This document shows, piece after piece, positions 1 through 46,874 of a stretch of DNA of 46,874 bases. The notes under the pieces were generated by a model, which saw only the letters and a list, made by a program, of their open reading frames with translations, ran no database searches and was not told the origin of the DNA. This DNA comes from Escherichia phage SusanneMuster_Bas79, in sequence record PQ850629.1; one strand, 5' to 3'. A program made the position numbers and the translations under genes. How positions within the stretch are numbered: the first letter of the stretch is position 1; the number at the start of each line of letters is the position of its first letter.

Positions 1-489
1 ATGTGCAGACGCGAAATGAAAATGCATGGTGCTACACAAAAAATCATACAAATGGTAGATGAAATGAAGCTAACAAAAAAACAACGCGAAGAGCTACGCA
101 TGAAGTTCGGTGGTCGCTGTGCTTATTGTGGGTGTGAGCTACCCGAGAAAGGTTGGCATGCAGACCATGTTGAACCAGTGCTACGTAAATCTGAGCAGTG
201 CATGAAGGCAGCGGCGAAAGGGATTTTCAAGCTGAAGGCAACCGGTGAGCTATATCGACCAGAAGCCGAGCGACTGGAAAACCTTTACCCTGCGTGCGCC
301 CCCTGCAATCTGATGAAAACTTCCTATTCCCTGGAAATGTTCAGGAAGCAGGTATCTCTTCAGGTTGCTCGTGGGCGCAAAAGCAGCATGAATTTCCGCA
401 CTGCAGAGCGTTTCGGTCTTATCGCCGTGGTGGAGAAACCAGTTGTTTTCTGGTTTGAGAAATACCAGGAAGAGAACGAAAAAAAATAA
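1..489 (+). CDS. HNH endonuclease (may be 5'-truncated by window edge)
   Basis: 162-aa ORF with HNH/zinc-finger signature CAYCGC...WHADHVEPV...CAPCN; directly upstream of terminase genes, as in many cos-type phages. Confidence 0.75.
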   Translation: MCRREMKMHGATQKIIQMVDEMKLTKKQREELRMKFGGRCAYCGCELPEKGWHADHVEPVLRKSEQCMKAAAKGIFKLKATGELYRPEAERLENLYPACAPCNLMKTSYSLEMFRKQVSLQVARGRKSSMNFRTAERFGLIAVVEKPVVFWFEKYQEENEKK

Positions 490-610
490 ATGTGTTTATG
501 ATGCTCTGTTGGCAAGCGCGATAATGATGGTGTACAATAAACGCATAACCACCATTGCTTTCACTCATATCATCACCCAACCTTTAACCCGCCTTGTGCG
601 GGTTCTTTTT

Positions 611-633
611 TATCTACGTCTATGTGTTAAAAT
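611..633 (+). promoter_or_regulatory. promoter region upstream of small terminase: conserved box plus extended -10
   Basis: TATCTACGTCTA (611-622) followed by TGTTAAAAT (625-633). Confidence 0.35.
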
Positions 634-669
634 TAGCGTATGTGAGTTACTCAAAGAACACAAAAAGAC

Positions 670-1113
670 ATGGCGAATCCAAATCCAAAACACAAGTTTT
701 CCTCTACAAATCAACCGCCTCCGCGCGGTAAGAGTTATCGCACAGTGCTGCTTGAGGCGCTTCGTGCTGCAAATACACCGATGAATGAGATTGAATTCGT
801 CACGTATTACATCAATAGGGCCATGACATGCGAAGACGCTCAGGCAACTGGTATGCTTCGAGAGATATTCCTGCGGCTCAACCCAATTCCTAAGCCTGTA
901 GCTCCTCCTGTGGAGTTTGACTTCCCTGCTGACGGAACTCCGGTTCAGAAAATGGATGCAATCATCAAGGGTGTATCCACTGGCGTTGTGCCTGCTGACA
1001 TAGGCAAGATGATGGCTGACATTATCAAGTCTGGCCTTGATATTCAGGAAATCACCGAACTCGCCGCGCGACTTGAGCGACTGGAGAAATTACTGGAGCA
1101 GCAGAATGCGTGA
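670..1113 (+). CDS. terminase small subunit
   Basis: 147 aa; N-terminal NPNPKHKFSSTNQPPPRGKS resembles small-terminase N-termini; sits immediately upstream of large terminase. Confidence 0.55.
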   Translation: MANPNPKHKFSSTNQPPPRGKSYRTVLLEALRAANTPMNEIEFVTYYINRAMTCEDAQATGMLREIFLRLNPIPKPVAPPVEFDFPADGTPVQKMDAIIKGVSTGVVPADIGKMMADIIKSGLDIQEITELAARLERLEKLLEQQNA

Positions 1114-1253
1114 TGTTGTTACGTGGTGCTTTGTGGCATCTATCGCTATGAGCATGATCAGCGTCATTACGCCATCGGGAGATTTTGCTGTAAGCATATT
1201 CGGTTTTATGTTCTGGATATCAGGATGGGTTATCGCTTGGGGGCGGATTCGAT

Positions 1254-2678
1254 ATGGCTCGTAAACGACTCTCCGCGCTGGCAATCGAAAAACTTGAACA
1301 GGTAGTTGGCAACTCAACTGCAAAGCCTGAATCAGCAGTTTTTGGGCTTGTAGATAAGTTACTTCAGGATGGTTCTCCCAGTGTCGTAAAGCGACTTAAG
1401 ATGACAGCCACTGGGGTATCTGAAACTGATGAAGAGCCAACAATATTAATTCCTGAGCGGATGGAGCTTATCCTTTACCCACGGCGCTTTAAGGTGTTTT
1501 ATGGTGGTAGGGGCAGTTCCAAGAGCCGAACGTGTATATCCTACCTTATCGAAAAGGCAAGGTTCCGCAACAGTCGCGTTGGTTGTTTTCGTGAGATACA
1601 GAACTCAATCAAAGAATCAAGCTATGCAGAGCTGGTCGATGAGATAAACAGGAAGGGGCACGCTCAGGAATATCGTTGCGTTGATGGTGAGATAACGCAC
1701 CACTCAACGAGATCAAAGTTTGTTTTCCGTGGACTGTGGCGAAATATAACCGCCATCAAGGGTATGGCTGGTCTGACTGATGTATTCTGCGAAGAGTCTG
1801 AAAACATCAGTCAGGTGTCATGGGATACGCTGATTCCAACAGTTCGCGCCGCTGGCTCTGAAATTATTATTGTTTTTAACCCAAATAAAGAGACAGACCC
1901 GACGTGGACTAACTTTGTTGAGCCTTACATCGACAAGATGGTTGATGGCATATATCAGGATGATGACATAGTTGTTGTTAATGTTAACTACGTCCACAAC
2001 CCGTGGTTCACGGAAGAACTTAAACAGCATATGAACCAGATGAAGGCGGTGGATTATGACCGCTATCTGTGGGTGTATGAAGGATTATTCAACAAGCGGT
2101 CTGAGGAAGCTGTGCTTGGCGGGAAATGGCAAACGCTGGACTTCGAGCCATCTCCCGAATGGGGAGGGCCATATTATGGCATTGACTTTGGTTTTTCTCA
2201 GGATGCAACCGCAGCAACAGAATCATATGTAGAAGATTTGGGAGATGGGCGCAGAAATCTATATATCTATCGTGACTTTGCAAAGGTTGGCCTTGAGATA
2301 ACTGACACGCCAGAAGCGATGCGCTCAGCATTCCCAAATTCAGAGAAGTACAGGTGGTATGGGGATTGCGCAAGGCCTGAAACAATAAGCCATATACGAC
2401 GATCTGGATTCGATATTCATCCGTGCGCAAAATGGCCGGGTAGCATTGAGGACGGGATTACGTGGCTGCGTGGGTGTGACAGAATTTACGTACACTCAAG
2501 ATGTAAGCACGTCATTGAAGAGATGACAATGTACAGCTACAAGGTGGATAAATTAACAGGAAACATACTCCCTGACATAGTTGATAAGTACAATCACGCG
2601 ATTGATAGCCTACGCTATGGCCTTGGTGACCACATCGTTCAGCGCGGTAGCGGAATGCTAATCCGGCGCAGGCGATAA
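1254..2678 (+). CDS. terminase large subunit
   Basis: 474 aa; Walker A-like FYGGRGSSKSRT near N-terminus; size and position typical of TerL. Confidence 0.9.
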   Translation: MARKRLSALAIEKLEQVVGNSTAKPESAVFGLVDKLLQDGSPSVVKRLKMTATGVSETDEEPTILIPERMELILYPRRFKVFYGGRGSSKSRTCISYLIEKARFRNSRVGCFREIQNSIKESSYAELVDEINRKGHAQEYRCVDGEITHHSTRSKFVFRGLWRNITAIKGMAGLTDVFCEESENISQVSWDTLIPTVRAAGSEIIIVFNPNKETDPTWTNFVEPYIDKMVDGIYQDDDIVVVNVNYVHNPWFTEELKQHMNQMKAVDYDRYLWVYEGLFNKRSEEAVLGGKWQTLDFEPSPEWGGPYYGIDFGFSQDATAATESYVEDLGDGRRNLYIYRDFAKVGLEITDTPEAMRSAFPNSEKYRWYGDCARPETISHIRRSGFDIHPCAKWPGSIEDGITWLRGCDRIYVHSRCKHVIEEMTMYSYKVDKLTGNILPDIVDKYNHAIDSLRYGLGDHIVQRGSGMLIRRRR

Positions 2679-2694
2679 ATCCGCATAACCACAC

Positions 2695-2734
2695 TTGACC
2701 AATCTACACCGAGCGCATAGTATAATCTACATCA
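2695..2734 (+). promoter_or_regulatory. promoter with two conserved boxes
   Basis: TTGACC (2695-2700), box AATCTACACC (2701-2710), TATAAT (2721-2726) overlapping second box AATCTACATCA (2724-2734). Confidence 0.4.
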
Positions 2735-2754
2735 TGCTTACCGGAGATATTACT

Positions 2755-2961
2755 ATGCGCAGCTATGCAGGATTCACACAGGAGGAAAAAGAGCAGGTTT
2801 ATTCACTGGCGCGCGCTGGTGTGCCTGATGAGGTGATTTGCCGTCGGTATGACATCGACGAGGATTTTCTGCTGCGCGTTCTGGATGATGTCTTCGTTAA
2901 CCTGCAAGAGAGGCGCGGGTACAAGGGTATCTGCTGCAAGAATGATTTTTTGAGAGGGTAA
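2755..2961 (+). CDS. hypothetical protein (68 aa)
   Basis: ORF in frame with ATG at 2755 preceded by GGAGA; unusual position between terminase and portal. Confidence 0.4.
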   Translation: MRSYAGFTQEEKEQVYSLARAGVPDEVICRRYDIDEDFLLRVLDDVFVNLQERRGYKGICCKNDFLRG

Positions 2962-2962
2962 T

Positions 2963-3370
2963 GTGTTTAATAATAAATTAAAGAAAAGAATCCGTGACGC
3001 TGCGGATAAGAAATACACCAAAAAGATTGACATATCATTCATCGACGGTGCTGGATTGTACAATCACGCCTGCCACCTGAATGCAGTGAACCGTGCGCGG
3101 GATGGTAGCTCGTGCGCAGTGGTTGAGGTGGTTATAATTAATGATGATGGCGCAACAGCTCATTACATCAATATGCAGTCGGACGGTTCTTATGTTGATT
3201 ACACGCTCGGCTGGCACTGGTCTGGCGCTGATTACCGATTTGTGCGATTTGTTCCGTTTACTGAATGGTCGGATATTACAGGCTCGTTAAGCAGACTGAA
3301 GGCCGGGCTGTGCAGGTCAGTGGCTAAATGGCAGAAGTTGTTGATGATAACTGATGGTGAACTTTGCTGA
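2963..3370 (+). CDS. hypothetical protein (135 aa)
   Basis: ORF abutting the upstream gene; no recognisable motif. Confidence 0.45.
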   Translation: MFNNKLKKRIRDAADKKYTKKIDISFIDGAGLYNHACHLNAVNRARDGSSCAVVEVVIINDDGATAHYINMQSDGSYVDYTLGWHWSGADYRFVRFVPFTEWSDITGSLSRLKAGLCRSVAKWQKLLMITDGELC

Positions 3371-3379
3371 GGTGATGTG

Positions 3380-3553
3380 ATGAAAATCGAAGGTGATTAC
3401 GGGCAGTATATTATGATTGATAAGGATTTTGAATACGGAAGCGATCTACTAGTTGTCAGGCAGACAGGTGATGTAATAGTTGTTGCAATTGAGCAAGCAG
3501 AGCAACTAATCGAAGTCCTGCAACGCTGGGTTAATGGTGAGGAGATTGAGTGA
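3380..3553 (+). CDS. hypothetical small protein (57 aa)
   Basis: ATG at 3380, stop at 3551-3553 overlapping next start; below the 60-aa ORF track cutoff, translated by hand. Confidence 0.3.
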   Translation: MKIEGDYGQYIMIDKDFEYGSDLLVVRQTGDVIVVAIEQAEQLIEVLQRWVNGEEIE

Positions 3554-3738
3554 TGAGCGTTTATTTTATTCATGCTGAAGTGCTTGGTGGTGGCGATATT
3601 GTTACCAAGGTTTGCGCGATAGCTACGACATCAAACGCCAATGAAGCGTTTGATTGGTTTTTAGGTCAGGAATTGGTTGCAAAATACGAAATAAAAGGCT
3701 ACGACGTCATCATTGATAAACTTGAAAAGGTGGAGTGA
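3550..3738 (+). CDS. hypothetical protein (about 61 aa; ATG at 3553 likely the true start)
   Basis: ORF track entry; stop/start overlap with neighbours. Confidence 0.4.
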   Translation: MMSVYFIHAEVLGGGDIVTKVCAIATTSNANEAFDWFLGQELVAKYEIKGYDVIIDKLEKVE

Positions 3739-3938
3739 TGGATAGAAAACATCTTCACGAAATGGCGGTCGAACTTAGAAAAAACTTTGAGAGCATCTGG
3801 TTTGATAGTCATGATAAATTCAATAAGCAGTATCAGGTTTACGCAAAATGCAGAGGGTTAGTGATTGGTGATAGAATGGAAAATGCCGTACTCCATCATA
3901 GCAACGCCACTATGCACAGGCGAGCATTCGACTACTGA
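3735..3938 (+). CDS. hypothetical protein (67 aa)
   Basis: ORF with overlapping start; followed by hairpin terminator. Confidence 0.4.
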   Translation: MMDRKHLHEMAVELRKNFESIWFDSHDKFNKQYQVYAKCRGLVIGDRMENAVLHHSNATMHRRAFDY

Positions 3939-3950
3939 TACCATGCTATA

Positions 3951-3980
3951 ATCCCATCCAACGTGATGGGATTTTTTATT
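3951..3980 (+). terminator. rho-independent terminator
   Basis: stem ATCCCATC / GATGGGAT with 6-nt loop followed by TTTTTATT. Confidence 0.55.
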
Positions 3981-3988
3981 GGTGACAT

Positions 3989-5401
3989 ATGTCAAAAATT
4001 GATGCATTAAACGCCTATATACGCGACCGCGTGGCGAACAATAACCGGGCGCTTCAGCAGCAGCGGCTTTGTGCTGGCGGGAAGAATCTGGACCAGAAAC
4101 GTGAGTTCATGTGGAAGGAACTGGGCTACCCGCAGGAAATAACCGCCGAGATGTTCCGCTATGCATACGAGCGACATCCAGCCGCCGCCGCTGGCATTAA
4201 CCGCATTATTAATAAATGCTGGCAGAAATATCCTGAAGTGGTCGAAGATGGCGAGGATGATAAGAACTCAACGCCGTGGGAGTTGTCCATCAACGATATG
4301 ATGAAGCGTGCCTATCCGTTCATCAAAGAGGCCGACAAGCGCAACGCCATCAACAGATACTCCGCTGTTATCCTGCAAATCCGCGATGGTCGCCAGTGGA
4401 GTGAGCCGGTAGACATCACCAAAACCCGCCGCATTAAAGATAAATCCATTGTTCGCTTTATCCCAGTATGGGAAGAGCAACTCCGCGTCAGCGCATGGAA
4501 TAACGATGAAACAAGTGAAGACTACGGCATGCCTGAGATGTACGAATATCAGGAAAGCGCCGTAGAGGATTTCGATAGCGACGGCAAGCCTGAGCGTTCC
4601 GTGCAGATTCATCCTGATCGCATTATCATTCTGGCAGAGGGTAGCTTCGATGGCAGTATGTTCAGTGGCATCCCGATGCTACGTGCTGGCTACAACAGCC
4701 TTATCGACATGGCTAAGGTTTCCGGTAGTTCAGCAGAAGGCTTCCTGAAGAATGCCAGCCGTCAACTGGCTGTTAACTACACGAAGGACAACGTAACGCC
4801 AGCAAGCCTTGCACAGTCAATGGGTGTATCTCAGGATGAGCTTATTGACATCATGAATGACAATATCGAGATGCTGAATTCTGGCATTGACGCTGCACTA
4901 TTTAGCATGGGCGCCGAGACTCAGGTGTTATCCGTAACGCCAGCTGACCCGAAACCAACATGGGAAGTGGCTGCCAACCAGTTCGCTGCATCAATGGCGC
5001 TTCCGTTCACCGTCATTTTCGGGCAGCAAACCGGACGCCTTGCGAGTGATGAAGACAAGATGCAGGAGGCGATGACTGCCAAGCAGCGCCGAGAAACATG
5101 GGTGGATTATGTTATCTCAATGTTCGTTGAGCGCATGATTCAGTTCGGCATCGTCGATAAAGCACCGGAAAATGGCTACAAGGTTAAGTGGGACGACCTG
5201 CTTGCTCCATCAGAGCTGGATAAGGCGGAGTTGCTGTCTAAGCTCGCCACTGCGAACAAGTCGTTCTTTGATGCTGGTCAATCTGCGTTGCTTACCGTCG
5301 ATGAGGCTCGCGGCATGGTTGGTATGGAGCCGATTGAACTTGATGAAAGTTATCGCGAAGACACGCCACCGGAAGATGAAAATGAAGATACTCCGGTTTA
5401 A
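3989..5401 (+). CDS. portal protein
   Basis: 470 aa; position between packaging genes and Mu-F-like head morphogenesis gene; acidic C-terminus; assignment mainly by synteny and size. Confidence 0.65.
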
Positions 5402-6335
5402 CGCAAGACTTCCGCAGCCGCGCATATCGCAGAGCCTGACCGACCCGTTAGGCGCTGCAACCCGCATGTCGAAGATGGACAAGGTGATAACGCGCAAATA
5501 TAAGCAACTCAGGACTCGTGCGCTTGAGTTGTTTCGCACCATTCCGCATAGTCAGACTAACGCAGAATCAAGCGGTCTGTATTTCTATGATTTCAGTAGT
5601 GCGCGCGCCGCTACTTTCATGGATGAGTTGCAGGCGCTGATTGACGAGATTCTGCTGGAAGGTGACGACTTCAGTCACGGCAGGATGTGGGCCAATGTGT
5701 TCATCGGTGATGCGTATCAGGCAGGAACGCAGAAGGCCAACTCTGAACTATCAAGCCTGTCTCCGGTTTATGCCGAGCAAAGGCCTATTGCCGCGATACT
5801 CTACAGTGAGCCATATCTGAATCGGCTGCGGCTTGCGTATACAGCTGGTTACTCGGACTGGCGAGGATTGAGTGATTACTCACGCCAACAACTGGCATCC
5901 GTCATTATGGAAGGCATTGCCCGTGGTGCCAATCCTCGAGATGTTGAGGCTGATATTGTTAAGCGTGTTGACGTGTCACATAGTTACGCGAAGCAGATAG
6001 CGCAGACTGAAATCACCGGAACGCTGCGGCAGGCTAACAGGAGAGAAGTCATTGAGGCTCGCGAGGAATTAGGTATTGAAACGGTGATGCTGTGGCAATC
6101 GGCATTATTGCCTGGTCGAACGAGATTTACTCACGCGGCACGGCACGGGCGGTTTTACGCGCCAGAGGAGATTGACACGTTCTATAGCGAGAATGGCAAT
6201 AGATATAATTGCCACTGTGCACAAGTACCAACATTGATAATGGATGGCAAGCCAGTCATTCTTGAGTCGTCGCAGGAAAGGCTTGATAAGCAGCGTGAAG
6301 CGTGGCAATCAGCCAATAAAAAGCCCTCTAAGTGA
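5376..6335 (+). CDS. head morphogenesis protein (Mu F / SPP1 gp7 family)
   Basis: C-terminal motif [16 protein letters not shown] resembles the conserved R-x-R-x2-H-x3-G core of the Mu F family; ORF track extends upstream to 5172 but overlaps portal, so ATG 5376 (or 5343/5382) is the likely start. Confidence 0.7.
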
Positions 6336-6349
6336 GGGCTTGGTTTTAT
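6322..6349 (+). terminator. rho-independent terminator
   Basis: stem AGCCCTC / GAGGGCT followed by TGGTTTTAT; overlaps stop codon of head morphogenesis gene. Confidence 0.5.
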
Positions 6350-6357
6350 CTTATCAG

Positions 6358-6435
6358 CATACACAGAACGAATATTATTATCGCATACACAGAACGAATA
6401 TTATTATCGCATACACAGAACGAATATTATTATCG
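6358..6435. repeat. tandem direct repeat, 3 x 26 bp (CATACACAGAACGAATATTATTATCG) plus partial flanking copies
   Basis: three perfect consecutive copies read directly from the sequence, in a convergent intergenic region. Confidence 0.9.
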
Positions 6436-6470
6436 CATAGCACAATATCTCTACGACGCTGAATATTGTT

Positions 6471-7079
6471 TTAATCATCAAGTTTCACGCCGGGAATTTT
6501 GCCTGCTGCGATGGCTTCATAAATTAGCTTAGCCTCATCCTCGCGCTTGTAATCTTGCGCTACCATTTCTAATACCGCGCAGATAGATTCAAGTACAGCC
6601 TCATGCTTCCTTTCTGCTTCTGTGCGAAATGGGATGAAAACATCCTTATTGGATGGGGTTATTGCGTAGTAAATCTCACCAGATGGTCTGATAACTATTT
6701 TTTCGCCATCAAGACCAATAACCTTGACTTTTCCCCATGACGTTCCGTTGCTGATATACTCACATTCACACCCAACTGGCGGCAGTCCTTCTCCGTTCCA
6801 TGCTGAATTTTTCGATGCTGCGAGTGCTGCTTTGTATTGCCAATAGGTTACTATCGACTCCTTATGGTCGGAAGATAATTGCGTAGCCCATTCTTCTCCA
6901 TACCAGAAATGCACAAGGCTATTTCCTGTGTGATGTTTCCATGAGAACCCATCATAGTGTGGGTCATTTGTGTCCCATGCGCACAGCGAACCGTCATTAT
7001 CTTGAGTAATTGACAGCGCGTTTTGAGGCCACCAACCACGCTTAGGCAATTCTTGAACTAACAGGTCGATAAGTTTCAT
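6471..7079 (-). CDS. hypothetical protein (202 aa, Trp-rich)
   Basis: long ORF on minus strand, first of a leftward cassette between head and lysis genes. Confidence 0.5.
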   Translation of the reverse strand: MKLIDLLVQELPKRGWWPQNALSITQDNDGSLCAWDTNDPHYDGFSWKHHTGNSLVHFWYGEEWATQLSSDHKESIVTYWQYKAALAASKNSAWNGEGLPPVGCECEYISNGTSWGKVKVIGLDGEKIVIRPSGEIYYAITPSNKDVFIPFRTEAERKHEAVLESICAVLEMVAQDYKREDEAKLIYEAIAAGKIPGVKLDD

Positions 7080-7091
7080 TTTTGTTCTCCG

Positions 7092-7307
7092 TTAATAATT
7101 TGGCTTTACGTCTTTCATTGTTAGTGGCTTCCATCCACTTGCGATTGCAATATCAATACAATCCTCAAGCGTTTCAGCTTTTATTGGCTCACCAACTTCA
7201 CTATCATCAAATTTTCTCTGTATTTGATAGCCATCTACGACATAAAGAATCTCTACAGAACCATGTAGTGTGTGCATCGACTCAAGCCATTGCAGGTGGT
7301 AGCTCAT
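7092..7307 (-). CDS. hypothetical protein (71 aa)
   Basis: ORF with 4-nt overlap to upstream gene. Confidence 0.4.
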   Translation of the reverse strand: MSYHLQWLESMHTLHGSVEILYVVDGYQIQRKFDDSEVGEPIKAETLEDCIDIAIASGWKPLTMKDVKPNY

Positions 7308-7585
7308 TTTGTTCCCCCTAATGCCTTATTAACCGCAGCACGCGCATTATCTAGAGCGCGGCGCTTACTTGATGTTGTCCAGACTTTGCCGGAGTGGTCG
7401 TCGTAGATTTCCAGTAGTTGCTGGAGTGCTGATAGCATGGCCTTGTTATTATCGTGGCAATACCCAACAGAAAAGCCATGCCATAATTCATCCTTTTCTC
7501 TATCGGTCATGTCGCCAAACCCAACCGAATCAAACCATTCAATAAATAATTGGTACACTTCGCGTTGCGTCATTATCAACCTCAC
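7304..7585 (-). CDS. hypothetical protein (ATG at 7573 gives 89 aa)
   Basis: ORF on minus strand; track start is an alternative codon. Confidence 0.4.
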   Translation of the reverse strand: MRLIMTQREVYQLFIEWFDSVGFGDMTDREKDELWHGFSVGYCHDNNKAMLSALQQLLEIYDDHSGKVWTTSSKRRALDNARAAVNKALGGTK

Positions 7586-7725
7586 TTAATATATTCAATA
7601 ATCTCAACTTCACGCATCTGCACCAGACTAAATGGCGCAACCACTTTGCCGCATGGGCGGATTTTGATTTGCTCAAGGCCGAACATTCCGCAGCGTCCGT
7701 TTTCTTTGAATTTGACCATTACCAT
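7582..7725 (-). CDS. hypothetical small protein (47 aa)
   Basis: hand-translated ORF (MVMVKFKENGRCGMFGLEQ...), first gene after the divergent promoter. Confidence 0.3.
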   Translation of the reverse strand: MVMVKFKENGRCGMFGLEQIKIRPCGKVVAPFSLVQMREVEIIEYIK

Positions 7726-7740
7726 AATTTCTTCCTCACT

Positions 7741-7830
7741 CATCGTTTGATGTAGATACTATGCACCACCACTCAATCTACGTCAATAGCCATTGTGATA
7801 GAATTAATCATTATTTGAACAGGAGGCAGA
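7741..7830. promoter_or_regulatory. divergent promoter region with two conserved boxes
   Basis: TGATGTAGAT (7748-7757, reverse orientation) and AATCTACGTCAA (7775-7786); extended -10 TGATAGAAT (7796-7804); AGGAGG before ATG 7831. Confidence 0.45.
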
Positions 7831-8109
7831 ATGAAACTATCGCAACGCGGCATGGAGGTGTTTGGAATTACCGATGCCGTAGATATATCGCCTTACATCA
7901 CCACTGAGACAACACAGAATCAGTTTGATGCGCTGACAAGCCTTGCCACCGACATCGGCATTGACTCGTTCCGCAAATCAACGCTTCTGAAGAAACACAA
8001 TCTCCGCTGCTTCTCATGTGTCGTCGCGCATTTCATCGTGTGGGGTGAGAAGACTGGCGACAAAGCAAAATGCAAGGCTGAAAAAGAGGTTTACTGGTAT
8101 GGCTATTAG
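7831..8109 (+). CDS. degenerate lysozyme-like protein (P22 gp19-type fragment lacking catalytic core), possibly a remnant
   Basis: N-terminus MKLSQRG and segment NQFDALTSLATDIGIDSFRKSTLLKK resemble lysozyme N-terminus and the conserved NQ-[FY]-DAL...STLL-[RK]-K region, but the E-G-x-R-L / TIGYGHT catalytic segment is absent; overlaps next gene by 11 nt. Confidence 0.45.
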   Translation: MKLSQRGMEVFGITDAVDISPYITTETTQNQFDALTSLATDIGIDSFRKSTLLKKHNLRCFSCVVAHFIVWGEKTGDKAKCKAEKEVYWYGY

Positions 8110-8563
8110 CAAAAACATGAAGGCGTTTCTGGATATGCTGGCGTACAGCGAGGGCACTGATAACGGGCGGCAGAAAACCAATAATCATGGTTATGATGTG
8201 ATTGTTGGCGGCTCACTGTTTACCGACTATTCCGATCACCCGCGCAAGCTGATTAGCCTGCCTAAGCTGGGCATCAAATCCACTGCCGCCGGGCGCTATC
8301 AGGTGCTGGCTAAATTTTATGATGCGTACAAAAAGCAACTGCGCCTGCCTGACTTCTCCCCCGCGTCACAGGACGCTATCGCAATGCAACTAATCCGTGA
8401 ATGCAAAGCCACCGCCGATATTGAGACTGGTCGCATTGCTGATGCTATCCATAAATGCCGCTCCCGCTGGGCTTCATTACCGGGCGCTGGCTATGGTCAG
8501 CATGAGCAGAAGCTGGATAAGTTGATTCAGGTATACAAAGAGGCTGGCGGAGCTGTGGCATGA
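8099..8563 (+). CDS. endolysin, lambda R-type lytic transglycosylase
   Basis: MAISKNMKAFLDMLAYSEGTDNGRQKTNNHGYDVIVGG...FTDYSDHPRK...WASLPGAGYGQ closely parallels phage lambda R along its length. Confidence 0.9.
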   Translation: MAISKNMKAFLDMLAYSEGTDNGRQKTNNHGYDVIVGGSLFTDYSDHPRKLISLPKLGIKSTAAGRYQVLAKFYDAYKKQLRLPDFSPASQDAIAMQLIRECKATADIETGRIADAIHKCRSRWASLPGAGYGQHEQKLDKLIQVYKEAGGAVA

Positions 8564-8799
8564 AAAAGCTAAGCAACTGGCTGCTCGGCGCGTGGATTTC
8601 ATTCTGCTCACTATTGCAGCTATGGCCTGATGCAATGATGCACGTGTGGGTAATGATGCCGGACGACCTGAAAGCGGCGCTACCGCCAATCGTGGTCAAA
8701 GGTGTAAGCTACTCCATCATGCTGGTTGGTATTCTCGGAAAAATGCACGGCATGAGGAAGGAGAACCGGAGGCTGCGCAATGATGTCAATTCTCGCTAA
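8560..8799 (+). CDS. putative holin or small membrane protein
   Basis: 79 aa with two hydrophobic segments (WLLGAWISFCSLL, VSYSIMLVGILG) and basic C-terminus; lies between endolysin and spanins. Confidence 0.35.
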   Translation: MKKLSNWLLGAWISFCSLLQLWPDAMMHVWVMMPDDLKAALPPIVVKGVSYSIMLVGILGKMHGMRKENRRLRNDVNSR

Positions 8800-9271
8800 A
8801 TACTGGCGACCACTGGCAATTATTATAATTGTTGTCTCTGGCGCGTTGTGGGCGCGTAGCGAAATCATCAGCTACGGCGACCAACGATACGCAGAAGGCA
8901 AATCCCAAGCAATCGCCGAACAGAAGGCCGCAGACGAACAAGAGGAGCAACGACGCAATGCAGAACTGCAAAAGATTCAGGCTGACGCACAGCAAAGGAT
9001 TGACGCTGCGCGCAATGATGCTGTCAATGCTGCTGCTAAGTCTGGCAGGTTGCAGCAACAGCTCGCAAATATCCGCAAGCAGCTCGTCGGATATTCCACC
9101 GCTGAGTCCATTGGCAATCCAGCCGCAGAAACCGGAGTTTTGCTTGGAGACGTGCTCGGCAAATCTGTCGAAAGAAATCGACAACTGGCAGATTATGCTG
9201 ACAGGGCAAGAGAGGCAGGATTAGCGTGTGAGGCGCAGTATAATTCGCTGCGTAATAAAAAAGCCCCGTGA
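8780..9271 (+). CDS. i-spanin (Rz-like)
   Basis: N-terminal transmembrane segment LAIIIIVVSGALWA followed by a charged coiled-coil-like region; position after endolysin. Confidence 0.7.
   Translation: MMSILAKYWRPLAIIIIVVSGALWARSEIISYGDQRYAEGKSQAIAEQKAADEQEEQRRNAELQKIQADAQQRIDAARNDAVNAAAKSGRLQQQLANIRKQLVGYSTAESIGNPAAETGVLLGDVLGKSVERNRQLADYADRAREAGLACEAQYNSLRNKKAP
9015..9224 (+). CDS. o-spanin (Rz1-like lipoprotein) embedded in +1 frame of the i-spanin gene
   Basis: MMLSMLLLSLAGCSNSS lipobox followed by Pro-rich DIPPLSPLAIQPQKP; entirely inside 8780-9271 in another frame. Confidence 0.7.
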   Translation: MMLSMLLLSLAGCSNSSQISASSSSDIPPLSPLAIQPQKPEFCLETCSANLSKEIDNWQIMLTGQERQD

Positions 9272-9290
9272 TGGGGCTTGTGTTTAATTG
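9255..9290. terminator. bidirectional rho-independent terminator
   Basis: A-tract, stem AAGCCCC / GGGGCTT, T-rich tail; between convergent lysis and leftward cassette. Confidence 0.55.
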
Positions 9291-9410
9291 GTTTGTTAAG
9301 ATTCTTCCCGCTGCTTCCACATCTGTTTCAGCTGGAAATAAGCATACGCTTCATCACCATCTTTCGCATTGCGCTCCATTTGCTCACACCATGCCGATGG
9401 TTTTGGCGGC

Positions 9411-9716
9411 TCACTCTGCTGGCAATGTTGTTGGCTCATTAACAGATTCCTCAACCGCAGATTCAACGATGCGCACCAGTGAGCACTCAAGATTCGGTGC
9501 ATTGTAATTACCAGCCAGAAACAGAACACTGCCGGTGCTGATTAATACCTGCTTTGCGTTCGCCTGTGACAGATTCTGCACGATGAATTGCGCTGTTTCC
9601 GTGCCGATTTTTAGCACTGCGCTGCCGTCGCTGTTCAGTGATACCAGTTGTGCTGAAGTGTCGGTAATATTGGTGTAGCTCGCGTTTCGTTGCGCGATTG
9701 TTATGTCTGTGAACAT
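9411..9716 (-). CDS. hypothetical protein (101 aa)
   Basis: last gene of a four-gene leftward cassette. Confidence 0.4.
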   Translation of the reverse strand: MFTDITIAQRNASYTNITDTSAQLVSLNSDGSAVLKIGTETAQFIVQNLSQANAKQVLISTGSVLFLAGNYNAPNLECSLVRIVESAVEESVNEPTTLPAE

Positions 9717-9717
9717 A

Positions 9718-9939
9718 TTAGCCTCTTACGTTTAATTTGATTTTTCCATCCACGTCGCGTGATGCACACTCAACAGTGATTGTTAACTTGGTGATCTCTT
9801 CGACGTCTGCATCAAGAATCAAGCGGACGCAACCACCAACTATTCTACCATCCTGATCAACAACGCGAATTTTATCATCGACTCTTTCAACGTGGAGCCA
9901 AACCTTTTCTTCATCACAGCCATTATTGAGAATTGACAT
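9718..9939 (-). CDS. hypothetical protein (73 aa)
   Basis: tightly spaced ORF in leftward cassette. Confidence 0.4.
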   Translation of the reverse strand: MSILNNGCDEEKVWLHVERVDDKIRVVDQDGRIVGGCVRLILDADVEEITKLTITVECASRDVDGKIKLNVRG

Positions 9940-10370
9940 TATTTAATCTCCAGTTCTTTTGCGCGAATTGCGCTGTCAATGATGTCTTGCAAATCCTGTT
10001 CGCGCGATTTATGTCCGCGCTCGCCAGCCTGTAATGCCTTCTTGATTAAGTGCTGCAATGCAGGGTTGGTGACATTCCACGCCATGAGCACATCGTATAC
10101 GTCAACAAATATACCCGGCTTAATCTCGTGCAGGTATTTGTTATCAGCCTCAGGAGCGCCAATGCAATCATTGAGGTCTTGTTCGTCGGTAATTGGCTCG
10201 CGGTATGCAATAACAACATCCCCGCGACCCTCAATCACTTCAATGCGATCAGCATAATATTTGCTTAGATAGAAAATCTCACCAGTCCTTTCTGACTTAA
10301 CTACAAGATAAGCCGCGTTATGGCCAGCAAAATCATCCTCATAACCTTTCAGATATTTCCATTTTTTCAT
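9939..10370 (-). CDS. hypothetical protein (143 aa)
   Basis: ORF with C-terminal HLIKKALQAGERGHKSR segment; family not recognised with confidence. Confidence 0.45.
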   Translation of the reverse strand: MKKWKYLKGYEDDFAGHNAAYLVVKSERTGEIFYLSKYYADRIEVIEGRGDVVIAYREPITDEQDLNDCIGAPEADNKYLHEIKPGIFVDVYDVLMAWNVTNPALQHLIKKALQAGERGHKSREQDLQDIIDSAIRAKELEIK

Positions 10371-10561
10371 TTCATCGTCACCCGATTATTTTCATCAACA
10401 TTAAAATTATCACGAATCAAATCGTACATCTCATCCTTCGGCATATCAGCCAGCGCCACATAGCAACGGGCAAAGTAGCGAACATCACGGAGTGTCAGCG
10501 GCTGCCGCTTCTCCACAATGCTGGTGATAATGTCCATCGGCTCGCGTCGTGGTCTTGGCAT
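10367..10561 (-). CDS. hypothetical protein (64 aa)
   Basis: first gene of leftward cassette, start adjacent to divergent promoter. Confidence 0.4.
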   Translation of the reverse strand: MPRPRREPMDIITSIVEKRQPLTLRDVRYFARCYVALADMPKDEMYDLIRDNFNVDENNRVTMK

Positions 10562-10659
10562 ATTTACTACTCCTTTTTCGAAATTTATTATTGACGAATC
10601 TACGTCACTTAGTCAATACTGTTGGTGTAGAATGATTCTACCACAACGAAAGAGGTGAT
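10562..10659. promoter_or_regulatory. divergent promoter/operator region
   Basis: box GAATCTACGTCAC (10596-10608) and near-perfect palindrome GTAGAAT-G-ATTCTAC (10627-10641). Confidence 0.45.
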
Positions 10660-10863
10660 GTGGAAATGCGATACAAAGAAATAGCAGCGAGCTATCAGAA
10701 GGAAGTTCGCGAGGTTATGGAAATCCTTAACGTTCGAGAGGATACCATTAAGTATGTGGAAACTGCCATGTGTTCACTTGCTCTTGAAGCGGAGGTTGCA
10801 GGTCGTGAAAAGGCTGACGAACTTATATCTGCGTTGGTTTATAGTTCAACCAGTAACGGTTGA
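10660..10863 (+). CDS. hypothetical protein (about 66 aa)
   Basis: first ORF of a rightward early-type cluster; GAGG upstream. Confidence 0.4.
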   Translation: MEMRYKEIAASYQKEVREVMEILNVREDTIKYVETAMCSLALEAEVAGREKADELISALVYSSTSNG

Positions 10864-10923
10864 ATATGAAGGTTATCTGTGCGTTGAGCACGTTGTTATC
10901 AAGTTCTACGGGAGAAGTTATAA

Positions 10924-11118
10924 ATGGCGCATGACGAACTGTACGAAGAATCGTTAATCCAGCGACTGAATGAAGTTGAGCGCACACGCGAATGGCTGGA
11001 GTGCGAATTGCGAGAGGTGCGCAATCGACTGCAACGCAAACGCAGTCAACAGAAAGATGTTATCGACTGGTCTGGCAATGCACCTAAATTTAACAACATT
11101 GGAGAATGGTTGAAATGA
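10924..11118 (+). CDS. hypothetical protein (64 aa, charged/coiled)
   Basis: ORF track entry. Confidence 0.4.
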   Translation: MAHDELYEESLIQRLNEVERTREWLECELREVRNRLQRKRSQQKDVIDWSGNAPKFNNIGEWLK

Positions 11119-11336
11119 GAAAGTTCAGTACGTTAGTTGATTTAATTTTTGCTGACATAAGTGAGGATAACGCCAGAAGCGAGAAGTCAAAAAATCAGCG
11201 TCAGGATATTACGTTTCGCACACTGCTTAAGCAATCAATGCGCAATAAGAAGGAGTGGAGATACAGGCGCGACAGAGTTCTGATAAGACTGTGCAAATTG
11301 AATATGAATAAGATACTTAAGGATATGACCAAATGA
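11106..11336 (+). CDS. hypothetical protein (76 aa, basic)
   Basis: ORF with overlapping start/stop. Confidence 0.4.
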   Translation: MVEMRKFSTLVDLIFADISEDNARSEKSKNQRQDITFRTLLKQSMRNKKEWRYRRDRVLIRLCKLNMNKILKDMTK

Positions 11337-11581
11337 CAGCACCACATATGCCAATGATGAATGATAGCGGGTTGCTGTGCTGCCCATTCTGTGGCGGGAA
11401 TGAAGTTTACTTGAATATTGATTTAGTGCTTGTATCTGTCGAATGCGGAGATTGCTGTGCAAGTTCAGGTGAATGGGGTTCACCGGAAACCGCTGTCAGG
11501 CACTGGAACACCCGCAACGGACACCTATACACCGCAGACGACTTCAATCAGGCAGCAGAGGAGCGTGATTATGGACTATAA
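11333..11581 (+). CDS. Lar-family restriction alleviation protein (putative)
   Basis: zinc-ribbon pattern CCPFCGG...ECGDCC...AVRHWNTR matches the CPFCGG...C-x2-C...W-N-R-R signature I associate with Lar of the Rac prophage. Confidence 0.6.
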   Translation: MTAPHMPMMNDSGLLCCPFCGGNEVYLNIDLVLVSVECGDCCASSGEWGSPETAVRHWNTRNGHLYTADDFNQAAEERDYGL

Positions 11582-12059
11582 ATCACAAATCATGCGCGTG
11601 ATTATGAATCACCCCGGTTCAACGCGCGCATATATTGAGAAGCATTGCGGAGGAAAGCATTCAAGCACCACAACGCATCGTTTGCATGAGATGCTTGCGC
11701 TTGGATTCATTCGCCGCGAGAAGTCCGTGATTCGCGGTGGGAAGTGGCAGTATAAATATTTCATCTCTGATGATGCAGCTGGTATTGATGATGCTATTAA
11801 GTGCCATTTGCTTGATAACGCTGGCGCAGAGGTGAAAGAAATCAGCGTAGCCACTGGCATTGATTACCGAATCGTGAAAAGCCGCATCCGCATTATGTTT
11901 CATAACGGTGATGTAACGCGAAGATATGACCACCACAAGAAGCTGTGGCGTTATTCTTGGCATGAGAAGGAAGTTAACGTCAGCAACCTGTTTAATTCAC
12001 TTCTTCGCAATGTAAGAGGTCGTCATGGGGAAAGCCAAACGCAAGAAGCAAGAGTATGA
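11571..12059 (+). CDS. hypothetical protein (162 aa), possibly DNA-binding
   Basis: ATG 11571 overlapping stop of upstream gene; basic, helix-rich sequence. Confidence 0.45.
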   Translation: MDYKSQIMRVIMNHPGSTRAYIEKHCGGKHSSTTTHRLHEMLALGFIRREKSVIRGGKWQYKYFISDDAAGIDDAIKCHLLDNAGAEVKEISVATGIDYRIVKSRIRIMFHNGDVTRRYDHHKKLWRYSWHEKEVNVSNLFNSLLRNVRGRHGESQTQEARV

Positions 12060-12184
12060 GCCATTACCGCCATGCGAAATGTCAGGAATGCCGCAGCAGG
12101 AGGATGTGATTCTCACCGAGGCTGAGTGGCGCAAGGTGGCAAGAGTGCAAATCATGTTCCGCAAACTTGCTGAGGACGTACTAA

Positions 12185-12532
12185 ATGAGATGGGCTATTA
12201 AGCATAAATCTGGCAGAACTCTGTTTATTACATCGGATGAGTTTATTGCCAATAACCGTAGAAAGATGGGCTGGATAGTGGAGGAAGTGAAGATGACGAG
12301 TAGAGAGCAGTTTGAGGAGTGGGCCAAGGAGAACGGAATGAGTCTTGTTTATGGTGACTGTGATTATGTGTATTCGCCAACCGTATGGGCGTGGAAAGCA
12401 TGGCGAGCATCGCGCTCAGCAATTGAGATTGAATTGCCAGCGGTAGAGATTGGTTATGAAATGATGGAATACTACGAGCCTCAACAGGTTATTGAGGCAA
12501 TCAAACAAGCAGGCTTAAAGGTGAAAAAATGA
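12185..12532 (+). CDS. hypothetical protein (115 aa)
   Basis: ORF track entry. Confidence 0.4.
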   Translation: MRWAIKHKSGRTLFITSDEFIANNRRKMGWIVEEVKMTSREQFEEWAKENGMSLVYGDCDYVYSPTVWAWKAWRASRSAIEIELPAVEIGYEMMEYYEPQQVIEAIKQAGLKVKK

Positions 12533-12855
12533 TTATCCCATTAAACGACATTATGAAAGCAGACATCATTCAGCTTGAAGATTATGACATGCAACTGGCG
12601 TTTGAAATAGAAACTGTTGAGCGTCAACTGCAATATGCTGATAAGAAGAATGATCGCATCTGGCATGAGAAAGCGCTTAAAGCACGGGACCACATGAAGC
12701 GCACGCGCGCACTTATTAAAACTCGTCTGGATAAGCTGTATTTTGGCGAGGAAAGATATTTGCATGGCGCAATTCTTGCGCAAATCCGTAAGGAAATGCC
12801 AATTGGCAAGTTTATGTCATACGTTCACCGCGCAAAGCAGGAGGCCGGGTTATGA
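12529..12855 (+). CDS. hypothetical protein (108 aa)
   Basis: ORF with 4-nt overlap. Confidence 0.4.
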   Translation: MIIPLNDIMKADIIQLEDYDMQLAFEIETVERQLQYADKKNDRIWHEKALKARDHMKRTRALIKTRLDKLYFGEERYLHGAILAQIRKEMPIGKFMSYVHRAKQEAGL

Positions 12856-13040
12856 GCGAACCAAAATTTCCAGAGCTGCCTGTTGAGGTTCAGGTTGCAT
12901 TGATCAATGCGGCAAGTGCAATGGCGACAAAGAAGATTGAGGCAATAGGCAGTGATTACAACAGGAGCATAGACTGGTTTCAGAGGGAGTATCAAAAAAT
13001 CTGCGACGCACTCTACAAAGAAAACAGGGGTAGATCATGA
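12852..13040 (+). CDS. hypothetical protein (62 aa)
   Basis: ORF with 4-nt overlap. Confidence 0.4.
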   Translation: MSEPKFPELPVEVQVALINAASAMATKKIEAIGSDYNRSIDWFQREYQKICDALYKENRGRS

Positions 13041-13183
13041 TTCCATTACTGTGGATATTATCAGCATACGCATTCGCAAGGGTATTTGAGGCTGACACTC
13101 TGTACCAGATGATTTGCTATGGCGCTCTGTTCTGCCTATCTGGTGCTGCACTTGCATTTATGGATGATGTGATTTCAGACTAA
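13037..13183 (+). CDS. small hydrophobic protein (48 aa)
   Basis: hand-translated MIPLLWILSAYAFARVFEADTLYQMICYGALFCLSGAALAFMDDVISD; ATGA overlap with upstream stop. Confidence 0.3.
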   Translation: MIPLLWILSAYAFARVFEADTLYQMICYGALFCLSGAALAFMDDVISD

Positions 13184-13337
13184 CTCCGTATATCTTTTGT
13201 TCATCATGGGCTGCTATCATTTAATCAGGAGGTAGCCCATGAATATAATCCCTATCACTTACTTTCTCACGCTGTACGCACTCACCAATTCGCCATTGTT
13301 TGCACTGGCTACCGCCTCATGGTGCTACATCTCCCTG

Positions 13338-13346
13338 TGTTATAAT
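13338..13346 (+). promoter_or_regulatory. extended -10 element upstream of protease/scaffold gene
   Basis: TGTTATAAT about 32 nt upstream of ATG 13378. Confidence 0.3.
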
Positions 13347-13377
13347 TCGACCACAAACTAACCGTGGAGAGTTAACC

Positions 13378-15257
<1,880 letters not shown>

Positions 15258-15259
15258 TA

Positions 15260-16330
15260 ATGGAAAAGATTATTTTTACCAAAGACCTGGTAGCCAACTC
15301 CGCAGTGGTGGCTGACCAGTGGAAACATCTGACCATCGACCGCAAGGTGTTCTGCAATGCAGAAGCTGAACTGGCGAAAACATACGGTGTTAACGCCACC
15401 GCACTGGTAACGAAAGATTACTGGCGCGACGTGGATAACGTCACCACCCGCGTTTTCCGCAACGAAGCTGGTCAGGACATGATGGCTGACCTGATGGGCA
15501 TCGCGGCAAACATCAACATCGGAAAGACTGTGGCAATCAGCCGCATTGCTTCCGATGCTGGCAAGGTAGTCCGCACTCTGTCTGGTCAGGAGCCGGAAGA
15601 TTTGGATAAAACTCGCTACGATTACACTGGCGATGTGATCCCAATCTTCAAAACTGGCTACAGCCGAGAATGGCGCGAGCTGCTGGGTATGCAGTCTGAA
15701 GGCTTCGACCCACTGCTGGACGATCAGGCCAACGTCACCTTTAACCTGCGTTCCGACATGGCGCAGTATCTGCTGACCGGCGACCAGACTCTGAACGTGA
15801 ACGGCGTTTACACTGGCTATGGTATCACCAACCACCCGAACACTGTTCAGGTTAACCTGAATGCTTCCGGCGGCCTTAATATCGACCTGCAAACTGCAAC
15901 GCCAGACGAAATCGTGACCTTCTTCAATCAGGATTTCCAGGCTATTCTGGATGCGCAGAACGTATTTGAGCAGGTGACTCTGTGGGTTTCTCCGGCAGTG
16001 CGTCGTAGCTTCATGCGTCCGTATTCTGATGCGGCAGGCTTCAAAGGCGGCACTGTTGAGCAGTACATCACGCAGTTTGGCAATGGTCGCATCGGTAAGA
16101 TTGGCACCAACTTCCTGCTGACTGGTAACCATTTCGTTGGCTACGTTCGCAACGACATGTACATCCGTCCGCGTGTTGCTCAGCCAGTTTCCACCTACGC
16201 GGCAGCTCGTGCCAACCCGCACGATAACTTTAACTTCCTCGTGTGGTCTGCTTTTGGTTTGCAGATTCGCAAGGACGCCACTGGCAAGTCCAGAGTGTTC
16301 AACGGCTACGGTACGCAAACTCCGGTGTAA
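15260..16330 (+). CDS. major capsid protein
   Basis: 356 aa, follows scaffold and decoration-like genes, followed by terminator. Confidence 0.7.
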   Translation: MEKIIFTKDLVANSAVVADQWKHLTIDRKVFCNAEAELAKTYGVNATALVTKDYWRDVDNVTTRVFRNEAGQDMMADLMGIAANINIGKTVAISRIASDAGKVVRTLSGQEPEDLDKTRYDYTGDVIPIFKTGYSREWRELLGMQSEGFDPLLDDQANVTFNLRSDMAQYLLTGDQTLNVNGVYTGYGITNHPNTVQVNLNASGGLNIDLQTATPDEIVTFFNQDFQAILDAQNVFEQVTLWVSPAVRRSFMRPYSDAAGFKGGTVEQYITQFGNGRIGKIGTNFLLTGNHFVGYVRNDMYIRPRVAQPVSTYAAARANPHDNFNFLVWSAFGLQIRKDATGKSRVFNGYGTQTPV

Positions 16331-16331
16331 T

Positions 16332-16357
16332 AAAAAAAGGGGCGAAAGCCCCTTTAT
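16332..16357. terminator. hairpin terminator
   Basis: A7, stem GGGGC / GCCCC with GAAA loop, then TTTAT; reads as a stronger terminator on the minus strand. Confidence 0.5.
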
Positions 16358-16373
16358 GAATTTGAGGTGAATA

Positions 16374-16571
16374 ATGGCTAAATACGAAGTGATCGCTCGC
16401 GGAATCTTTGTTAAAGAGAAGGGCAAGATTCGTGAATTGCAGCTTGGCGAGGTGATTACCGAGCCAGACGAGCATCTGCTACCAAAACTGCGCGTTATGC
16501 CAGAACTGGAAAAGACTTTCGAAGTCGCAACCCCGCAACAAAAGACGACAAAGAAAAAGAAAGCAGAGTAA
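16374..16571 (+). CDS. hypothetical protein (65 aa, Lys-rich C-terminus)
   Basis: ORF between two terminators, downstream of capsid gene. Confidence 0.4.
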   Translation: MAKYEVIARGIFVKEKGKIRELQLGEVITEPDEHLLPKLRVMPELEKTFEVATPQQKTTKKKKAE

Positions 16572-16600
16572 ACAAAACCCGCATCATGCGGGTTTTTTAT
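16572..16600. terminator. bidirectional rho-independent terminator
   Basis: AAAACCCGC-ATCAT-GCGGGTTTTTTATT; separates convergent capsid operon and leftward accessory operon. Confidence 0.65.
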
Positions 16601-16602
16601 TG

Positions 16603-17142
16603 CTACAGACGCATCGGCATAACAACAATCTTAGCAGTCTCGCCAGATGGCGCATTAAGACAGCAAACTGCGGCATTTGTGTTTCCATTAAGTTCAAATT
16701 TGATACAACTGAATTTAGGATTAAACAGCTTCGCCACTTTCTCAACGTCAACCAGATATCCAGCATTGAAGCCAATTTCCTCTGCTGGCAAGGTCTGCTT
16801 CGGAATGACGCGATCAATATCAGGGAATCGCCCGTCAATCTCTTCACAGATACCAGCACCAACCATAACGCCAGCTTCATCATGATACGTTGCAATTTTC
16901 GACTTTGTATCAATGATGGCGTAGTCATAGCGTTTTGTTGGTGACTTGCCAATCTTGATAATCACATTTTCTGTAAGATTATTATCATGGTTTCCACCAA
17001 TAAATGCGCGATGACCGTCAGTTGATGCAATACGACCATCAGGCATAAAGCAAATGCCATTCAGGTAATATCGCACATCGTTGCGCGCCTGAAATATTAA
17101 TGCTGATTCAAGTAATAGTTTGCCGATTTTTAGTTTCATCAC
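16603..17142 (-). CDS. truncated DnaN-like (DNA polymerase III beta clamp-like) protein
   Basis: 179 aa with DVRYYLNG, TDGHR, DGRFPD-x3-V-PK, EIGFN-x-YL-DV and C-terminal VVMPMRL, matching hallmark segments of bacterial beta-clamp domain II and the C-terminal end of domain III; ATG at 17139 is the likely start. Confidence 0.7.
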   Translation of the reverse strand: MMKLKIGKLLLESALIFQARNDVRYYLNGICFMPDGRIASTDGHRAFIGGNHDNNLTENVIIKIGKSPTKRYDYAIIDTKSKIATYHDEAGVMVGAGICEEIDGRFPDIDRVIPKQTLPAEEIGFNAGYLVDVEKVAKLFNPKFSCIKFELNGNTNAAVCCLNAPSGETAKIVVMPMRL

Positions 17143-17312
17143 TTCACCTTAATCATATGCTGTTTTGCAACCTTCAGGCACTCCTCAAAAATGCCACCCT
17201 TCTTTGCGCTCTGATTGCGCTTGTAATACTGAACTGCCGCATCAATTGCCATCTGGTCGATTTCAGGCAGTTTGGTACGTAGTTGTTTTTCAATGAATTG
17301 TTCTGGTGTCAT
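17139..17312 (-). CDS. hypothetical small protein (57 aa)
   Basis: hand-translated MTPEQFIEKQLRTKLPEIDQMAID...; overlaps stop of methyltransferase and start of DnaN-like gene. Confidence 0.35.
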   Translation of the reverse strand: MTPEQFIEKQLRTKLPEIDQMAIDAAVQYYKRNQSAKKGGIFEECLKVAKQHMIKVK

Positions 17313-18112
17313 TAAACGGACCTCATGAATGCTTTAATGAATTCTGCTGCGACTTGTGGAACTATGGCATTGCCATAACCGCGCAATCGTCCCACTCTTG
17401 CGGATACCCCATGAGTTGCCTCGCAAAATCCGCCTGGTATGACTCTAGTTTCCTTATCTGCTCCATGGTTGGGTTTCCATGAATCCCATAAACATGAAGC
17501 CACATCTGGCGATAAAGAGTATCGTTCCTGAATTTTCCGTCCTTTCTGTAAAATGTCTTGCTGAGATCCCCGTAATCCTTCCATCCTCGCGCCGTTGGTG
17601 TCGCCCATCCTCGCGCCAAAGATGATTCTTTTCCTTTCCTGTGGAGAGCCGACGCTGCAAGCTGGCAATACTGACGCCCCGCAGGCGTAGCCTTTGTCTT
17701 CCAGGTTAAGGAATACAAAATCGAGCCAGTGCTTCCCAATTGCTGCTGCAACCTGCTCTCCAAACAGCAATTCAGGCTTGCACTCTCTGATGAGCCTGAG
17801 AAATGCTGGGGCAAGGTGTCGATCGTCGTCAAATCCGAGAGACTTACCGGCAACGCTAAACGGCTGGCAAGGTGGTGATCCTGTCCAGAGTCGAGTGCTT
17901 TCTGGTATTCCTGCCAGCTGGAGTGCAAGGGGCCACCCTCCGATTCCGGCAAAGAAGTGACACTGTGTAAATCCTTCCAGGTCTGAAGGGGTGACTTCGG
18001 TGATTGATCGTTCATCGACATATCCGTAAGGAATTAGTTTATTGTTAATTAATTCACGCAGCCATGCCGCTGCGCCCTTGTCCCACTCATTGTAATAGTG
18101 GACCATCATCAC
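17312..18112 (-). CDS. DNA (cytosine-5)-methyltransferase
   Basis: motif I FAGIGGW, motif IV PPCQPFS, motif VI FGEQV, motif X GNAIVPQV; compact 266 aa. Confidence 0.85.
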   Translation of the reverse strand: MMMVHYYNEWDKGAAAWLRELINNKLIPYGYVDERSITEVTPSDLEGFTQCHFFAGIGGWPLALQLAGIPESTRLWTGSPPCQPFSVAGKSLGFDDDRHLAPAFLRLIRECKPELLFGEQVAAAIGKHWLDFVFLNLEDKGYACGASVLPACSVGSPQERKRIIFGARMGDTNGARMEGLRGSQQDILQKGRKIQERYSLSPDVASCLWDSWKPNHGADKETRVIPGGFCEATHGVSARVGRLRGYGNAIVPQVAAEFIKAFMRSV

Positions 18113-18918
18113 ATCTTCTCCAGAATTGCCATCACCTCGTGAATATCAGCAACAGGAATCTGGATAAACTCCTCATTCTCTGCCACTACATGACCAGCAG
18201 GAAGAATAACGTGGTCAGCTGGCTTCAGTAACTCAATCAGTCGGTCTACTGGCTTAATCTTTTTCGACTTAAGCACCTTCGCCGTTACCTTATCCTTGCC
18301 TTGCGCCTTCGCTTCTTCGACTGCCTCGTCGATAACTTTAACCGCATCATCGCCATGTTCGCGAGTTACTGCTACGGCATTTGCATAGCTGATTTGCCCT
18401 GCACTGATTCGCGCTTTTACTTCGGCTGGCACATCACCCAGTGACAGGTGCATCTGCACGTCAGAAACTGAGCGCCCTACCTTCTTGGCGATTTCCTCGT
18501 TGGTCCAGCCAAAACCCTTCAGTCGCGTGTAAGCCTTTGCGCGTTCAAACGGGTCAAGCTGCTTACCCTGACTGGACGACACCATGAAGGCGATTTTATC
18601 TGCTTCGCCTCCTGTGAAATCCTTGCACTCAATACGAACAATTGGTGCGCCACGCTCAATGGCACGCAACGCTCCGAGATAGCGATGCTGACCATCAAGA
18701 ATGCGGATTCCCTTCTCGTCTGGAATAACTGTTAATGCTGGCAATGGCTGACCTGACTCCCAGCACTGCGCGAAATACTCCACATGCTGCTCATCTGCTT
18801 CGCGGATGTTGTATCCTGGTTCCAGATAGATTTGCTCAACTGGCACGAGATATGTCTTGTTTACCGCGATTCCGTTGCGCGTTTCTTTGTCTGAATAGAT
18901 TTTGCTTAGTGTTTTCAT
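18109..18918 (-). CDS. ParB/Srx-domain protein (ParB-like nuclease domain)
   Basis: N-terminal ILDGQHRYLGALRA (ParB box GxxRxxA), Lys/Ala-rich linker, C-terminal domain; 4-nt overlap with methyltransferase gene. Confidence 0.7.
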   Translation of the reverse strand: MKTLSKIYSDKETRNGIAVNKTYLVPVEQIYLEPGYNIREADEQHVEYFAQCWESGQPLPALTVIPDEKGIRILDGQHRYLGALRAIERGAPIVRIECKDFTGGEADKIAFMVSSSQGKQLDPFERAKAYTRLKGFGWTNEEIAKKVGRSVSDVQMHLSLGDVPAEVKARISAGQISYANAVAVTREHGDDAVKVIDEAVEEAKAQGKDKVTAKVLKSKKIKPVDRLIELLKPADHVILPAGHVVAENEEFIQIPVADIHEVMAILEKM

Positions 18919-18921
18919 TGT

Positions 18922-19563
18922 TTACTCCTCATCACCGGAATTAGCAATATCGTAAAACTGACCGTATGTTATCTGCTTAAAGTTATCAGGTATCGTTACC
19001 TGTCCATGACCTTCACCTTTTGTATTTGGCACGGCAAAAATCAGGCAATCATCCTTTTGCGGGTGTTTGCCGCCATGAGTAGACAGCATTGCAAAACCAA
19101 ATCCGCGACCAGATTGCTCTCCGATTCCGGTGCGTGCGATGCCATAATGATTAACAATATAGTCTTTCCATTCTGGCAATAACTTTAATTTCTCGTTTGC
19201 CTCGCGCATCACCGCGTCCAGATTTTTGTTGTATTCCCGCCCGTCTTTTGTGTTTCCTTTTCCGCGAGCCACGATTACACGCTGACCATCCAAGAACTCT
19301 TCGCGCTTTATTGTCACAGGGCACGGAAATTCAAACTGCTTACTCCACACAAAGCTCTCAAGTAAGCCACCACCGACTGCTCCCCAGCTACGTGTCGTGG
19401 TGAAAGCGATAGCGCCAACCTTTTTCATGGCGTCGCCAAGAACTTCATTGCGGCGCTTTTGGATGTCATCATATGCGTCAATAACTTTCTTAACATCAGC
19501 ACCTTCAACCATGTAATAATCATAATGTTTTGCATTGCTGCTCATCTTCATCACCTCTAGCAT
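18922..19563 (-). CDS. hypothetical protein (about 207-213 aa)
   Basis: first gene of leftward operon; Gly-rich with acidic C-terminus; family not recognised. Confidence 0.5.
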   Translation of the reverse strand: MLEVMKMSSNAKHYDYYMVEGADVKKVIDAYDDIQKRRNEVLGDAMKKVGAIAFTTTRSWGAVGGGLLESFVWSKQFEFPCPVTIKREEFLDGQRVIVARGKGNTKDGREYNKNLDAVMREANEKLKLLPEWKDYIVNHYGIARTGIGEQSGRGFGFAMLSTHGGKHPQKDDCLIFAVPNTKGEGHGQVTIPDNFKQITYGQFYDIANSGDEE

Positions 19564-19564
19564 T

Positions 19565-19660
19565 TATTGTTGTTTCTACGTCACTAACTATAAACGCCAC
19601 ATCAATCTACGTCAACAGGAATATGCTAAAATCATGCTAATCAAAAAACAGGAGATTTGA
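19565..19660. promoter_or_regulatory. divergent promoter region with two conserved boxes
   Basis: TTTCTACGTCAC (19573-19584), CAATCTACGTCAAC (19603-19616), extended -10 TGCTAAAAT (19624-19632), GGAG before ATG 19663. Confidence 0.45.
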
Positions 19661-19662
19661 GC

Positions 19663-19782
19663 ATGGGTTCAACAAACGGTCCTTCTCGTTCGCGCGCTAC
19701 TGGAAATACCAAAACTGGCGGAAAAACTGGCGCAGTTAAGCCAAACGGTTCCACCCGTTCACCATCGCGCGGGAAGAAATAA
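19663..19782 (+). CDS. small highly basic Gly/Ser/Thr-rich protein (39 aa)
   Basis: hand-translated MGSTNGPSRSRATGNTKTGGKTGAVKPNGSTRSPSRGKK; good RBS; TAATG overlap with next gene. Confidence 0.35.
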   Translation: MGSTNGPSRSRATGNTKTGGKTGAVKPNGSTRSPSRGKK

Positions 19783-20222
19783 TGTTCGGCGCAGACATTG
19801 CCATCATGATCATGTATGTGCTGGGTTTTGCCTGCACGGGCATGGTTGCGTTTCTGGTGTTCATTCCGGCAATGGCGATGTCTGTGTATCTTGGATGGGT
19901 GCTTGCTGATTCATTTCCCGCCGAATATCTGTATTACCTTGCGCAGTCTATGGTCTGGCTATTCCCGGCTATTGCACTGCGCAAAAGTACAAAAATGGCG
20001 CTCTGCGTGCTGACGATGAGCCTTTACGAATGGCTGGTAGCGATAGAGTCATTCGTATGGGAATTTATCACGCCTGTAGAAACGCCGCTTCATGCGCAGT
20101 ACGCATTTATTATTATCGGCATCCATCTGTTCATCCTTTCCATCACTTTTAAATGGGGCGGCGAAATTGGACATTATTCTTGGCGTGGTCGCCATTGTTT
20201 TTTCGCTGATTCAAGTCTATAA
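19782..20222 (+). CDS. integral membrane protein (about 4 TM segments)
   Basis: 146 aa, strongly hydrophobic. Confidence 0.45.
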   Translation: MFGADIAIMIMYVLGFACTGMVAFLVFIPAMAMSVYLGWVLADSFPAEYLYYLAQSMVWLFPAIALRKSTKMALCVLTMSLYEWLVAIESFVWEFITPVETPLHAQYAFIIIGIHLFILSITFKWGGEIGHYSWRGRHCFFADSSL

Positions 20223-20254
20223 GTGCTGGAAACATATCATCAGCGAGACACGCA

Positions 20255-20539
20255 ATGAACGAAACACTAAGGCAGGCAGCAGAGCAAGTTATAAGCGGGA
20301 CGACAGGACAGGTGATTGACAAGGCTGGATATGCCTCCATTGGTACTGGTATTGGACTGAAAGTTGCAGAGCAAACGCCTGTCACGCAGTCTTATTTTGA
20401 GGCTATGATTCCACACAGTCTGACGGAGTGGGCGGCAGTAGCGTCAATCCTTGGCGCTCTGTCTCTGGTAATAAAGAACCTGTTTGAAATGTGGTGGAAA
20501 GTCCGGGAGTCAAAGAGAAATGACAGCACCAACACCTGA
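20255..20539 (+). CDS. hypothetical protein with C-terminal hydrophobic segment
   Basis: 94 aa; WAAVASILGALSLVIKNLF segment near C-terminus. Confidence 0.4.
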   Translation: MNETLRQAAEQVISGTTGQVIDKAGYASIGTGIGLKVAEQTPVTQSYFEAMIPHSLTEWAAVASILGALSLVIKNLFEMWWKVRESKRNDSTNT

Positions 20540-20912
20540 AGAACTGGTCAGCCAAATGGCGAATCGCGGAATGACCATCACCACAACAGATGCGTCTGGC
20601 ATTCTGTGTCTTGTGGCGTCAATCAGTGAATGCCTTGAGCTGAACTACCCCAATGATGAATGCCGGCAAAATGCGATCATGCTGTGGGCTTCCATCCTGA
20701 TTAGCGCAAATACCGCAGGGCGCTACGTCACCAGTCAGAGCGCACCATCTGGCGCATCGCAATCATTCGCTTATGGCAGCAAGCCGTGGGTGGCGCTGTA
20801 CAATCAGATGAAGCTACTGGATACGGCAGGATGCACTGGCGATTTGGTGGAAGACCCTGACGGAAGCGGTAAGCCGTGGTTTGCGGTTGTGCGTGGGAGT
20901 AAGTGTAAATGA
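20520..20912 (+). CDS. head-tail connector/adaptor protein (by position)
   Basis: first of four small co-oriented overlapping ORFs between capsid region and major tail gene. Confidence 0.4.
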   Translation: MTAPTPEELVSQMANRGMTITTTDASGILCLVASISECLELNYPNDECRQNAIMLWASILISANTAGRYVTSQSAPSGASQSFAYGSKPWVALYNQMKLLDTAGCTGDLVEDPDGSGKPWFAVVRGSKCK

Positions 20913-21250
20913 CTTCACTGGCTAACTGGAGCTACACGCAACCATGCACCATCTGGCACAAAAGCGGCACTGACAAGTACGGAAAGCCGACTTTTGATGC
21001 ACCAGTAAGCATCATGTGCGATTATGGCTTTAACGATGATGTATCGACCGATGCGAAAGGCAATGAGATTGTGCAGAAGAATACCTTCTGGACAGAATAC
21101 ACTGGCGCTAAGGTTGGTGATTACATCATGACTGGCACAGTGACAGAAGCTGACCCGCTGGCGGCTGGCGCAAACCAGATTCTGAATGTGATTAATTATG
21201 GCAACACGTTCAATCGTGCTGAGCCGCCTGACTTTGCACTGGTGACATAA
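20909..21250 (+). CDS. head-tail joining protein (by position)
   Basis: 113 aa, overlapping starts and stops. Confidence 0.4.
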   Translation: MTSLANWSYTQPCTIWHKSGTDKYGKPTFDAPVSIMCDYGFNDDVSTDAKGNEIVQKNTFWTEYTGAKVGDYIMTGTVTEADPLAAGANQILNVINYGNTFNRAEPPDFALVT

Positions 21251-21714
21251 TGCCAGCGAAATTAAGAGGCATTCAGGAGGCAATTCGCAAAACTGAGCAG
21301 ATAGCTGGCACTATCACGGCAGAAAAAGCGGTGAGAGCAATCAAAAGTGCCAACTATATTATTCGCACAGAAGCGGCAACAATAACGCCAATTGATACAT
21401 CAAACCTTATCAATAGCCAATATGATACGGTGGAAGTGTCAGGGACGAGGATAACAGGAAAAATAGGATATTCTGCTGATTATGCTCTATATGTTCACCG
21501 CGCACCGGGGACACTAAAAGGAAAGCCACGCGCTCATTTTGGCAAGACCAATAACCTTTCAGATTTTGGCCCGAAACAGGTTAAGGAATTTGGTGGCGGC
21601 TCGCTGACAGGTAACTACTGGGACCCAAATGCCGAGCCACAATTCCTGACCAAGGCGGCGCAGCGCACAAAAGACCTGGTTGATAGTGTGATTAAGAAGG
21701 AGATGAAACTGTGA
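21250..21714 (+). CDS. neck / head-closure protein (by position)
   Basis: 154 aa, overlapping starts and stops. Confidence 0.4.
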   Translation: MPAKLRGIQEAIRKTEQIAGTITAEKAVRAIKSANYIIRTEAATITPIDTSNLINSQYDTVEVSGTRITGKIGYSADYALYVHRAPGTLKGKPRAHFGKTNNLSDFGPKQVKEFGGGSLTGNYWDPNAEPQFLTKAAQRTKDLVDSVIKKEMKL

Positions 21715-22085
21715 ACATGCTTGAGCTGGTTGATGCATATCTTCAGGATGCAGGATTGTATGATGGCTGGACTTCGCAGTTGCAGTTCTGGAACGACACC
21801 GGAGATGGCAACGAGCAATTTATTGTTCTGCAATCCAATGGTGGCACGCAGGTGATGGACGGCCTCGGCGGTGACTTCTATTTCTCGCTGTACGTTGTTG
21901 GGAAACAAGGCCAGTACAATGTTGCTGATGTCGACGCTAAAGCCAATGAGATTATCGAATACATCAAGACACATCCGATTGATTCATGCGTGAACTACAT
22001 CCAGTTGCAGGCTCCTCTCGGACGACCAATGTTGACGGAGGAGAAGCGCCCTGTGCATGAGTTGCTTTTGCGGGTTGTGAAATAA
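21711..22085 (+). CDS. tail completion / tail terminator protein (by position)
   Basis: 124 aa, followed by hairpin. Confidence 0.4.
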   Translation: MNMLELVDAYLQDAGLYDGWTSQLQFWNDTGDGNEQFIVLQSNGGTQVMDGLGGDFYFSLYVVGKQGQYNVADVDAKANEIIEYIKTHPIDSCVNYIQLQAPLGRPMLTEEKRPVHELLLRVVK

Positions 22086-22086
22086 A

Positions 22087-22112
22087 TAAAGCCGCACGAA
22101 GCGGCCTTATTG
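22087..22112 (+). terminator. weak hairpin terminator
   Basis: stem GCCGC / GCGGC with ACGAA loop followed by CTTATT. Confidence 0.4.
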
Positions 22113-22119
22113 CTGGTTT

Positions 22120-22830
22120 AAGCATTGCCAGCATGCTTTCTTAATATCCAGCCCCGTAACCCATACATACCCCTACATATGATTGCGATAATGCTGGATA
22201 TTAAGTGTTGTGGTGGCCGGTGCTGATATCCGGCATAAGGCGCTTATTCGGCGGCGTCGAGCTTGCTTATTCGCTTGAGCCATCCTCGTGAGTCAGCCAC
22301 GTCCCACTGCGCATCAGCCTGCGCATTCACCACAACGGAAATAGCACTGGATAACCAAGCGCGCAGACTCTTCACGATTATCTGCTCAATGCTCTTACCT
22401 GTTGTGTGCCACGTTTCGTGTGGCTTACGGCAACGACATTACCGGGTTATTCGCTGCACCCTTGAGGGATTTACTAAGGCGACATGCCCGTTGTTACCCA
22501 CGAATGAGAGTACTGTCTTCGAGCAGACTTTGCCGCGCAAGAACGACGATCAATCACAATACCCTCATTTGTGGGTGCCCATTATTAATCACAGCGGGCC
22601 ACTGCGCCGAATTTGCTTACAAGGAATCGGAAGACCTTGCTGACTTACAGGCTATTACGCCGCCATCAGAACAACATCATCGTTTGCATTTATCTTTGTG
22701 GTCAGTTTCTAAAAAGTCCGCAAAGTCGCTTACGAAAACCATCTGAAATACAATCTACACCACAAAATAATCACTGTCAACACCTGTGATATAATCACCA
22801 CGTTAGCAGCTAACACAATTCGGAGATCGA
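22120..22830. other. ORF-free, inverted-repeat-rich region of about 0.7 kb upstream of major tail gene
   Basis: no plausible ORF on either strand; perfect 12-bp inverted repeat TTAATATCCAGC / GCTGGATATTAA (22141-22152 / 22192-22203); long-range inverted repeat CCCACGAATGAG / CTCATTTGTGGG (about 22497-22510 / 22563-22575); promoter elements at 22751-22796. Confidence 0.5.
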
Positions 22831-22831
22831 A

Positions 22832-23548
22832 ATGGCTATTTGTGCAAATGATAAAGGCGTTCTGGTCGGTCGCATGACCAGACTGTTCCTTGCTGAAGGG
22901 TGCGGAGACGCAGTTCCGGAGGCGGGAGACTGGAAGTATTTAGGCTCAACCACCAGTAAGGGTGTTGACTACTCGCCGCAGACTACCACGTCGGAGGCAG
23001 ATACCACTGGCGGTTTTGTTTCCACTCTCGTTACCAGCTCTGATATGACCATCAGCGCAGAGGTGGAAATCCGCAAGAATGACCCGAGCGATGAGTTTGG
23101 CTTCCATCGTCTGGTTGAGATTTACGCCACCGAACTGAAAGCTCGTCGCCAGCCTTCCTTGTGGGTGCGTCAGGTGACTGGTGCGACTATCGTTACGGCG
23201 TATTGCAACATCACCAGCATCAGCTACGAAGGTGGTACGAACGATATCGTTACTGGCAGCCTTGAGTTCAAGGTTTACGATTCTGATAGCGTTACCGTCG
23301 AAAGCCTTGAGCCTCTGGCATTCACTACAGACCTGCCATCAACTGGCACGGCTGGCAACCCGTTAACTGTTGCTGTTGAAGGTGGTGTCGCTCCTTACAC
23401 TTATGTATGGCGCAAAGATGGCGTGGTTGTCGGCAGCGAATCAGGCGCGTCTCTGGCAAGCCCTACCGCTGGCGTGTATACCGTCACGGTGACTGATTCG
23501 TCTACTGACCCTGAAATTATTATCAGCACGGCTTGCACTGTGTCCTGA
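22832..23548 (+). CDS. major tail protein with C-terminal Ig-like domain
   Basis: 238 aa; Thr/Ser/Val-rich C-terminal segment (TVAVEGGVAPYTYVWRKDG...YTVTVTD) typical of Ig-like decoration domains; followed by strong terminator. Confidence 0.7.
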   Translation: MAICANDKGVLVGRMTRLFLAEGCGDAVPEAGDWKYLGSTTSKGVDYSPQTTTSEADTTGGFVSTLVTSSDMTISAEVEIRKNDPSDEFGFHRLVEIYATELKARRQPSLWVRQVTGATIVTAYCNITSISYEGGTNDIVTGSLEFKVYDSDSVTVESLEPLAFTTDLPSTGTAGNPLTVAVEGGVAPYTYVWRKDGVVVGSESGASLASPTAGVYTVTVTDSSTDPEIIISTACTVS

Positions 23549-23551
23549 TAA

Positions 23552-23582
23552 ATAAAAAAGCCCCGGAAGGGGCTTGTTTTAT
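23552..23582. terminator. bidirectional rho-independent terminator
   Basis: AATAAAAAAGCCCCGGAAGGGGCTTGTTTTATT. Confidence 0.6.
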
Positions 23583-23845
23583 TCTTGCGGTGGCTCTGGT
23601 AGTGGCATCCAGTGGGTGGCATCACTAATCCAGCCATATTCATTAGTTTGAGGGTGATTACCGCGCCCATCTCCGTATTTAAAACTCTCCATAAAGCCAT
23701 AATGTTTATCACCATTAATGTTCACAAAACCGTAATAAGCAGGAATAACGCCGATCTCACACGTAACCAGTAAGGGAAAACTAGTTCTCCAGTTTAGCTC
23801 GCCAATTACAGGCATCCTCTCACTGCACTTAATCCACTGGATCAT
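23579..23845 (-). CDS. DUF551-like protein
   Basis: 88 aa; N-terminal WIKCSERMP and C-terminal THWMPLPEPP resemble DUF551 hallmarks. Confidence 0.6.
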   Translation of the reverse strand: MIQWIKCSERMPVIGELNWRTSFPLLVTCEIGVIPAYYGFVNINGDKHYGFMESFKYGDGRGNHPQTNEYGWISDATHWMPLPEPPQE

Positions 23846-23985
23846 ATCACCTTATCCTCATCAAAAATCACACCAATCACACGAAGCAAGTCTTTCGCCA
23901 TGCGTTCAGCTTCTTCATAGTCGTAACCCGCATCGACATACAAATCGGTGTAGAAAATCAGGTCGGATTTTGTTTGTTCGTTCAT
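23842..23985 (-). CDS. hypothetical small acidic protein (47 aa)
   Basis: hand-translated MNEQTKSDLIFYTDLYVDAGYDYEEAERMAKDLL...; 4-nt overlaps on both sides. Confidence 0.3.
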   Translation of the reverse strand: MNEQTKSDLIFYTDLYVDAGYDYEEAERMAKDLLRVIGVIFDEDKVI

Positions 23986-24188
23986 TTTTTATCGTCGCTC
24001 TTAACTAATGCCCAAACAAGCGCGGCGACCCAGCCAATAAAACTCCATCCAACGAGAATATTCAGTACGCAGATTGCAGTCGTGTTTACGTGCTTGCGTT
24101 GCAGAGCCACAAAAGATGGCAGGAGGTACGCAAATATCACCAACCCAACAAAAAACAACAAAATAACGACGTCCATAGCTAACCTCAA
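23982..24188 (-). CDS. superinfection-immunity-type small membrane protein
   Basis: 68 aa; YLLPSFVALQRKHVNTTAICVLNILVGWSFIGWVAALVWAL matches the pattern of the small Imm-type superinfection immunity membrane protein family. Confidence 0.7.
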   Translation of the reverse strand: MRLAMDVVILLFFVGLVIFAYLLPSFVALQRKHVNTTAICVLNILVGWSFIGWVAALVWALVKSDDKK

Positions 24189-24208
24189 CTGTTAATAACT
24201 TGTTTATA

Positions 24209-24502
24209 TTACATGCCATTCTTTTCACACAAAGCAACAGCCACATCACGCAATTGCTCTTTAGTCATATCCTTGCGTGCATAAACCATTTCTACGATAG
24301 CAAGGCCGATTATTTCTGCTGATTCGTTGTTTTTTGCAGAACCTTTTACCACCACTTCCGCAAGATTCTTGCTGATACCGTTATCGCGAACATCAGCAGT
24401 GTTCATGGCGATTTCTCCAATGTTTTTGCACATATCGGAAGTCGCACTGGCGGCAAAAGAAGAAGCCAATAGTACAGATGCAATCAACATTTTAATTTTC
24501 AT
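24209..24502 (-). CDS. secreted small protein (signal peptide), function unknown
   Basis: 97 aa; N-terminal MKIKMLIASVLLASSFAASA resembles a Sec signal peptide; two Cys. Confidence 0.5.
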   Translation of the reverse strand: MKIKMLIASVLLASSFAASATSDMCKNIGEIAMNTADVRDNGISKNLAEVVVKGSAKNNESAEIIGLAIVEMVYARKDMTKEQLRDVAVALCEKNGM

Positions 24503-24610
24503 AACTCACCTCATTTATTCATCACTCGTTTCGATGACTTGAATCTACATCACCACCTCGCAGGTGTCAACACCACTGAGATGATATAATCAACATCAGT
24601 CAAATTCAGG
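24503..24610. promoter_or_regulatory. divergent promoter region
   Basis: box TTGAATCTACATCACC (24539-24554), extended -10 TGATATAAT (24582-24590) upstream of ATG 24611. Confidence 0.4.
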
Positions 24611-25327
24611 ATGCAAAACATGAGCAATCGCACGCCACTAACAGAAATCGGGGAGATGCGCATCTCTCTTTCTGACAGGAGTTTTTTCTTTAAGCCATCA
24701 TTCCGCGCAATGAATGAAATTGGCACACCAAAAGAAATCGTCGAGGTGTACGCTAAGCTCAATGGCATTGATTATGTTGCGCCATTGCAGCACGTCGAGT
24801 ACCTGCCATTTGGCGCGCAGATGCAGGTTATGAAGACCATCAGCAAGCCTGTTTATGGTCGCCATGTGCTGAGTGCGGCCTATATCGTAATGCAGTCATG
24901 CTGTGAAGATGATGTTTCTGTGCTGATTGGTGGATGGAAGCCAACTCCGCGCGGCGTGCGATATGTGCCGGGCATCATGCCTGTGAGCGACATTATTATT
25001 ATTGCGCGCAACCTGATGCAGCACGGCGTCATTGGCAAATCACCACTCAAAGTGCCTGAACGCCTGGAAGAGCAGGGCAAGAAAACCACAAACGAGTTTC
25101 ATGCGTCTCAATACATCATCTCAGCACGCACGCATTTCGACATGACGCGCGATGAGGCTGAAAACCTGTCTATGACAGAGTTTCAAATGATGATTAAGAA
25201 TAAATATCCAGAGCCGAAAGGGTTAACGAAAGAAGAGCGCGCGGCAGAGTACGATCAGGCCAAAGCAGACCGTGAGCGCATGAAGGCACTGGCTGAACGC
25301 AAAGCGAAAAAAGCGAGGAATACATAA
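24611..25327 (+). CDS. tail assembly chaperone (by position)
   Basis: 238 aa ORF immediately upstream of and overlapping tape measure gene; Lys/Glu-rich C-terminus. Confidence 0.45.
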   Translation: MQNMSNRTPLTEIGEMRISLSDRSFFFKPSFRAMNEIGTPKEIVEVYAKLNGIDYVAPLQHVEYLPFGAQMQVMKTISKPVYGRHVLSAAYIVMQSCCEDDVSVLIGGWKPTPRGVRYVPGIMPVSDIIIIARNLMQHGVIGKSPLKVPERLEEQGKKTTNEFHASQYIISARTHFDMTRDEAENLSMTEFQMMIKNKYPEPKGLTKEERAAEYDQAKADRERMKALAERKAKKARNT

Positions 25328-28268
25328 TGGCTGAAGAAGTCGGCGGAATTGTCTATGAAGTCGGGATGGATGTATCCGGACTTAAAGCTGGCACAAGTTC
25401 AGCGGAATCAGAATTATCAAAATTTGACTCCGCTGTAAGTGGCTCCACGAAGAATTTAAATAAACTTGATGGTCAGGCTGACTCAACTGGCAAGGCATTC
25501 TCCTCCCTTGTCTCCGTGGTTAAAAGCATTGATGCAACACTCAGCAAGATGGCAGCTTCCAGTGATGGTGCAGCAAGCGCTGTCAAGTCAACATCGCAAT
25601 CTGCTGAGTCAGCGAATCAGGTTATCGATGCATTAAATCAGCAACTTGCCATGATGCAGCAGCAACAGCAACAAGCCGCTGTATCAACAGGAAGGCTGGA
25701 AACCTCAATTAATGCCGTTACGACTGCTATTCGTGAGCTTGGAACATCAACTGGCGGCGCTGGCGCAAGCATATCTGGCACAGAAAGATTAATTGAAAGC
25801 CTCGGCAATCAGGTTGCCATTCTTGAAGAGCAAATGGAAAACGGCGCGAGAAGTGCGGCAATTCTTGCGGCGCAACTCAGAGCTGGAGATGGCGCAACTG
25901 ACGCGCAAAAGGCCAAGATTGCTGAGCTGACTGGTCGCCTGTACGACATGAAGAATGGCACAGAGTCGGCTGGCAAATCCACAAACGGATTCAGGAACGC
26001 GCTACAACAGGGCGGTTATCAGGTTCAGGACTTTATTGTTCAGGTTCAGAGTGGGCAGTCTGCTCTTGTTGCATTCAGTCAGCAGGGTTCGCAACTTGCA
26101 TCTGTATTCAGTCCGGTGGCTGGCGCAGTGTTAACGATAGCGACAGTTATCGCCGGCTCACTGATGGCCTCACTTAGTAACGGCAAGAATGCCATTAATG
26201 CCATGAAGGATGCCATATCTGCAATGGATCAGGTCATCAGTGTTTCCAGTAACGGCGTGGCAGCATACTCAGATAAGTTTGCAGCACTGGCAAAAGCCAA
26301 CACAACAGTTGCGACACTGATGCGCCAGCAAGCGCAACTTGAACTTTCAGCGGCTCTCTCTAAGGTATCGAAAGAAGTATCAAAAGCATCAGGTGAGTTC
26401 GTCACCTTTGGTGACAGACTTTTCGCATCTTTTGCTGGTGCAAACGTCAGCGTTAAATCATTCAACGATTACCTCTCAATGCTGAATATCACTACCAATG
26501 ATTTCAGCGAGGCAATGAAGCAGGCTGCATCTGCCGGACTTGCCGGGCAATCCACGATGAATAATATGATTGCCACCGTTGGCGCTCTGGCAAGTCGATT
26601 TGATTTGACCGACCAGCAAGCATTTGAATTTGCTAAACAACTCTCTGAAATCGCCAAAAACCCGAGCAATGAAAAACTTAATGCTTTAATTGTTACTCTG
26701 CAAAAGGTAGGTGAAGGACAGTCATCTGGCGCACAAAAGGCACGAGAATATGCTGCTCGTTTGCTGGAAATTGCCACCACAACAACTGACGCAACAATGC
26801 GCCTGAAAGCTCTTAAGGAGATGACTGACTCCTTAACGTCAAGTCAGGACAAGGCATTGCAAACTGCTCGTCAGACACTGTTTATTGAGAAGCAAACTGG
26901 CGATGAAAAACTAAAAGCTCAGGCATGGCGTGATGCGGAGGCTCAGGGATTAAAGCAGAATACCGCTGCGTTTCGTGAATATTACAATGTCAGACTTGAG
27001 ACGTACCGTCAGCAGGAAAAAAACGCTCAGGCAGCAAAAGATGAACGTAATGCAAACAACCAGCTAAAAACTGAATTAAAGCAACAGGAAACAATCCAGC
27101 AGAAATTAAATAAACTGCGGCAGGAAGCTCTACTTGCTGGTCAGGCAGAATCCACAAAAGAACTATCCCGCGAGCAAGCCATTCTCAACGCGCAGCAATC
27201 GCTTGGCAAAGCTGCCACTCAGGAGCAAATAAAACTGGCTGGTGAGTACGCTGCGAAGATTTGGGACCAGAAGAATGCACTGAAGGAACAGGCGGAAGCG
27301 GAGAAAGAAAAGCAGCGGGTAGAAAAATCATATCAGGGATTACGTGCCATTGCGTCACCAACGACTGGCATTGACAGCGAATACCAGCAACGCATGGCTG
27401 ACCTTGATGCTTATGCTGCTGCGTACCCACAGAAAATTACAGAGATTGAACAGACTCGCGCGTCCATTGAAGCACAATACCGCCAGCAGAGAATGGATGC
27501 TATGTGGGCTGAATGGCAGCAACAAAGCCTCGGAGCGCAACTGTTTGGCACCGCGCTGGATTCTGCAATGAGCACGGCATCAAACAGCATCACCGGATTG
27601 CTGACAGGTACAATGAGCGTTCAGGATGCCATGCGCAGTCTCGGCTCTACAGTGCTTAACTCGCTGGTAAATAGCTTCGTCGAGATGGGCGTGCAGTGGG
27701 TAAAATCTGCCGTTATGGGACAGACTGCACAGGTTACGGCTACGGCAACCACAACGGCTGCGCAAACGGCAGGACTGGCAACTACAACAGCAGCATCCAC
27801 TGCGGCGGCAGCCACCACCACGGCAGCGTGGACTCCGGCAGCAATCGTCGCATCAATCGGTTCATTCGGCGGCGCTGCTGCAATTGGGGTAGGCGCTGTT
27901 CTTGGGGCGCTGGCGATGGGTATCGCTGGCAAGCGAAAAAATGGTGGTCCTGTTAGCGCCGGAAGTATGTACGAAGTGGGCGAAAATGGCTTACCTGAGA
28001 TATTCCAGGCATCCAACGGTCGCCAGTACATGATTCCCGGAAATGACGGTTCAGTTATCAGCAACAAAGACCTGACAGGCGGCAGCGGTGGCGTCGTGGT
28101 TTATAATAGCATCATCAATAACAGCTCAGCGCAGGTTAGCAGCAGCGCCAGAGATAATGGTGATGGCAGCGTAACAGTTGAGACGATTGTGAGTGATATT
28201 GAGAACAACGGCGCGATAGGGCAGGCTATTTCAAGAAATTACTCAACAAACCGGAGAGCAACAGAATA

Positions 28269-28269
<1 letters not shown>
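25327..28269 (+). CDS. tail tape measure protein
   Basis: 980 aa, long helical Ala/Gln/Lys-rich sequence, internal hydrophobic segments and a Thr/Ala low-complexity tract. Confidence 0.85.
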
Positions 28270-32991
<4,722 letters not shown>

Positions 32992-33030
32992 TACAATATA
33001 CATCAAATTCACAAAGGAGCATTTATTATA

Positions 33031-34938
33031 ATGACTACCACACCAACTAATAAACCAATTCCGTCTGAAGACCCGCGCGACCTGAAATTTAATGCCGGGA
33101 AAATCGACGAGGTGGTAACATCTAACGCGCATTACTACACCGACCGCTTCGGAGTTCGCCGGTTTACTATCGCCGGTTTCCAATATACAGCAGAAGAAGC
33201 TATCCGTAATTATGGCTATATCACGATGGACAGTTTTGAGGATGGGGCGACACTGACGTTGCCTAATCAGGTTCTGCGCTATGAGGCTACTGGCGAATAT
33301 TACCGCTGGGACGGTGAATTTCCTAAAACTGTTTCTGCCGGCTCAACACCTGAAGCATCTGGTGGTGTTGGTATTGGTGCATGGGTTAGTGTTGGTGATG
33401 CTTCATTGCGCAGTGATTTGGCCCTAAGCACTGGCGCAGGGTTAGTTGGGACAACATCCGGCAGGACCGTACAGGCAGAGTTTGACCATTTCAAAATAGG
33501 GTATATGACACCCGATGATTTCGGCGCGGTAGGTGATGGTGCCACCGACGACACCACGCCTTTGCAACAGGCTATTGACTATTGTTCAAGCAACGGTATC
33601 GCGTTAAGAATCCCCGCAAAATCTTATGTTTGGAATGGCGGTATTATAACTTCACCCATAACAATAATCGGTGACAGACGTCCAGATTACAATTTTAGCT
33701 CCAATTCTATGTCTAACGGGTCTGTCATAATTGGCAATTTAAGATTTTCCGCAAGCCAGGTGATTATTAAGTCACTTGGTGTGCGTAGGCCTACAGGCTC
33801 CCCCGGAGATTGTCTGGTGTTATCGACCGATAACTATGCTGGTGGGTCTTGTATTGTTCAAGATGTAGTTGCCGCGGGCCTTTCCGGTTCGGACACGTAC
33901 CACAGCGTTCTTGTTGAAGGCTACGATTCCGCGCATGTATCTCAAATAACTGGCGGTTATAATCTTTTTGGCCTCGCGATTAAGTCAAGAAACGTTGTTG
34001 CCAGAGGCGTAATAACCGTAAGCTGTGATACTGGCGTTATCATTAAATCTGATAGTGAGTTCAGCACGGCAAAAAATGTGGTGCTGGACGGGCACATTAA
34101 TGTCGGTAATGGTGTTTCTAGTCAAGGTGTTTGGATTTACAGCACAACCGCACAACTTGAGCGTATTACCTGCGCAAACTTACAAAGCATCGATTCCGCT
34201 ATACATATGCGGATTAAGTCCGAAAACGTAGCTAATGACGTGCAAATTGTTGGGGCAAATTATTCAGGATCTACTTATGCGGATGTGCTCGTCGAAGGCA
34301 CTTCGGCTGGCACGTTGAACAATGTTAGTTTAGATAGTATAACCGCAGTAAATAGCCAGAAATTTATGGCTGCAGGTTTCTGTGAACAACTGATGGTAAC
34401 AGGATTCTATGGGTCCCTGAAACCCGGCGCTCCCGCCGATACTGCGTTTGAGGTTAGCGCCGCCGTAGGGCTTTTTAGCGGGTCAAATATCCAACTAGTC
34501 CGTCAATACAGCAGTGACCTAATGACAATGAATCTCGGTAACAGTTATCTTAATAATAGATTATCATCTGTTAAGGCGAAAGTAATAGGAAACGGCAAAC
34601 CTAGGCCTGGGTATAAAGAACAGAATCTTAGCGGCGCTGCGGCTACAATGATTGTTGGCGACAGTTTGGGGCCCTCTGGGGTTGTGTCTGTCACCGCGAT
34701 ATCCTCCGGCAGTTCATTCAGCAGTATTGCTATTAATGACGACTATGGTCAGCCGGTTAAGCCAGGTTTTCTTCTAATAATCCGAAACGCATCCGCTATC
34801 TCGTTCGTTATGAACCATAATCCAGGGTCTGGTGGAATCGCAAATAACGGGGCGGTTGGTAAGACCATTGCGGACGGAGACACTATAATGTACGTTTTTG
34901 ACGGGACGAATTGGCGTCAAACTCCATCTATAGCTTAA
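33031..34938 (+). CDS. tailspike / receptor-binding protein with parallel beta-helix (pectate-lyase-like) domain
   Basis: 635 aa; N-terminal anchor-like segment, then Gly/Ser/Asn/Val-rich repetitive sequence typical of right-handed beta-helix depolymerases; good RBS AAAGGAGC. Confidence 0.65.
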   Translation: MTTTPTNKPIPSEDPRDLKFNAGKIDEVVTSNAHYYTDRFGVRRFTIAGFQYTAEEAIRNYGYITMDSFEDGATLTLPNQVLRYEATGEYYRWDGEFPKTVSAGSTPEASGGVGIGAWVSVGDASLRSDLALSTGAGLVGTTSGRTVQAEFDHFKIGYMTPDDFGAVGDGATDDTTPLQQAIDYCSSNGIALRIPAKSYVWNGGIITSPITIIGDRRPDYNFSSNSMSNGSVIIGNLRFSASQVIIKSLGVRRPTGSPGDCLVLSTDNYAGGSCIVQDVVAAGLSGSDTYHSVLVEGYDSAHVSQITGGYNLFGLAIKSRNVVARGVITVSCDTGVIIKSDSEFSTAKNVVLDGHINVGNGVSSQGVWIYSTTAQLERITCANLQSIDSAIHMRIKSENVANDVQIVGANYSGSTYADVLVEGTSAGTLNNVSLDSITAVNSQKFMAAGFCEQLMVTGFYGSLKPGAPADTAFEVSAAVGLFSGSNIQLVRQYSSDLMTMNLGNSYLNNRLSSVKAKVIGNGKPRPGYKEQNLSGAAATMIVGDSLGPSGVVSVTAISSGSSFSSIAINDDYGQPVKPGFLLIIRNASAISFVMNHNPGSGGIANNGAVGKTIADGDTIMYVFDGTNWRQTPSIA

Positions 34939-34940
34939 AA

Positions 34941-34968
34941 CTAAGGCCCCGAAAGGGGCCTTTTATCT
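34941..34968. terminator. bidirectional rho-independent terminator
   Basis: stem GGCCCC / GGGGCC with GAAA loop flanked by A- and T-tracts; between convergent tailspike and ssb. Confidence 0.65.
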
Positions 34969-34979
34969 TTGGTCACCAT

Positions 34980-35465
34980 TTAGAAGGGTATTGAATCATC
35001 GAAGTCTATCGGATGCTCATTGCCTCCTTGTATGCTTTGTTGTTTTTGCTGTTGTTGTTGCTGTTGCGATTGTTGGCCTGATTGCTGTCGTGGTTGCTGC
35101 TGACTGGAATCATCACGTTTACCACCAAGCATCTGCATAACGCCGCCCACCTGTGGAATAACAATCTCAGTGGTGTATCGGTCTACGCCATTGCTGTCAG
35201 TCCACTTACGAGTGCGTAGCTGACCTTCGATATAAACCTGCGATCCTTTGCGAAGGTATTCTCCTGCAACTTCTGCAAGTTTCCCGAAGATGACAACGCG
35301 ATGCCATTCAGTTTGCTCTTTCTTTTCTCCTGTTTGCTTGTCCTTCCACTGTTCAGATGTTGCAACAGAAAGATTGGCAATTGCAGAGCCTGATGCTGAA
35401 TATTTAACTTCAGGGTCGTTGCCGAGAGTGCCGACAATAATTACTTTATTTACGCCGCGTGCCAT
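34980..35465 (-). CDS. ssb: single-stranded DNA-binding protein
   Basis: [20 protein letters not shown]...[14 protein letters not shown]-fold signature, Gln-rich tail and C-terminal DFDDSIPF acidic tip. Confidence 0.9.
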
Positions 35466-35468
35466 TTA

Positions 35469-36524
35469 TTAAAATCCTTCAATTGGAGTTGGTTTGTGTT
35501 CTGTTTTTTCTTCCTGCGGTTCTGGCTGCTGTGGTTGCGGTTTAGCCAGTTTTGCAGGATTGAAATTATCCTGCGGAGTTATTACCACAGGAGATAATTG
35601 CTCATCATTGATAAAAGACTCAATGCGATCATATTCAGCGGCAGAAGCAGCCAGAGAAGGCCAGATTGCGCGAATTTTATCTTTCAGGTTATCAGGTATT
35701 GATTTTGCTTCTTCCTTCAGGCCTTCCATGCCTTTTGCTGCAGAAAGCTGAAGTCTTGAGCGCCATGACTCAAACTCTTCGTCAACTTTAACGCCAGAGT
35801 CAACCCATTTGATGAGTCCGCGACCATGCGCCTCTCCAATATATCCATGGCGAACACTTTCACGACCAGACTCAAAGAATATTGGGCGTAGTTCTTCTGG
35901 TAATTTTGTGAACTCCTGAATTTTTCCTCCATCGTGCATCATCATGCTCACGGTCATCTCGAACATGAAATCTTTCTCGCACACTGGTTGCAACCCAAGT
36001 GATACAGGTTCCTTCGGGTTTGCGAAATCAGTTTTCTGACGTGCGCGAAGGCAGACAATGATATGCATATTGCTTTGTAGCATGGCATTCATGAACTTCT
36101 TGTGTTCAGCTTTGGCGCGCTTCCAGTCAGCCATCTTTTTACCGTTAAGCAGCGGCTTTTCAGCAATCTCCGTGCAACTGCCTTCACCTTCCCATTCATG
36201 CGAACCTGAATCAATAACAAGAACCTTAACGCCGGCAGCCTGAAACTCTTCAATGGCCTGACGGTAACGGGCCGGGCTGAATGGAGCATACATATCAGCG
36301 TGCAGGAATTTGCCATCAAGGATGTTTGAGTACAGGCGACCGCGACCGTTTTCAGTATCAAGGAATCCGATTTCTTCTGGTGAATCAACCATCCCGCGAG
36401 CCAGCTTAAGTGCGCTATATGTTTTGCCGCTACCTGACTGGCCTGAAATGCCGATGACCACGCGAGAACCTGAACGCTCTGCTGGTTTAATATTGAGAAT
36501 ACCCATTTGCATTACCTCACTCAA
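35469..36524 (-). CDS. RecA-like ATPase (Sak4-like recombination protein)
   Basis: Walker A GISGQSGSGKT near N-terminus; next to SSB and exonuclease. Confidence 0.6.
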   Translation of the reverse strand: MSEVMQMGILNIKPAERSGSRVVIGISGQSGSGKTYSALKLARGMVDSPEEIGFLDTENGRGRLYSNILDGKFLHADMYAPFSPARYRQAIEEFQAAGVKVLVIDSGSHEWEGEGSCTEIAEKPLLNGKKMADWKRAKAEHKKFMNAMLQSNMHIIVCLRARQKTDFANPKEPVSLGLQPVCEKDFMFEMTVSMMMHDGGKIQEFTKLPEELRPIFFESGRESVRHGYIGEAHGRGLIKWVDSGVKVDEEFESWRSRLQLSAAKGMEGLKEEAKSIPDNLKDKIRAIWPSLAASAAEYDRIESFINDEQLSPVVITPQDNFNPAKLAKPQPQQPEPQEEKTEHKPTPIEGF

Positions 36525-36714
36525 ATTCTACAAAATCACCACCAACCATTTCGACGATAATGAATCCAGATTCATCATCATATGTTGCCTGCCATATAGC
36601 TCCAGTTTCGTCGCTTATTTTAAAGGTACCACCAAAAAAGTCAGCGCTATACCACTCATCTTCTTTAAATCTTTTGCTTGTTGAGCTTGCACAAAATAAT
36701 TTCATTTGCATCAC
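36517..36714 (-). CDS. hypothetical protein (65 aa)
   Basis: ORF overlapping neighbours in replication module. Confidence 0.35.
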   Translation of the reverse strand: MMQMKLFCASSTSKRFKEDEWYSADFFGGTFKISDETGAIWQATYDDESGFIIVEMVGGDFVEFE

Positions 36715-36722
36715 CTCACTAA

Positions 36723-37667
36723 TTATAAATTAAACTGTTTTTTGAACCATTCAGGCGTTTCCATTTCTATGACAGGATTACCCATTGAATAACCGGGCCA
36801 CGAATTGGCTTTTTTGCACGCCTTGTAAATTTCCATAGCGCCATGCAACTGAATTCGACCGATGCGTAATTGCTCTTCAGTCAAGCGAATTAACGCAGGA
36901 ATAAATGGTGCTTTCTTTTCCTGAACGAGAAGATTAACAGAGCGTGGCGCATGACCATATGCCGCAACAAACATGTCGTGCTGCATCGCCATTTTCATAA
37001 AGTACCCAAGTCTCGCAGCATGACGGAAAAACTCTTCTGGCTTGGCGCTCACCGCTGTTTTGTAGTCGATGATGTCGCCACCTTTGGTAAGGCAGTCAAA
37101 GCGAACTTTTGCCTTCTCTCCGTTAAGTTCACCTAGAATTGACACTTCAGCATAAGCACCAGCGAGAAGACTGCTGTAATAGCTGTTTGCGTGGATTACA
37201 GCACGCATTTGCTGAATAGCGTCATAATCACCACCTTCCAGCATTTGCTTTCCTACAGCAGCTTTTTCAGCCTCTTCACGGATGACATCGTAAATTTTCA
37301 CTGGCTCGCCAGTCGCCTGGATGATTTTGATCACCTCAGCTTTCGACTTTCCTGAAAGTCCTTTGATGCCTCGTTCTTTTGCCCATGAGTTCATATCACT
37401 TACAGTAACAAGCAGGTCATCACCAAAATCTTCTTTGGTTGGCATTCGTGCATATTCAGCATCAAAACGCTCTGGTTCAAGCAACGCAGTATGGCTACCT
37501 GTACCGAATATAAGAGCTTTTGATTGCTCATCCTCTTCGTCTTTGTATCGCCATGCTGCTGGGCATCTGTCAAGTATATTCCATAATCCAGAGCCATTAA
37601 TATGCTCTGTGTCTGCGTGGTAATCTTCATTACTGAGTTCATTATTGAAATAGACTTTCATCATCAC
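36723..37667 (-). CDS. PD-(D/E)XK family exonuclease (recombination exonuclease)
   Basis: 314 aa; DCLTKGGDIIDYKT resembles the D...D/E-x-K nuclease core; partnered with ATPase and SSB. Confidence 0.6.
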   Translation of the reverse strand: MMMKVYFNNELSNEDYHADTEHINGSGLWNILDRCPAAWRYKDEEDEQSKALIFGTGSHTALLEPERFDAEYARMPTKEDFGDDLLVTVSDMNSWAKERGIKGLSGKSKAEVIKIIQATGEPVKIYDVIREEAEKAAVGKQMLEGGDYDAIQQMRAVIHANSYYSSLLAGAYAEVSILGELNGEKAKVRFDCLTKGGDIIDYKTAVSAKPEEFFRHAARLGYFMKMAMQHDMFVAAYGHAPRSVNLLVQEKKAPFIPALIRLTEEQLRIGRIQLHGAMEIYKACKKANSWPGYSMGNPVIEMETPEWFKKQFNL

Positions 37668-38290
37668 TCTCCGTGGTTACAGAATTCTTTATGCATCTTT
37701 TCTCTAAACTTCATGACAGCAACTCTTGCTTTATCAATATCATGAAATAATCCAATGTGGTATTTAATACCATTAACCGTACATCTGGCATGCCATTTTT
37801 TGCATTGTTTGTTCCAGTAAACACCTTTCACTCCAGATGTATTATTTTTTTGCTTTTTACGATTAAACTGATTCTGTTCATTGCTTGCTATTCTTAAGTT
37901 ATCAATCCTGTTGTCATCTCTAATGCCATTAATGTGATCAATATTATCTTCTTGCCAATAACCATAACAAATCAACCACGCGAGTATGTGAGCATAATAC
38001 CTATTATTATTTATGCTTATTTCTATGTAACCGTTATCTTTTTTGCAGCCCGCCAAATCTCCATTGTTTACGCAACCAACAGTCTTGTTCCATGCAAACA
38101 AACCAGTTACCAGATTGTAAGTTAAGTTATCTAAAACAACATTACGAGGTATTCTTTTTCTTCCACCTATGGTGTTTGACCCTGCATTTCCCTGAGCAAA
38201 ATCTTGCTTTTGCAGTTCCGATAAACTCATTTCCGCAAACCTCGCACTTCTTAACGGTGATAGCCATTTCTTAACCTCTATTGTAATCAT
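37664..38290 (-). CDS. HNH homing endonuclease with AP2-like DNA-binding domain
   Basis: YAHILAW...DHINGIRDDNRIDNLR (HNH) then GVKGVYWNKQCKKWHARCTVNG (AP2-like); AT-rich gene. Confidence 0.65.
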   Translation of the reverse strand: MITIEVKKWLSPLRSARFAEMSLSELQKQDFAQGNAGSNTIGGRKRIPRNVVLDNLTYNLVTGLFAWNKTVGCVNNGDLAGCKKDNGYIEISINNNRYYAHILAWLICYGYWQEDNIDHINGIRDDNRIDNLRIASNEQNQFNRKKQKNNTSGVKGVYWNKQCKKWHARCTVNGIKYHIGLFHDIDKARVAVMKFREKMHKEFCNHGE

Positions 38291-38335
38291 TTACCGTTAC
38301 ATTGCAAGTAACTTTTATTTGTTACTAACAATACA

Positions 38336-38776
38336 TCAATCTACATCATTCAGCAAGCCAAAATAGAAAAGTGTGGCTCTTTTTAGTTCATCAAGACCGT
38401 AAGCAATGGCGGCATAATGACCAAGTCTGCACATCTCAGTTAACACAGCCGATTGCTCCTTGCTCACTCTGCTTTTGCTTTTATCGCGGCGCTTTGACTC
38501 AATCATCCCGCAACTGTGATTCGCACCCGGCGTCATTATCACGTTGTCGCCTATTCCAGGCTTAACCCCCATCTTCTGGCGCTTCAGTACGAACTGGACG
38601 CGGCTGGATGTTCCTGTTTCATTCGGGACGTGAAACCATAGCACATCAGGGAAACAGTGTTGCATCCATGTTCCATAACCCATCTGGTCAGTCTCCTCTT
38701 TTGGGCATTCGCCGCGATAACCGCTATCAAATACCCATATACCGCTATCAAGCTGCTTCACTTTGTTCTCCTGCAA
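38336..38776 (-). CDS. VRR-NUC domain nuclease
   Basis: 146 aa; WFHVPNE...GVKPGIGD...MIESKRR pattern consistent with VRR-NUC; overlaps helicase gene end. Confidence 0.6.
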   Translation of the reverse strand: MQENKVKQLDSGIWVFDSGYRGECPKEETDQMGYGTWMQHCFPDVLWFHVPNETGTSSRVQFVLKRQKMGVKPGIGDNVIMTPGANHSCGMIESKRRDKSKSRVSKEQSAVLTEMCRLGHYAAIAYGLDELKRATLFYFGLLNDVD

Positions 38777-40685
38777 AATCTTTTCTATGGATTATGTCGC
38801 GACCTTTATCATTAATGCGATGAGTGATGCGTTTTGGCGCTTTAATCAATCCAGCATACATCATGAACTGCTTAGCATTCTGGCATTTCAGGATTTTCCC
38901 CGCCATTGACTTATCATCAAGGTGAGGAAAAATAGCCTTTGCCTTGAACATGTTTTTCATGTGAGTCGCACCGCCATATGGGTAGAAAACTTCGTTAGCC
39001 CAGCCTTCTTTGCCATCACAACGATTAATCCAGTAGCGATACAAAATACCTTCTCCATCCTTTGTTAGCTGGACTTTGAAATCAATAACATCAGCCCACT
39101 CATTATCGGTATACGCACGCTCATTCAGTGCCGCATTCGGGTCGCGCAACACGTGATCGCAATGCCGGCAATAGCGCGCCGTTGGGTCGTTTTTAGTGCC
39201 GCATCCATCATCAAAAATCCGTATTCCGTGCTTATCAAAACCGCAACGAATATAACTGAAAAACTCCTCGCAGCGACCATCTGGCGACAATGCATCTTTG
39301 CCAATGCATCGACGCGCATATGGGCTGTTCATTGTTCCACATGTATGACACGGAACTTGTTCGCCACTGCGTTTTGAACGTTGCGCTTCAGCTTCTTCCA
39401 GAATTGGGTCTTCATATAGCTGACCAAGCTCAAACATCGTGCCTGAGAAATCAAGAACCAGATGGTTTTCTTTATGATACCCGGCGTCAATTTGGTCTTT
39501 CTTCAGCAGTCGCATTCCGCGACCAAGCAACTGAACAAGAAGGGTGAGCGACATTATTTTTCGCAATATAACGCTTGTATCCCATAGCGGGATGTTTACG
39601 CCGGTCGTCAAGCAACCAATTTGGAAAACATATTTAATCTTGCCAGTGTATGCATCCTTTAATGCCTTGCGTCTGGCTTTCTGTCCCATATCTTCGGTGA
39701 CGATCGCATAACTTCCTTCAGGTAGGTATTTTGCCGCCTCCTGACAGTGCTTCTTGCCAGCGCATGTAATCAATACGCCGTTTCTGTTTTTTGTCAGCTC
39801 CATAACCTTGAGCATGATTTTCTGCGTGAGTGTTCCTTGCTCAAGGATTTCTTTCTGCATCTGCTTGAGTTGCTCGGTGGTAAATTCCTGAACTCCATCA
39901 CTTCCTGACGCCTCAAATGCTGACAGGTCGTAATGCAGATCATCAATATCATGAAGACCAAAAATTGTAGGGACAAGAAAGCCATTATCAACAAGGTATT
40001 TGGTATCAATATTTATTATTTCATGCTTCCAGTAAGAACCCTTAATTGACTCAGTTCCACGAAATGGGCTGCCAGTGTAGCCAATAACAATGACATCGTG
40101 TCCGTATTTAGCTTTGCACCTACGGTTAAATTCGGTCATTATTACGCCGTACTGTGTGTCTGAATCTTCTCCAACAATATCCTCCCAGTTCACTTGATGG
40201 CACTCATCAACCAAAATATATCGTGGGCAAAAGTCTGAAAGTGCACACTTTGAGATAACATTGCCTGATTCATCCTTTATGTCGAAAAGTGAGTTTTTTA
40301 TTGTTCTCTCCGTCCCAGCAATAAGCGGGTATGCCGTTGACTTTCTGCCAAGAGACGCGCTGAAAAGTGAGTTTTTAACACTCAGATTCCATAGCTCTTC
40401 CGCATCCTGCTCAATAATTTCCCCCTGTCTGGCAATAACAAGGCCTTCCCACCCCATATCCTGAAAGCGTCGCGCAATCATGGCAATCATAATGGTCTTT
40501 CCAGCACCTACAGATGCCGTCACAAAACTTGGCTTAGGGTCTTTGCCAAACTTGCGGATAACTTCAGCCGTCTTTTCATAAACCAGCCACTGATATGGTC
40601 GCGGCTCAATCTCACCCGTATGAACAACTGACCGCAATTTGTCTATATCCAATTCAGCAATCATTGCGTCTATTTTATGCGTCAT
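38748..40685 (-). CDS. SF2 DNA helicase (DEAD/DEAH-box type) with C-terminal zinc-ribbon region
   Basis: Walker A ASVGAGKT, motif II LVDECHQ, C-terminal Cys clusters (CHTCG...C, C-x2-C). Confidence 0.8.
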   Translation of the reverse strand: MTHKIDAMIAELDIDKLRSVVHTGEIEPRPYQWLVYEKTAEVIRKFGKDPKPSFVTASVGAGKTIMIAMIARRFQDMGWEGLVIARQGEIIEQDAEELWNLSVKNSLFSASLGRKSTAYPLIAGTERTIKNSLFDIKDESGNVISKCALSDFCPRYILVDECHQVNWEDIVGEDSDTQYGVIMTEFNRRCKAKYGHDVIVIGYTGSPFRGTESIKGSYWKHEIINIDTKYLVDNGFLVPTIFGLHDIDDLHYDLSAFEASGSDGVQEFTTEQLKQMQKEILEQGTLTQKIMLKVMELTKNRNGVLITCAGKKHCQEAAKYLPEGSYAIVTEDMGQKARRKALKDAYTGKIKYVFQIGCLTTGVNIPLWDTSVILRKIMSLTLLVQLLGRGMRLLKKDQIDAGYHKENHLVLDFSGTMFELGQLYEDPILEEAEAQRSKRSGEQVPCHTCGTMNSPYARRCIGKDALSPDGRCEEFFSYIRCGFDKHGIRIFDDGCGTKNDPTARYCRHCDHVLRDPNAALNERAYTDNEWADVIDFKVQLTKDGEGILYRYWINRCDGKEGWANEVFYPYGGATHMKNMFKAKAIFPHLDDKSMAGKILKCQNAKQFMMYAGLIKAPKRITHRINDKGRDIIHRKDFAGEQSEAA

Positions 40686-40760
40686 AGCTACTAACCTTTG
40701 TTGATGTTTCTACGTCAGTTAGCTTATACTCAATCTACACCAACAATCAAGGGTCAATTT
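40686..40760. promoter_or_regulatory. divergent promoter region between helicase and primase
   Basis: TTGATG -35 (40701-40706), box TTTCTACGTCAG (40707-40718), TATACT -10 (40725-40730), box CAATCTACACCAAC (40731-40744). Confidence 0.45.
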
Positions 40761-41714
40761 ATGAGATATGACTGGAAGGAAATCGAGCCAAAAATGATCG
40801 GCAACTGGCAGGCTGCCATCATGTCTATCGTCAATGTGGATAGCAGAGTTTTCAATGGCAAGCACCAGCCATGCCCTCATTGCATGGGGGTTGACCGGTT
40901 CCGTTGGGATAATCACTTCGAAACAAAAGGCGATGGCGGCGCAATCTGCAATCAGTGCGGTTCCGGCAGCGGCATGAATTGGCTGATGAAACTCTCCGGA
41001 ATGAGCTTTCCTGAAGCACTGGAGGCGCTTGGTGGATTCCTGAACATGCACCCGCGTGAAAAGCTGGAGGCAATCAGGAAAGAGCTACCGAAGATAAATC
41101 ACAGCGATGACTTCATCACCGAGCAGGAAGTCGCAGCAATCATGGCTAAAACGACTCGTGTCGCGATGAATGAGTGGACTTTGATAAATGGTATTGGTTG
41201 CGACGTTAACGTCACCAGAGGCAAATCTGGAGAACTTATTGCGGTTGAGATGATGCGAGCTGACACAATGAAACTGTGCAACGTGGCATTCATTGGCATG
41301 GATGGTGATTCAATCAGAACGTTTTTCCGCGCAGGATACAACAAGGACTCAGCCATCAACGGCAAACTCACGCGCGGCGCGATAAGCCCAATCGGAGAAG
41401 ACAACGGGAAGTTCATTTACCTGGTATCTGATTATGCCGATGCGTGGAAGTGCCATTACTTCACTGGCGCGCATGTCTGGTGCTGCTGGTCGCCGGAAAA
41501 CATGTGGGAAGTAATGCGCTCTGTTAGCGATGAAACGAAGGCGAGGTTGCGCTGCATAGTTAATTATAAATTCGACGAACTGTGTGCAGCAGAAAACGCA
41601 GGGATTCCGGTGATGCTTCCTGATGATGCCGACACTATCAGGATGGCAAAGAGAATCAGGAGAAAGATTTATGACGCTGGCGAGTTGATAGAGAAAATGT
41701 CAGTTAGAAGATAA
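40761..41714 (+). CDS. DNA primase (zinc-ribbon type)
   Basis: C-x2-C ... C-x2-C zinc-binding region (CPHCMG...CNQCG) near N-terminus; divergent from helicase; ORF track start 40698 is upstream of RBS/ATG 40761. Confidence 0.55.
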   Translation: MRYDWKEIEPKMIGNWQAAIMSIVNVDSRVFNGKHQPCPHCMGVDRFRWDNHFETKGDGGAICNQCGSGSGMNWLMKLSGMSFPEALEALGGFLNMHPREKLEAIRKELPKINHSDDFITEQEVAAIMAKTTRVAMNEWTLINGIGCDVNVTRGKSGELIAVEMMRADTMKLCNVAFIGMDGDSIRTFFRAGYNKDSAINGKLTRGAISPIGEDNGKFIYLVSDYADAWKCHYFTGAHVWCCWSPENMWEVMRSVSDETKARLRCIVNYKFDELCAAENAGIPVMLPDDADTIRMAKRIRRKIYDAGELIEKMSVRR

Positions 41715-41715
41715 A

Positions 41716-41745
41716 AGAAACCCTCCGACTGGAGGGTTTTTGTTA
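41716..41745. terminator. bidirectional rho-independent terminator
   Basis: AAACCCTCC-GACT-GGAGGGTTTTTGTT. Confidence 0.65.
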
Positions 41746-42048
41746 TGCTTTGATGTTAACTTTTATTGCGAACACTTCCACCGGGTCAGGACCGAAATGT
41801 GGGTGGGTGATGGTCTTAACCGTCCATCCATCGTATGGGATATCAATACGCCTGGATTTATCGTCCTTCTTTGGATATCCTTTTGTGATAATTAACCTTT
41901 CGTACTTCCTTCCAATCTGTCCGCTATCTTTAAAGTTAATAAGGCGCTTCTTCCAGTAGTCATTAAAAAGGCGATACTCTTCCGTTTTATCTCCGCGAAT
42001 CATGGCATCGAAGTATTCACCTTTGACGGCAAGTTGCAGGTTAGCCAT
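41743..42048 (-). CDS. ASCH/PUA-like domain protein (putative)
   Basis: MANLQLAVKGEYFDAMIRGDKTEEYR resembles the N-terminal motif of ASCH/DUF3850-type proteins; ATG at 42048. Confidence 0.45.
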   Translation of the reverse strand: MANLQLAVKGEYFDAMIRGDKTEEYRLFNDYWKKRLINFKDSGQIGRKYERLIITKGYPKKDDKSRRIDIPYDGWTVKTITHPHFGPDPVEVFAIKVNIKA

Positions 42049-42304
42049 TATTTCCCTCCAGAATCCAAACTGAATTACCAATACGACTGTTATTTAAATC
42101 CTTTGACACGCGGCCATCCTTACAAAGAGAAATCAGAACCTTCCGTAACTTCGCTGCTGTCCATTCATCATCAGGAAATTCATTCACCATTGATAGACGC
42201 AAACTCCACGTAGCCACTGAGAACTTACGAAAAATTCCAAGTTTCTCCTCCTCAATGGATTTTCTCTTTCTCATCACATATAAAACCTTATCCTTCACAT
42301 CCAT
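42041..42304 (-). CDS. hypothetical protein (87 aa)
   Basis: ORF track entry. Confidence 0.35.
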   Translation of the reverse strand: MDVKDKVLYVMRKRKSIEEEKLGIFRKFSVATWSLRLSMVNEFPDDEWTAAKLRKVLISLCKDGRVSKDLNNSRIGNSVWILEGNNG

Positions 42305-42314
42305 TTCCTTACCC

Positions 42315-42506
42315 TCACTTAATCATCATCTTTGAAATATCAACGTGACCAACACAAAATCTGTGCCAGTAATCATCAAGCATGTGGTAATTAGAGCGAA
42401 TCCATACTTTGTTAATCCGGCTCCAGAAAAACCACGTCGAATAACCATGCGGCCTGAAATGCCATAAACCTTCTGAGCGACAAATTTCGCCTGATATTGT
42501 TCTCAT
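42315..42506 (-). CDS. hypothetical protein (63 aa)
   Basis: ORF track entry, Trp-rich. Confidence 0.3.
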   Translation of the reverse strand: MRTISGEICRSEGLWHFRPHGYSTWFFWSRINKVWIRSNYHMLDDYWHRFCVGHVDISKMMIK

Positions 42507-44059
42507 TTCAACCTCGGATTTATGTGAACAGTATTCCCGATAAATACGCAGTAACCATCCTCTTCAAGTGATGGCAATACACTTGACCTGAGTCGGTCAT
42601 AAATTTTAGGTATCCCTTTGAATGGTCGTACGTTTTTAAGTGAATCATAAAGCCACTTCACCGTTACGTTTGTTTTTCCTTTCTGAGCGGCAGAGCGTAG
42701 CTTTTCGGCAACAACATCAAATTCAGAACGCTCACCAGCATATCCATTTGATTCCACGGCGTCGGTGAATGTTTTTGTTAGTGCGTCATAAACACTGATG
42801 GCGCGACTAATTTCATTTTCACCGATAATCTTTGATTGCTTTCCTCCATCACACCAGTTTTCAGCAGCGTGAAATATTGCTGCCAGACGTATTATTTGCT
42901 TATCAGCTTTACCCATCGCGCCACGAAGAAGGACGTGATCCCACTTACCGCCGGGAAGGAAGTTTTTCTCCCACTGATTTCGTAACAGGCCAATCATTCT
43001 TGCTGAGTCATTGTGAAGCGTCAGTTTTGTTTTTTCTGCTGACACAACATTATGTATAAATCTTGCATATTCCGACCTCAAGCTATCTGGCATTGGCTTG
43101 CTTACAGGGCAATCATTAACCATGTCCCAGTGTTCGCGATAGCCAAGCATTGATTGCTCTCGCAACATCAGGAAACGTTCAGAAAGACCGTTCCCCCTGT
43201 CGCCAGCGGCAAGAATGGCATCAATACTTTCATCCTGCGCAATCACACTTATGTTTCCAAGCACGTAACCAGATGAAACGCCACGACCAACACGAGCAGA
43301 ACCAATGAATCCGCCATCCCAGCCCTTCAGGATGACTTCGGCGTTTGCCTTTCCACCTTCTTTTCCGTAAGAGAGGCCAAGACATGTGTTAAGGACGCTT
43401 GCCTCGTCACTTATCAGATTAAAAAAACCACCTTCATGAATGGCCTGATGCTGGACAGCCTCCGGAGTTGCGTCCGTCAGTGGATATGTGATCGTATAAA
43501 GCTCCTCCAGCTTCTCCTTTTCGCGAGCAATATCATCGCCGATTAGTGCCTTTGCATTCTGATTACTGGCCTCTTTGTATGCCTTCATCAACTCTTCAAT
43601 GCGAAGATTTATTTTTATGATCTGCTTTTCCATCTTTTTGGAAAGGTTGTCATATTCAATCTTCACCGGATTCATGTGCATTGAGTTGATGGCAGTTTTC
43701 CCTGCTGATGGAGGCTGAGAAGTAACCACGTAAAGAGAAACTGGAAGCTCTGAATGGTAATACTCAACGCTAAAGTTTCTCGTCATTGCGCTGGCAACGC
43801 ACCCAAGTAAATGCATGAACGATGTATTTATTGGGAACTGAACAGCACGAGCTGCAGCGATTGCATAACGAGACAGCAAATCTGTTCTGTGCTCACTGGT
43901 CAGTTCTGTTTCTGAGTACGTTACATCACGCTCCTTACCTTCCTTGATATCCAGCCACATATTTGAGCTTGGTGTCATGCCATGATGGAAGGCGACGCGA
44001 GCAGGAGATACTTTCAATTCCCTTGCTTCGTTGAAGATATCTTGAGCTGTGATCATCAT
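42503..44059 (-). CDS. large replication-module protein, possible origin-associated initiator/ATPase
   Basis: 518 aa; P-loop-like PPSAGKT; located next to the iteron-flanked AT-rich region; family not confidently recognised. Confidence 0.4.
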   Translation of the reverse strand: MMITAQDIFNEARELKVSPARVAFHHGMTPSSNMWLDIKEGKERDVTYSETELTSEHRTDLLSRYAIAAARAVQFPINTSFMHLLGCVASAMTRNFSVEYYHSELPVSLYVVTSQPPSAGKTAINSMHMNPVKIEYDNLSKKMEKQIIKINLRIEELMKAYKEASNQNAKALIGDDIAREKEKLEELYTITYPLTDATPEAVQHQAIHEGGFFNLISDEASVLNTCLGLSYGKEGGKANAEVILKGWDGGFIGSARVGRGVSSGYVLGNISVIAQDESIDAILAAGDRGNGLSERFLMLREQSMLGYREHWDMVNDCPVSKPMPDSLRSEYARFIHNVVSAEKTKLTLHNDSARMIGLLRNQWEKNFLPGGKWDHVLLRGAMGKADKQIIRLAAIFHAAENWCDGGKQSKIIGENEISRAISVYDALTKTFTDAVESNGYAGERSEFDVVAEKLRSAAQKGKTNVTVKWLYDSLKNVRPFKGIPKIYDRLRSSVLPSLEEDGYCVFIGNTVHINPRLK

Positions 44060-44295
44060 GAAATCCTTTTTACGTAAACCATATCTTTGTCAGGGTATCC
44101 AACCTTTGTTGAGAATTTCATGCCTTCATTCCTGCGCATGAAATAGTTTAATGCGTTCCTCAGGCTTGCAATACCTCCAAACCTCTTCGAGTCAATCATC
44201 ACAGTCTCCCCTACTGAAACCGCCGACAACCCAGAAAGAGCTGCATTCTTTTTGCCATACTTATCAAGTTTCACAAAATCCTCCAACAGCAACAA
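44056..44295 (-). CDS. hypothetical small protein (start uncertain; track start is TTG)
   Basis: ORF adjacent to iteron region. Confidence 0.35.
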   Translation of the reverse strand: MLLLEDFVKLDKYGKKNAALSGLSAVSVGETVMIDSKRFGGIASLRNALNYFMRRNEGMKFSTKVGYPDKDMVYVKRIS

Positions 44296-44348
44296 ATTAT
44301 GATTGAATCATATCATAAGTATTGAATCATGCAACATCAAATACGACT

Positions 44349-44663
44349 CACGTGGGTAACGTGGGGCAGCCGTGGGGAACATCACCTTCCCCACGAACTT
44401 TTACTCTAAGTATATGTAATATAATATAATTATTATTATTTGGGTTAATGGGTAATATTATTATTCATATTATAGATAGTAATTAACATAATATTAACAA
44501 ATGGATTATTTGAATATATTTATAAGGGGATGGGTATGAAATCTGCCCCTTTTTACCCACGAAAAATAAAAACATTCAAATCAATAATTTACGATGAAAA
44601 ACGTGGGGCAACCAACCTTCCCCACGACCTGCCCCACGAGCAAAAATTTACCCCACGGGCACG
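44349..44663. repeat. iteron-flanked AT-rich region (candidate replication origin / control region)
   Basis: about 9 copies of CCCCACG / CGTGGGG (4 left, 5 right, both orientations) flanking a roughly 120-bp strongly AT-rich core (44400-44520). Confidence 0.6.
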
Positions 44664-44680
44664 TTTTTAACGCATCCCTG

Positions 44681-44711
44681 TTGACGTAGAATCATCGTTG
44701 ATGTAGATTGA
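44681..44711 (+). promoter_or_regulatory. promoter for rightward early genes built from two reversed conserved boxes
   Basis: TTGACGTAGAAT (44681-44692) supplies -35 TTGACG; TGATGTAGATTG (44699-44710) supplies -10 TAGATT with 17-bp spacing; GAGGGTGAAGAG before ATG 44740. Confidence 0.45.
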
Positions 44712-44739
44712 ACTCATCGAAACAAACGAGGGTGAAGAG

Positions 44740-44925
44740 ATGAACAAAGAAAGCACGTACAGCATCGACCAGATGAAGTTGTTCAGCGATATATGCATGG
44801 CATTGTCACAACAGGTTCCAAGTCTACCTGCTGATATGCGCTCAAATGCCATCATTGATGCGGCAAACATGATTTGTGAGGCATATGCTATGACTGAAGA
44901 TGAATATAAGGCATCGAAGAAATGA
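44740..44925 (+). CDS. hypothetical protein (61 aa)
   Basis: ORF track entry with RBS. Confidence 0.4.
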   Translation: MNKESTYSIDQMKLFSDICMALSQQVPSLPADMRSNAIIDAANMICEAYAMTEDEYKASKK

Positions 44926-45017
44926 CAGGCGCATCATTCGAGCTTATCTCCAGTCTGGTTATCGTGGCATTCATCATTATCGCAGTGGCGGTTTCTAAAT
45001 CAGGGTATAAGGAGTAA
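44922..45017 (+). CDS. tiny hydrophobic peptide (31 aa)
   Basis: hand-translated MTGASFELISSLVIVAFIIIAVAVSKSGYKE; ATGA overlap with upstream stop. Confidence 0.25.
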   Translation: MTGASFELISSLVIVAFIIIAVAVSKSGYKE

Positions 45018-45020
45018 CAA

Positions 45021-45203
45021 ATGGCAAAGACTATCTATCGTCGCGAGAAACTGGAGCCTGAACTCGGTCACGTTGGCGCGCAAAACTTTATGAGCAAGCA
45101 GGCACGCAATGCAATGGAATCTATACGCGTGAATCGCGTTGTGCGCGTGTTTAATGGTGAAGGTAAGCGAAGAGTAATGGATGAACTGATTATCGTATTT
45201 TGA
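45021..45203 (+). CDS. hypothetical protein (60 aa, basic)
   Basis: ORF track entry with AAGGAG RBS. Confidence 0.35.
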   Translation: MAKTIYRREKLEPELGHVGAQNFMSKQARNAMESIRVNRVVRVFNGEGKRRVMDELIIVF

Positions 45204-45239
45204 CATCGATTCAGCAGGCTTATTTCTAATGGTGATGAT

Positions 45240-45473
45240 ATGGAAAAAGTAAAAACATACGAGTTCTGGTTTGTGCAGAACAAAATGTATGCAAGCAGGA
45301 CAATCAAGAGAGTCAGCTGGTGGAATAAGTGGTTAATCCTCTCCGGCTGCATCGTGCTGGCAAAGTGCAAATTCAAAGCGATTGACATCACCGGTGAAGA
45401 TGCACTCACAATCGCAAAGATTGAGTTTGAAGAAGATGGCTATTACGAAGAAATTATGGGGGTTAGGGTATGA
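45240..45473 (+). CDS. hypothetical protein (77 aa)
   Basis: ORF track entry. Confidence 0.4.
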   Translation: MEKVKTYEFWFVQNKMYASRTIKRVSWWNKWLILSGCIVLAKCKFKAIDITGEDALTIAKIEFEEDGYYEEIMGVRV

Positions 45474-45748
45474 GTGAAGAATCACGCGGAACAGTAAAAG
45501 CAAAAACATACTCAGTACCGAGAAGCGCAATTCCGCATCCTCCTGATGGTGATGGATATTACGTGACTGTTGTTGAGATTGCTGACTACATGGCCTGCCT
45601 CAACAGAATCACAGAAATGAGCGTCGAAAACTATCACATGAAGAATCGCATTGCAGAGCTTGAGTCTGCATTAAATCGCCATTATGAGTTACCTGACGTT
45701 TATGATATGGCAGTAAAGCAATTCGAAAGCCTGGCTAAAAGTGAATAG
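45470..45748 (+). CDS. hypothetical protein (92 aa)
   Basis: ORF with 4-nt overlap. Confidence 0.4.
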   Translation: MSEESRGTVKAKTYSVPRSAIPHPPDGDGYYVTVVEIADYMACLNRITEMSVENYHMKNRIAELESALNRHYELPDVYDMAVKQFESLAKSE

Positions 45749-45811
45749 CTACCCGTTCATATTAATTATCAGTGCGCTCTATGTGGCGCACGCTTTAGTG
45801 GAGATGTATGG

Positions 45812-46198
45812 ATGAGCAATAGATATATTTATCACTACAACGCAATATCTGTGGGCGGCGCGTCATCAGTGGCTGGCATCGCTCAGTTGACATTCAGAAT
45901 TAAATCGCAAGAAGATGTCGAGATGCTGAAGAGTTTGATTGGCCGTGACGGTTTCACAGCAGTAGCAATCGCATCTCTTTCATATCTCTGGCGAGAGAAT
46001 GATGACGAAGGGTATGACGCAACAAAATTCGACCAGGCGTTTTTGATTAACAAATTCTACGAGCGTTATCCGCTTCCTGAATTTAAGAGTGATTCAGAGC
46101 GAGCAGAGGCACTTGGTTACTTCATGACTGGTGCAGAATTACAGCGACTTGGAAAGTTTATCGAATACAACGATGAGGATGATAGTGATGATTACTAA
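45812..46198 (+). CDS. hypothetical protein (128 aa, acidic C-terminus)
   Basis: ORF track entry. Confidence 0.45.
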   Translation: MSNRYIYHYNAISVGGASSVAGIAQLTFRIKSQEDVEMLKSLIGRDGFTAVAIASLSYLWRENDDEGYDATKFDQAFLINKFYERYPLPEFKSDSERAEALGYFMTGAELQRLGKFIEYNDEDDSDDY

Positions 46199-46298
46199 AC
46201 AACAACGACGCCGCTACACCACTGGCGCTAAAATCTTCCTTACTGTTTATGTGCTGGCACTGGTGGCGGCTATTGCAGGAGTTGTGCATTATGTTTAA
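46188..46298 (+). CDS. small membrane peptide (36 aa)
   Basis: hand-translated MITKQQRRRYTTGAKIFLTVYVLALVAAIAGVVHYV; overlaps both neighbours. Confidence 0.3.
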   Translation: MITKQQRRRYTTGAKIFLTVYVLALVAAIAGVVHYV

Positions 46299-46596
46299 TC
46301 AATTATCTGATTTTTATAAAGCATATTCAGACTGGGTTGCCGCTGGCGCAACAGAAGGCAAACCATTTAGCCGTCACGTCGGGCTTTGTGGCTCTATTTT
46401 TCTTTACCTTTCTATGAAAGGATATCCAATAAAAGATAGAAAAATTACTCTTGAGATGATGCGAGCGCAGTTTGTTAAGGCTGGTCTTGACCGTGAGTAC
46501 CCGTTTAATAACCAAAAGAACCCATACCGTATGGAAAGCATTAATGGGCTGATTCACACCAACAAGAATCGCATCCAGTGGGTTAAAAAGGAGTAG
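46291..46596 (+). CDS. hypothetical protein (101 aa)
   Basis: ATG 46291 preceded by GGAG; ORF track start 46249 lies upstream in the same frame. Confidence 0.45.
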   Translation: MFNQLSDFYKAYSDWVAAGATEGKPFSRHVGLCGSIFLYLSMKGYPIKDRKITLEMMRAQFVKAGLDREYPFNNQKNPYRMESINGLIHTNKNRIQWVKKE

Positions 46597-46768
46597 TGCA
46601 TTATGTTTAACGATATCAGTGACGCAATGCAAAACATGTGGGAATGATACTGGAACAGCATGAAGACGTGTCACTACATGATGGTACAGATAGGTAATTA
46701 CATTGAGGTTGTGCCTGATACTGGTGTTCACAACATTAAGTGCATGTGTTCTACGAGGGCTTTTGCGA

Positions 46769-46874
46769 ATGCAAACAACTAAGCAGAAAGTCTGGCAACT
46801 CGCCAAACAACACGAATTAGACGATTTCATCGCGAAGGTTGCAAAGACATTCCCTGACGCGCTTGAAGTCGTTC
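46769..46874 (+). CDS. hypothetical protein, 3'-truncated by window edge
   Basis: ATG 46769 then open frame (MQTTKQKVWQLAKQHELDDFIAKVAKTFPDALEVV...) running off the end. Confidence 0.3.
   Translation, partial: MQTTKQKVWQLAKQHELDDFIAKVAKTFPDALEVV

What the first reader, a model, noticed from the sequence alone, without database searches (positions are those of the whole stretch)
16572..19660. Self-contained leftward accessory operon inserted between capsid and neck genes
Five minus-strand genes (unknown 213-aa protein, ParB/Srx-domain protein, C5-cytosine methyltransferase, 57-aa ORF, DnaN-like protein) with overlapping stop/start codons sit between a bidirectional terminator (16572-16600) and a divergent promoter (19565-19660), splitting the otherwise rightward head-to-tail morphogenesis module. 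The combination of DNA modification, a ParB-type DNA-binding/nuclease fold and a clamp fragment suggests a host-takeover or anti-restriction unit acquired as a block.
Basis: partly seen in the sequence, partly recalled or inferred. Interest (0 to 1): 0.65.

Follow-up and report, generated by a model that had tools for sequence, protein, structure and literature searches.

The report
Mosaic leftward operon with mini-clamp
The five leftward genes form a real operon, but it is an old, conserved feature of this phage group with swappable gene slots, not a block bought in to fight restriction, and its most interesting gene is a cut-down copy of the bacterial DNA sliding clamp that keeps only the clamp's protein-docking pocket.

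Summary
Five minus-strand genes (16603-19545) run from a sigma-70 promoter (19615->19587) to a hairpin terminator (16574-16596). Three of the four gene junctions overlap.

The window is a Skatevirus-cluster siphophage, closest to E. coli phage Bas77. Every relative examined carries this leftward unit at the same place. ParB-like, 57-aa and DnaN-like genes are the lineage core. The "unknown" gene is P22-type EaC and sits in an exchangeable slot. The C5-methyltransferase sits in a second slot; it is absent in seszw and Akira, has a different target-recognition domain in ZX4, and is 98.5% identical in an unrelated Kagunavirus. Breakpoints fall on gene borders.

The promoter and leader motif TGACGTAGA also heads four other leftward cassettes, including the replication operon. 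The unit therefore looks like part of a dispersed, probably early, regulon.

Published genome-reduced seszw mutants lose the clamp-like and small genes but never the ParB gene. Bas77-type phages remain restriction-sensitive.

The 179-aa "DnaN-like" protein belongs to a large family of about 1.5-domain beta-clamp derivatives. It keeps 16 of 18 clamp-binding-cleft residues but lacks the ring-forming parts. It probably binds host clamp-partner proteins. Functions remain untested.

The parts
16574..16596 (.). GC-rich hairpin terminator at the convergent junction between the 65-aa rightward ORF (ends 16571) and the mini-clamp gene (ends 16603).
   Evidence: Scored as terminator-like on both strands; sequence read. 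Analogous hairpins sit at the other convergent junctions 23558-75, 34944-61 and 41720-37.
16603..17139 (-). Mini-beta: a 178/179-aa derivative of the bacterial beta sliding clamp. It comprises domain II plus the C-terminal half of domain III and keeps the clamp-binding-motif cleft.
17139..17312 (-). 57-aa protein of unknown function (phrog_4439). It is always immediately upstream of the mini-beta gene in this lineage.
   Evidence: Deleted in many seszw mutants.
17312..18109 (-). C5-cytosine DNA methyltransferase, 265 aa, with a short target-recognition domain. It occupies exchangeable slot B.
   Evidence: PF00145 at 78 bits. HhaI alignment of motifs I and IV-VIII. Absent in seszw and Akira, with breakpoints at the ORF borders. 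Target-recognition domain swapped in ZX4. 98.5% identical in Kagunavirus Bas71.
18109..18918 (-). ParB/Spo0J/Noc/KorB-family DNA-binding protein, 269 aa, with degenerate CTP-binding motifs. It is a core gene of the cassette.
   Evidence: HTH_ParB E 2.5e-11 and KorB E 4.5e-6. Spo0J E 6e-13 over residues 40-202. phrog_1033. Retained in all 70 seszw-lineage records.
18922..19545 (-). EaC (DUF5420) homologue, 207 aa from ATG 19545 (the ORF is open to 19563). It occupies exchangeable slot A, next to the promoter.
   Evidence: 70.9% identical to P22 EaC. 65-70% identical to prophage copies named Eac/DUF5420. Replaced by two other small genes in Bas77 and seszw, with breakpoints at 18918 and 19547.
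19546..19583 (-). Conserved 5' leader TGACGTAGAAACAACAATAAATGCTAGAGGTGATGA, carrying the second TGACGTAGA copy and the Shine-Dalgarno sequence.
   Evidence: Identical or nearly so in seven relatives whatever gene follows. Similar leaders stand at 40717->40682 and 10607->10588.
19587..19615 (-). Sigma-70-type leftward promoter TTGACG-17-TATAGT. Its -35 lies within the motif TTGACGTAGATTGA.
   Evidence: 10 of 12 matches. The same promoter type stands at 7786->7758 (family D9). Conserved in relatives.
19624..19632 (+). Candidate extended -10 element (TGCTAAAAT) for the rightward genes that restart at 19663.
   Evidence: Read from the sequence. Not called by the promoter scan. Inference only.
16336..16355 (-). 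Second hairpin AAAGGGGC-TTTC-GCCCCTTT with its T-run on the minus strand. It would act as a back-up stop for leftward transcription before the capsid gene.
   Evidence: Relatives carry inserted genes at 16368-16373.

Best explanation
The region is one transcription unit of a Skatevirus-type virulent siphophage. A strong host-type (sigma-70) promoter at 19615->19587 drives five translationally linked genes leftward to a hairpin terminator at 16574-16596.

The unit is ancestral to the lineage and mosaic. Three genes are core: a ParB/KorB-family HTH DNA-binding protein, a 57-aa protein and a 'mini-beta' clamp derivative. Two ORF-sized slots take exchangeable cargo. In this phage the promoter-proximal slot holds P22-type EaC, and the slot after ParB holds a C5-cytosine methyltransferase with a short, swappable target-recognition domain.

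The promoter and leader carry a motif (TGACGTAGA) that also heads four other leftward cassettes, including the replication/recombination operon. I therefore infer that the unit belongs to a dispersed set of co-regulated, probably early, genes and is not an isolated insert.

Likely workings (inferred, not shown):
- The methyltransferase marks phage DNA at one short site and protects only against matching restriction enzymes.
- The mini-beta cannot encircle DNA as beta does, because it lacks domain I, the first half of domain III and one channel helix. It does present an intact clamp-binding-motif pocket, so it most likely binds host proteins that normally dock on the beta clamp (Pol III alpha/epsilon, clamp-loader delta, Hda, MutS/L, translesion polymerases). 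This phage has no DNA polymerase of its own, so the effect would be to divert or sequester those proteins.
- The ParB homologue binds phage DNA as a regulator or organiser without canonical CTP switching, and is the gene the phage seems least able to lose.
For: Anatomy.

Lineage identity: 99.4% to Bas77 and 94% full-length to ZCEC08; genus context in PMC11990801.

Same unit at the same place in Bas77, ZCEC08, seszw, ST1UNAM, HC6, Akira and ZX4. In CF-SP1 and pIS4-A the mini-beta lies 1.5-2.4 kb after the capsid gene on the opposite strand.

Gene-border breakpoints.

EaC: 70.9% to P22 EaC, present in about 17 phage records of this cluster. MTase: 98.5% in Kagunavirus Bas71, target-recognition domain swapped in ZX4.

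Motif: TGACGTAGA gives 21 hits with at most 1 mismatch, against 6.6 +/- 2.7 expected. Exact copies lie just upstream of the first ORF of the cassettes at 7.8, 10.6, 19.6 and 40.7 kb, and a one-mismatch copy at 24.5 kb. The promoter+leader is conserved in seven relatives regardless of the first gene.

Mini-beta. No DNA polymerase among the replication genes.

Dispensability: the clamp gene is present at >=99% identity in 47 seszw-lineage records and the ParB gene in 70. The smallest mutant lacks genes 16 and 17 (PMC9825161).

ParB.
Against: - No expression data. 'Early' rests on promoter type and on the shared leader with the replication operon.
- The rightward partner promoter is only a by-eye candidate.
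- ParB retention in seszw mutants may partly reflect library design. The authors did not target structural genes, known essential genes or 'likely regulatory elements', and the per-gene table is not held.
- Conservation of cleft residues is also the strongest conservation in full-length clamps, so it shows a selected pocket, not its ligand.
- No phage protein with a convincing clamp-binding motif was found. Motif matches were at chance level (7 hits against a rough hand estimate of about 7.5), and the best one lies upstream of the probable start codon.
- In PEi21 the mini-beta sits beside a phage DNA polymerase, so 'serves polymerase-less phages' is not general.
- The oligomeric state is unknown. 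A ring made of four 1.5-domain units is not excluded.
Confidence: 0.7

Rival explanations
1. One reading: a host-takeover or anti-restriction module captured as one block and dropped between the capsid and neck genes.
For: - It has its own promoter and terminator.
- It contains a DNA methyltransferase.
- In Bas77 and seszw the promoter-proximal slot holds a gene of phrog_14587, labelled 'anti-restriction protein'.
- EaC is shared with temperate P22-like phages and prophages.
- Two of the genes are dispensable in seszw.
Against: - The unit is at this position in every relative examined, with ParB, the 57-aa gene and mini-beta as constant members.
- EaC and the MTase come and go individually at ORF borders and have different donors.
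- There is no compositional break. Gene GC is 0.42-0.50 against 0.467 for the genome.
- Bas77-81 are markedly RM-sensitive.
- None of the five proteins matches an anti-restriction family.
Confidence: 0.12
2. DNA-modification machine: the ParB homologue loads or activates the methyltransferase on phage DNA, and the mini-beta couples methylation to replication, in the way DNMT1 uses PCNA.
For: - The ParB stop and MTase start overlap (TGATG).
- Phage ParB-like proteins are required partners of some DNA-modifying dioxygenases (bioRxiv 10.1101/2025.08.14.668559).
- Of eight distant genomic contexts examined beyond the Skatevirus cluster, mini-beta homologues abut a DNA methyltransferase in two: a Dam MTase with overlapping stop/start and a 568-aa C5 MTase. 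The window's own lineage adds the arrangement MTase-57aa-mini-beta.
Against: - ParB and mini-beta persist in seszw and Akira, which have no MTase.
- A 98.5% identical MTase works in a Kagunavirus context annotated without ParB.
- This ParB has its own HTH domain, unlike the dioxygenase partners, which lack one.
- No clamp-binding motif was found in the MTase.
- Other mini-beta contexts show no MTase neighbour.
Confidence: 0.12
3. The ParB homologue is a KorB-like global regulator. It binds the TGACGTAGA sites at the -35 and +1 regions of the leftward promoters, shuts early transcription off (including its own) and so times the switch to late genes.
For: - KorB-domain and HTH_ParB hits.
- The motif is over-represented and sits on the promoters or leaders of five leftward cassettes, twice at this operon with 31-bp spacing.
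- The gene is never lost in seszw mutants.
Against: - ParB and KorB operators are palindromes. This motif is asymmetric (only its 4-bp ACGT core is self-complementary, read by eye), and no recurrent palindrome exists in the window: 21 palindromes against 15 +/- 5 expected, none repeated.
- The motif may simply be an extended -35 plus a duplicated leader.
- No binding data.
Confidence: 0.2
4. The DnaN-like gene is either a decaying fragment of a captured dnaN, or a true processivity clamp that assembles into a ring, for example four 1.5-domain subunits making six domains.
For: - It was annotated as 'DNA Pol III b subunit fragment' in Bcep781.
- It has the clamp fold.
- 1.5 domains times 4 equals the six domains of all known clamps (arithmetic only).
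Against: - Against a fragment: 181 cluster representatives at E<=1e-10; the full-length members listed are 169-219 aa, alongside some shorter partial sequences. Selected positions are strongly conserved and the monomer model is compact and confident.
- Against a ring: domain I and the first half of domain III are missing, and they carry the native interface. The second helix of domain II, one of the channel-lining helices, is replaced by a loop in the model.
Confidence: 0.1

Closest known systems
E. coli beta sliding clamp (DnaN). From my own recollection only, also its shorter UV-induced form beta* (domains II-III); a library search for beta* found nothing.
   Same: Sequence and fold homology to domain II and the end of domain III. 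16 of the 18 residues that form subsites I and II of the clamp-binding-motif pocket are identical. The conserved C-terminal MPMRL is present.
   Different: Only 179 aa. It has no domain I and no first half of domain III, so it lacks the native dimer interface. One channel helix is replaced by a loop. It scores far below the DnaN equivalog cut-off (36 against 138 bits). It is phage-encoded and dispensable in the laboratory.
Phage proteins that act on the host clamp: Twort Gp168 bound to the beta clamp (PDB 7evp, seen), and Mu MuC, which uses the clamp for late transcription (PMC12867686).
   Same: All are phage strategies centred on the host clamp interaction hub.
   Different: Those proteins bind the clamp. 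This one imitates the clamp's docking pocket, so it would compete for the clamp's partners instead.
ParB/Spo0J/Noc/KorB CTP-dependent DNA clamps.
   Same: Homologous N-terminal and HTH domains, with a size and layout typical of the family.
   Different: The GERRxR box reads DGQHRY, and the ENLQR box reads SSSQGK in the printed Spo0J alignment. No ParA gene is annotated and no parS-like repeated palindrome was found. The host is a virulent phage with nothing to partition.
Phage orphan C5-cytosine methyltransferases (M.HhaI/Dcm type).
   Same: Motifs I (FAGIGG), IV (PPCQPFS), VI (GEQV), VIII (QERKR) and X (GNAIVP) are present. PF00145 scores well above its cut-off.
   Different: It is very short (265 aa) with a target-recognition domain of about 70 aa. 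The N-terminus aligns to the motif II-III region, and the FxGxG segment lies between III and IV. The target-recognition domain is exchanged among relatives.
The P22 'ea' accessory genes and, in general, mosaic early or moron cassettes of tailed phages.
   Same: The first gene is a 70.9% homologue of P22 EaC. There is ORF-by-ORF exchange at gene borders, and the unit has its own promoter and terminator.
   Different: It sits in a virulent siphophage inside the morphogenesis gene order, and it is combined with lineage-core genes that do not move.

Membership tests
Bacterial beta sliding clamp DnaN (TIGR00663) | Three tandem clamp domains, about 366 aa, scoring above the equivalog cut-off | tested here: not met
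   179 aa. It aligns only to beta 136-302 and 315-366. TIGR00663 scores 36.2 bits against a cut-off of 137.65. PF02768 scores 17 bits, below its cut-off of 27.
Bacterial beta sliding clamp DnaN (TIGR00663) | DNA-clamp domain fold | tested here: met
Bacterial beta sliding clamp DnaN (TIGR00663) | Clamp-binding-motif pocket (subsites I and II; residue list from PMC11139829) | tested here: met
   16 of 18 residues are identical; the exceptions are L177->A and V344->T. The six most conserved family positions are all pocket residues. Mean conservation is 0.74 for pocket positions against 0.37 for the rest, Mann-Whitney p 6e-7. Sequence level only.
Bacterial beta sliding clamp DnaN (TIGR00663) | Head-to-tail dimer interface and a closed ring around DNA | tested here: not met
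   The segments that make the interface, domain I and the first half of domain III, have no counterpart. Whether another kind of oligomer forms could not be tested with these tools.
RusA Holliday-junction resolvase (the label of phrog_3007 used in RefSeq and BASEL annotations) | Sequence or fold similarity to RusA | tested here: not met
   No RusA family appears in Pfam or NCBIfam. All PDB sequence and fold matches are sliding clamps. The PHROG label looks like an annotation error.
ParB/Spo0J/Noc/KorB | ParB-type HTH DNA-binding domain | tested here: met
   PF17762 at 44 bits (cut-off 22.6) and PF08535 at 27 bits (cut-off 22.3).
ParB/Spo0J/Noc/KorB | Homologous N-terminal ParB/Srx domain | tested here: met
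   phmmer aligns residues 40-202 to T. thermophilus Spo0J 42-199, E 6e-13, and residues 25-184 to a ParB-family protein (PDB 7bnk). Pfam PF02195 itself was not reported at E<=0.01.
ParB/Spo0J/Noc/KorB | CTP-binding and hydrolysis motifs GERRxR and ENLQR | tested here: not met
   In the printed alignment with Spo0J the motifs read DGQHRY and SSSQGK. There is a weak DGQHR-domain hit. Nucleotide binding itself was not testable.
ParABS partition system | A partner ParA ATPase and repeated palindromic parS sites | tested here: not met
   No ParA is annotated in the near-identical Bas77 genome. The window has 21 palindromes against 15 +/- 5 in shuffles, and none recurs.
C5-cytosine DNA methyltransferase (PF00145) | Family score above the gathering cut-off, and the catalytic motifs (FxGxG, PCQ, ENV-like, QxRxR, GNxxxP) | tested here: met
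   78.2 bits against a cut-off of 22. Motifs were read in the sequence and in the HhaI alignment. They are invariant in a 36-sequence family alignment.
C5-cytosine DNA methyltransferase (PF00145) | Canonical motif order I-II-III-IV | tested here: inconclusive
   Three independent profiles start at the N-terminus and at a profile position after motif I: TIGR00675 aligns query 6-169 to profile 25-162, PDLC00026 aligns 8-166 to 33-166, and PDLC03272 aligns 5-166 to 100-234. The best local match of residues 6-47 to E. coli Dcm is 112-151, the motif II-III region, but with z only 1.6.
EaC / DUF5420 (PF17457) | Full-length homology to P22 EaC | tested here: met
   70.9% identity over 98% of the protein to the P22 eaC product. 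Homologues are named Eac/DUF5420 by NCBI. The Pfam model itself did not report a hit.
Known anti-restriction proteins (ArdA, Ocr, Lar and PHROG 'anti-restriction' families) | Any of the five proteins matching such a family | tested here: not met
   No such hit in Pfam, PHROGs, NCBIfam or PADLOC. The phrog_14587 gene of Bas77 and seszw is absent from this window.
Moron or recently inserted block | Own promoter and terminator | tested here: met
Moron or recently inserted block | Present or absent as a unit among close relatives, or compositionally foreign | tested here: not met
   The unit is present in all relatives examined, and only single ORFs vary. GC content is unremarkable.

The most novel reading that the evidence does not exclude
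The mini-beta proteins are a widespread, uncharacterised class of phage 'clamp-pocket mimics'. They would be soluble, non-ring modules that present the beta clamp's protein-docking cleft and so capture host clamp-binding-motif proteins (Pol III core, clamp loader, Hda, mismatch repair, translesion polymerases). They could also act as decoys for clamp-directed toxins. Either way the host replication and repair hub would be rewired for the phage. In this lineage the mini-beta would act together with a CTP-independent ParB/KorB-like regulator that reads the TGACGTAGA promoter motif.
Probability: 0.3. Interest if true: 0.75.

Novelty: new member of a known kind. Interest (0 to 1): 0.45.

Why it matters
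As an operon this is ordinary phage mosaicism. Its value is as a corrected map: which genes are lineage-core, which are plug-in cargo, and where the exchange points lie. That map is useful for engineering Skatevirus and BASEL phages.

The lead worth following is the mini-beta family.
- It is widespread: 181 cluster representatives at 50% identity with E<=1e-10, found in siphoviruses, a myovirus and prophages.
- It is routinely mislabelled as 'RusA-like resolvase' or 'DNA polymerase III beta subunit'.
- It keeps exactly the part of the sliding clamp that antibiotics and phage toxins target.

If it does bind clamp partners, it would be a new way for polymerase-less phages to take over or blunt the host replisome. 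It would also be a natural minimal scaffold of the clamp pocket for inhibitor work.

The shared promoter/leader motif gives a testable handle on the temporal programme of a poorly studied but common phage group.

Tried and rejected
- A first AF2 run on the mini-beta used 39 close homologues and gave pLDDT 55. It was discarded and redone with a 107-sequence alignment.
- A search for parS-like recurrent palindromes found a chance-level count and no repeats.
- A search for clamp-binding motifs in all phage ORFs found 7 hits against a rough hand estimate of about 7.5. The attractive N-terminal QMKLF at 36714 lies upstream of the probable start codon. ParB's QMHLSL falls in the family's conserved LRLL-LP helix.
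- I tested whether EP23's neighbour of the mini-beta is a ParB. It is not.
- A phmmer search of the MTase N-terminal 50 aa against PDB found nothing useful.
- A family profile against PDB did not return a separate hit for the motif II-III segment.
- Literature searches for EaC/DUF5420 function, for phage-encoded truncated clamps and for E. coli beta* found nothing relevant in the held library.
- The seszw per-gene essentiality table is not held.
- I rejected 'RusA-like resolvase', 'ParB nuclease' and 'partition system' as descriptions (see the membership tests).
- I rejected recent block acquisition on the breakpoint and distribution data.

Full report
**What is there.** ORF listing confirms five consecutive minus-strand genes between 16603 and 19563.
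- Read on the minus strand, the junctions are TGATG (ParB/MTase), TAATG (MTase/57-aa) and TGATG (57-aa/clamp-like). EaC and ParB are separated by 3 nt, with the ParB Shine-Dalgarno inside the end of EaC.
- The first ORF most likely starts at ATG 19545 behind GAGGTG, giving 207 aa as annotated in relatives.
- The hairpin AAAACCCGCAT-CAT-GCGGGTTTT at 16574-16596 is scored as a terminator on both strands.
- A TTGACG-17-TATAGT promoter points leftward at 19615->19587.
- A rightward promoter is only a candidate read by eye: an extended -10, TGCTAAAAT, at 19624-19632.

**What genome this is.** The region is 99.4% identical over 82% of its length to Escherichia phage ClaudiaMuster_Bas77. It is 94% identical over its full length to vB_Eco_ZCEC08. 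There are hundreds of weaker hits in Salmonella, Escherichia and Klebsiella siphophages. The BASEL paper places Bas77-81 in a cluster around the genus Skatevirus. It reports them as O-antigen dependent and markedly sensitive to restriction-modification systems and to Old (PMC11990801). The Bas77 map shows several leftward cassettes interleaved with rightward morphogenesis and lysis genes. A crude gene map of the window shows about six. The interruption of the head-to-tail order is therefore a general feature of this genome type.

**Gene identities.**
- *First gene.* The 'unknown' first gene is a homologue of P22 EaC (DUF5420). It is 70.9% identical to the P22 eaC product. It is 65-70% identical to copies in enterobacterial chromosomes that NCBI names Eac or DUF5420. 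I found no paper on its function.
- *Second gene.* It is a ParB/Spo0J/Noc/KorB homologue with HTH_ParB and KorB hits. phmmer aligns both its N-terminal and HTH domains to Spo0J and other ParB-family structures. The CTP motifs, however, read DGQHRY in place of GERRxR and SSSQGK in place of ENLQR.
- *Third gene.* It is a C5-cytosine methyltransferase: PF00145 at 78 bits, with motifs I and IV-VIII aligned to M.HhaI.
- *Fourth gene.* It encodes a 57-aa protein in phrog_4439, function unknown.
- *Fifth gene.* It is a beta-clamp derivative, discussed below. Its PHROG label, 'RusA-like Holliday junction resolvase', has no support.
- None of the five proteins matches an anti-restriction family or a defence-system model, apart from generic methyltransferase models.

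**Comparative anatomy.** I compared the locus in Bas77, ZCEC08, seszw, ST1UNAM, HC6, Akira and ZX4. The unit lies in the same place in all of them, with the order slot A - ParB - slot B - 57-aa ORF - mini-clamp - terminator.
- Slot A holds EaC in this window, ZCEC08, HC6, ST1UNAM and Akira. It holds a phrog_14587 'anti-restriction' gene in Bas77 (with a 63-aa ORF) and seszw (alone). It holds other small genes in ZX4.
- Slot B holds this methyltransferase in some phages, nothing in seszw and an 83-aa ORF in Akira. In ZX4 it holds a 331-aa methyltransferase plus an endonuclease VII gene.
- Pairwise BLAST places the breakpoints on ORF borders: 18918 and 19547 for slot A, and 17303-17314 and 18106 for slot B. 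Further insertion points lie at 16368-16373 and 16602.
- The ZX4 enzyme shares the catalytic part almost residue for residue but has a different, longer target-recognition region. The wider family ranges from 262 to 362 aa with a near-invariant catalytic half.
- The window's allele is 98.5% identical at protein level to that of the Kagunavirus LotteLoewe_Bas71.
- EaC at 80% identity or more occurs in only about 17 phage records.
- More distant relatives with about 78% capsid identity (CF-SP1, pIS4-A) still have the mini-clamp gene 1.5-2.4 kb downstream of the capsid gene on the opposite strand.
- Base composition shows no foreign block.
- Together this rejects acquisition as one block. The unit is ancestral, and single ORFs are exchanged.

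**Regulatory architecture.** A repeat search turned up a motif, TGACGTAGA.
- It occurs twice at this operon. One copy overlaps the -35 (TTGACGTAGATTGA). The other lies 31 bp downstream in the leader, TGACGTAGAAACAACAATAAATG..GAGGTGATG.
- With at most one mismatch it occurs 21 times in the window against 6.6 +/- 2.7 expected.
- Exact copies lie just upstream of the first ORF of the leftward cassettes at 7.8, 10.6, 19.6 and 40.7 kb. A one-mismatch copy lies at 24.5 kb, and a plus-strand copy heads rightward genes at 44.7 kb.
- The 40.7 kb unit is the replication/recombination operon: SF2 helicase, PD-(D/E)XK exonuclease, AAA_24 protein and SSB.
- The promoter-plus-leader module is conserved in all seven relatives whatever gene follows it.
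- GC-rich hairpins mark the other convergent junctions too.
- I infer that the five-gene unit belongs to a dispersed set of co-regulated, probably early, transcription units. No expression data are available, so the timing is inference.

**Experimental evidence from the literature.** Yuan et al. generated genome-reduced mutants of the Skatevirus seszw and deposited their genomes (PMC9825161).
- seszw has the same cassette without the methyltransferase.
- The smallest mutant (36,975 bp) lacks the clamp-like gene 16 and small ORF 17. It also lacks the neighbouring rightward lipoprotein gene 20. It keeps ParB gene 18 and gene 19.
- Counting records at 99% identity or more, the ParB gene is present in 70 seszw-lineage records and the clamp-like gene in 47. 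About 23 viable mutants have therefore lost the latter, and none has lost the former.
- One caveat applies. The library avoided structural genes, known essential genes and 'likely regulatory elements', and the per-gene table is not held. ParB retention is therefore suggestive, not proof of essentiality.

**The mini-beta.**
- *Sequence mapping.* phmmer against PDB aligns residues 8-170 to E. coli beta 136-302, and residues 121-179 to beta 315-366 with the identical C-terminal VVMPMRL. The protein thus corresponds to domain II plus the second half of domain III.
- *Family size.* An exhaustive search finds 1,794 cluster representatives at E<=0.001 and 181 at E<=1e-10. The full-length members listed are 169-219 aa, alongside some shorter partial sequences. 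It is a family with a fixed architecture, not a remnant.
- *Pocket residues.* I used the pocket residue list in a recent review (PMC11139829). The window protein has 16 of 18 identical. In the family alignment the six most conserved positions are all pocket residues: the equivalents of P242, G174, R152, M362, H175 and Y323. Mean conservation is 0.74 for pocket positions and 0.37 for the rest, p = 6e-7.
- *Interpretation.* The elements that make the native ring are absent while the docking cleft is kept. This phage has no DNA polymerase of its own, so the likeliest ligands are host proteins that carry clamp-binding motifs. Whether the effect is recruitment or sequestration cannot be told.
- *Genomic contexts elsewhere.* The family recurs as an opposite-strand gene inside head modules in Dhillonvirus EP23, Kagunavirus XY2 and the myovirus Bcep781. 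It lies beside a DNA polymerase in PEi21 and before a lambda-O-type initiator. It abuts DNA methyltransferases in two unrelated contexts.

**Mechanistic model and rivals.** My best account is a conserved, probably early, unit in which core DNA-handling functions (ParB-type binder, mini-beta) travel with exchangeable counter-defence or accessory cargo (methyltransferase, EaC).
- A ParB-methyltransferase-clamp modification machine has a precedent: phage ParB-like activators of DNA dioxygenases. It also fits some neighbourhood patterns. Its weakness is that ParB and mini-beta persist without any methyltransferase.
- A KorB-like regulator acting on the TGACGTAGA sites is attractive. However, the motif is asymmetric and nothing has been tested.
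- A ring-forming clamp or a dead fragment is unlikely on the architecture and on the conservation.

**Novelty and verdict.** At the level of annotation all five genes are already in public records, and gene-by-gene mosaicism of phage early or accessory units is well known. The operon is therefore a new member of a known kind.
- The added value is the corrected reading: ancestral unit, two cargo slots, shared promoter/leader motif.
- It also includes recognising the 'DnaN fragment / RusA-like' gene as a conserved pocket-retaining mini-clamp family with no functional study that I could find.
- The methyltransferase's apparent non-canonical motif order is a side observation that still needs a structure.

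Noticed in passing
window minus-strand copies 7777-7785, 10599-10607, 19575-19583, 19606-19614, 40709-40717; plus-strand copy 44682-44690: The motif TGACGTAGA is over-represented: 21 hits with at most 1 mismatch against 6.6 expected. It sits on the -35 or in the 5' leader of five leftward cassettes and one rightward unit. This suggests a phage-specific promoter or operator class. It is conserved in Bas77 and six other relatives at this operon.
   Followed up: partly
window 17312-18109 (-), protein residues 1-90: The C5-methyltransferase seems to have motifs II-III (YYNEWDK...DERSITEV) ahead of motif I (FFAGIGG), which lies as an insert of about 25 residues before motif IV (PPCQPFS). Three independent profile models start their alignment at the N-terminus and after motif I. 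The same N-terminus occurs in methyltransferases of epsilon15 and of Xanthomonas, Burkholderia and Rhodobacter phages.
   Followed up: partly
PHROG phrog_3007; annotations of Bas77_0042, Akira gp73, ZX4 gp27: The label 'RusA-like Holliday junction resolvase' attached to this family looks wrong. All sequence and fold evidence points to a sliding-clamp derivative.
   Followed up: yes
L015 8001-9049; L018 5283-7579; window 16603-18109: Mini-beta genes lie directly beside DNA methyltransferase genes in unrelated elements: a Dam MTase with overlapping stop/start in a 45-kb phage contig, and a 568-aa C5 MTase in a prophage. It could be chance among early genes or a functional link.
   Followed up: partly
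window 16336-16355 and 16368-16373: The hairpin after the capsid gene has its T-run on the minus strand. Just beyond it, relatives carry inserted genes: a 268-aa endonuclease VII-like gene in ZCEC08 and ST1UNAM, and a 115-aa ORF in Akira. A further insertion point lies at 16602, next to the main terminator.
   Followed up: partly
window 6357-6439: A 26-bp unit (GCATACACAGAACGAATATTATTATC) is present in three perfect tandem copies in the convergent intergenic region after the head-morphogenesis gene. Bas77 has one copy.
   Followed up: partly
window 19663-19782 (+) and 19782-20222 (+): The rightward genes that restart after the divergent promoter begin with a conserved 39-aa, very basic, low-complexity peptide (phrog_34767), followed by a 146-aa 'lipoprotein'. 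The lipoprotein's seszw counterpart (gene 20) is deleted in the smallest viable mutant, so the first rightward genes here are not essential neck components.
   Followed up: partly
Kagunavirus LotteLoewe_Bas71 (PQ850615) 25534-26322 vs window 17312-18109: The methyltransferase proteins are 98.5% identical in two unrelated phage genera isolated on the same engineered E. coli host. This points to recent gene exchange between co-infecting phages.
   Followed up: no
window 44371-44399 and 44602-44630: Two similar inverted-repeat elements (CGTGGGGA...TCCCCACG) lie 231 bp apart near the 44.7 kb promoter region.
   Followed up: no

What the first reader, a model, noticed from the sequence alone, without database searches (positions are those of the whole stretch)
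16603..17142. Phage-encoded truncated DnaN-like sliding-clamp protein (about 1.5 clamp domains) in a phage with no polymerase gene
The minus-strand ORF translates to a 179-aa protein carrying, in order, DVRYYLNG, TDGHR, DGRFPD-x3-V-PK, EIGFN-x-YL-DV and the C-terminal VVMPMRL. I recognise these as hallmark segments of the bacterial DNA polymerase III beta clamp (domain II and the very end of domain III), but the protein is half the size of a normal three-domain clamp and lacks domain I and the first half of domain III. The window encodes SSB, helicase, primase and recombination proteins but no DNA polymerase. A clamp fragment could recruit or poison the host replisome (the retained C-terminal region contributes to the dimer interface and clamp-binding pocket), or assemble into a non-canonical ring.
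Basis: partly seen in the sequence, partly recalled or inferred. Interest (0 to 1): 0.8.

Follow-up and report, generated by a model that had tools for sequence, protein, structure and literature searches.

The report
Phage mini beta-clamp: stand-alone polymerase-docking pocket
This phage gene encodes a half-size copy of the bacterial DNA sliding clamp that keeps the pocket where polymerases dock but lacks the surfaces that close the ring; such short clamps are common in phages and were noted in 2011, but what they do has never been tested.

Summary

The window is a mosaic relative of Escherichia phage Bas77 (Skatevirus). No ORF of 200 aa or more is a DNA polymerase.

The protein is not a frameshifted dnaN. 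It belongs to a large family of 170-215 aa phage proteins (PHROG 3007, mislabelled 'RusA-like resolvase'). Short phage PolIII-beta homologues were reported in 2011, and stand-alone ones were called an open question in 2016.

New here:
- All seven listed ring-interface residues are lost; six lie in the deleted segments.
- 16 of the 18 pocket residues are identical to E. coli beta, and they are the most conserved columns in the family.
- The gene sits beside replication genes in unrelated phages: directly after PolA in three lineages, and between cII and an initiator/DnaB-like helicase pair in about 20 lambdoid loci.

Best reading: a non-ring docking module for polymerases or other clamp clients in phage replication. 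A decoy role or an unusual oligomeric ring is not excluded.

The parts
16603..17142 (-). Mini beta-clamp CDS: 179 aa from the GTG at 17142, more likely 178 aa from the ATG at 17139. Residues ~1-116 correspond to beta domain II and residues ~121-179 to beta 316-366.
   Evidence: PHROG 3007 E = 2e-61. dN/dS 0.11.
17139..17312 (-). 57-aa ORF (phrog_4439, function unknown). Its stop codon overlaps the mini-clamp ATG (TGATG), so the two are probably translationally coupled. It is the conserved upstream partner in the Skate/Jersey-like group.
   Evidence: Present 3-15 nt upstream of the mini-clamp match in 39 of the 41 IMG/VR loci that have it, and about 210-220 nt upstream in the other two.
17312..18112 (-). 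C5 DNA methyltransferase. It is variable cargo in the operon and not a conserved neighbour.
   Evidence: phrog_363 E = 3e-75. Found in only 8 of about 42 syntenic loci.
18109..18918 (-). ParB-like HTH protein, a conserved upstream member of the operon.
   Evidence: PF17762 and phrog_1033. Syntenic in 42 loci.
18922..19563 (-). 213-aa protein of unknown function, the first gene of the operon. This segment differs from Bas77.
   Evidence: phrog_2260 and phrog_22326. No Pfam match. No BLAST match to Bas77 over 18919-19542.
19587..19615 (-). Sigma-70-like promoter (TTGACG, 17-nt spacer, TATAGT; 10 of 12 matches) upstream of the five-gene operon.
   Evidence: This is a consensus match only.
16574..16596 (.). 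Bidirectional intrinsic terminator hairpin (10-bp stem, T runs on both strands) directly after the mini-clamp stop codon. It lies between the convergent capsid-side transcription unit and the mini-clamp operon.

Best explanation
The gene encodes a 'mini-beta': a stand-alone copy of the part of the bacterial sliding clamp that forms the protein-binding hydrophobic cleft. It consists of domain II plus the last beta-alpha-beta-beta-beta unit of domain III. I infer that these are three spatially contiguous half-domains, about a quarter of a ring. Both ring-closing surfaces are gone, and in this subgroup one channel-lining helix of domain II is gone too.

I propose that it does not encircle DNA as a canonical clamp. 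Instead it uses the conserved cleft to bind the clamp-binding motif of a DNA polymerase or another clamp client. In this polymerase-less phage the likely ligands are host Pol III alpha/epsilon, or possibly Pol I or the clamp loader. It would then serve as a docking or tethering accessory factor of the phage replisome, which runs on phage-encoded helicases and primase.

Shown: the homology, the architecture, the fold, the loss of the interface residues, the retention and family-wide conservation of the cleft residues, purifying selection, and the recurrent linkage to replication genes.

Inferred: that the cleft binds a clamp-binding motif, which protein is bound, the monomeric or non-ring state, and that the effect on phage replication is positive.
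For: Architecture:
- Alignments with E. coli DnaN place residues 1-116 on beta ~125-250 and residues 121-179 on beta 316-366. Beta 1-124 and ~251-313 are absent.
- AF2 model: pLDDT 92.

Cleft:
- Of the 18 pocket residues listed in PMC11139829, 17 have a partner in the window protein.
- 16 of those are identical to E. coli beta. The exception is L177 to A; V344 is unaligned. Overall identity is only 32%.
- Across 132 divergent family members the equivalents of R152, L155, T172 and R246 are invariant. G174, P242 and M362 are at least 95% conserved.
- Pocket columns are much more conserved than the rest (0.81 against 0.41, Mann-Whitney p = 1.5e-7). The five most conserved columns are all subsite-I residues.

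Not a ring by the known route:
- Every listed dimer-interface residue is lost.
- The model shows only two long helices, with the alpha2' position replaced by loop 65-73.
- The pI is 7.6 (family median 6.9) against 5.25 for E. coli beta.

Functional gene:
- dN/dS is 0.11 over 582 pairs.
- About 1,794 clusters at 50% identity match at E <= 1e-3. Among the best 150, nearly all are 170-215 aa.

Link to replication:
- The gene lies immediately downstream of a family-A DNA polymerase in Acinetobacter phage 4316, an Achromobacter (pro)phage and Edwardsiella phage PEi21.
- PolA lies within 10 kb in three further lineages.
- In about 21 lambdoid loci the order is cro, cII, mini-clamp, initiator-position gene, DnaB-like helicase, nin genes.
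- It lies next to an SNF2 helicase in L062 and L064.
Against: - No binding has been shown.
- No clamp-binding motif was found in the window's helicases, primase, SSB or recombination proteins, nor in the four PolA proteins encoded next to mini-clamps.
- In the window itself the gene is not in the replication module at 35-44 kb. It is the last gene of a ParB-like/methyltransferase operon beside the capsid gene. In EP23, Bcep781 and Shewanella phage 1/41 it is a lone opposite-strand gene among structural genes.
- The cleft residues are also the best conserved part of DnaN in general. Homologues were found through these motifs, which inflates their apparent conservation.
- Removing half of domain III should expose a normally buried intradomain surface, which argues for some oligomer or partner. 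I could not model this because only monomer prediction was available.
Confidence: 0.45

Rival explanations
1. Decoy or competitor. The free cleft module titrates host proteins that carry clamp-binding motifs, such as the clamp-loader delta subunit, Hda, MutS/MutL or the translesion polymerases. This would keep them away from the host clamp, shutting down or re-programming host DNA transactions rather than helping the phage polymerase.
For: - The cleft is fully retained while everything needed for ring closure is lost.
- Per the review, delta binds a monomeric beta variant about 50-fold more tightly than the dimer.
- In the window the gene sits in an operon driven by a host-type promoter, together with ParB-like and methyltransferase genes and away from the replication module.
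- Its presence both in phages with and without their own polymerase fits a host-directed function (against 11-15).
Against: - A polymerase-less phage needs host Pol III, its clamp and its loader, so titrating alpha or delta would be self-defeating.
- The recurrent position inside replication operons, after PolA or between cII and initiator/helicase, looks like a replisome component rather than a host-takeover gene.
- Delta also contacts a beta loop. I did not map that loop here; from memory it lies in the deleted first half of domain III.
Confidence: 0.2
2. Non-canonical ring. Each chain has three half-domains, so four chains give the 12 half-domains of a clamp ring. Orphan half-domains would pair across twofold axes to give a D2 tetramer with alternating up and down chains. 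Alternatively a C-shaped dimer could form. Either would act as a true processivity factor for host Pol III or phage PolA.
For: - The geometry works. From the interface and pocket residue lists, the retained units appear to be three contiguous half-domains of the ring. The cleft uses the first half of domain II and the second half of domain III, and the dimer interface uses the first half of domain III and the second half of domain I.
- 160 residues superimpose on beta as one rigid body.
- An exposed intradomain face needs a partner.
- The gene is adjacent to PolA genes in three lineages.
- Kazlauskas and Venclovas discuss ring and non-ring options for viral clamp homologues.
Against: - The oligomeric state has not been tested in any way.
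- In this subgroup the domain-II helix that would line the channel is replaced by a loop, so only 8 of 12 channel helices would be present.
- The known interface residues are gone.
- A D2 ring would present cleft faces on both sides, unlike any known clamp, and it is unclear how a clamp loader would handle that.
Confidence: 0.15
3. Transcription coupling. Like T4 gp45, or the host clamp used by the phage Mu late activator, the mini-clamp would bind a phage regulator that carries a clamp-binding-like tail and so link replication to gene expression.
For: - In lambdoid loci the gene directly follows cII, and those CII homologues end in QITINF, QVTMDF or QVTMNF. Lambda CII ends in QIQMEF. All resemble the hexameric motif Q-phi-x-[L/M]-x-[F/L].
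- Precedents for clamp-dependent late transcription exist in Mu and T4 (titles and abstracts).
- In several phages the gene borders the structural (late) genes.
Against: - Lambda has the same CII tail without any mini-clamp. From memory, that tail is known as an FtsH degradation signal.
- The window phage has no CII.
- No motif-bearing regulator was found in the window.
Confidence: 0.05
4. Poison subunit or dead fragment. The protein co-assembles with host beta monomers to make defective rings, or it is a decaying piece of a captured or frameshifted dnaN gene.
For: The sequence is most similar to enterobacterial beta clamps, which could suggest capture from a host.
Against: - All interface residues are lost; six of the seven lie in the deleted segments.
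- dN/dS is 0.11.
- The length is conserved across about 150 divergent representative clusters.
- The fold is confidently predicted.
- The upstream ORFs are unrelated to DnaN.
Confidence: 0.03

Closest known systems
Bacterial beta sliding clamp (DnaN; E. coli beta, e.g. PDB 1mmi/2pol)
   Same: - Homologous sequence: E = 1e-11, about 32% identity.
- 16 of the 18 clamp-binding-motif cleft residues are identical, and the C-terminal VVMPMRL is identical.
   Different: - Half the size. Domain I and the first half of domain III are absent.
- The head-to-tail dimer-interface residues are absent.
- In this subgroup the second helix of domain II is replaced by a loop.
- The pI is higher (7.6 against 5.25).
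- Scores fall below the TIGR00663 and Pfam cut-offs.
Short phage PolIII-beta homologues (PHROG 3007). Examples: Bcep781 gp15 'DNA Pol III b subunit fragment'; the five 'shorter' homologues of Kazlauskas & Venclovas 2011, PMC3201878
   Same: - This protein is a member: PHROG 3007 E = 2e-61 over the full length.
- 32% identity to Bcep781 gp15.
- Same length class and same predicted fold as many phage proteins in BFVD, TM 0.8-0.89.
   Different: - The 2011 paper describes the short forms as covering 'the second and third domains'. Here only the last half of domain III is present.
- No function has been assigned to any member.
- The label 'RusA-like Holliday junction resolvase', attached to PHROG 3007 and to Bas77_0042, has no support: no RusA match even at E <= 10.
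Herpesvirus non-ring processivity factors (HSV UL42, CMV UL44, KSHV PF-8, EBV BMRF1)
   Same: - They have the clamp fold but do not form closed rings and need no clamp loader (PMC4889955; PMC3201878).
- This is the functional analogy I favour.
   Different: - They are two-domain, PCNA-like proteins with a strongly basic DNA-binding face, and they always co-occur with a cognate viral polymerase.
- The mini-beta is beta-like, has 1.5 domains, is near neutral in charge, and here has no viral polymerase partner.
E. coli beta* (UV-inducible shorter beta made from an internal start in dnaN).
   Same: It is an N-terminally truncated clamp lacking domain I and starting at about the same position (beta ~135) as the phage protein.
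   Different: - Beta* keeps a complete domain III, so it has two full domains, and it was reported to act as an oligomeric clamp.
- The phage protein lacks half of domain III and the interface it carries.
Phage proteins that target the host clamp (e.g. Twort Gp168, PDB 7evp)
   Same: Both are phage-encoded factors aimed at the clamp node of the host replisome.
   Different: Gp168 is an unrelated small inhibitor that plugs the DNA channel of the host clamp. The mini-beta is itself a clamp derivative.

Membership tests
Bacterial beta sliding clamp DnaN (TIGR00663; Pfam DNA_pol3_beta 1/2/3) | Three-domain chain of about 366 aa (domains I, II and III) | tested here: not met
   The protein has 178-179 aa. 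Beta 1-124 and ~251-313 have no counterpart.
Bacterial beta sliding clamp DnaN (TIGR00663; Pfam DNA_pol3_beta 1/2/3) | Score above the curated family cut-offs | tested here: not met
   TIGR00663 scores 36.2 bits against a cut-off of 137.65. PF02768 scores 17.2 and PF02767 scores 15.2, both against 27.
Bacterial beta sliding clamp DnaN (TIGR00663; Pfam DNA_pol3_beta 1/2/3) | Clamp fold of repeated beta-alpha-beta-beta-beta units | tested here: met
Bacterial beta sliding clamp DnaN (TIGR00663; Pfam DNA_pol3_beta 1/2/3) | Head-to-tail dimer interface (I78, F106, R103 with I272, L273, E298, E304) | tested here: not met
   Six of the seven residues fall in deleted segments. The E298 position is a non-conserved Pro.
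Bacterial beta sliding clamp DnaN (TIGR00663; Pfam DNA_pol3_beta 1/2/3) | Hydrophobic cleft that binds clamp-binding motifs (subsites I and II) | tested here: met
   At sequence level 16 of the 18 listed residues are identical (17 have a partner), and they are the most conserved columns in 132 homologues. Actual binding was not tested.
Bacterial beta sliding clamp DnaN (TIGR00663; Pfam DNA_pol3_beta 1/2/3) | Closed ring that encircles DNA and is loaded by a clamp loader | not testable with these tools
   Only monomer prediction was available. The oligomeric state is unknown.
Short phage PolIII-beta homologues (PHROG 3007) | Full-length match to the family profile | tested here: met
   phrog_3007 E = 2e-61, residues 2-179 on profile positions 1-186 of 190.
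Short phage PolIII-beta homologues (PHROG 3007) | Length of about 170-215 aa, made of domain II plus the C-terminal end of beta, encoded in phage or prophage genomes | tested here: met
   - Length histogram of the representative clusters.
- 271 phage records carry a homologue.
- BFVD holds structural twins of 178-250 aa.
RusA Holliday-junction resolvase (the label carried by Bas77_0042 and PHROG 3007) | RusA endonuclease domain | tested here: not met
   A Pfam scan at E <= 10 returns only the two beta-clamp domains. All structure matches are clamps.
Non-ring viral processivity factors (UL42/UL44 type) | Clamp fold with a strongly basic DNA-binding face, acting as a monomer or C-shaped dimer bound to the tail of the cognate polymerase | tested here: inconclusive
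- The pI of 7.6 lies between ring clamps and the basic non-ring factors (criterion from PMC3201878).
- Binding to a polymerase tail cannot be tested here.

The most novel reading that the evidence does not exclude
The mini-beta is a non-ring adaptor that physically couples the host Pol III core to a replisome built on phage-encoded helicases. It would do this through the clamp-binding motifs of alpha or epsilon. This is a tau-like bridging role carried out by a fragment of the clamp itself. It would explain why stand-alone PolIII-beta homologues recur in phages that bring their own helicase but no polymerase. A variant reading is that four chains assemble into a D2-symmetric 12-half-domain ring, a clamp architecture never seen before.
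Probability: 0.25. Interest if true: 0.8.

Novelty: new member of a known kind. Interest (0 to 1): 0.5.

Why it matters
Surveys of viral replication genes noted stand-alone PolIII-beta homologues in polymerase-less phages and asked what they are for (PMC4889955). I found no paper in the searchable library that answers this.

This window shows that the short form is the smallest piece of the clamp that still contains the whole partner-binding cleft. It also shows that the family is very large and under strong selection. The cleft is the hub through which all bacterial polymerases, the clamp loader, Hda and MutS/L work, and it is an antibiotic target.

A near-identical protein is encoded by Bas77, a BASEL-collection phage that grows on an E. 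coli K-12 derivative with restored O-antigen. Its cleft is almost identical to that of E. coli beta. The question is therefore directly testable with existing peptides, inhibitors, mutants and phage genetics.

Whichever answer holds (adaptor, decoy or new ring), it would describe a new way for phages to plug into the host replisome. It would also provide a small, possibly monomeric cleft module for binding studies.

A practical point: the label 'RusA-like Holliday junction resolvase', spread by PHROG-based annotation, should be corrected.

Tried and rejected
1. Single-sequence AlphaFold2 gave an unusable model (pLDDT 38.6). This cost one of the two prediction jobs.
2. Two homologous-protein searches listed almost only relatives of 70% identity or more. 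Diversity came only from a search with Bcep781 gp15.
3. The BLASTP and phmmer alignment of the C-terminal third to beta 251-306 was rejected. The family profile aligns it to beta 316-366 and not to 251-313.
4. The frameshifted or fragmentary dnaN idea was rejected.
5. A search for clamp-binding motifs in window proteins and in the PolA proteins next to mini-clamps found nothing convincing.
   - ParB-like QMHLSL lies inside its HTH domain.
   - QMKLF in the small ORF at 36517-36714 loses its Q in homologues, and the true start is probably the following Met.
6. A functional link to the neighbouring C5 methyltransferase was rejected. The methyltransferase is present in only 8 of about 42 syntenic loci.
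7. Testing whether mini-clamps track their hosts' DnaN was uninformative. The Acinetobacter phage protein hits A. baumannii beta only marginally better than E. coli beta, and there is no Burkholderia clamp in the PDB.
8. PADLOC returned no hits.
9. The afdb50 fold library was unavailable.
10. The search for related loci failed with the 132-sequence alignment. With the 6-sequence alignment it returned a sample biased toward close relatives.
11. Ten literature searches found no functional or structural study of the short phage homologues. One further search attempt failed on syntax.
12. There is no megablast match of the lambdoid cII/mini-clamp segment in complete E. coli genomes.
Full report
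**What is there.**
- The minus-strand ORF 16603..17142 is present as described: 179 aa from a GTG.
- The more likely start is the ATG at 17139, giving 178 aa. It overlaps the stop codon of the upstream 57-aa ORF (TGATG) and follows an AAGGTG ribosome-binding site. This is the start used in GenBank for the 99.4%-identical Bas77_0042.
- A 10-bp hairpin flanked by T runs on both strands (16574-16596) follows the stop codon.
- The gene is the last of five tightly packed minus-strand genes: a 213-aa unknown, a ParB-like protein, a C5 methyltransferase, the 57-aa ORF and the mini-clamp. They lie behind a sigma-70-like promoter at 19615..19587.

**Where the window comes from.**
- The segment 16000-18200 is 100% identical to Escherichia phage ClaudiaMuster_Bas77, PQ850598. 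The BASEL paper PMC11990801 places Bas77 in a Skatevirus cluster of 46-48 kb siphoviruses that depend on O16 O-antigen.
- Over its whole length the window is a mosaic relative rather than the same genome. Blocks of 96-100% identity are interrupted by segments with no match: 18919-19542, 25380-27159, 41747-44678 and 45804-46588.
- All 24 ORFs of 200 aa or more are accounted for. They comprise the packaging, head and tail proteins, a methyltransferase, a ParB-like protein, a Sak4-like AAA_24 ATPase, a PD-(D/E)XK exonuclease, an HNH endonuclease, an SNF2-type helicase, a zinc-ribbon primase, a DUF3987 helicase, three proteins of unknown function (202, 213 and 496 aa) and two overlapping alternative-frame ORFs. 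The 161-aa SSB lies below that size cut. None is a DNA polymerase.

**Is it clamp-like beyond chance?** Yes.
- phmmer against PDB sequences gives E = 1e-11 to Enterobacter and E. coli beta.
- TIGR00663 gives E = 3e-9.
- A 132-sequence family profile aligns to E. coli beta 128-250 with 99.5% probability and E = 3e-22.
- Pairwise tools gave two competing placements for the C-terminal third: beta 251-306 or beta 315-366. The family profile settles it. That block aligns to beta 316-366 (E = 1.7e-5; E = 4e-7 against that segment alone) and gives no alignment to beta 251-313.
- AlphaFold2 with the family alignment gives pLDDT 92 and pTM 0.88. The single-sequence run had failed.
- The model has only two long helices, at residues 8-17 and 127-140. 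The position of the second helix of domain II (beta ~197-208) is a short loop, residues 65-73. From the sequences, longer family members such as Bcep781 gp15 and the Acinetobacter phage protein seem to keep that helix, so its loss is a feature of this subgroup.

**What was kept and what was lost.** I took the residue lists from the 2024 beta-clamp review, PMC11139829.
- *Cleft retained in the window protein.* Of the 18 distinct residues forming subsites I and II, 17 have a partner and 16 of these are identical to E. coli beta. L177 becomes Ala and V344 is unaligned. Overall identity is only 32%.
- *Cleft conserved in the family.* Across 132 divergent homologues the equivalents of R152, L155, T172 and R246 are invariant. 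G174, P242 and M362 are at least 95% conserved.
- *Statistics.* After removing close relatives, cleft columns average 0.81 conservation against 0.41 for the rest (Mann-Whitney p = 1.5e-7). The five most conserved columns are all subsite-I residues.
- *Interface lost.* None of the listed dimer-interface residues is retained. I78, F106, R103, I272, L273 and E304 lie in deleted segments, and E298 aligns to a variable Pro.
- *Geometry (inference).* The cleft uses the first half of domain II and the second half of domain III. The ring-closing interface uses the first half of domain III and the second half of domain I. From this I infer that the protein is a spatially contiguous arc of three half-domains, about a quarter of a ring, with the cleft at its centre. 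The deletion would then trim an end of the arc rather than cut out its middle. This fits the rigid-body superposition.

**It is a gene, not a relic.**
- Among 42 Skate/Jersey-like copies the median dN/dS is 0.11 over 582 pairs.
- A search of 1.84 billion representative proteins finds 1,794 clusters at E <= 1e-3 and 181 at E <= 1e-10. The best 150 are nearly all 170-215 aa.
- tblastn finds homologues in 271 phage records from Salmonella, Escherichia, Klebsiella, Vibrio, Acinetobacter, Proteus, Burkholderia, Shewanella and other hosts.
- BFVD holds many predicted phage structures of 178-250 aa with the same fold, TM 0.8-0.89. These include phages of Gram-positive hosts.

**What was already known.**
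- The Bcep781 gp15 GenBank record calls it a 'DNA Pol III b subunit fragment'.
[quoted passage not shown] - Ten literature searches found no functional or structural study.
- PHROG 3007, and through it Bas77_0042 and many RefSeq records, carries the label 'RusA-like Holliday junction resolvase'. Nothing supports that label.

**Genomic context across lineages.**
- *Skate/Jersey-like group.* In 41 IMG/VR loci the order is ParB-like, variable cargo, 57-aa ORF, mini-clamp, then the convergent major capsid gene. The 57-aa ORF lies within a few nucleotides of the mini-clamp in 39 of those 41 loci. The methyltransferase is present in only 8 loci, so it is cargo.
- *After a polymerase.* In three unrelated phages the mini-clamp is the gene immediately after a family-A DNA polymerase: Acinetobacter phage 4316, an Achromobacter (pro)phage and Edwardsiella phage PEi21. 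PolA lies within 10 kb in three more lineages.
- *Lambdoid phages.* In about 21 lambdoid loci the order is CI (divergent), Cro, CII (PF05269, E = 6e-36), mini-clamp, a gene in the position of the initiator, a DnaB-like helicase, then NinB and NinG. CII is directly upstream in 19 of them, and a phage DnaB-like helicase follows in 17. The mini-clamp therefore heads the replication module of phages that, as lambdoids, are not expected to encode a polymerase.
- *Next to a helicase.* In L062 and L064 an SNF2-like helicase follows within 64 nt.
- *Isolated.* In EP23, Bcep781 and Shewanella phage 1/41 it is a lone opposite-strand gene among structural genes.
- Overall the family is linked to DNA replication and is not restricted to polymerase-less phages.

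**Mechanism.** The evidence shows a selected protein that keeps the clamp's partner-binding cleft almost residue for residue, has lost the canonical means of closing a ring, and travels with replication genes.
- *Favoured model (confidence about 0.45).* It is a non-ring docking module. The cleft would bind the clamp-binding motif of a polymerase or other clamp client, and the protein would help the phage replisome use that enzyme. In this phage the candidates are host Pol III alpha or epsilon, possibly Pol I or the clamp loader. This replisome runs on phage helicases and primase, so it may lack the host's DnaB-tau link to Pol III. The closest functional analogy is the herpesvirus UL42/UL44 type of clamp-fold factor that works without a closed ring. 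The shift in pI from 5.25 for beta to 7.6, with a family median of 6.9, goes in that direction but is not decisive.
- *Weaknesses.* No binding has been shown. No clamp-binding motif was found in the phage's own replication proteins or in the adjacent PolA proteins. In this window the gene is not in the replication module. Removing half of domain III should expose a buried surface, which implies an oligomer or a partner, and the coupled 57-aa protein is one candidate. I could not model any of this.
- *Rivals.*
  - A decoy that titrates host clamp clients (0.2). This fits the free cleft and the report that delta binds monomeric beta about 50-fold more tightly. It would be awkward for a phage that needs host Pol III.
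  - A non-canonical ring, for example a D2 tetramer of four chains with three half-domains each, or a C-shaped dimer (0.15). The geometry is possible but untested, and the missing channel helix counts against it.
  - Coupling to transcription regulators (0.05).
  - A poison subunit or dead fragment (0.03), which the evidence largely excludes.

**Verdict.** The feature is a member of a large family that was already noticed but never characterised, so it is not a singular oddity. New here are:
- the exact architecture, namely the minimal unit that contains the cleft;
- the complete loss of interface residues;
- the quantified conservation of the cleft;
- the recurrent replication-gene contexts.

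I rate interest at 0.5. It is not surprising to a specialist that such genes exist. Their function has been an acknowledged open question since 2016, and a close relative of this phage is in the BASEL collection and grows on an E. coli K-12 derivative, so the question is directly testable.

Noticed in passing
window 16603-17142 (= Bas77_0042), and PHROG 3007: The GenBank and RefSeq product name 'RusA-like Holliday junction resolvase' comes from the PHROG 3007 label and is a misannotation. There is no RusA match even at E <= 10, and every sequence and structure match is a beta clamp.
   Followed up: yes
L084:9699-9992 and about 19 other lambdoid loci (L065-L098); lambda cII at L102:61-354: CII homologues encoded directly upstream of mini-clamps end in QITINF, QVTMDF, QVTMNF or QFTINF, and lambda CII ends in QIQMEF. 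These C-terminal tails fit or nearly fit the hexameric clamp-binding consensus Q-phi-x-[L/M]-x-[F/L]. Lambda has this tail without a mini-clamp, and from memory the tail is known as an FtsH degradation signal, so this may be coincidence. A CII-clamp interaction seems not to have been considered.
   Followed up: partly
window 36517-36714 (-): A small acidic protein of 62-65 aa lies between the Sak4-like and exonuclease genes. Its N-terminus MKLFC is invariant in homologues of 41-62% identity. [quoted passage not shown] The upstream Gln that would make it QMKLF is not conserved. This is a weak lead for a cleft ligand.
   Followed up: partly
window 17139-17312 (-): The 57-aa ORF (phrog_4439, unknown function) is translationally coupled to the mini-clamp and stays immediately upstream of it in 39 of 41 related loci, while the genes further upstream vary. 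It could be a partner that covers the exposed half-domain surface.
   Followed up: partly
window 18919-19542, 25380-27159, 41747-44678, 45804-46588 (also 3603-3939): The window is not the deposited Bas77 genome but a mosaic relative. These segments have no BLAST match to PQ850598. They include a different allele of the DUF3987 helicase region and a 213-aa ORF where Bas77 has two small genes, one of them annotated as anti-restriction.
   Followed up: partly
window 18109-18918 (-), residue 155: The ParB-like protein contains QMHLSL, an exact match to the hexameric clamp-binding consensus. It lies inside the predicted HTH domain, so it is probably a chance match.
   Followed up: no
L017:6001-6528 (Edwardsiella phage PEi21): The mini-clamp homologue directly after the PolA gene is annotated as two separate ORFs (gp53 and gp52, both labelled 'RusA-like'). 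This suggests a frameshift, a sequencing error or a pseudogene in that record.
   Followed up: no
window 38748-40685 (-): The 645-aa SNF2-type helicase (ResIII plus Helicase_C) carries extra zinc-ribbon-like motifs at residues ~446-513. SNF2-like helicases recur in mini-clamp-bearing phages and lie directly downstream of the mini-clamp in L062 and L064.
   Followed up: no
window 16574-16596: A perfect 10-bp hairpin with T runs on both strands acts as a shared bidirectional terminator between the capsid-side transcription unit and the mini-clamp operon.
   Followed up: yes

What the first reader, a model, noticed from the sequence alone, without database searches (positions are those of the whole stretch)
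17312..18918. Translationally coupled C5-cytosine methyltransferase and ParB/Srx-domain protein pair
The methyltransferase has clear motifs I, IV, VI and X but is compact (266 aa), implying a small target-recognition domain. The ParB-like gene ends 4 nt inside the methyltransferase start. No cognate restriction endonuclease is evident, so this looks like an orphan methyltransferase for protection of phage DNA, with the ParB-like partner possibly targeting or regulating it.
Basis: partly seen in the sequence, partly recalled or inferred. Interest (0 to 1): 0.55.

Follow-up and report, generated by a model that had tools for sequence, protein, structure and literature searches.

The report
Phage methylase hiding a nested gene
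The phage's small cytosine DNA methylase gene contains a second conserved gene in another reading frame that probably supplies its DNA-recognition part, as in the rare two-piece enzyme M.EcoHK31I, and the neighbouring ParB-like gene is an independent core gene, not its partner.

Summary
The two ORFs are real. Both lie on the minus strand of a Skatevirus-like coliphage (100% protein identity to phage Bas77): ParB-like 18109-18918 and C5-methyltransferase 17312-18112, joined by a GTGA overlap.

They are not a conserved pair. Only 9 of 80 ParB-bearing viral loci carry the methylase. A 98.5%-identical methylase sits in a Kagunavirus, and a 60%-identical one in a P2-like prophage, both without ParB. 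The slot after ParB also holds unrelated small genes or an N6/N4 methylase.

The small size does not mean a small recognition domain. A 219-codon ORF (18021-17362) lies nested in the +1 frame. That frame stays open in 46 of 48 family loci, which codon shuffles almost never reproduce. Substitutions in the variable region fall on the +1 wobble position. The +1 product carries WPTP-type modules and a motif IX-like "LMGYPxEW". The main frame reads the same DNA as a poorly conserved, low-confidence linker between motifs VIII and X.

This is the architecture of M.EcoHK31I (alpha = motifs I-VIII and X; nested beta = motif IX). The methylase is therefore probably a two-polypeptide orphan enzyme, and an accessory anti-restriction gene. 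Homology to M.EcoHK31I and enzyme activity are untested.

The parts
19587..19615 (-). Sigma-70-like promoter of the leftward operon (TTGACG, 17 nt spacer, TATAGT). It is overlapped by two copies of the repeated motif TGACGTAGA (window 19606-19614 and 19575-19583).
   Evidence: 10 of 12 consensus matches, the only strong hit in 16300-19900; 6 exact copies of the 9-mer against 0.15 expected; the pair, 30-31 bp apart, is conserved upstream of the ParB operon in nearly all Skatevirus-like loci.
18922..19563 (-). First gene of the operon, 213 aa, function unknown ('EaC protein' in relatives).
   Evidence: phrog_2260 at 3.2e-57; no Pfam hit. Bas77 has two small genes here instead.
18109..18918 (-). 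ParB/KorB/Noc-like DNA-binding protein, 269 aa: ParB/Srx-type N-terminal domain with a divergent box II (G76-Q-H-R79), an HTH, and a C-terminal domain. It is a core gene of the phage group.
   Evidence: At least 80% identical in about 185 phage records.
17312..18112 (-). C5-cytosine methyltransferase main frame ('alpha'), 265/266 aa. Motif order is II-III-I-IV-VI-VIII, then a low-confidence linker (residues about 168-244), then motif X.
   Evidence: AF2: residues 1-170 confident; residues 171-208 and 228-246 below pLDDT 50. Foldseek top hit M.HhaI at 2e-7.
17362..18021 (-). Nested +1-frame ORF ('beta'), 219 aa from ATG 18021 (second ATG at 18015). The conserved part begins near LNCCLESRL and contains WATPTA, RNDTLYRQMWLH and the motif IX-like FARQLMGYPQEWD. 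It stops just before motif X of the main frame.
   Evidence: One search lists the ORF. phrog_1008 'DNA methyltransferase' at 9.7e-20. The +1 frame is open in 46 of 48 family loci. Shuffles reach this length in 0/1000 for the window. Substitutions show +1 wobble. Alignment. The best HhaI match is motif IX. Annotated as 'Mte8-like protein' or 'DNA methyltransferase' in phages K1ind2 and K1H.
17139..17312 (-). Conserved 57-aa protein of unknown function. Its start overlaps the methylase stop (TAATG).
   Evidence: phrog_4439 at 4.1e-23. It directly follows ParB in 18 loci that lack any insert.
16603..17142 (-). Last gene of the operon, 179 aa, weakly similar to the DNA polymerase III beta clamp. 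It is labelled 'RusA-like' in PHROGs.
16574..16596 (.). Bidirectional intrinsic terminator-like hairpin that ends the operon.
   Evidence: 10-bp stem with T-runs on both strands.

Best explanation
The methylase locus encodes a two-polypeptide C5-cytosine DNA methyltransferase with the M.EcoHK31I architecture.

The annotated frame ('alpha', 265 aa) supplies the catalytic large domain. Its N-terminal part is permuted (motif II-III before motif I), followed by motifs IV, VI and VIII and the C-terminal motif X helix. Alpha reads the stretch between motifs VIII and X as a weakly constrained linker.

The same DNA in the +1 frame encodes 'beta' (219 aa, own ATG at 18021 or 18015). Its conserved C-terminal ~135 residues form the small domain: the target-recognition modules (WPTP-type) plus motif IX.

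The inference is that alpha and beta associate to methylate phage DNA after replication. The enzyme is an orphan: there is no endonuclease. It is an accessory gene sitting in a hypervariable slot of a leftward early operon (promoter 19615-19587, terminator 16574-16596), and it probably protects against particular host restriction enzymes. Its specificity varies between relatives through exchange of the beta-frame modules.

The ParB-like gene just upstream is a separate core gene. It is most likely a KorB/Noc-like DNA-binding regulator, possibly acting at the TGACGTAGA promoter-associated repeats.

Shown here: both frames are conserved and under selection; the motif content; the gene distribution. 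Inferred: beta is translated, alpha and beta form a heterodimer, the target sequence, the anti-restriction role, and the ParB function.
For: (1) Nested frame. The +1 frame is open for 217-453 codons in 46 of 48 loci carrying a family member, across Skatevirus, Kagunavirus, a P2-like prophage and metagenomic phages with recognition regions of all lengths. The +2 frame is open for only 1-94 codons.

(2) The open length is not explained by protein sequence or codon usage. Synonymous-codon shuffles and codon permutations reach it in 0/1000 for the window, at most 0.9% in 21 of the other 22 divergent loci, and 2.5% in the GC-rich L109. Within the window, only this gene (223 of 267 codons) and the Rz/Rz1 spanin gene, a known nested pair (131 of 164), stand out.

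(3) Selection switches frame along the gene (window, L005 and L091). In codons 34-100, differences by main-frame codon position are about [15,14,40], which is main-frame wobble. In the 77 codons between motifs VIII and X they are [29,17,15], [41,19,19] and [29,14,14], which is +1 wobble. There, +1 amino-acid identity is 0.59-0.70 against 0.40-0.53 in the main frame. After the +1 stop, main-frame wobble returns.

(4) Synonymous codon identity at conserved residues rises from 0.39-0.42 outside the conserved beta region to 0.55-0.59 inside it.

(5) The +1 proteins of 16 divergent loci align with conserved blocks: L.SSLE.RLR..L, Y.LTWK.K.TP.GR, WPTP...D modules, and LNP..S.WLMGFP.EW. The single best match of this profile in M.HhaI is motif IX, residues 267-291.

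(6) The main-frame linker is below pLDDT 50 and only 14% identical across 13 divergent relatives.

(7) The +1 product belongs to a recognised phage family (phrog_1008 at 9.7e-20) and has been annotated as an overlapping ORF in K1ind2 and K1H.

(8) Precedent: in M.EcoHK31I, beta lies entirely within another frame of alpha, alpha carries motifs I-VIII and X, beta carries motif IX, both are required, and the N-terminal 42 residues of beta are dispensable (PMC2836561; PMC3404938).

(9) Accessory, ParB-independent status.

(10) Operon structure.
Against: - There is no direct evidence that beta is translated. Its Shine-Dalgarno-like element is weak (GGA from the invariant G29 codon).
- The motif IX assignment rests on pattern and a weak hhalign score (E 0.031). 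The beta profile finds nothing in PDB, Pfam or NCBIfam.
- In the compact type found in this window, the usual 'LNP' of motif IX is replaced by 'LES'.
- The main frame keeps its own weakly motif IX-like stretch (RVIPGGFCEATHGVS) before motif X, so alpha might work alone.
- The M.EcoHK31I sequence could not be obtained, so homology is untested. The literature places that enzyme's recognition domain in alpha, not beta.
- The sampled loci share ancestry, so the counts are not independent events.
- Bas77, which carries the identical gene, is reported as markedly sensitive to the tested restriction-modification systems (PMC11990801). Any protection is therefore narrow or unproven.
Confidence: 0.6

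Rival explanations
1. This is an ordinary single-chain orphan C5-methyltransferase with an unusually small recognition domain. The +1 ORF is a non-functional by-product.
For: The main frame is complete with motifs I, IV, VI, VIII and X. 259 of 270 called family proteins are this type. Gene callers rarely call the +1 ORF: 201 proteins against more than 8000. PGAP annotates one gene only.
Against: The +1 frame is kept open in 46 of 48 loci, which shuffles almost never reproduce. Substitutions show +1 wobble, and +1 amino-acid identity is higher in the variable region. The main-frame region is low-confidence and unalignable.
Confidence: 0.12
2. One polypeptide is made by programmed frameshifting: main frame, then +1 for the recognition domain and motif IX, then back to the main frame for motif X. 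Alternatively, a main-frame-to-+1 fusion isoform is made.
For: Spliced that way, the product would have a canonical VIII, recognition domain, IX, X order. Rare database proteins fuse the catalytic N-terminus to the +1-type C-terminus (P0269, P0353).
Against: Both frames stay open over their whole overlap, which frameshifting does not require. The window gene has no homopolymer of 6 or more bases and no XXXYYYZ heptamer, and none is conserved at one position across the family. Two compensating shifts would be unprecedented. Most members (33 of 40) have an ATG in the +1 frame at the same place. M.EcoHK31I beta uses its own start codons.
Confidence: 0.08
3. The ParB-like protein and the methylase form a functional pair. 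ParB loads, targets or activates the methylase, as ParB176 activates the phage T-dioxygenase 5mYOX176 or DpdB assists DpdA.
For: When present, the methylase is always immediately downstream of ParB, usually with a 4-nt overlap (9 of 9 and 8 of 9 loci). ParB-dependent DNA-modifying enzymes exist in phages (PMC13229309).
Against: 71 of 80 ParB loci lack the methylase. ParB is at least 80% identical in about 185 phage records, the methylase in 15. A 98.5%-identical methylase lies between a 63-aa gene and a helicase in Kagunavirus Bas76, and a 60%-identical one lies upstream of gpA in a P2-like prophage, both without ParB. The same slot and overlap are used by unrelated genes. This ParB keeps its HTH, whereas the 5mYOX-associated ParBs lack a DNA-binding domain.
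Confidence: 0.08
4. The nested +1 ORF is a real gene, but its product is not a methylase subunit. It could be, for example, a regulator or an inhibitor of a host defence.
For: No database domain is detected. In Klebsiella phages the +1 frame runs on into an endonuclease VII domain.
Against: It co-occurs strictly with this methylase family. It ends with a motif IX-like block placed exactly before motif X. It occupies exactly the gap where the small domain is missing from alpha. There is a direct precedent in M.EcoHK31I.
Confidence: 0.1

Closest known systems
M.EcoHK31I (and, from my own memory, its isoschizomer M.EaeI): a heterodimeric C5-methyltransferase recognising YGGCCR
   Same: Alpha carries motifs I-VIII and X. 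Beta is encoded entirely inside the alpha gene in another reading frame and carries motif IX. The N-terminal part of beta is dispensable in M.EcoHK31I (PMC2836561, PMC3404938) and is unconstrained here.
   Different: M.EcoHK31I belongs to a restriction-modification system, whereas this is an orphan phage gene. The literature assigns the recognition domain to alpha, whereas here selection shows the variable region is read in the beta frame. A permuted motif order is not reported for M.EcoHK31I. Sequence homology could not be tested.
M.AquI: a two-subunit C5-methyltransferase recognising CYCGRG
   Same: It is a natural split C5-methyltransferase made of two polypeptides (PMC3404938).
   Different: M.AquI is split linearly within the variable region: alpha carries motifs I-VIII and beta carries IX-X. 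The ORFs are not fully nested, and motif X is on the small subunit.
M.HhaI and M.HaeIII: canonical monomeric C5-methyltransferases (PF00145)
   Same: They share the catalytic motifs IV, VI and VIII, the fold of the large domain (Foldseek 2e-7), and the presumed mechanism through Cys81 and Glu118.
   Different: They are single chains with motif order I-II-III-IV and the recognition domain plus motif IX in frame. Here motifs II-III precede I, and the recognition domain and motif IX lie in the +1 frame.
KorB (RK2), Noc and chromosomal ParB/Spo0J
   Same: The ParB-like protein shares the N-terminal ParB/Srx domain plus the HTH (profile 8.7e-15; Foldseek about 1e-9). Like KorB, it could act at multiple promoter-associated sites.
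   Different: Box II is GQHR, not GERR. Box III is SSSQGK, not ENLQRE, so residues needed for CTP hydrolysis are missing. No ParA partner is annotated, and the phage is virulent. The binding site is unknown.
ParB proteins that assist DNA-modifying enzymes (5mYOX-associated ParB176; DpdB of the dpd system)
   Same: They are ParB-fold proteins encoded next to a DNA base-modifying enzyme in a phage or a defence island.
   Different: Those ParBs lack an HTH and co-occur with, and are required by, their enzyme (PMC13229309). Here the HTH is present and co-occurrence is weak (9 of 80 loci).
Rz/Rz1 spanin genes
   Same: This is another fully nested +1-frame gene pair in the same window (8780-9271). 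It was picked up by the same open-frame test.
   Different: The function is unrelated. It serves only as a positive control for the method.

Membership tests
C5-cytosine DNA methyltransferase (PF00145) | Motif I FxGxG (AdoMet loop) | tested here: met
   F52-F-A-G-I-G-G58. It aligns to HhaI residues 3-32 and is invariant in 34 homologues.
C5-cytosine DNA methyltransferase (PF00145) | Motif IV PCQ with the catalytic Cys; motif VI ENV-type Glu; motif VIII QxRxR | tested here: met
   P80-C81-Q82, G117-E118-Q119-V120, and Q-E-R159-K-R161. Pfam 9.9e-22 over residues 70-172; HhaI alignment; invariant columns.
C5-cytosine DNA methyltransferase (PF00145) | Motif X GN(A/S)V at the C-terminus | tested here: met
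   G246-N-A-I-V-P251 is at least 90% conserved, within a confident C-terminal helix at 251-264.
C5-cytosine DNA methyltransferase (PF00145) | Canonical motif order I-II-III-IV | tested here: not met
   YYNEWDKGAA (residues 5-14) aligns to HhaI motif II, residues 37-46, upstream of motif I. TIGR00675 aligns residues 6-169 to profile positions 25-162. The AF2 secondary-structure order is strand-helix-strand before the motif I strand, and only 15 residues separate motifs I and IV.
C5-cytosine DNA methyltransferase (PF00145) | Recognition domain and motif IX in the same chain between motifs VIII and X | tested here: not met
   The main-frame segment 168-244 is low-confidence and weakly constrained. 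The canonical motif IX-like block lies in the +1 frame.
C5-cytosine DNA methyltransferase (PF00145) | Transfers methyl to C5 of cytosine in DNA | not testable with these tools
   This needs bisulfite, EM-seq or nanopore methylome data, or an in vitro assay.
M.EcoHK31I-type heterodimeric C5-methyltransferase | Alpha chain with motifs I-VIII and X but no canonical motif IX | tested here: met
M.EcoHK31I-type heterodimeric C5-methyltransferase | Beta ORF lies entirely within the alpha gene in another reading frame | tested here: met
   18021..17362 lies inside 18112..17312, in the +1 frame. This is conserved in 46 of 48 loci and is significant against shuffles.
M.EcoHK31I-type heterodimeric C5-methyltransferase | Beta carries motif IX | tested here: inconclusive
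   The conserved block LNP..S.WLMGFP.EW reads FARQLMGYPQEWD in the window. The only hhalign match in M.HhaI is motif IX, but E is 0.031. There is no PDB or Pfam hit.
M.EcoHK31I-type heterodimeric C5-methyltransferase | Both polypeptides are made and both are required for activity | not testable with these tools
   Only evolutionary constraint on both frames is shown.
M.EcoHK31I-type heterodimeric C5-methyltransferase | Sequence homology to M.EcoHK31I alpha and beta | not tested
   No sequence was available. The original paper (PMC306636) is not held and no supplement is held.
M.EcoHK31I-type heterodimeric C5-methyltransferase | Paired with a cognate restriction endonuclease | tested here: not met
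   The neighbours are ParB-like, a 57-aa protein and a clamp-like protein. No endonuclease is annotated in Bas77 except HNH types.
ParB/Spo0J/KorB/Noc family | N-terminal ParB/Srx domain followed by a ParB-type HTH | tested here: met
   Profile against Spo0J 1vz0, residues 43-183, at 8.7e-15. HTH_ParB at 2.5e-11. Foldseek matches to ParB, Noc and KorB.
ParB/Spo0J/KorB/Noc family | CTPase motifs: box II GERRxRA and box III ENLQRE | tested here: not met
   The family consensus has DGQHRYLGA and SSSQGKQL at these positions. Whether any nucleotide is bound is unknown.
ParB/Spo0J/KorB/Noc family | Cognate parS or operator sites and a ParA (or KorA) partner | tested here: inconclusive
   No ParA is annotated in Bas77. 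Candidate sites are the TGACGTAGA pairs at early promoters, but nothing links them to this protein.
ParB-dependent DNA-modification modules (5mYOX-ParB, DpdB) | ParB lacks a DNA-binding domain and strictly co-occurs with its enzyme | tested here: not met
   The HTH is present. The methylase is present in 9 of 80 ParB loci, and it occurs elsewhere without ParB.

The most novel reading that the evidence does not exclude
The whole phrog_363 family of phage and prophage C5-methyltransferases (over 3000 clusters at 50% identity with E below 1e-30) consists of obligate alpha/beta enzymes. The complete target-recognition domain and motif IX are encoded in a fully nested +1 frame, and the catalytic chain reads the same DNA as a disordered linker. 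Specificity would then diversify by swapping modules in the beta frame. The family would be one of the largest sets of same-strand nested dual-coding genes in bacteriophages, almost entirely missing from current annotation, and it also has a non-circular permutation of the AdoMet-binding subdomain.
Probability: 0.45. Interest if true: 0.75.

Novelty: new member of a known kind. Interest (0 to 1): 0.55.

Why it matters
- If beta is the recognition subunit, the annotated 'compact' methylases of many enterobacterial, Burkholderia, Rhodobacter and other phages are only half of the enzyme.
- Specificity predictions, heterologous expression and phage engineering that clone or recode only the annotated frame would fail or mislead. 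For example, codon optimisation would destroy beta.
- Genome annotation pipelines miss the second gene: PGAP annotates one feature.
- It would turn the isolated curiosity M.EcoHK31I into a widespread phage design, and give a natural split-methylase scaffold with exchangeable recognition modules.
- It shows that gene adjacency and translational coupling with ParB here reflect an insertion hotspot, not a functional pair.

Tried and rejected
- Queuosine/dpd-type modification with a DpdB-like ParB was considered because relatives looked like 9g-type phages. The window is in fact Skatevirus-like, with no DpdA or 7-deazaguanine genes annotated in the near-identical Bas77.
- A TET/5mYOX-coupled GpC methylase or CmoX-type carboxymethyltransferase was considered. 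The operon has no dioxygenase, glycosyltransferase or CmoA-like gene, and motif X keeps GN. Not pursued further.
- ParB co-occurrence with the methylase was tested and rejected.
- Searches with the beta product found nothing in Pfam, NCBIfam, PDB sequences (single sequence and profile) or by cluster names.
- A programmed frameshift was considered. No slippery heptamer or homopolymer occurs in the window gene, and none is conserved across the family.
- The M.EcoHK31I sequence or original paper could not be obtained.
- The afdb50 fold library was unavailable.
- The target sequence of the enzyme could not be inferred.
Full report
**Context.** The window is a roughly 47-kb siphovirus of the Skatevirus cluster. 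The 3.2 kb around the finding is 99.3% identical to Escherichia phage ClaudiaMuster_Bas77. Both proteins are 100% identical to those of Bas77.

Both ORFs are on the minus strand, inside a compact leftward operon. A sigma-70-like promoter (TTGACG, 17 nt, TATAGT; 19615-19587) drives five genes: a 213-aa gene of unknown function, ParB-like, the methylase, a 57-aa gene and a clamp-like 179-aa gene. The operon ends at a bidirectional terminator at 16574-16596. All gene junctions overlap by 1-4 nt.

**Observation.** ParB-like runs 18918..18109 (269 aa). The methylase runs 18112..17312 (266 aa from GTG, or 265 aa from the ATG at 18109 as annotated in Bas77). The junction reads GTGATGATG.

The methylase is a PF00145 member (9.9e-22). 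It resembles M.HhaI by sequence (4.5e-12) and by fold (Foldseek 2e-7), and it has intact motifs I, IV, VI, VIII and X.

The ParB-like protein has the ParB/Srx N-terminal domain plus a ParB-type HTH: profile against Spo0J 8.7e-15, AF2 pLDDT 86.9, Foldseek hits to ParB, Noc and KorB at about 1e-9. Its nucleotide-binding motifs are divergent. Box II is GQHR instead of GERR, and box III is SSSQGK instead of ENLQRE.

**The two genes are not a conserved pair.**
- In the phage database, the ParB-like protein is at least 80% identical in about 185 records. The methylase is at least 80% identical in 15 records and 60-80% identical in 33, some of them in another genus.
- Of 80 IMG/VR loci retrieved through the ParB-like protein, only 9 carry a methylase of this family within 4 kb.
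- In the other loci, the position directly after ParB holds one of three things: nothing (the 57-aa gene follows directly), one of many unrelated 56-121-aa genes, or in 3 loci a DPPY-type N6/N4 methylase. These usually start with the same 4-nt overlap.
- Salmonella phage Akira has an 83-aa gene in the slot. Klebsiella phage YX3973 has a 331-aa methylase plus endonuclease VII.
- Conversely, a 98.5%-identical methylase lies between a 63-aa gene and the helicase of Kagunavirus Bas76. A 60%-identical one with the same compact C-terminus lies upstream of gpA in a P2-like prophage. Another lies next to a DNA polymerase. None has a ParB nearby.

The slot is therefore an insertion hotspot downstream of a core gene, and the coupling is generic. 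ParB-dependent DNA-modifying enzymes do exist in phages (T-dioxygenases; PMC13229309). Those ParBs lack a DNA-binding domain and co-occur with their enzyme, which is not the case here.

**The methylase family.** The family is very large: 20,163 representatives at E up to 0.001 and 3,063 below 1e-30. The first ~170 residues are 50-80% identical and start at residue 1-2 of the hits. The C-terminal part varies in length, giving proteins of 251-610 aa. One member carries an intein at the PCQ motif.

The N-terminus is permuted. YYNEWDKGAA (residues 5-14) aligns with HhaI motif II (residues 37-46). VDERSI follows as a motif III-like segment. Only then comes motif I (FFAGIGG), 15 residues before motif IV. 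The AF2 secondary-structure order agrees.

**The nested +1 ORF.** The listing contains a 219-codon ORF (18021..17362) in the +1 frame of the methylase gene. Its C-terminus resembled the C-terminus of a family member called in a different frame (P0269; BLAST 1e-7).

- **The frame stays open.** In 46 of 48 loci with a family member (40 distinct genes from Skatevirus, Kagunavirus, a P2-like prophage and diverse metagenomic phages, with any length of variable region), the +1 frame is open for 217-453 codons. It runs from about codon 1-50 (mostly 20-36) to near, or in some Klebsiella and metagenomic loci beyond, the methylase stop (mostly 14-89 nt before it). The +2 frame is open for only 1-94 codons.
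- **Shuffles almost never reproduce it.** Synonymous-codon shuffles and codon permutations reach the observed length in 0/1000 for the window, at most 0.9% in 21 of the other 22 divergent loci, and 2.5% in GC-rich L109.
- **It is an outlier in the window.** Among all genes of the window, only this gene (223 of 267 codons) and the Rz spanin gene, which hosts the known nested Rz1 (131 of 164), are clear outliers.
- **The +1 product is a recognised family.** It matches phrog_1008 'DNA methyltransferase' at 9.7e-20 (3e-32 for the Klebsiella version). It was annotated as an overlapping 'Mte8-like protein' or second 'DNA methyltransferase' in phages K1ind2 and K1H. It is otherwise rarely called: 201 proteins against more than 8000. 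PGAP does not annotate it.

**Which frame is under selection.** For the three diverged genes with the compact C-terminus (window, L005, L091), nucleotide differences by main-frame codon position show the pattern below.

| Region (main-frame codons) | Differences at positions 1, 2, 3 | Reading |
|---|---|---|
| 34-100 | [15,14,40], [14,12,39], [14,10,35] | main-frame wobble; +1 identity only 0.35-0.38 |
| 101-165 | mixed | both frames constrained |
| 77 codons between motifs VIII and X | [29,17,15], [41,19,19], [29,14,14] | wobble of the +1 frame |
| after the +1 stop | back to position 3 | main-frame wobble |

In the 77-codon region, amino-acid identity is 0.67, 0.59 and 0.70 in the +1 frame against 0.52, 0.40 and 0.53 in the main frame.

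Across 13 divergent genes, identical residues use identical codons in 39-42% of cases outside the conserved beta region. Inside it the figure is 55-59%.

The +1 proteins of 16 divergent loci align with these conserved blocks: L.SSLE.RLR..L, GS..Y.LTWK.K.TP.GR.YC.L.AS..RT, one to four WPTP...D modules, and a terminal SG...LNP..S.WLMGFP.EW..C. The last block is the only region of M.HhaI that the +1 profile matches. It is motif IX (residues 267-291), at a weak E of 0.031.

In the main frame, the same DNA gives G/S/R/E/Q-rich sequence. It is 14% identical between relatives and below pLDDT 50 in the model.

Motif X (GNAIVP) follows in the main frame immediately after the +1 stop.

In 33 of 40 genes, an ATG in the +1 frame is created by the invariant Asp32 codon GAT plus the next codon. 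The invariant Gly29 codon (GGA, or GGAG) lies 6-7 nt upstream as a weak Shine-Dalgarno element.

No slippery site is present.

**Interpretation.** The main frame encodes exactly the large domain of a C5-methyltransferase: motifs I-VIII plus X. The +1 frame encodes exactly what is missing: the small domain, made of recognition modules plus motif IX.

This is the published architecture of M.EcoHK31I. Its beta is encoded entirely within another frame of alpha. [quoted passage not shown] Both are required, and the N-terminal 42 residues of beta are dispensable (PMC2836561; PMC3404938).

I therefore consider the gene a two-polypeptide orphan methylase. The length differences between relatives (265-350 aa) reflect different beta-frame recognition modules, not a 'small' recognition domain.

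The literature places the M.EcoHK31I recognition domain in alpha. The selection pattern here places it in beta.

**Role.** The gene has no endonuclease partner. It shares its slot with another methylase class. Its recognition modules differ between phages whose catalytic part is 83-91% identical. This fits an accessory anti-restriction methylase.

Bas77, which carries the identical gene, is described as markedly sensitive to the restriction-modification systems tested in the BASEL study (PMC11990801). Protection, if any, is therefore specific to other enzymes.

**The ParB-like protein.** It is a core early gene with an HTH, so a KorB/Noc-like DNA-binding regulator is the most economical reading.

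A 9-mer, TGACGTAGA (TCTACGTCA on the plus strand), occurs 6 times exactly against 0.15 expected. Counting one-mismatch variants, it occurs in pairs 17-31 bp apart in intergenic regions that head the leftward operons. In the ParB operon, one copy overlaps the -35 hexamer and the other lies just after the -10 hexamer.

This pair is conserved upstream of ParB in nearly all Skatevirus-like loci, whatever genes intervene. It is absent from loci of distant ParB homologues. Nothing yet links the motif to the ParB-like protein, so this is a lead only.

**Verdict.** The orphan-methylase reading holds. The ParB partnership and the 'small recognition domain' do not. The real point of interest is the conserved nested second gene. 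That makes this a new, phage-borne, orphan member of the M.EcoHK31I kind, and suggests the design is widespread and largely unannotated.

Noticed in passing
window 7777, 10599, 19575, 19606, 40709 (+ strand) and 44682 (- strand); one-mismatch copies at 2726, 7748, 24544, 38340 and 44699: The 9-mer TCTACGTCA (TGACGTAGA on the other strand) occurs 6 times exactly against 0.15 expected. With variants it occurs in pairs 17-31 bp apart in intergenic regions upstream of leftward operons. At the ParB operon it overlaps the -35 hexamer and the transcription start region. It is a candidate operator or promoter element of the phage's early genes.
   Followed up: partly
window 8780-9271 (+): The Rz-like spanin gene has a 131-codon open +1 frame, 80% of the gene. 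This is consistent with an embedded Rz1-type o-spanin. It served as a positive control for the nested-ORF test.
   Followed up: no
window 16603-17142 (-): This 179-aa protein is labelled 'RusA-like Holliday junction resolvase' in PHROGs and RefSeq. Here it matches only DNA polymerase III beta-clamp domains, weakly, so the label looks wrong. Its +1 frame is also unusually open (119 of 180 codons).
   Followed up: no
L004/L041 (Klebsiella phage YX3973) and relatives L052, L063, L071, L118-L120: In these phages the nested +1 ORF has no stop at the usual place and runs in frame into the downstream endonuclease VII gene (449-453 codons; Pfam Endonuclease_7 at 6.2e-24). This suggests a possible beta-endonuclease VII fusion protein.
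   Followed up: partly
protein P0297 (610 aa, metagenomic homologue): This family member has an intein (Hint plus LAGLIDADG domains) inserted at the catalytic PCQ motif.
   Followed up: no
L015 and two similar IMG/VR loci, directly after the ParB-like gene: The same slot holds a DPPY-motif N6/N4 DNA methyltransferase (166-239 aa) instead of the C5 enzyme. Other loci hold about 20 different small unknown genes, mostly starting with the same 4-nt overlap.
   Followed up: partly
window 6357-6439: Three perfect tandem copies of a 26-nt unit are reported as 31-nt overlapping repeats: GCATACACAGAACGAATATTATTATCGCATA.
   Followed up: no
methylase residues 1-77 (window 18109-17879, - strand): The AdoMet-binding subdomain has a non-circular permutation: the motif II and III segments precede motif I. 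This holds throughout the family, since hits start at residue 1-2. I found no description of it in the searchable literature.
   Followed up: partly
L098 and L101 (IMG/VR Kagunavirus-like loci): The methylase N-terminus is shifted out of frame at a T7/T8 run, where relatives have T6 at codon 49. This could be a sequencing error or a natural frameshift at a homopolymer.
   Followed up: no
window 15254-16426 (-): A 390-codon ORF lies antisense to the major capsid gene (15260-16330, +). It is probably a compositional artefact of the antisense frame and was not examined.
   Followed up: no

What the first reader, a model, noticed from the sequence alone, without database searches (positions are those of the whole stretch)
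18922..19563. Unrecognised 213-aa protein leading the leftward accessory operon
It is the promoter-proximal gene of the operon, Gly-rich with an acidic C-terminal tip (ANSGDEE), and I cannot place it in any family from the sequence. Promoter-proximal genes of anti-restriction and host-takeover operons are often the functionally important novelty.
Basis: inference. Interest (0 to 1): 0.4.

Follow-up and report, generated by a model that had tools for sequence, protein, structure and literature searches.

The report
EaC-family early accessory gene cassette
The "unrecognised" protein is a 207-aa member of the EaC family first named in Salmonella phage P22; the family is catalogued but its function is unknown, and here it sits as a swappable single-gene cassette under an early promoter of a virulent E. 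coli phage.

Summary
The ORF is real and is the first gene after the promoter in a five-gene leftward operon. Its true start is almost certainly the third ATG (19545), giving 207 aa rather than 213.

It can be placed in a family. It is 71% identical to P22 EaC (gp25), matches PHROG 2260, and is distantly linked to Pfam DUF5420.

The window is the complete genome of Escherichia phage SusanneMuster (Bas79). Its near-twin Bas77 has exactly this gene replaced, from start codon to the next gene's start codon, by two unrelated small genes. Only 17 of 155 related phage records carry EaC at this site.

In temperate phages EaC usually sits just upstream of xis-int. Relatives are also found on about 530 plasmids, mostly conjugative Klebsiella plasmids.

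The AlphaFold model is confident (pLDDT 84) but resembles no solved structure. Published plating data show Bas79 is as restriction-sensitive as its EaC-less relatives, so a classical anti-restriction role is unlikely.

The acidic C-terminal tip is not conserved, and its codons carry the ribosome-binding site of the next gene.

Best guess, with low confidence: a non-enzymatic binding protein used by mobile elements early after entry. This is a new member of a known, uncharacterised family, of modest interest.

The parts
19587..19615 (-). sigma-70-like early promoter TTGACG-N17-TATAGT driving the leftward operon
   Evidence: 10/12 matches, the best site in 16300-20000. The same sequence is conserved in Bas77 upstream of a different first gene.
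19551..19557 (-). Shine-Dalgarno GAGGTGA, 5 nt before the ATG at 19545
   Evidence: Sequence read. The leader and RBS are shared with Bas77, where they serve an unrelated gene at the same spacing (+/-1 nt).
18922..19545 (-). EaC-family gene, 207 aa (the longest ORF extends to 19563, 213 aa)
   Evidence: 71% identity to P22 EaC and 92-95% to EaC of Akira-like phages. PHROG 2260 E=3e-57. AF2 pLDDT 84.
18919..19546 (-). Exchangeable cassette: the segment with no counterpart in the near-twin phage Bas77, which carries two unrelated small genes there
   Evidence: homology to Bas77 (98.7-99.4%) stops at 18918 and resumes at 19547. One search gives the same gap at whole-genome scale.
18925..18930 (-). 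GAGGAG, Shine-Dalgarno of the downstream ParB-like gene, embedded in the last EaC codons (D-E-E)
   Evidence: Sequence read (ggtgatGAGGAGtaaacaATG). The tail is not conserved in the family.
18109..18918 (-). ParB-like protein (269 aa), second gene of the operon
   Evidence: Pfam HTH_ParB 2.5e-11 and KorB. PHROG 1033 3e-90.
17312..18112 (-). C5 cytosine DNA methyltransferase (266 aa), third gene
   Evidence: Pfam PF00145 1e-21. PHROG 363 3e-75.
17139..17312 (-). 57-aa gene of unknown function, fourth gene
   Evidence: PHROG 4439 4e-23.
16603..17142 (-). 179-aa beta-sliding-clamp-like protein, last gene of the operon
   Evidence: TIGR00663 dnaN 3e-9. Weak Pfam DNA_pol3_beta_2/3 hits. PHROG 947 processivity factor 1e-10; the PHROG 3007 label 'RusA-like' is probably a misnomer.
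16574..16596 (.). GC-rich hairpin between the convergent genes; likely terminator closing the operon
   Evidence: 10-bp stem reported on both strands. The T-run is good only on the + strand.

Best explanation
Shown:
- The gene encodes a 207-aa soluble single-domain alpha/beta protein of the EaC family (prototype P22 gp25; PHROG 2260; distantly related to Pfam DUF5420).
- It is an optional, horizontally exchanged single-gene cassette placed directly under a host-type early promoter of a virulent Skatevirus-like phage (Bas79).
- The family has no fixed partner gene. It occurs in early operons of lambdoid, P2-like, Vibrio and Aeromonas phages and on large conjugative Klebsiella plasmids.

Inferred (low confidence):
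- It works alone and early after the element's DNA enters the cell.
- It is a binding protein, not an enzyme.
- It binds a phosphate-bearing ligand or a host protein. The proposed binding site is the most conserved stretch: the basic glycine-rich strand-loop-helix R94-G-K-G-N-T-K-x-G-R, the conserved aromatics Y10, Y194 and Y198, and the invariant D199.
- By doing so it neutralises a host function that hinders establishment of incoming mobile DNA. That would make it a counter-defence or host-interference factor whose target is not one of the restriction systems tested so far.
For: Identity:
- tblastn gives 71% identity to P22 EaC (E=9e-95) and 90-95% to EaC of Akira, KFS-SE2 and HC6.
- PHROG 2260 E=3e-57.
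- 35 of 52 family representatives hit DUF5420 weakly.

Cassette and dispensability:
- The boundaries against Bas77 are exact.
- Only 17 of 155 related phage records carry EaC.
- Alternative occupants of the slot include an acidic 'anti-restriction'-labelled protein, DUF551 and other ORFans.

Early expression:
- There is a near-consensus sigma-70 promoter upstream.
- The gene lies in the PL operon in P22 and other prophages.
- It follows the replication genes in a P2-like prophage, Vibrio H188 and Aeromonas AeroV_348.

No fixed partner:
- Neighbours differ across 80+ loci.

Broad use by mobile elements:
- 531 plasmids carry a homologue, 498 of them conjugative.

No enzyme signature:
- There are no Pfam, NCBIfam or PADLOC hits.
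- The conserved residues are mostly Gly, Pro, aromatic and basic, with a single invariant acid, D199.

Fold:
- The model is confident (pLDDT 84, pTM 0.73).
- The only good matches are uncharacterised phage proteins.
Against: - No direct functional evidence exists.
[quoted passage not shown] It is unaffected by RexAB, PifA and Fun/Z, as they are. So no counter-defence phenotype has been seen.
- The phages compared are not isogenic.
- On the one Klebsiella plasmid examined, the gene lies at least 87 kb from mobI/MobH, so it is not in the classical leading region where plasmid anti-defence genes cluster.
- Its frequent position next to helicase, primase, recombination and methylase genes fits a DNA-metabolism role equally well.
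- 'Non-enzymatic' is argued from absence of motifs, which is weak for a fold with no characterised relative.
Confidence: 0.3

Rival explanations
1. DNA replication or recombination accessory factor. EaC binds single-stranded nucleic acid through an RRM-like beta-sheet and assists or protects phage or plasmid DNA intermediates.
For: - Recurrent neighbours are DNA-transaction genes: ParB-like, C5-MTase and clamp-like here.
- It sits directly after the Toprim primase in a P2-like prophage.
- It sits after helicase and an RNaseH-like gene in Vibrio H188.
- It sits between helicase and PAPS-reductase/HD/C5-MTase in Aeromonas AeroV_348.
- It lies upstream of annealing-protein/SSB genes in lambdoid loci.
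- DnaC and methylases are nearby on Klebsiella plasmids.
- R147-GFGFAML resembles the RNP1 motif, and there is a conserved aromatic on strand 1 (Y10).
Against: - It is absent from 89% of sister phages that replicate well.
- The FGF aromatics are confined to the enterobacterial clade.
- Family pI is near neutral (median 6.2).
- Contexts in Vibrio 1.046.O/PS17B.1 and 207E29-2 are not replication modules.
Confidence: 0.25
2. Modulator of the lysis-lysogeny decision or of excision, like the exo-xis region genes of lambda. On this reading the copy in the virulent phage is a carried-over passenger.
For: - In 68 of 80 IMG/VR loci the gene lies at the prophage end; in nearly all of them it is immediately followed by xis-int modules of several different families.
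- In the P22 record, a C1-activated promoter inside eaC drives an antisense RNA across its 5' half.
- Exo-xis genes at the same relative position in lambda influence lysogenisation and induction (PMC3824215, PMC8614690).
- An eaC-eaE deletion prophage gave no viable P22 (PMC11016777).
Against: - It is present and well conserved (91-95% aa) in virulent phages that have no integrase or repressor.
- It is present on conjugative plasmids.
- In other phages it sits far from int, or in genomes without one.
- The P22 deletion removed several genes and regulatory sites, so it is uninformative for eaC alone.
Confidence: 0.1
3. Classical anti-restriction protein (DNA mimic or direct inhibitor of restriction enzymes).
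For: - It shares a cassette slot with an acidic 86-aa protein labelled anti-restriction (PHROG 14587).
- It is co-operonic with a C5-methyltransferase.
Against: - pI is 6.5 with net charge about -2, so it is not a DNA mimic.
- There is no ArdA-, Ocr- or KlcA-type hit in Pfam, PDB or the fold searches.
- Bas79 is restricted 10-fold to 10^7-fold by type I, II and III systems, the same as EaC-less Bas77, Bas78 and Bas80.
Confidence: 0.05
4. Enzyme with a new fold acting on a nucleotide or on DNA (for example a signal-degrading or base-modifying enzyme). The Gly-rich loops would form a nucleotide pocket.
For: - Three Gly-rich loops are conserved, plus a strand-loop-helix basic motif reminiscent of phosphate-binding loops.
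- It lies next to DNA-modification genes in several phages.
Against: - There is no Walker A motif (the sequence is RGKGNTK, not GxxxxGK[ST]).
- There is only one invariant acidic residue and no conserved His, Cys or Ser triad across the family.
- There is no structural match to any enzyme.
Confidence: 0.12
5. Exclusion or defence gene (or toxin) that the element uses against competing phages.
For: - Accessory slots in phages also carry exclusion genes; a superinfection-immunity gene sits in another leftward islet of this phage group.
- In the P2-like prophage it lies between the replication gene and the portal gene, a region known from the literature to hold defence genes. That last point is from my own knowledge and was not tested here.
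Against: - No PADLOC hit.
- In prophages it is inside the repressed early operon, not an independently expressed moron.
- It is carried by virulent phages.
Confidence: 0.06

Closest known systems
P22 EaC (gp25, YP_063720) and 'Eac protein' of Enterobacterales prophages
   Same: - Homologous over the full length: 71% identity, E=9e-95.
- Same size, about 205 aa.
- Same motifs: HYDYY, R32, ARGKGNTKxGR, HYGIxRTGIG, FAIPN, TYGQFYD.
- Early-operon gene.
- Function unknown in both.
   Different: - In P22 it is the last gene of the PL operon, directly before xis-int, and is overlapped by the C1-dependent antisense aI transcript.
- Here it is the first gene of an operon in a virulent phage with no integrase.
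Pfam DUF5420 (PF17457)
   Same: A distantly related family of about 185-aa proteins of unknown function. 35 of 52 EaC-superfamily representatives hit it (best E=3e-8), and NCBI names some close homologues 'DUF5420 family protein'.
   Different: The window protein itself gives no hit even at E<=1. The five relatives scanned singly that matched scored below the 26-bit gathering cut-off. The link is transitive, not direct.
Exo-xis region accessory proteins of lambda and Stx phages (Ea8.5, Ea22, Orf60a/61/63)
   Same: Positional analogues: small, non-essential early genes between the recombination genes and xis in the PL operon, which influence phage development (PMC3824215, PMC8614690). In most prophages EaC occupies the slot just before xis.
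   Different: No sequence relationship was detected (no Pfam or PHROG cross-hits). EaC also occurs outside lambdoid phages and on plasmids.
PHROG 14587 acidic 'anti-restriction protein' (Bas77_0047, KFS-SE2 gp78)
   Same: Occupies the same cassette slot under the same promoter and RBS. It can replace EaC (Bas77) or precede it (KFS-SE2).
   Different: Unrelated sequence: 86 aa and strongly acidic. EaC is 207 aa with near-neutral pI.
RRM / quasi-RRM ferredoxin-like domains
   Different: The scores are at noise level and cover only a third of the protein. The aromatic RNP residues are not conserved across the family.

Membership tests
EaC family (P22 gp25 / PHROG 2260) | Full-length sequence homology to P22 EaC | tested here: met
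   tblastn gives 70.9% identity over residues 7-209, E=9e-95. phmmer finds 130 homologue clusters, many named 'Eac protein'.
EaC family (P22 gp25 / PHROG 2260) | Match to the PHROG 2260 profile over its whole length | tested here: met
   E=3e-57, profile positions 2-191 of 192. All 52 superfamily representatives match it.
EaC family (P22 gp25 / PHROG 2260) | Family-wide conserved residues (Y10, R32, G95, K100, P124, P173, P186, Y194, G195, Y198, D199) and a length of about 200 aa | tested here: met
   All are present in the window protein (alignments A1 and A2).
Pfam DUF5420 (PF17457) | Score at or above the curated gathering threshold (26 bits) | tested here: not met
   No hit at E<=0.1 or E<=1 for the window protein. 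Relatives hit weakly at 19-25 bits. It is therefore related to, but not a formal member of, the Pfam family.
DNA-mimic anti-restriction proteins (Ocr/ArdA type) | Strongly acidic surface or very low pI | tested here: not met
   pI is 6.5. The family median pI is 6.2 and median net charge is -2.
DNA-mimic anti-restriction proteins (Ocr/ArdA type) | Sequence or fold similarity to a known anti-restriction protein | tested here: not met
DNA-mimic anti-restriction proteins (Ocr/ArdA type) | Relief of type I restriction in vivo | tested here: inconclusive
   Published EOP values for Bas79 are 0.03-0.1 on EcoKI and 1e-4 to 6e-4 on EcoCFT_I, the same as EaC-less Bas77, Bas78 and Bas80. This is indirect because the phages are not isogenic.
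P-loop NTPases | Walker A motif GxxxxGK[ST] and a P-loop fold | tested here: not met
   The loop reads A-R-G-K-G-N-T-K-D-G-R. There are no P-loop Pfam hits and no structural match.
RRM-like nucleic-acid-binding domains | beta-alpha-beta-beta-alpha-beta fold with conserved RNP1 and RNP2 aromatics | tested here: inconclusive
Known anti-phage defence systems (PADLOC) | Match to any defence-protein profile | tested here: not met
   0 families at E<=0.1.

The most novel reading that the evidence does not exclude
EaC is the founding member of a new-fold class of counter-defence or host-interference proteins shared by phages and large conjugative plasmids. On this reading it works by sequestering a phosphate-bearing ligand (a nucleotide signal or a DNA end) or by blocking a conserved host DNA-surveillance protein. 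One weak lead is that Bas79 is the most sensitive of Bas77-80 to the P2 Old system (EOP about 0.001-0.07, against 0.12-0.5 for its near-twin Bas77). Old classically responds to phage interference with RecBCD; that point is from my own knowledge and was not tested here.
Probability: 0.2. Interest if true: 0.65.

Novelty: new member of a known kind. Interest (0 to 1): 0.3.

Why it matters
On its own this is a routine identification of a hypothetical protein as a member of a named but uncharacterised family.

It has some value as a target for experiments, for four reasons:
- The family has been unexplained since the P22 'Ea' proteins were named, and no solved structure resembles it.
- It is used by very different mobile elements: lambdoid, P2-like, virulent sipho-, Vibrio and Aeromonas phages, and about 500 conjugative Klebsiella plasmids.
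- In the BASEL model collection it exists as a clean natural cassette swap. Bas79 has EaC while Bas77 has other genes at the same site, with identical promoter and RBS.
- That makes a deletion or swap experiment straightforward.

Tried and rejected
- **Direct profile scans.** Pfam, NCBIfam and PADLOC gave no hits for the protein.
- **PDB sequence searches.** Searches with the single sequence and with a 52-sequence profile gave only noise, E>=0.07.
- **Literature.** 'EaC'/P22, 'Eac protein', DUF5420 and Akiravirus searches found no functional study. The P22 eaC-eaE deletion result is uninformative for eaC alone.
- **Plasmid leading-region idea.** On the one plasmid examined, the gene is at least 87 kb from mobI/MobH, so this is not supported. 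Pfam scans of its plasmid neighbours were uninformative.
- **Natural experiment, Bas79 versus Bas77/78/80.** There is no anti-restriction signal. The Old difference cannot be assigned to EaC, because the genomes differ in nine segments, including a different helicase allele and several ORFans.
- **P-loop and DNA-mimic readings.** Both rejected on motif and charge.
- **Fusion proteins as functional clues.** The Tle3-EaC chimeras carry only an EaC fragment and look like rearrangement products.
- **Technical failures.** The search for related loci with the wide alignment A2 failed for lack of a conserved stretch. A second profile search of the 5.8-billion set returned mostly the same close homologues.

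Full report
**What is at the coordinates.** The six-frame ORF list shows an ORF at 18922..19563 on the minus strand, 213 codons. Four genes follow it on the same strand, with 3-nt gaps or 1-4-nt overlaps:
- a ParB-like protein (18109-18918; Pfam HTH_ParB 2.5e-11, PHROG 1033 3e-90);
- a C5 cytosine methyltransferase (17312-18112; PF00145 1e-21);
- a 57-aa ORFan (17139-17312);
- a 179-aa beta-clamp-like protein (16603-17142; TIGR00663 3e-9).

The best sigma-70-like site in 16300-20000 is TTGACG-17-TATAGT at 19615..19587 on the minus strand (10/12 matches). A 10-bp GC-rich hairpin at 16574-16596 closes the unit. The description 'promoter-proximal gene of a leftward operon' is therefore correct.

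**Start codon and C-terminal tip.** The sequence reads ...aaATGctaGAGGTGAtgaagATGagcagc.... The third ATG (19545) has a GAGGTGA Shine-Dalgarno 5 nt upstream.
- Homologues are 203-209 aa and start MS(D/S).
- The annotated Akira and KFS-SE2 genes are 624 nt.
- In phage Bas77 the same leader and RBS are followed by an unrelated gene whose ATG is at the equivalent position, and there the upstream ATG is out of frame.

The protein is therefore 207 aa (23.2 kDa, pI 6.5).

The acidic tip (..SGDEE) is not conserved in the family. Its last codons, GAT GAG GAG TAA, contain the GAGGAG ribosome-binding site of the ParB-like gene, whose ATG lies 6 nt further on. The unrelated Bas77 cassette protein also ends in GDEE. 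The tip is best read as a translational-coupling by-product.

Glycine is 11.6% of residues, which is a family trait (median 11%). Conserved glycines sit in the WG..GG, RGKGN.K.G and GxG..GxG stretches. Two of these fall in low-confidence blocks of the model.

**Family placement.** The protein can be placed.
- tblastn against 50,697 phage records finds 61 with a homologue. Identity is 90-95% in Akira/Skate-like phages, several of them annotated 'EaC protein', and 70.9% (E=9e-95) to P22 eaC.
- PHROG 2260 matches end to end (3e-57).
- A search of 5.8 billion proteins gives 130 clusters, many named 'Eac protein' or 'DUF5420 family protein'.
- An exhaustive HMMER scan of 1.84 billion cluster representatives finds only 79 related clusters, so the family is small.
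- Pfam DUF5420 is not hit by the window protein. It is hit weakly by 35 of 52 representatives (best E=3e-8). This is a sister relationship, not formal membership.
- I found no functional study of EaC or DUF5420.

**Which phage this is.** The window is 99% identical over long stretches to Escherichia phage ClaudiaMuster (Bas77). Its length, 46,874 bp, equals that listed for SusanneMuster (Bas79, PQ850629) in the BASEL completion paper (PMC11990801, supplementary file 2). Bas77's annotation has no integrase or repressor, so this is a virulent Skatevirus-like siphovirus.

**The gene is a cassette.**
- Against Bas77, homology (98.7-99.4%) runs up to 18918, the first base of the ParB-like start codon. 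It resumes at 19547, 1 nt before the EaC start codon.
- In between, Bas77 carries a strongly acidic 86-aa protein (PHROG 14587, labelled 'anti-restriction') and a 63-aa ORFan.
- Of 155 related phage records that match the ParB-to-lipoprotein interval, only 17 contain EaC.
- Other occupants of the slot are a 114-aa ORFan (Bas78), a 49-aa ORF (C1), DUF551 (IME207) and anti-restriction-like protein plus two ORFans (64795_sal3). In KFS-SE2 the anti-restriction-like gene comes first and EaC second.

EaC is therefore dispensable and exchangeable, and it is not always promoter-proximal.

**Contexts elsewhere.**
- In 68 of 80 IMG/VR loci the gene lies at the prophage end. In nearly all of them it is followed directly by xis and int, which belong to at least five different xis/int family combinations, as in P22.
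- In three other lambdoid loci it lies early in the PL-like operon, upstream of recombination genes or two genes after an HTH_ParB protein.
- In a P2-like prophage it follows the Toprim replication gene.
- In Vibrio phage H188 it follows a helicase and an RNaseH-like gene.
- In Aeromonas AeroV_348 it sits between a helicase and PAPS-reductase/HD/C5-methylase genes.
- In other Vibrio phages it is in small islets among tail or lysis genes.
- Homologues at 45-47% identity occur on 531 of 72,556 PLSDB plasmids, of which 498 are conjugative and 497 are from Klebsiella.
- On those plasmids it lies in a conserved yfaE-x-EaC-... operon near a RelE/ParE pair, orphan methylases, a type II RM system and DnaC.
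- In the one plasmid examined, that operon is at least 87 kb from mobI/MobH, so it is not in the classical leading region.

No partner gene is constant. The common denominator is early or establishment-phase expression in mobile DNA.

**Structure.** AlphaFold2 with a 37-sequence alignment gives pLDDT 84.3 and pTM 0.73. The model is a single alpha/beta domain with two long helices (16-43, 100-120).
- Foldseek against PDB (entries to April 2026) gives nothing below E=0.02 and TM no higher than 0.21.
- BFVD returns only uncharacterised phage proteins.
- Across the whole family the conserved positions are Y10, R32, A45, G95, K100, G102, N106, N117, P124, G150, G159, P173, P186, Y194, G195, Y198 and D199.
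- The strongest motif is the basic Gly-rich strand-loop-helix ARGKGNTKxGRxFNK. It is not a Walker A motif.
- There is no conserved catalytic-looking His, Cys or Ser set.
- pI is near neutral across the family, which rules out a DNA mimic.

**Phenotypic evidence.** The evidence is indirect. BASEL S1 Data give efficiency of plating (EOP) for Bas79:

| System | Bas79 EOP |
|---|---|
| EcoKI | 0.03-0.1 |
| EcoCFT_I | 1e-4 to 6e-4 |
| EcoRI | 6e-6 to 7e-5 |
| EcoRV | 1e-7 to 1e-6 |
| EcoCFT_II | 1e-6 to 2e-5 |
| EcoPI | 1.5e-5 to 2e-4 |

These values are indistinguishable from EaC-less Bas78 and Bas80, and from the block I take to be Bas77. The only difference is the P2 Old system:

| Phage | EOP on Old |
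|---|---|
| Bas79 | 0.001-0.07 |
| Bas77 | 0.12-0.5 |
| Bas78 | 0.02-0.37 |
| Bas80 | about 1 |

Bas77 and Bas79 differ in nine segments, including a different helicase allele and several ORFans. The Old difference therefore cannot be assigned to EaC. The data argue against a general anti-restriction role and are otherwise silent.

**Interpretation.** What is shown: this is an EaC-family early accessory protein carried as a mobile single-gene cassette. What it does remains unknown.
- I rank first (about 0.3) a stand-alone, non-enzymatic binding protein that helps incoming mobile DNA by neutralising a host function.
- Second (about 0.25) is a DNA replication or recombination accessory that binds single-stranded nucleic acid.
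- A lysogeny or excision role (about 0.1) is disfavoured because the gene is maintained in virulent phages and plasmids.
- A classical anti-restriction role (about 0.05) is disfavoured by the charge, the fold and the plating data.

**Verdict.** The finding is a real gene correctly flagged as uncharacterised. It is a new member of a known, named family, not an unplaceable novelty. Two of the features that drew attention, the acidic tip and the promoter-proximal position, are incidental. Interest is modest (0.3). Its main value is the clean natural swap pair in a model phage collection, for a family that has no structure or function assigned.

Noticed in passing
window 1-46874: The window is a complete phage genome. 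Its length (46,874 bp) and its similarity to Bas77, Bas78 and Bas80 identify it as Escherichia phage SusanneMuster (Bas79, PQ850629), a virulent O16-dependent Skatevirus-like siphovirus.
   Followed up: yes
L101 9001-9621 (NZ_CP142972.1 224671-225291) and 530 other plasmids: EaC homologues at 45-47% identity sit on about 530 PLSDB plasmids, 498 conjugative and almost all from Klebsiella. They lie in a conserved yfaE-72aa-EaC-68aa-102aa(CxxC)-220aa-97aa operon near a RelE/ParE pair, orphan methylases, a type II RM system and DnaC. In the one plasmid examined, the operon is at least 87 kb from mobI/MobH.
   Followed up: partly
window 16603-17142 (-): The last gene of the operon is a half-size beta-sliding-clamp-like protein (TIGR00663 3e-9; PHROG 947 'processivity factor'). 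The best PHROG (3007) and the Bas77 and Akira annotations call it 'RusA-like Holliday junction resolvase', which is probably a mislabel.
   Followed up: partly
window 17312-18918 (-): A ParB-like protein (HTH_ParB/KorB, weak DGQHR hit) is translationally coupled to a short (266-aa) C5 methyltransferase. The methylase is absent in Akira, where an 83-aa ORFan replaces it, so this is a second variable slot in the same operon.
   Followed up: no
L001 6115-6375 (Bas77_0047): The alternative cassette gene encodes a very acidic 86-aa protein (PHROG 14587, 'anti-restriction') that also ends in GDEE. Bas77 is nevertheless restricted by EcoKI and the other RM systems much as Bas79 is, so the label is unverified.
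   Followed up: partly
L003 3964-4486 (P22 NC_002371): In the P22 record a C1-activated promoter inside eaC drives the antisense 'aI' RNA across the 5' half of the gene.
   Followed up: no
P0183 / P0213 (Klebsiella, 350-373 aa): These are chimeric ORFs with an N-terminal T6SS Tle3 phospholipase domain followed by an EaC fragment (residues ~88-168). They were seen on 37 contigs up to 366 kb and are probably a rearrangement on the large plasmids.
   Followed up: partly
window 16574-16596: A perfect 10-bp GC-rich hairpin lies between the convergent gene 16374-16571 (+) and the leftward operon. It is reported as terminator-like on both strands.
   Followed up: no
window 6471-7585, 9411-10370, 16603-19563, 23401-24502: Several short leftward gene islets interrupt the rightward structural and lysis genes. 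In Bas77 the counterpart of the last islet includes a 'superinfection immunity' gene, and a 'Lar-like restriction alleviation' gene lies in a rightward early block. The genome architecture looks like a series of accessory slots.
   Followed up: no
window 41747-44678 and eight smaller segments: Bas79 and Bas77 differ in nine non-homologous segments. These include a different allele of the 518-aa DNA helicase (PHROG 2373) and several ORFans, so the two phages are not isogenic for phenotype comparisons.
   Followed up: partly
BASEL S1 Data (PMC11990801, supplementary file 8): Sensitivity to the P2 Old system varies about 100-fold among Bas77-80. Bas79 is the most sensitive and Bas80 is resistant. 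The determinant is unknown.
   Followed up: no

What the first reader, a model, noticed from the sequence alone, without database searches (positions are those of the whole stretch)
22120..22830. 0.7 kb ORF-free, inverted-repeat-rich region between neck genes and the major tail gene
In a genome otherwise packed with overlapping ORFs this stretch has no credible coding frame on either strand (the two tracked + ORFs overlap each other, are Cys/Arg-rich and lack ribosome-binding context). It contains a perfect 12-bp inverted repeat separated by 39 nt (22141-22152 / 22192-22203), a long-range 12-bp inverted repeat pair with one mismatch (about 22497-22510 / 22563-22575) and several shorter palindromes. 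Candidates are a structured non-coding RNA, a long regulatory leader for the highly expressed tail gene, a packaging or recombination site, or the decayed remnant of a mobile gene.
Basis: seen in the sequence. Interest (0 to 1): 0.55.

Follow-up and report, generated by a model that had tools for sequence, protein, structure and literature searches.

The report
Hidden phage RNA operon targeting tmRNA
The "empty" 0.7 kb between the neck and tail genes is a cluster of structured RNA genes read from the opposite strand, and one of them looks built to pair with the host's ribosome-rescue RNA (tmRNA) and replace its protein-tagging message with a phage-encoded one.

Summary
The gap 22086-22831 has no credible protein gene, and the two flagged inverted repeats are real.

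The transcript is an array of mobile RNA modules, each found separately in hundreds of unrelated enterobacterial phages, prophages and P1-like phage-plasmids. None is annotated or in Rfam.

Module B1 (22741-22577) carries a tmRNA-style message: AUA at -6 to -4, resume codon GCA, the 10-codon tag ANDDVVLMAA, stop codons inside a helix, then two covarying pseudoknots. It has no tRNA-like domain. Instead its 5' arm is an antisense copy of host E. coli tmRNA nt ~56-107, which includes the resume codon and tag codons 1-6. B1's own message differs at exactly those positions.

Module M3 (22336-22207) is a new, very widespread tRNA-shaped motif with a 7-bp and a 5-bp stem and kissing loops.

Best reading, inferred rather than shown: B1 docks on host tmRNA, masks its tag template and supplies a phage tag. 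Expression and tagging are untested. The phage is a BASEL E. coli K-12 phage, so the experiments are straightforward.

The parts
22752..22780 (-). Sigma-70-type promoter of the RNA operon: TTGACA (22780-22775), 17-nt spacer, TAGATT (22757-22752). The expected start is near 22745.
   Evidence: Best promoter-like site in the scan, 10/12 matches. The same promoter is conserved in Skatevirus relatives even where the downstream RNA content differs (L001; L034/L054/L058/L075/L108).
22698..22741 (-). B1 5' arm, antisense to host E. coli tmRNA nt ~56-107. Blocks: GUUUUCGU (22739-22732) against tag codons ACGAAAAC; AGCGAC (22730-22725) against GUCGC (resume codon); UUUGCGG (22724-22718) against CCGCAAA; CUUUUUA (22716-22710) against UAAAAAG.
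   Evidence: RNAduplex -42.5 kcal/mol. 0/300 dinucleotide shuffles reach it (mean -27.2, sd 2.7). Lambdoid and P1-type copies align to the reverse complement of ssrA nt 68-106 with scores of 27-36 against 16 +/- 2 for shuffles, 0/500. GTTTTCGT is invariant in 24 diverse copies. The block is present in 107 of 114 copies.
22652..22694 (-). tmRNA-like message: GAUAAAU linker (A-U-A at -6 to -4), resume codon GCA (22687-22685), tag A-N-D-D-V-V-L-M-A-A (22687-22658), then UAA UAG (22657-22652).
   Evidence: Sub-threshold Rfam hits to tmRNA_permuted (28.5 bits) and beta_tmRNA (17.2 bits) align exactly on the tag. The frame is 10 codons plus a stop in every copy except one protein-gene false positive (L073), with synonymous variants. 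It is also 10 codons in the Sashavirus (ANEERFLMAA) and the P1-like plasmid (ANDDLMMVAA). There is no in-frame AUG/GUG/UUG upstream; an in-frame UAG lies 8 codons upstream (sequence).
22640..22669 (-). P5-like helix CUGA/UCAG that encloses the end of the tag and the stop codons.
   Evidence: Helix 2: 98.9% of cells paired. One pair switches A-U (11 sequences) / G-C (12).
22607..22639 (-). Pseudoknot a. S1 is CAAGG (22639-22635) / CCUUG (22624-22620). S2 is CCGA (22630-22627) / UCGG (22610-22607).
   Evidence: S1 has 3 of 5 pairs with changes on both sides (CG/UA, GC/AU/UA, AU/GC). S2 has 2 pairs with compensatory changes. The P1-like copy uses CGGGG/CCCCG and GUCG/CGAC.
22577..22604 (-). Pseudoknot b. 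S1 is CAG (22604-22602) / CUG (22594-22592). S2 is GCCC (22599-22596) / GGGC (22580-22577).
   Evidence: S1 has C-G/G-C swaps in 7 sequences. S2 is nearly invariant in the main family but is CCCCG/CGGGG in the P1-like copy.
22497..22575 (-). Long hairpin with 19-nt arms (22575-22557 pairs with 22515-22497) and a 41-nt tip.
   Evidence: 18/19 pairs on minus-strand RNA, including 2 G-U. The E. coli prophage copy L004 forms the equivalent helix with a different sequence (alignment).
22405..22496 (-). Conserved module X2, of unknown role. It includes the hairpin GCCAC-ACGAAAC-GUGGC (22424-22408).
   Evidence: 19 homologues at 74-99% identity. The hairpin switches GCCAC/GUGGC to GCUCC/GGAGC, and the stem GCAGCG/CGUUGC switches to GCGACG/CGUCGC, GCUGG/CCAGC or GUCAG/CUGAC.
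22331..22406 (-). Long hairpin 'IRa/IRb': CACAACAGGUAAGAGCAUUG (22406-22387) pairs with CAGUGCUAUUUCCGUUGUG (22349-22331), with a variable tip. It is a recurring boundary element of these arrays and a possible RNase III-type processing stem (inferred).
   Evidence: 44 elements give 28 distinct strand pairs, 15-21 bp, tips of 28-190 nt. There are blocks of compensatory change, such as AGCA/UGCU to CUGC/GCAG, UUGC/GCAA, or a fully different helix in L023.
22207..22336 (-). M3, a tRNA-shaped domain. P1 is a 7-bp closing helix, UGUGGUG (22334-22328) / CACCACA (22215-22209). Then comes an AAU linker. P2 is GCGCA-GGCUGA-UGCGC (22324-22309). P3 is variable. P4 is GCCGG-AUAUCAGCA-CCGGC (22234-22216) and abuts the P1 3' strand directly. 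The P2 loop (GCUGA) pairs with the P4 loop (UCAGC).
   Evidence: (36 sequences): 94.9% of cells paired against 26-49% when the partners are slid. 11 pairs change on both sides. 0/500 shuffles reach the covariation score. All 7 pairs counted as the outer segment of P1 show compensatory change. The loop-loop pairs switch together (GCUGA/UCAGC to GUCGA/UCGAC). The motif hits at least 120 viral contigs, and 108 of 157 copies have no tag domain upstream.
22140..22205 (-). Terminal hairpin: a 13-bp perfect stem (22205-22193 / 22152-22140) with a 40-nt G-rich loop.
   Evidence: In L001 the stem is UUAACAUCCAGC/GCUGGAUGUUAA, a U-A to C-G compensatory change.
22080..22105 (.). Bidirectional intrinsic terminator: GCCGC-loop-GCGGC with U-runs on both strands. 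It ends the neck operon on + and the RNA operon on -.
   Evidence: Terminator scan. The terminator parts of several Rfam leader and sRNA models align here on both strands. Conserved in L001.

Best explanation
The gap is a minus-strand operon of structured non-coding RNAs, about 650 nt long. It runs from the promoter at 22780-22752 to the terminator at ~22105-22080. It is assembled from mobile modules that circulate among enterobacterial phages, prophages and phage-plasmids.

The key module, B1, is descended from the coding piece of a two-piece tmRNA. Its tRNA-like half has been replaced by a ~45-nt arm complementary to the host's own tmRNA.

Proposed mechanism, in five steps:
1. B1 is transcribed and probably trimmed out of the array at the long hairpins and the tRNA-shaped M3 domain. 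This step is inferred.
2. Its arm pairs with host tmRNA from the 3' half of PK1 through the linker, the resume codon and tag codons 1-6. The complementarity is shown; pairing in the cell is inferred.
3. This masks the host tag template.
4. B1's own linker, resume codon and tag lie just 3' of the duplex and are not complementary to the arm, so they are presented to the ribosome in place of the host message. Alanyl-tmRNA and SmpB from the host rescue the stalled ribosome, but the protein receives a phage-specified tag, (A)ANDDVVLMAA instead of (A)ANDENYALAA. This step is inferred.
5. The consequence for the phage is unknown. It could be altered protease or adaptor targeting of tagged proteins, or keeping ribosome rescue while changing the fate of its products.

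M3 and the other modules are independent tRNA-like or hairpin elements. Their likely roles are processing, stability or tRNA/TLD mimicry.
For: Transcription unit: a promoter and a bidirectional terminator bracket the gap. Both are conserved in relatives whose internal modules differ. G-U pairs exist only on the minus strand.

Not coding.

tmRNA-like message: Rfam tmRNA models align on it. The frame is always 10 codons plus a stop, with synonymous changes, across about 30 nucleotide variants. The P5 helix and two pseudoknots are 95.1% paired, with 9 compensatory pairs and 0/500 shuffles reaching the score. B1 is 75-80% identical to bona fide viral two-piece tmRNA coding pieces through the first pseudoknot.

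No tRNA-like domain: ARAGORN finds nothing in the window or in 14 related loci scanned (L001, L002, L004 and eleven others). Nothing in the window reaches an Rfam gathering score.

Antisense arm: -42.5 kcal/mol against E. coli ssrA nt 56-107, reached by 0/300 dinucleotide shuffles. The arm against B1's own remainder gives only -22.5. The collinear alignment to the reverse complement of ssrA nt 68-106 is about 9 sd above shuffles for the lambdoid and prophage copies and is significant for the P1-like, Pollock and Magnus copies. The arm is the most conserved part of the 5' region.

Mutual exclusivity: 107 of 114 copies of this message carry the arm. The exceptions with a usable message are canonical two-piece tmRNAs that have their own tRNA-like domain.

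Host match: the phage is 99.7% identical to BASEL phage Bas77, isolated on E. coli K-12.
Against: There are no expression, processing or interaction data for this locus.

The window's own arm carries a 5-nt deletion relative to the lambdoid copies, and its simple local alignment is only marginal (7/500 shuffles). The duplex energy is still significant.

In the Sashavirus and Pollock copies a TAGTTT -10-like hexamer overlaps the GUUUUCGU block. Some transcripts may therefore start downstream of it, and part of its conservation could be promoter-related.

A ~40-bp imperfect duplex could be an RNase III substrate. That would favour plain inactivation of tmRNA.

Whether a ribosome can resume on a message held in trans is untested.

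The phage tags still look like degrons (hydrophobic-Ala-Ala), so the benefit is unclear.

Salmonella tmRNA is recalled to differ by one base in the tag block (from memory, not fetched), yet the arm is the same in several other Skatevirus-like copies (L021, L027, L062), whose hosts the collection does not give.
Confidence: 0.5

Rival explanations
1. B1 is purely an inhibitor of host trans-translation. Its antisense arm blocks host tmRNA or triggers its cleavage. The tRNA-shaped M3 may act as a TLD-like decoy for SmpB. The tmRNA-like message is a leftover or a decoy and is never translated.
For: The antisense complementarity is the strongest single fact. A TLD-only RNA in mycobacteriophage DS6A has been suggested to inhibit tmRNA by titrating SmpB (PMC4131195). 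The related phage vB_CECAV_048 has a TLD-like tRNA-like element and no B1 at the same locus.
Against: A bare antisense RNA would be enough. Instead about 130 nt of message, P5 helix and two pseudoknots are kept under covariation. The tag keeps exactly 10 codons, a stop and synonymous substitutions. The message has diverged from the host precisely where it would otherwise pair with its own arm.
Confidence: 0.25
2. The locus encodes a self-contained multi-piece phage tmRNA. M3 is released by RNase P, trimmed and given CCA, and serves as the chargeable tRNA-like domain. B1 is its coding piece.
For: M3 has tRNA geometry: a 7-bp stem, a 5-bp stem abutting it, a 2-3 nt linker and a D-arm-like hairpin. 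In L001 the same slot holds an element with canonical D and T loops and a weak tmRNA-TLD hit. Two-piece tmRNAs exist in other viral contigs.
Against: No CCA is encoded consistently after P1. There is no G3-U70 alanine identity pair; position 3:70 is U-A or G-C. No conserved complementarity between B1 and M3 was seen by eye; the middle region P3 differs among tag-linked copies (alignment). B1 occurs without M3 in Pollock-type phages, and two thirds of M3 copies have no B1. This model leaves the antisense arm unexplained.
Confidence: 0.1
3. The region is non-functional debris of tRNA and tmRNA genes and repeats that hitch-hikes in a recombination hot spot.
For: The content is mosaic and differs between close relatives. 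The thermodynamic z-scores of a 181-nt piece are unremarkable on both strands.
Against: There are many compensatory changes in at least eight helices. The tag frame is conserved. The modules are 80-95% identical across unrelated virus families (Skatevirus, Schitoviridae, Ackermannviridae, lambdoid, P1-like). A promoter and terminator are conserved around them.
Confidence: 0.05
4. One reading: a + strand regulatory leader for the major tail gene, or a DNA site for packaging or recombination.
For: The region sits directly upstream of a highly expressed gene. A TGnTATAAT-like element lies at ~22787-22795 on the + strand (sequence).
Against: Only the last ~80 nt (query 667-746) travel with the tail gene in relatives. 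The modules occur far from any tail gene in other phages. The G-U pairs and the tag frame are specific to the minus strand.
Confidence: 0.03

Closest known systems
Coding RNA of two-piece (circularly permuted) tmRNA, as in alpha- and betaproteobacteria and some marine phages. Viral examples here: L032 and L090 (ARAGORN 'tmRNA*').
   Same: The start of the message is identical (GAUAAAU|GCAAACGAUGA). Both have a 10-codon AND..AA tag and a stop codon inside a helix. The first downstream pseudoknot is homologous, with 75-80% identity. In both cases the message and the tRNA-like part would sit on separate RNAs held together by base pairing.
   Different: B1 has no acceptor 5' strand, no D-loop and no P2 pairing to a cognate acceptor piece. 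In their place is an arm antisense to the message region of the host's one-piece tmRNA. The partner would therefore be a complete host tmRNA whose own message is masked. B1 also has a second pseudoknot.
Phage-encoded tmRNAs: cluster C mycobacteriophages such as Bxz1, Bacillus phage G, and the TLD-only RNA of phage DS6A (Hudson and Williams 2014, PMC4131195).
   Same: These are phage genes that act on trans-translation.
   Different: Those are complete tmRNAs or a tRNA-like domain alone, and standard tmRNA finders detect them. That exhaustive search found none in enterobacterial phages. B1 is the converse: a message without a tRNA-like domain.
Trans-acting antisense and 'anti-sRNA' RNAs of prophages, such as AgvB and AsxR of Stx phages. 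Also the Pas sRNAs and STnc100, which are encoded in the same Q-to-holin region (Pearl Mizrahi 2021; Zhu, Shabalina and Storz 2026 preprint).
   Same: They are mobile-element RNAs that pair with a host RNA, sit in the same genomic niche in lambdoid prophages, and are cut from longer transcripts.
   Different: No reported target is tmRNA. None carries a tmRNA-like message. STnc100 (RF02076) does not hit the window and gives only a sub-threshold hit on another module in a P1-like plasmid.
tRNA-like structures used as processing or stability elements or as mimics, such as mascRNA downstream of MALAT1, plant-virus TLS, bacterial YrlA, and the stable RNAs in the phage T4 tRNA cluster. All of these are recalled from memory and were not tested here.
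   Same: M3 has the 7+5 bp coaxial stem geometry of the tRNA acceptor/T arm and a contact between a D-like and a T-like loop. It is often co-transcribed with tRNAs.
   Different: The D/T contact is a 5-6 bp Watson-Crick kissing interaction. There is no anticodon arm, no conserved CCA, and no Rfam tRNA-clan hit.

Membership tests
tmRNA (RF00023 and the permuted/two-piece families) | A tRNA-like domain: acceptor stem closed by the 5' and 3' ends, a G3-U70 pair and a CCA end. | tested here: not met
   ARAGORN finds no tmRNA or tRNA in the window or in B1-bearing loci. The sequence upstream of the GUUUUCGU block is not conserved between subfamilies. M3's P1 has U-A or G-C at position 3:70 and no conserved CCA.
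tmRNA (RF00023 and the permuted/two-piece families) | A T arm with a canonical 7-nt T loop next to the acceptor 3' strand. | tested here: not met
   B1 has none. M3's P4 is a 5-bp stem next to P1, but it has a 9-nt loop AGAUCAGCA that kisses the P2 loop.
tmRNA (RF00023 and the permuted/two-piece families) | An mRNA-like domain: an unstructured A/U-rich linker with U-A at -5/-4, a resume codon with no start codon, and a short ORF ending in a hydrophobic residue, Ala-Ala and a stop. | tested here: met
   GAUAAAU|GCA, tag ANDDVVLMAA, then UAA UAG. The frame is 10 codons in every family copy examined.
tmRNA (RF00023 and the permuted/two-piece families) | Stop codon inside helix P5, followed by pseudoknots. 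| tested here: met
   The P5-like helix and two H-type pseudoknots show compensatory changes.
tmRNA (RF00023 and the permuted/two-piece families) | Reaches the Rfam gathering score. | tested here: not met
   tmRNA_permuted scores 28.5 against 47. beta_tmRNA scores 17.2 against 84. Nothing in the window reaches a gathering score.
Trans-acting antisense RNA | Extended complementarity to a defined target RNA, beyond chance and conserved. | tested here: met
   The arm pairs with E. coli ssrA nt 56-107. The arm blocks are invariant or nearly so and present in 107 of 114 copies.
Trans-acting antisense RNA | Demonstrated pairing and an effect on the target in vivo. | not testable with these tools
   This needs RIL-seq, CLASH, EMSA or genetics.
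tRNA | A cloverleaf with an anticodon arm, detected by tRNA finders. | tested here: not met
   ARAGORN finds none. There is no Rfam tRNA hit at E<=10 in 22050-22850. M3 keeps only the acceptor/T-like geometry.
STnc100 / PasD prophage sRNAs | A match to RF02076. | tested here: not met
   There is no hit in the window at E<=10. A sub-threshold hit (38 against 47 bits) falls on a different module of a P1-like plasmid.
Protein-coding gene or recent pseudogene | A conserved reading frame or homologues. | tested here: not met
   There are no PHROG matches for the two long + strand ORFs. The frame is broken between genomes that are 99.7% identical. Relatives differ by indels.

The most novel reading that the evidence does not exclude
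B1 is a parasitic 'message cassette' for the host's ribosome-rescue system. It would be an inter-genomic two-piece tmRNA, in which a phage RNA docks by antisense pairing on alanyl-tmRNA-SmpB, silences the host tag template and makes rescued ribosomes add a phage-chosen peptide tag. Hundreds of enterobacterial phages, prophages and P1-like plasmids would then reprogram protein quality control in this way. The co-transcribed tRNA-shaped M3 motif would be a second new class of tRNA/TLD mimic.
Probability: 0.4. Interest if true: 0.95.

Novelty: categorically new. Interest (0 to 1): 0.88.

Why it matters
Trans-translation is the main ribosome-rescue and protein-tagging pathway of bacteria and a drug target. 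Phages are known to depend on it, and a few encode whole tmRNAs. No RNA is known that re-templates or specifically pairs with host tmRNA.

If the reading is right, it would show three things:
- the tmRNA message can be supplied in trans;
- phages edit the degradation tag that the host puts on stalled products;
- a large set of 'empty' intergenic regions is functional. That set comprises at least 403 phage records, 656 of 5426 complete E. coli genomes and about 600 plasmids.

Even if only the structural findings hold, the work defines two unannotated, widely mobile RNA families, B1 and M3. It also corrects spurious ORF calls in deposited genomes.

The phage is essentially BASEL phage Bas77 on E. 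coli K-12, so the key experiments are simple.

Tried and rejected
- ARAGORN on the window and 14 related loci found no tRNA or tmRNA in B1 or M3.
- Rfam at gathering and at permissive thresholds gave only sub-threshold tmRNA hits on the tag.
- Single-sequence folding of 22570-22750 on either strand gave z-scores of +0.4 and +1.05. This is uninformative because pseudoknots are not modelled.
- I looked for a tRNA-like partner in several ways. (a) An acceptor stem between the 5' GCGACU and the 3' GGCCAC fits only the L004-type copies and clashes with two covarying helices, so I rejected it. (b) The CCACCA at 22211-22216 as a free 3' end was rejected because CACCA is the 3' strand of P1, which covaries. 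(c) NCCA after P1 is enriched (~19%) but not general. (d) A complementary partner for the arm elsewhere in the window gave nothing beyond chance.
- I first read GGUUUUCGU as a tmRNA D-loop homologue. I abandoned that when the whole arm aligned to the reverse complement of ssrA at about 9 sd above shuffles.
- A hairpin 'helix A' (GGUUUU/GAAACU) in B1 showed no covariation, so I do not claim it.
- The remainder of the transcript against ssrA gave only chance-level 7-9-mers.
- T-loop-bearing tips of the long hairpins in some relatives (L104, L030, L017) could be read as TLD-like pieces. This is unresolved.
- Nine literature searches, covering phage tmRNA, the tag peptides, the exact sequences, antisense to tmRNA and STnc100/Pas, found no description of these elements.
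- Pas sRNA sequences could not be obtained for comparison.
Full report
**Where we are.** The window is a small siphovirus 99.7% identical across this region to Escherichia phage ClaudiaMuster_Bas77. Bas77 is a Skatevirus of the BASEL collection, isolated on E. coli K-12 with restored O16 antigen. The finding covers the gap between a neck-region ORF (21711-22085, PHROG 782) and the major tail gene (22832-23548, PHROG 853).

**Checking the observation.**
- The gap has + strand ORFs of 126, 114 and 58 aa. The two long ones have no PHROG match.
- The 160-aa ORF annotated in Bas77 is split by a 1-nt indel in this window.
- Relatives differ by further indels.
- The first inverted repeat is a perfect 13 bp (22140-22152 / 22193-22205). 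Dinucleotide shuffles give 7-11 bp at most.
- The second has 19-nt arms (22497-22515 / 22557-22575). It gives 18/19 pairs if read as minus-strand RNA, because two mismatches become G-U.

**The gap is a mosaic of mobile modules.** Megablast of the 746 nt hits 403 phage records, but only two cover it fully. Different sub-segments are shared at 80-98% identity with unrelated viruses:
- Schitoviridae (Pollock, PE007);
- Ackermannviridae (Magnus, Vi01-like);
- Sashavirus;
- Erwinia and Pseudomonas phages.

In those records the matched stretch is almost always unannotated. The same sequences occur in 656-855 of 5426 complete E. coli genomes and in about 600 mostly non-mobilizable ~95-kb plasmids. 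In a P22-like prophage the element lies between the Q antiterminator and holin and is co-oriented with the late genes. In Pollock it lies beside a tRNA cluster. In a P1-like plasmid it lies after the dam gene, in an island with three tRNAs.

**Strand and transcription unit.** On the minus strand there is a TTGACA-17-TAGATT promoter (22780-22752, the best site). At the far end is a GC hairpin with U-runs on both strands (22091-22105). Promoter, terminator and the 13-bp terminal hairpin are conserved in Salmonella phage vB_CECAV_048 even though the modules between them differ. There the hairpin stem carries a compensatory U-A to C-G change.

**Module B1 (22741-22577) has a tmRNA message without a tRNA-like domain.** The only Rfam signals are sub-threshold hits of tmRNA_permuted (28.5 bits) and beta_tmRNA (17.2 bits). 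They align on AUAAAU-GCA AAC GAU GAU GUU GUU CUG AUG GCG GCG-UAA UAG, which encodes the tag ANDDVVLMAA.

A pattern scan recovered 117 viral contigs, giving 115 unique copies. In every copy of the family the frame is exactly 10 codons plus a stop. The tags include ANDDVVLMAA, ANDEQFLAVA, ANDDLMLMAA, ANDDQFLAVA and ANDDLMLAAA. Synonymous variants occur (GCG/GCC/GCU/GCA, CUG/UUG, GAG/GAA, UUC/UUU, GUA/GUG), as do all three stop codons. The Sashavirus copy encodes ANEERFLMAA and the P1-like copy ANDDLMMVAA. There is no in-frame start codon upstream, and an in-frame UAG precedes the linker.

Downstream there is a P5-like helix around the stop codons and two H-type pseudoknots. On 24 diverse sequences the structure is 95.1% paired, against 34-52% when the partners are slid. 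Nine pairs change on both sides, and 0/500 shuffles reach the covariation score. The P1-like copy keeps the architecture with different sequences: CGGGG/CCCCG, GUCG/CGAC, CAGA/UCUG and CCCCG/CGGGG.

ARAGORN finds no tmRNA or tRNA here or in related loci. An exhaustive published search found phage ssrA only in mycobacteriophages and Bacillus phage G (PMC4131195).

**The missing domain is replaced by an antisense arm.** Duplex prediction between the first ~45 nt of B1 and E. coli ssrA (fetched) pairs the arm with ssrA nt 56-107 at -42.5 kcal/mol. The collinear blocks are:
- GUUUUCGU(C) against tag codons (G)ACGAAAAC;
- AGCGAC against GUCGC, which spans the resume codon;
- UUUGCGG against CCGCAAA, the PK1 3' strand and linker;
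- CUUUUUA against UAAAAAG.

Dinucleotide shuffles average -27.2 +/- 2.7 and none of 300 reaches the observed value. Seven of 300 random 363-nt targets did. About four or five are expected to be pieces holding the arm's own complementary strand, since the pool included three B1 loci; this was not checked. The arm against B1's own remainder gives only -22.5.

Local alignment of the arm to the reverse complement of ssrA gives nt 68-106 with these scores:
- prophage and lambdoid copies: 36, against 16 +/- 2 for shuffles, 0/500;
- P1-like and Pollock copies: 27, 0/500;
- Magnus: 27, 1/500;
- the window's own copy, which has a 5-nt deletion: 23, 7/500.

GTTTTCGT is invariant in the 24-sequence alignment.

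B1's own message reads AAU|GCAAACGAUGAUGUU where the host reads GUC|GCAAACGACGAAAAC. It therefore escapes its own arm.

Of 114 copies with enough upstream sequence, 107 have the arm. The exceptions are five canonical two-piece tmRNA coding pieces with a normal acceptor strand and D-loop, one variant arm and one false positive. ARAGORN calls the full permuted gene for two of the five. The sense half of B1 is 75-80% identical to those viral two-piece coding pieces through the first pseudoknot.

The simplest history is a two-piece tmRNA coding RNA whose tRNA-like half was exchanged for an arm against enterobacterial tmRNA.

**Mechanism.** What is shown: the complementarity, its conservation, the coding-type constraint on the tag, the RNA structure and the absence of a cis tRNA-like domain.

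What is inferred: B1 docks on host tmRNA, masks the host template and offers its own resume codon. In the RNAduplex model, which includes a weak CUGACC/GGUUGG stem, that codon lies about 11-12 nt beyond the duplex end. This is similar to the 11-nt distance from PK1 to the resume codon in E. coli. If the arm ends at the last strong block (CUUUUUA), the distance is 22 nt. Host Ala-tmRNA-SmpB would then rescue the ribosome while a phage tag is added.

From what I recall of the literature, the SspB adaptor contacts positions that include Tyr7 of AANDENYALAA and ClpX contacts the C-terminal LAA. I did not verify this here. The phage tags change position 7 (V, F or M) and the end (MAA or AVA). Altered routing of tagged proteins is therefore a plausible pay-off but is not demonstrated.

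The main rival is plain inhibition of trans-translation. I put about 0.4-0.5 on tag substitution, about 0.25 on inhibition only, and more than 0.9 on 'a real minus-strand structured-RNA operon'.

The structure, in order, is a closing helix P1, an AAU linker, P2 (GCGCA-GGCUGA-UGCGC), a variable P3, and P4 (GCCGG-AGAUCAGCA-CCGGC) abutting the 3' strand of P1. The P2 and P4 loops are complementary.

On 36 sequences 94.9% of cells are paired, against 26-49% when slid. Eleven pairs change on both sides, and 0/500 shuffles reach the score. P1 is solid for 7 bp and P4 for 5 bp, which matches the acceptor/T-arm geometry of tRNA. The kissing pairs switch together, from GCUGA/UCAGC to GUCGA/UCGAC. About 45 distinct P1 sequence pairs occur, including a 2-nt compensatory insertion in a Pseudomonas phage.

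There is no anticodon arm, no consistent CCA and no G3-U70. In vB_CECAV_048 the same slot holds an element with canonical D and T loops. It is annotated there as tRNA-Ser and is weakly matched by the tmRNA TLD model.

The function is unknown. A tRNA/TLD mimic or an RNase P-type punctuation and stability element are the leading ideas.

**Other modules.**
- Two long hairpins, 22575-22497 and 22406-22331. The second type has 28 distinct complementary strand pairs among 44 elements. It recurs as a boundary element, sometimes with T-loop-bearing tips.
- A conserved module X2 (22496-22405) with two covarying stems.
- The Skatevirus-specific terminal hairpin.

**Comparison with what is known.** No Rfam family reaches threshold anywhere in the window. 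Nine literature searches, including the tag peptides and exact sequences, found nothing. The Q-to-holin region of lambdoid prophages is known to encode Hfq-dependent sRNAs, namely PasA-D and STnc100. STnc100 gives only a sub-threshold hit on another module in a P1-like plasmid. I could not obtain Pas sequences.

B1 fails the defining tmRNA test because it has no tRNA-like domain, so it is not filed as a tmRNA. It works like the coding piece of a split tmRNA and like an antisense RNA at the same time, and I know of no precedent for that.

Noticed in passing
L032 7185-7490 (-), L090 670-1091 (+); also L016, L037, L084: These viral contigs carry bona fide permuted (two-piece) tmRNA genes or coding pieces, with tags ANDESFALAA, ANDERFILAA and ANDEKFALAA. 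They start the message in the same way as B1 and are probably the ancestors of B1's sense half.
   Followed up: partly
L239 (plasmid pE2865-1, NZ_AP018809.1) 2487-4040: This P1-like phage-plasmid has a ~1.6-kb non-coding island after the dam methyltransferase gene. It holds a B1 variant (tag ANDDLMMVAA), long hairpins, tRNA-Asn/Tyr/Thr, two M3-type domains and a piece that gives a sub-threshold STnc100 hit. About 550 E. coli plasmid records match B1 (554 places); only pE2865-1 was inspected.
   Followed up: partly
L001 (Salmonella phage vB_CECAV_048) 1500-2000: The same promoter, terminator and terminal hairpin as in the window enclose different cargo. There is no B1. The cargo is an unknown ~110-nt 5' segment, the IRa/IRb hairpin and a tRNA-like element with canonical D and T loops, annotated as a 58-nt tRNA-Ser. 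The locus behaves as an exchangeable RNA-cassette site.
   Followed up: partly
L001 ~1830-1880; L002 ~1130-1180; L023, L136: A further short conserved module, GGUCGA(A/G)AGACGCCGGA...CGUAACCGGC, recurs in these arrays. It was not analysed.
   Followed up: no
window 22787-22795 (+): A TGnTATAAT-like extended -10 element sits just upstream of the major tail gene, back-to-back with the minus-strand RNA promoter. This suggests a divergent promoter pair.
   Followed up: no
L240 (Bas77, PQ850598) 1240-1341 and 1378-1860; window 22125-22226 and 22263-22746: The deposited Bas77 genome annotates two hypothetical proteins (33 and 160 aa) on the + strand across the RNA operon. The longer one is frameshifted in this window, so both are probably spurious calls. 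PHROG 26260 (46 aa, unknown function) may be built from similar calls over B1.
   Followed up: partly
L104, L030, L017 (lambdoid prophage-type contigs), tips of the IRa/IRb hairpins: Some hairpin tips contain a T-loop hairpin, GGUA-GA-GGG-UUCGAAU-CCC-UACC, next to a second small hairpin. This resembles a closed tRNA-like or TLD-like piece. ARAGORN does not call them.
   Followed up: partly
window 23579-24502 (-): Several small minus-strand ORFs lie downstream of the tail gene. One is homologous to a gene annotated in relatives as a superinfection immunity protein. This looks like a moron-type insertion in the structural module.
   Followed up: no
Lambdoid loci, e.g. L007, L049, L104: 3' end of M3 to the terminator before holin: PasA of EPEC is described as an 84-nt sRNA cut from a longer transcript, ending at a terminator next to the holin/lysozyme operon. 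This may correspond to the 3' end of these arrays. It was not tested because no sequence was available.
   Followed up: no
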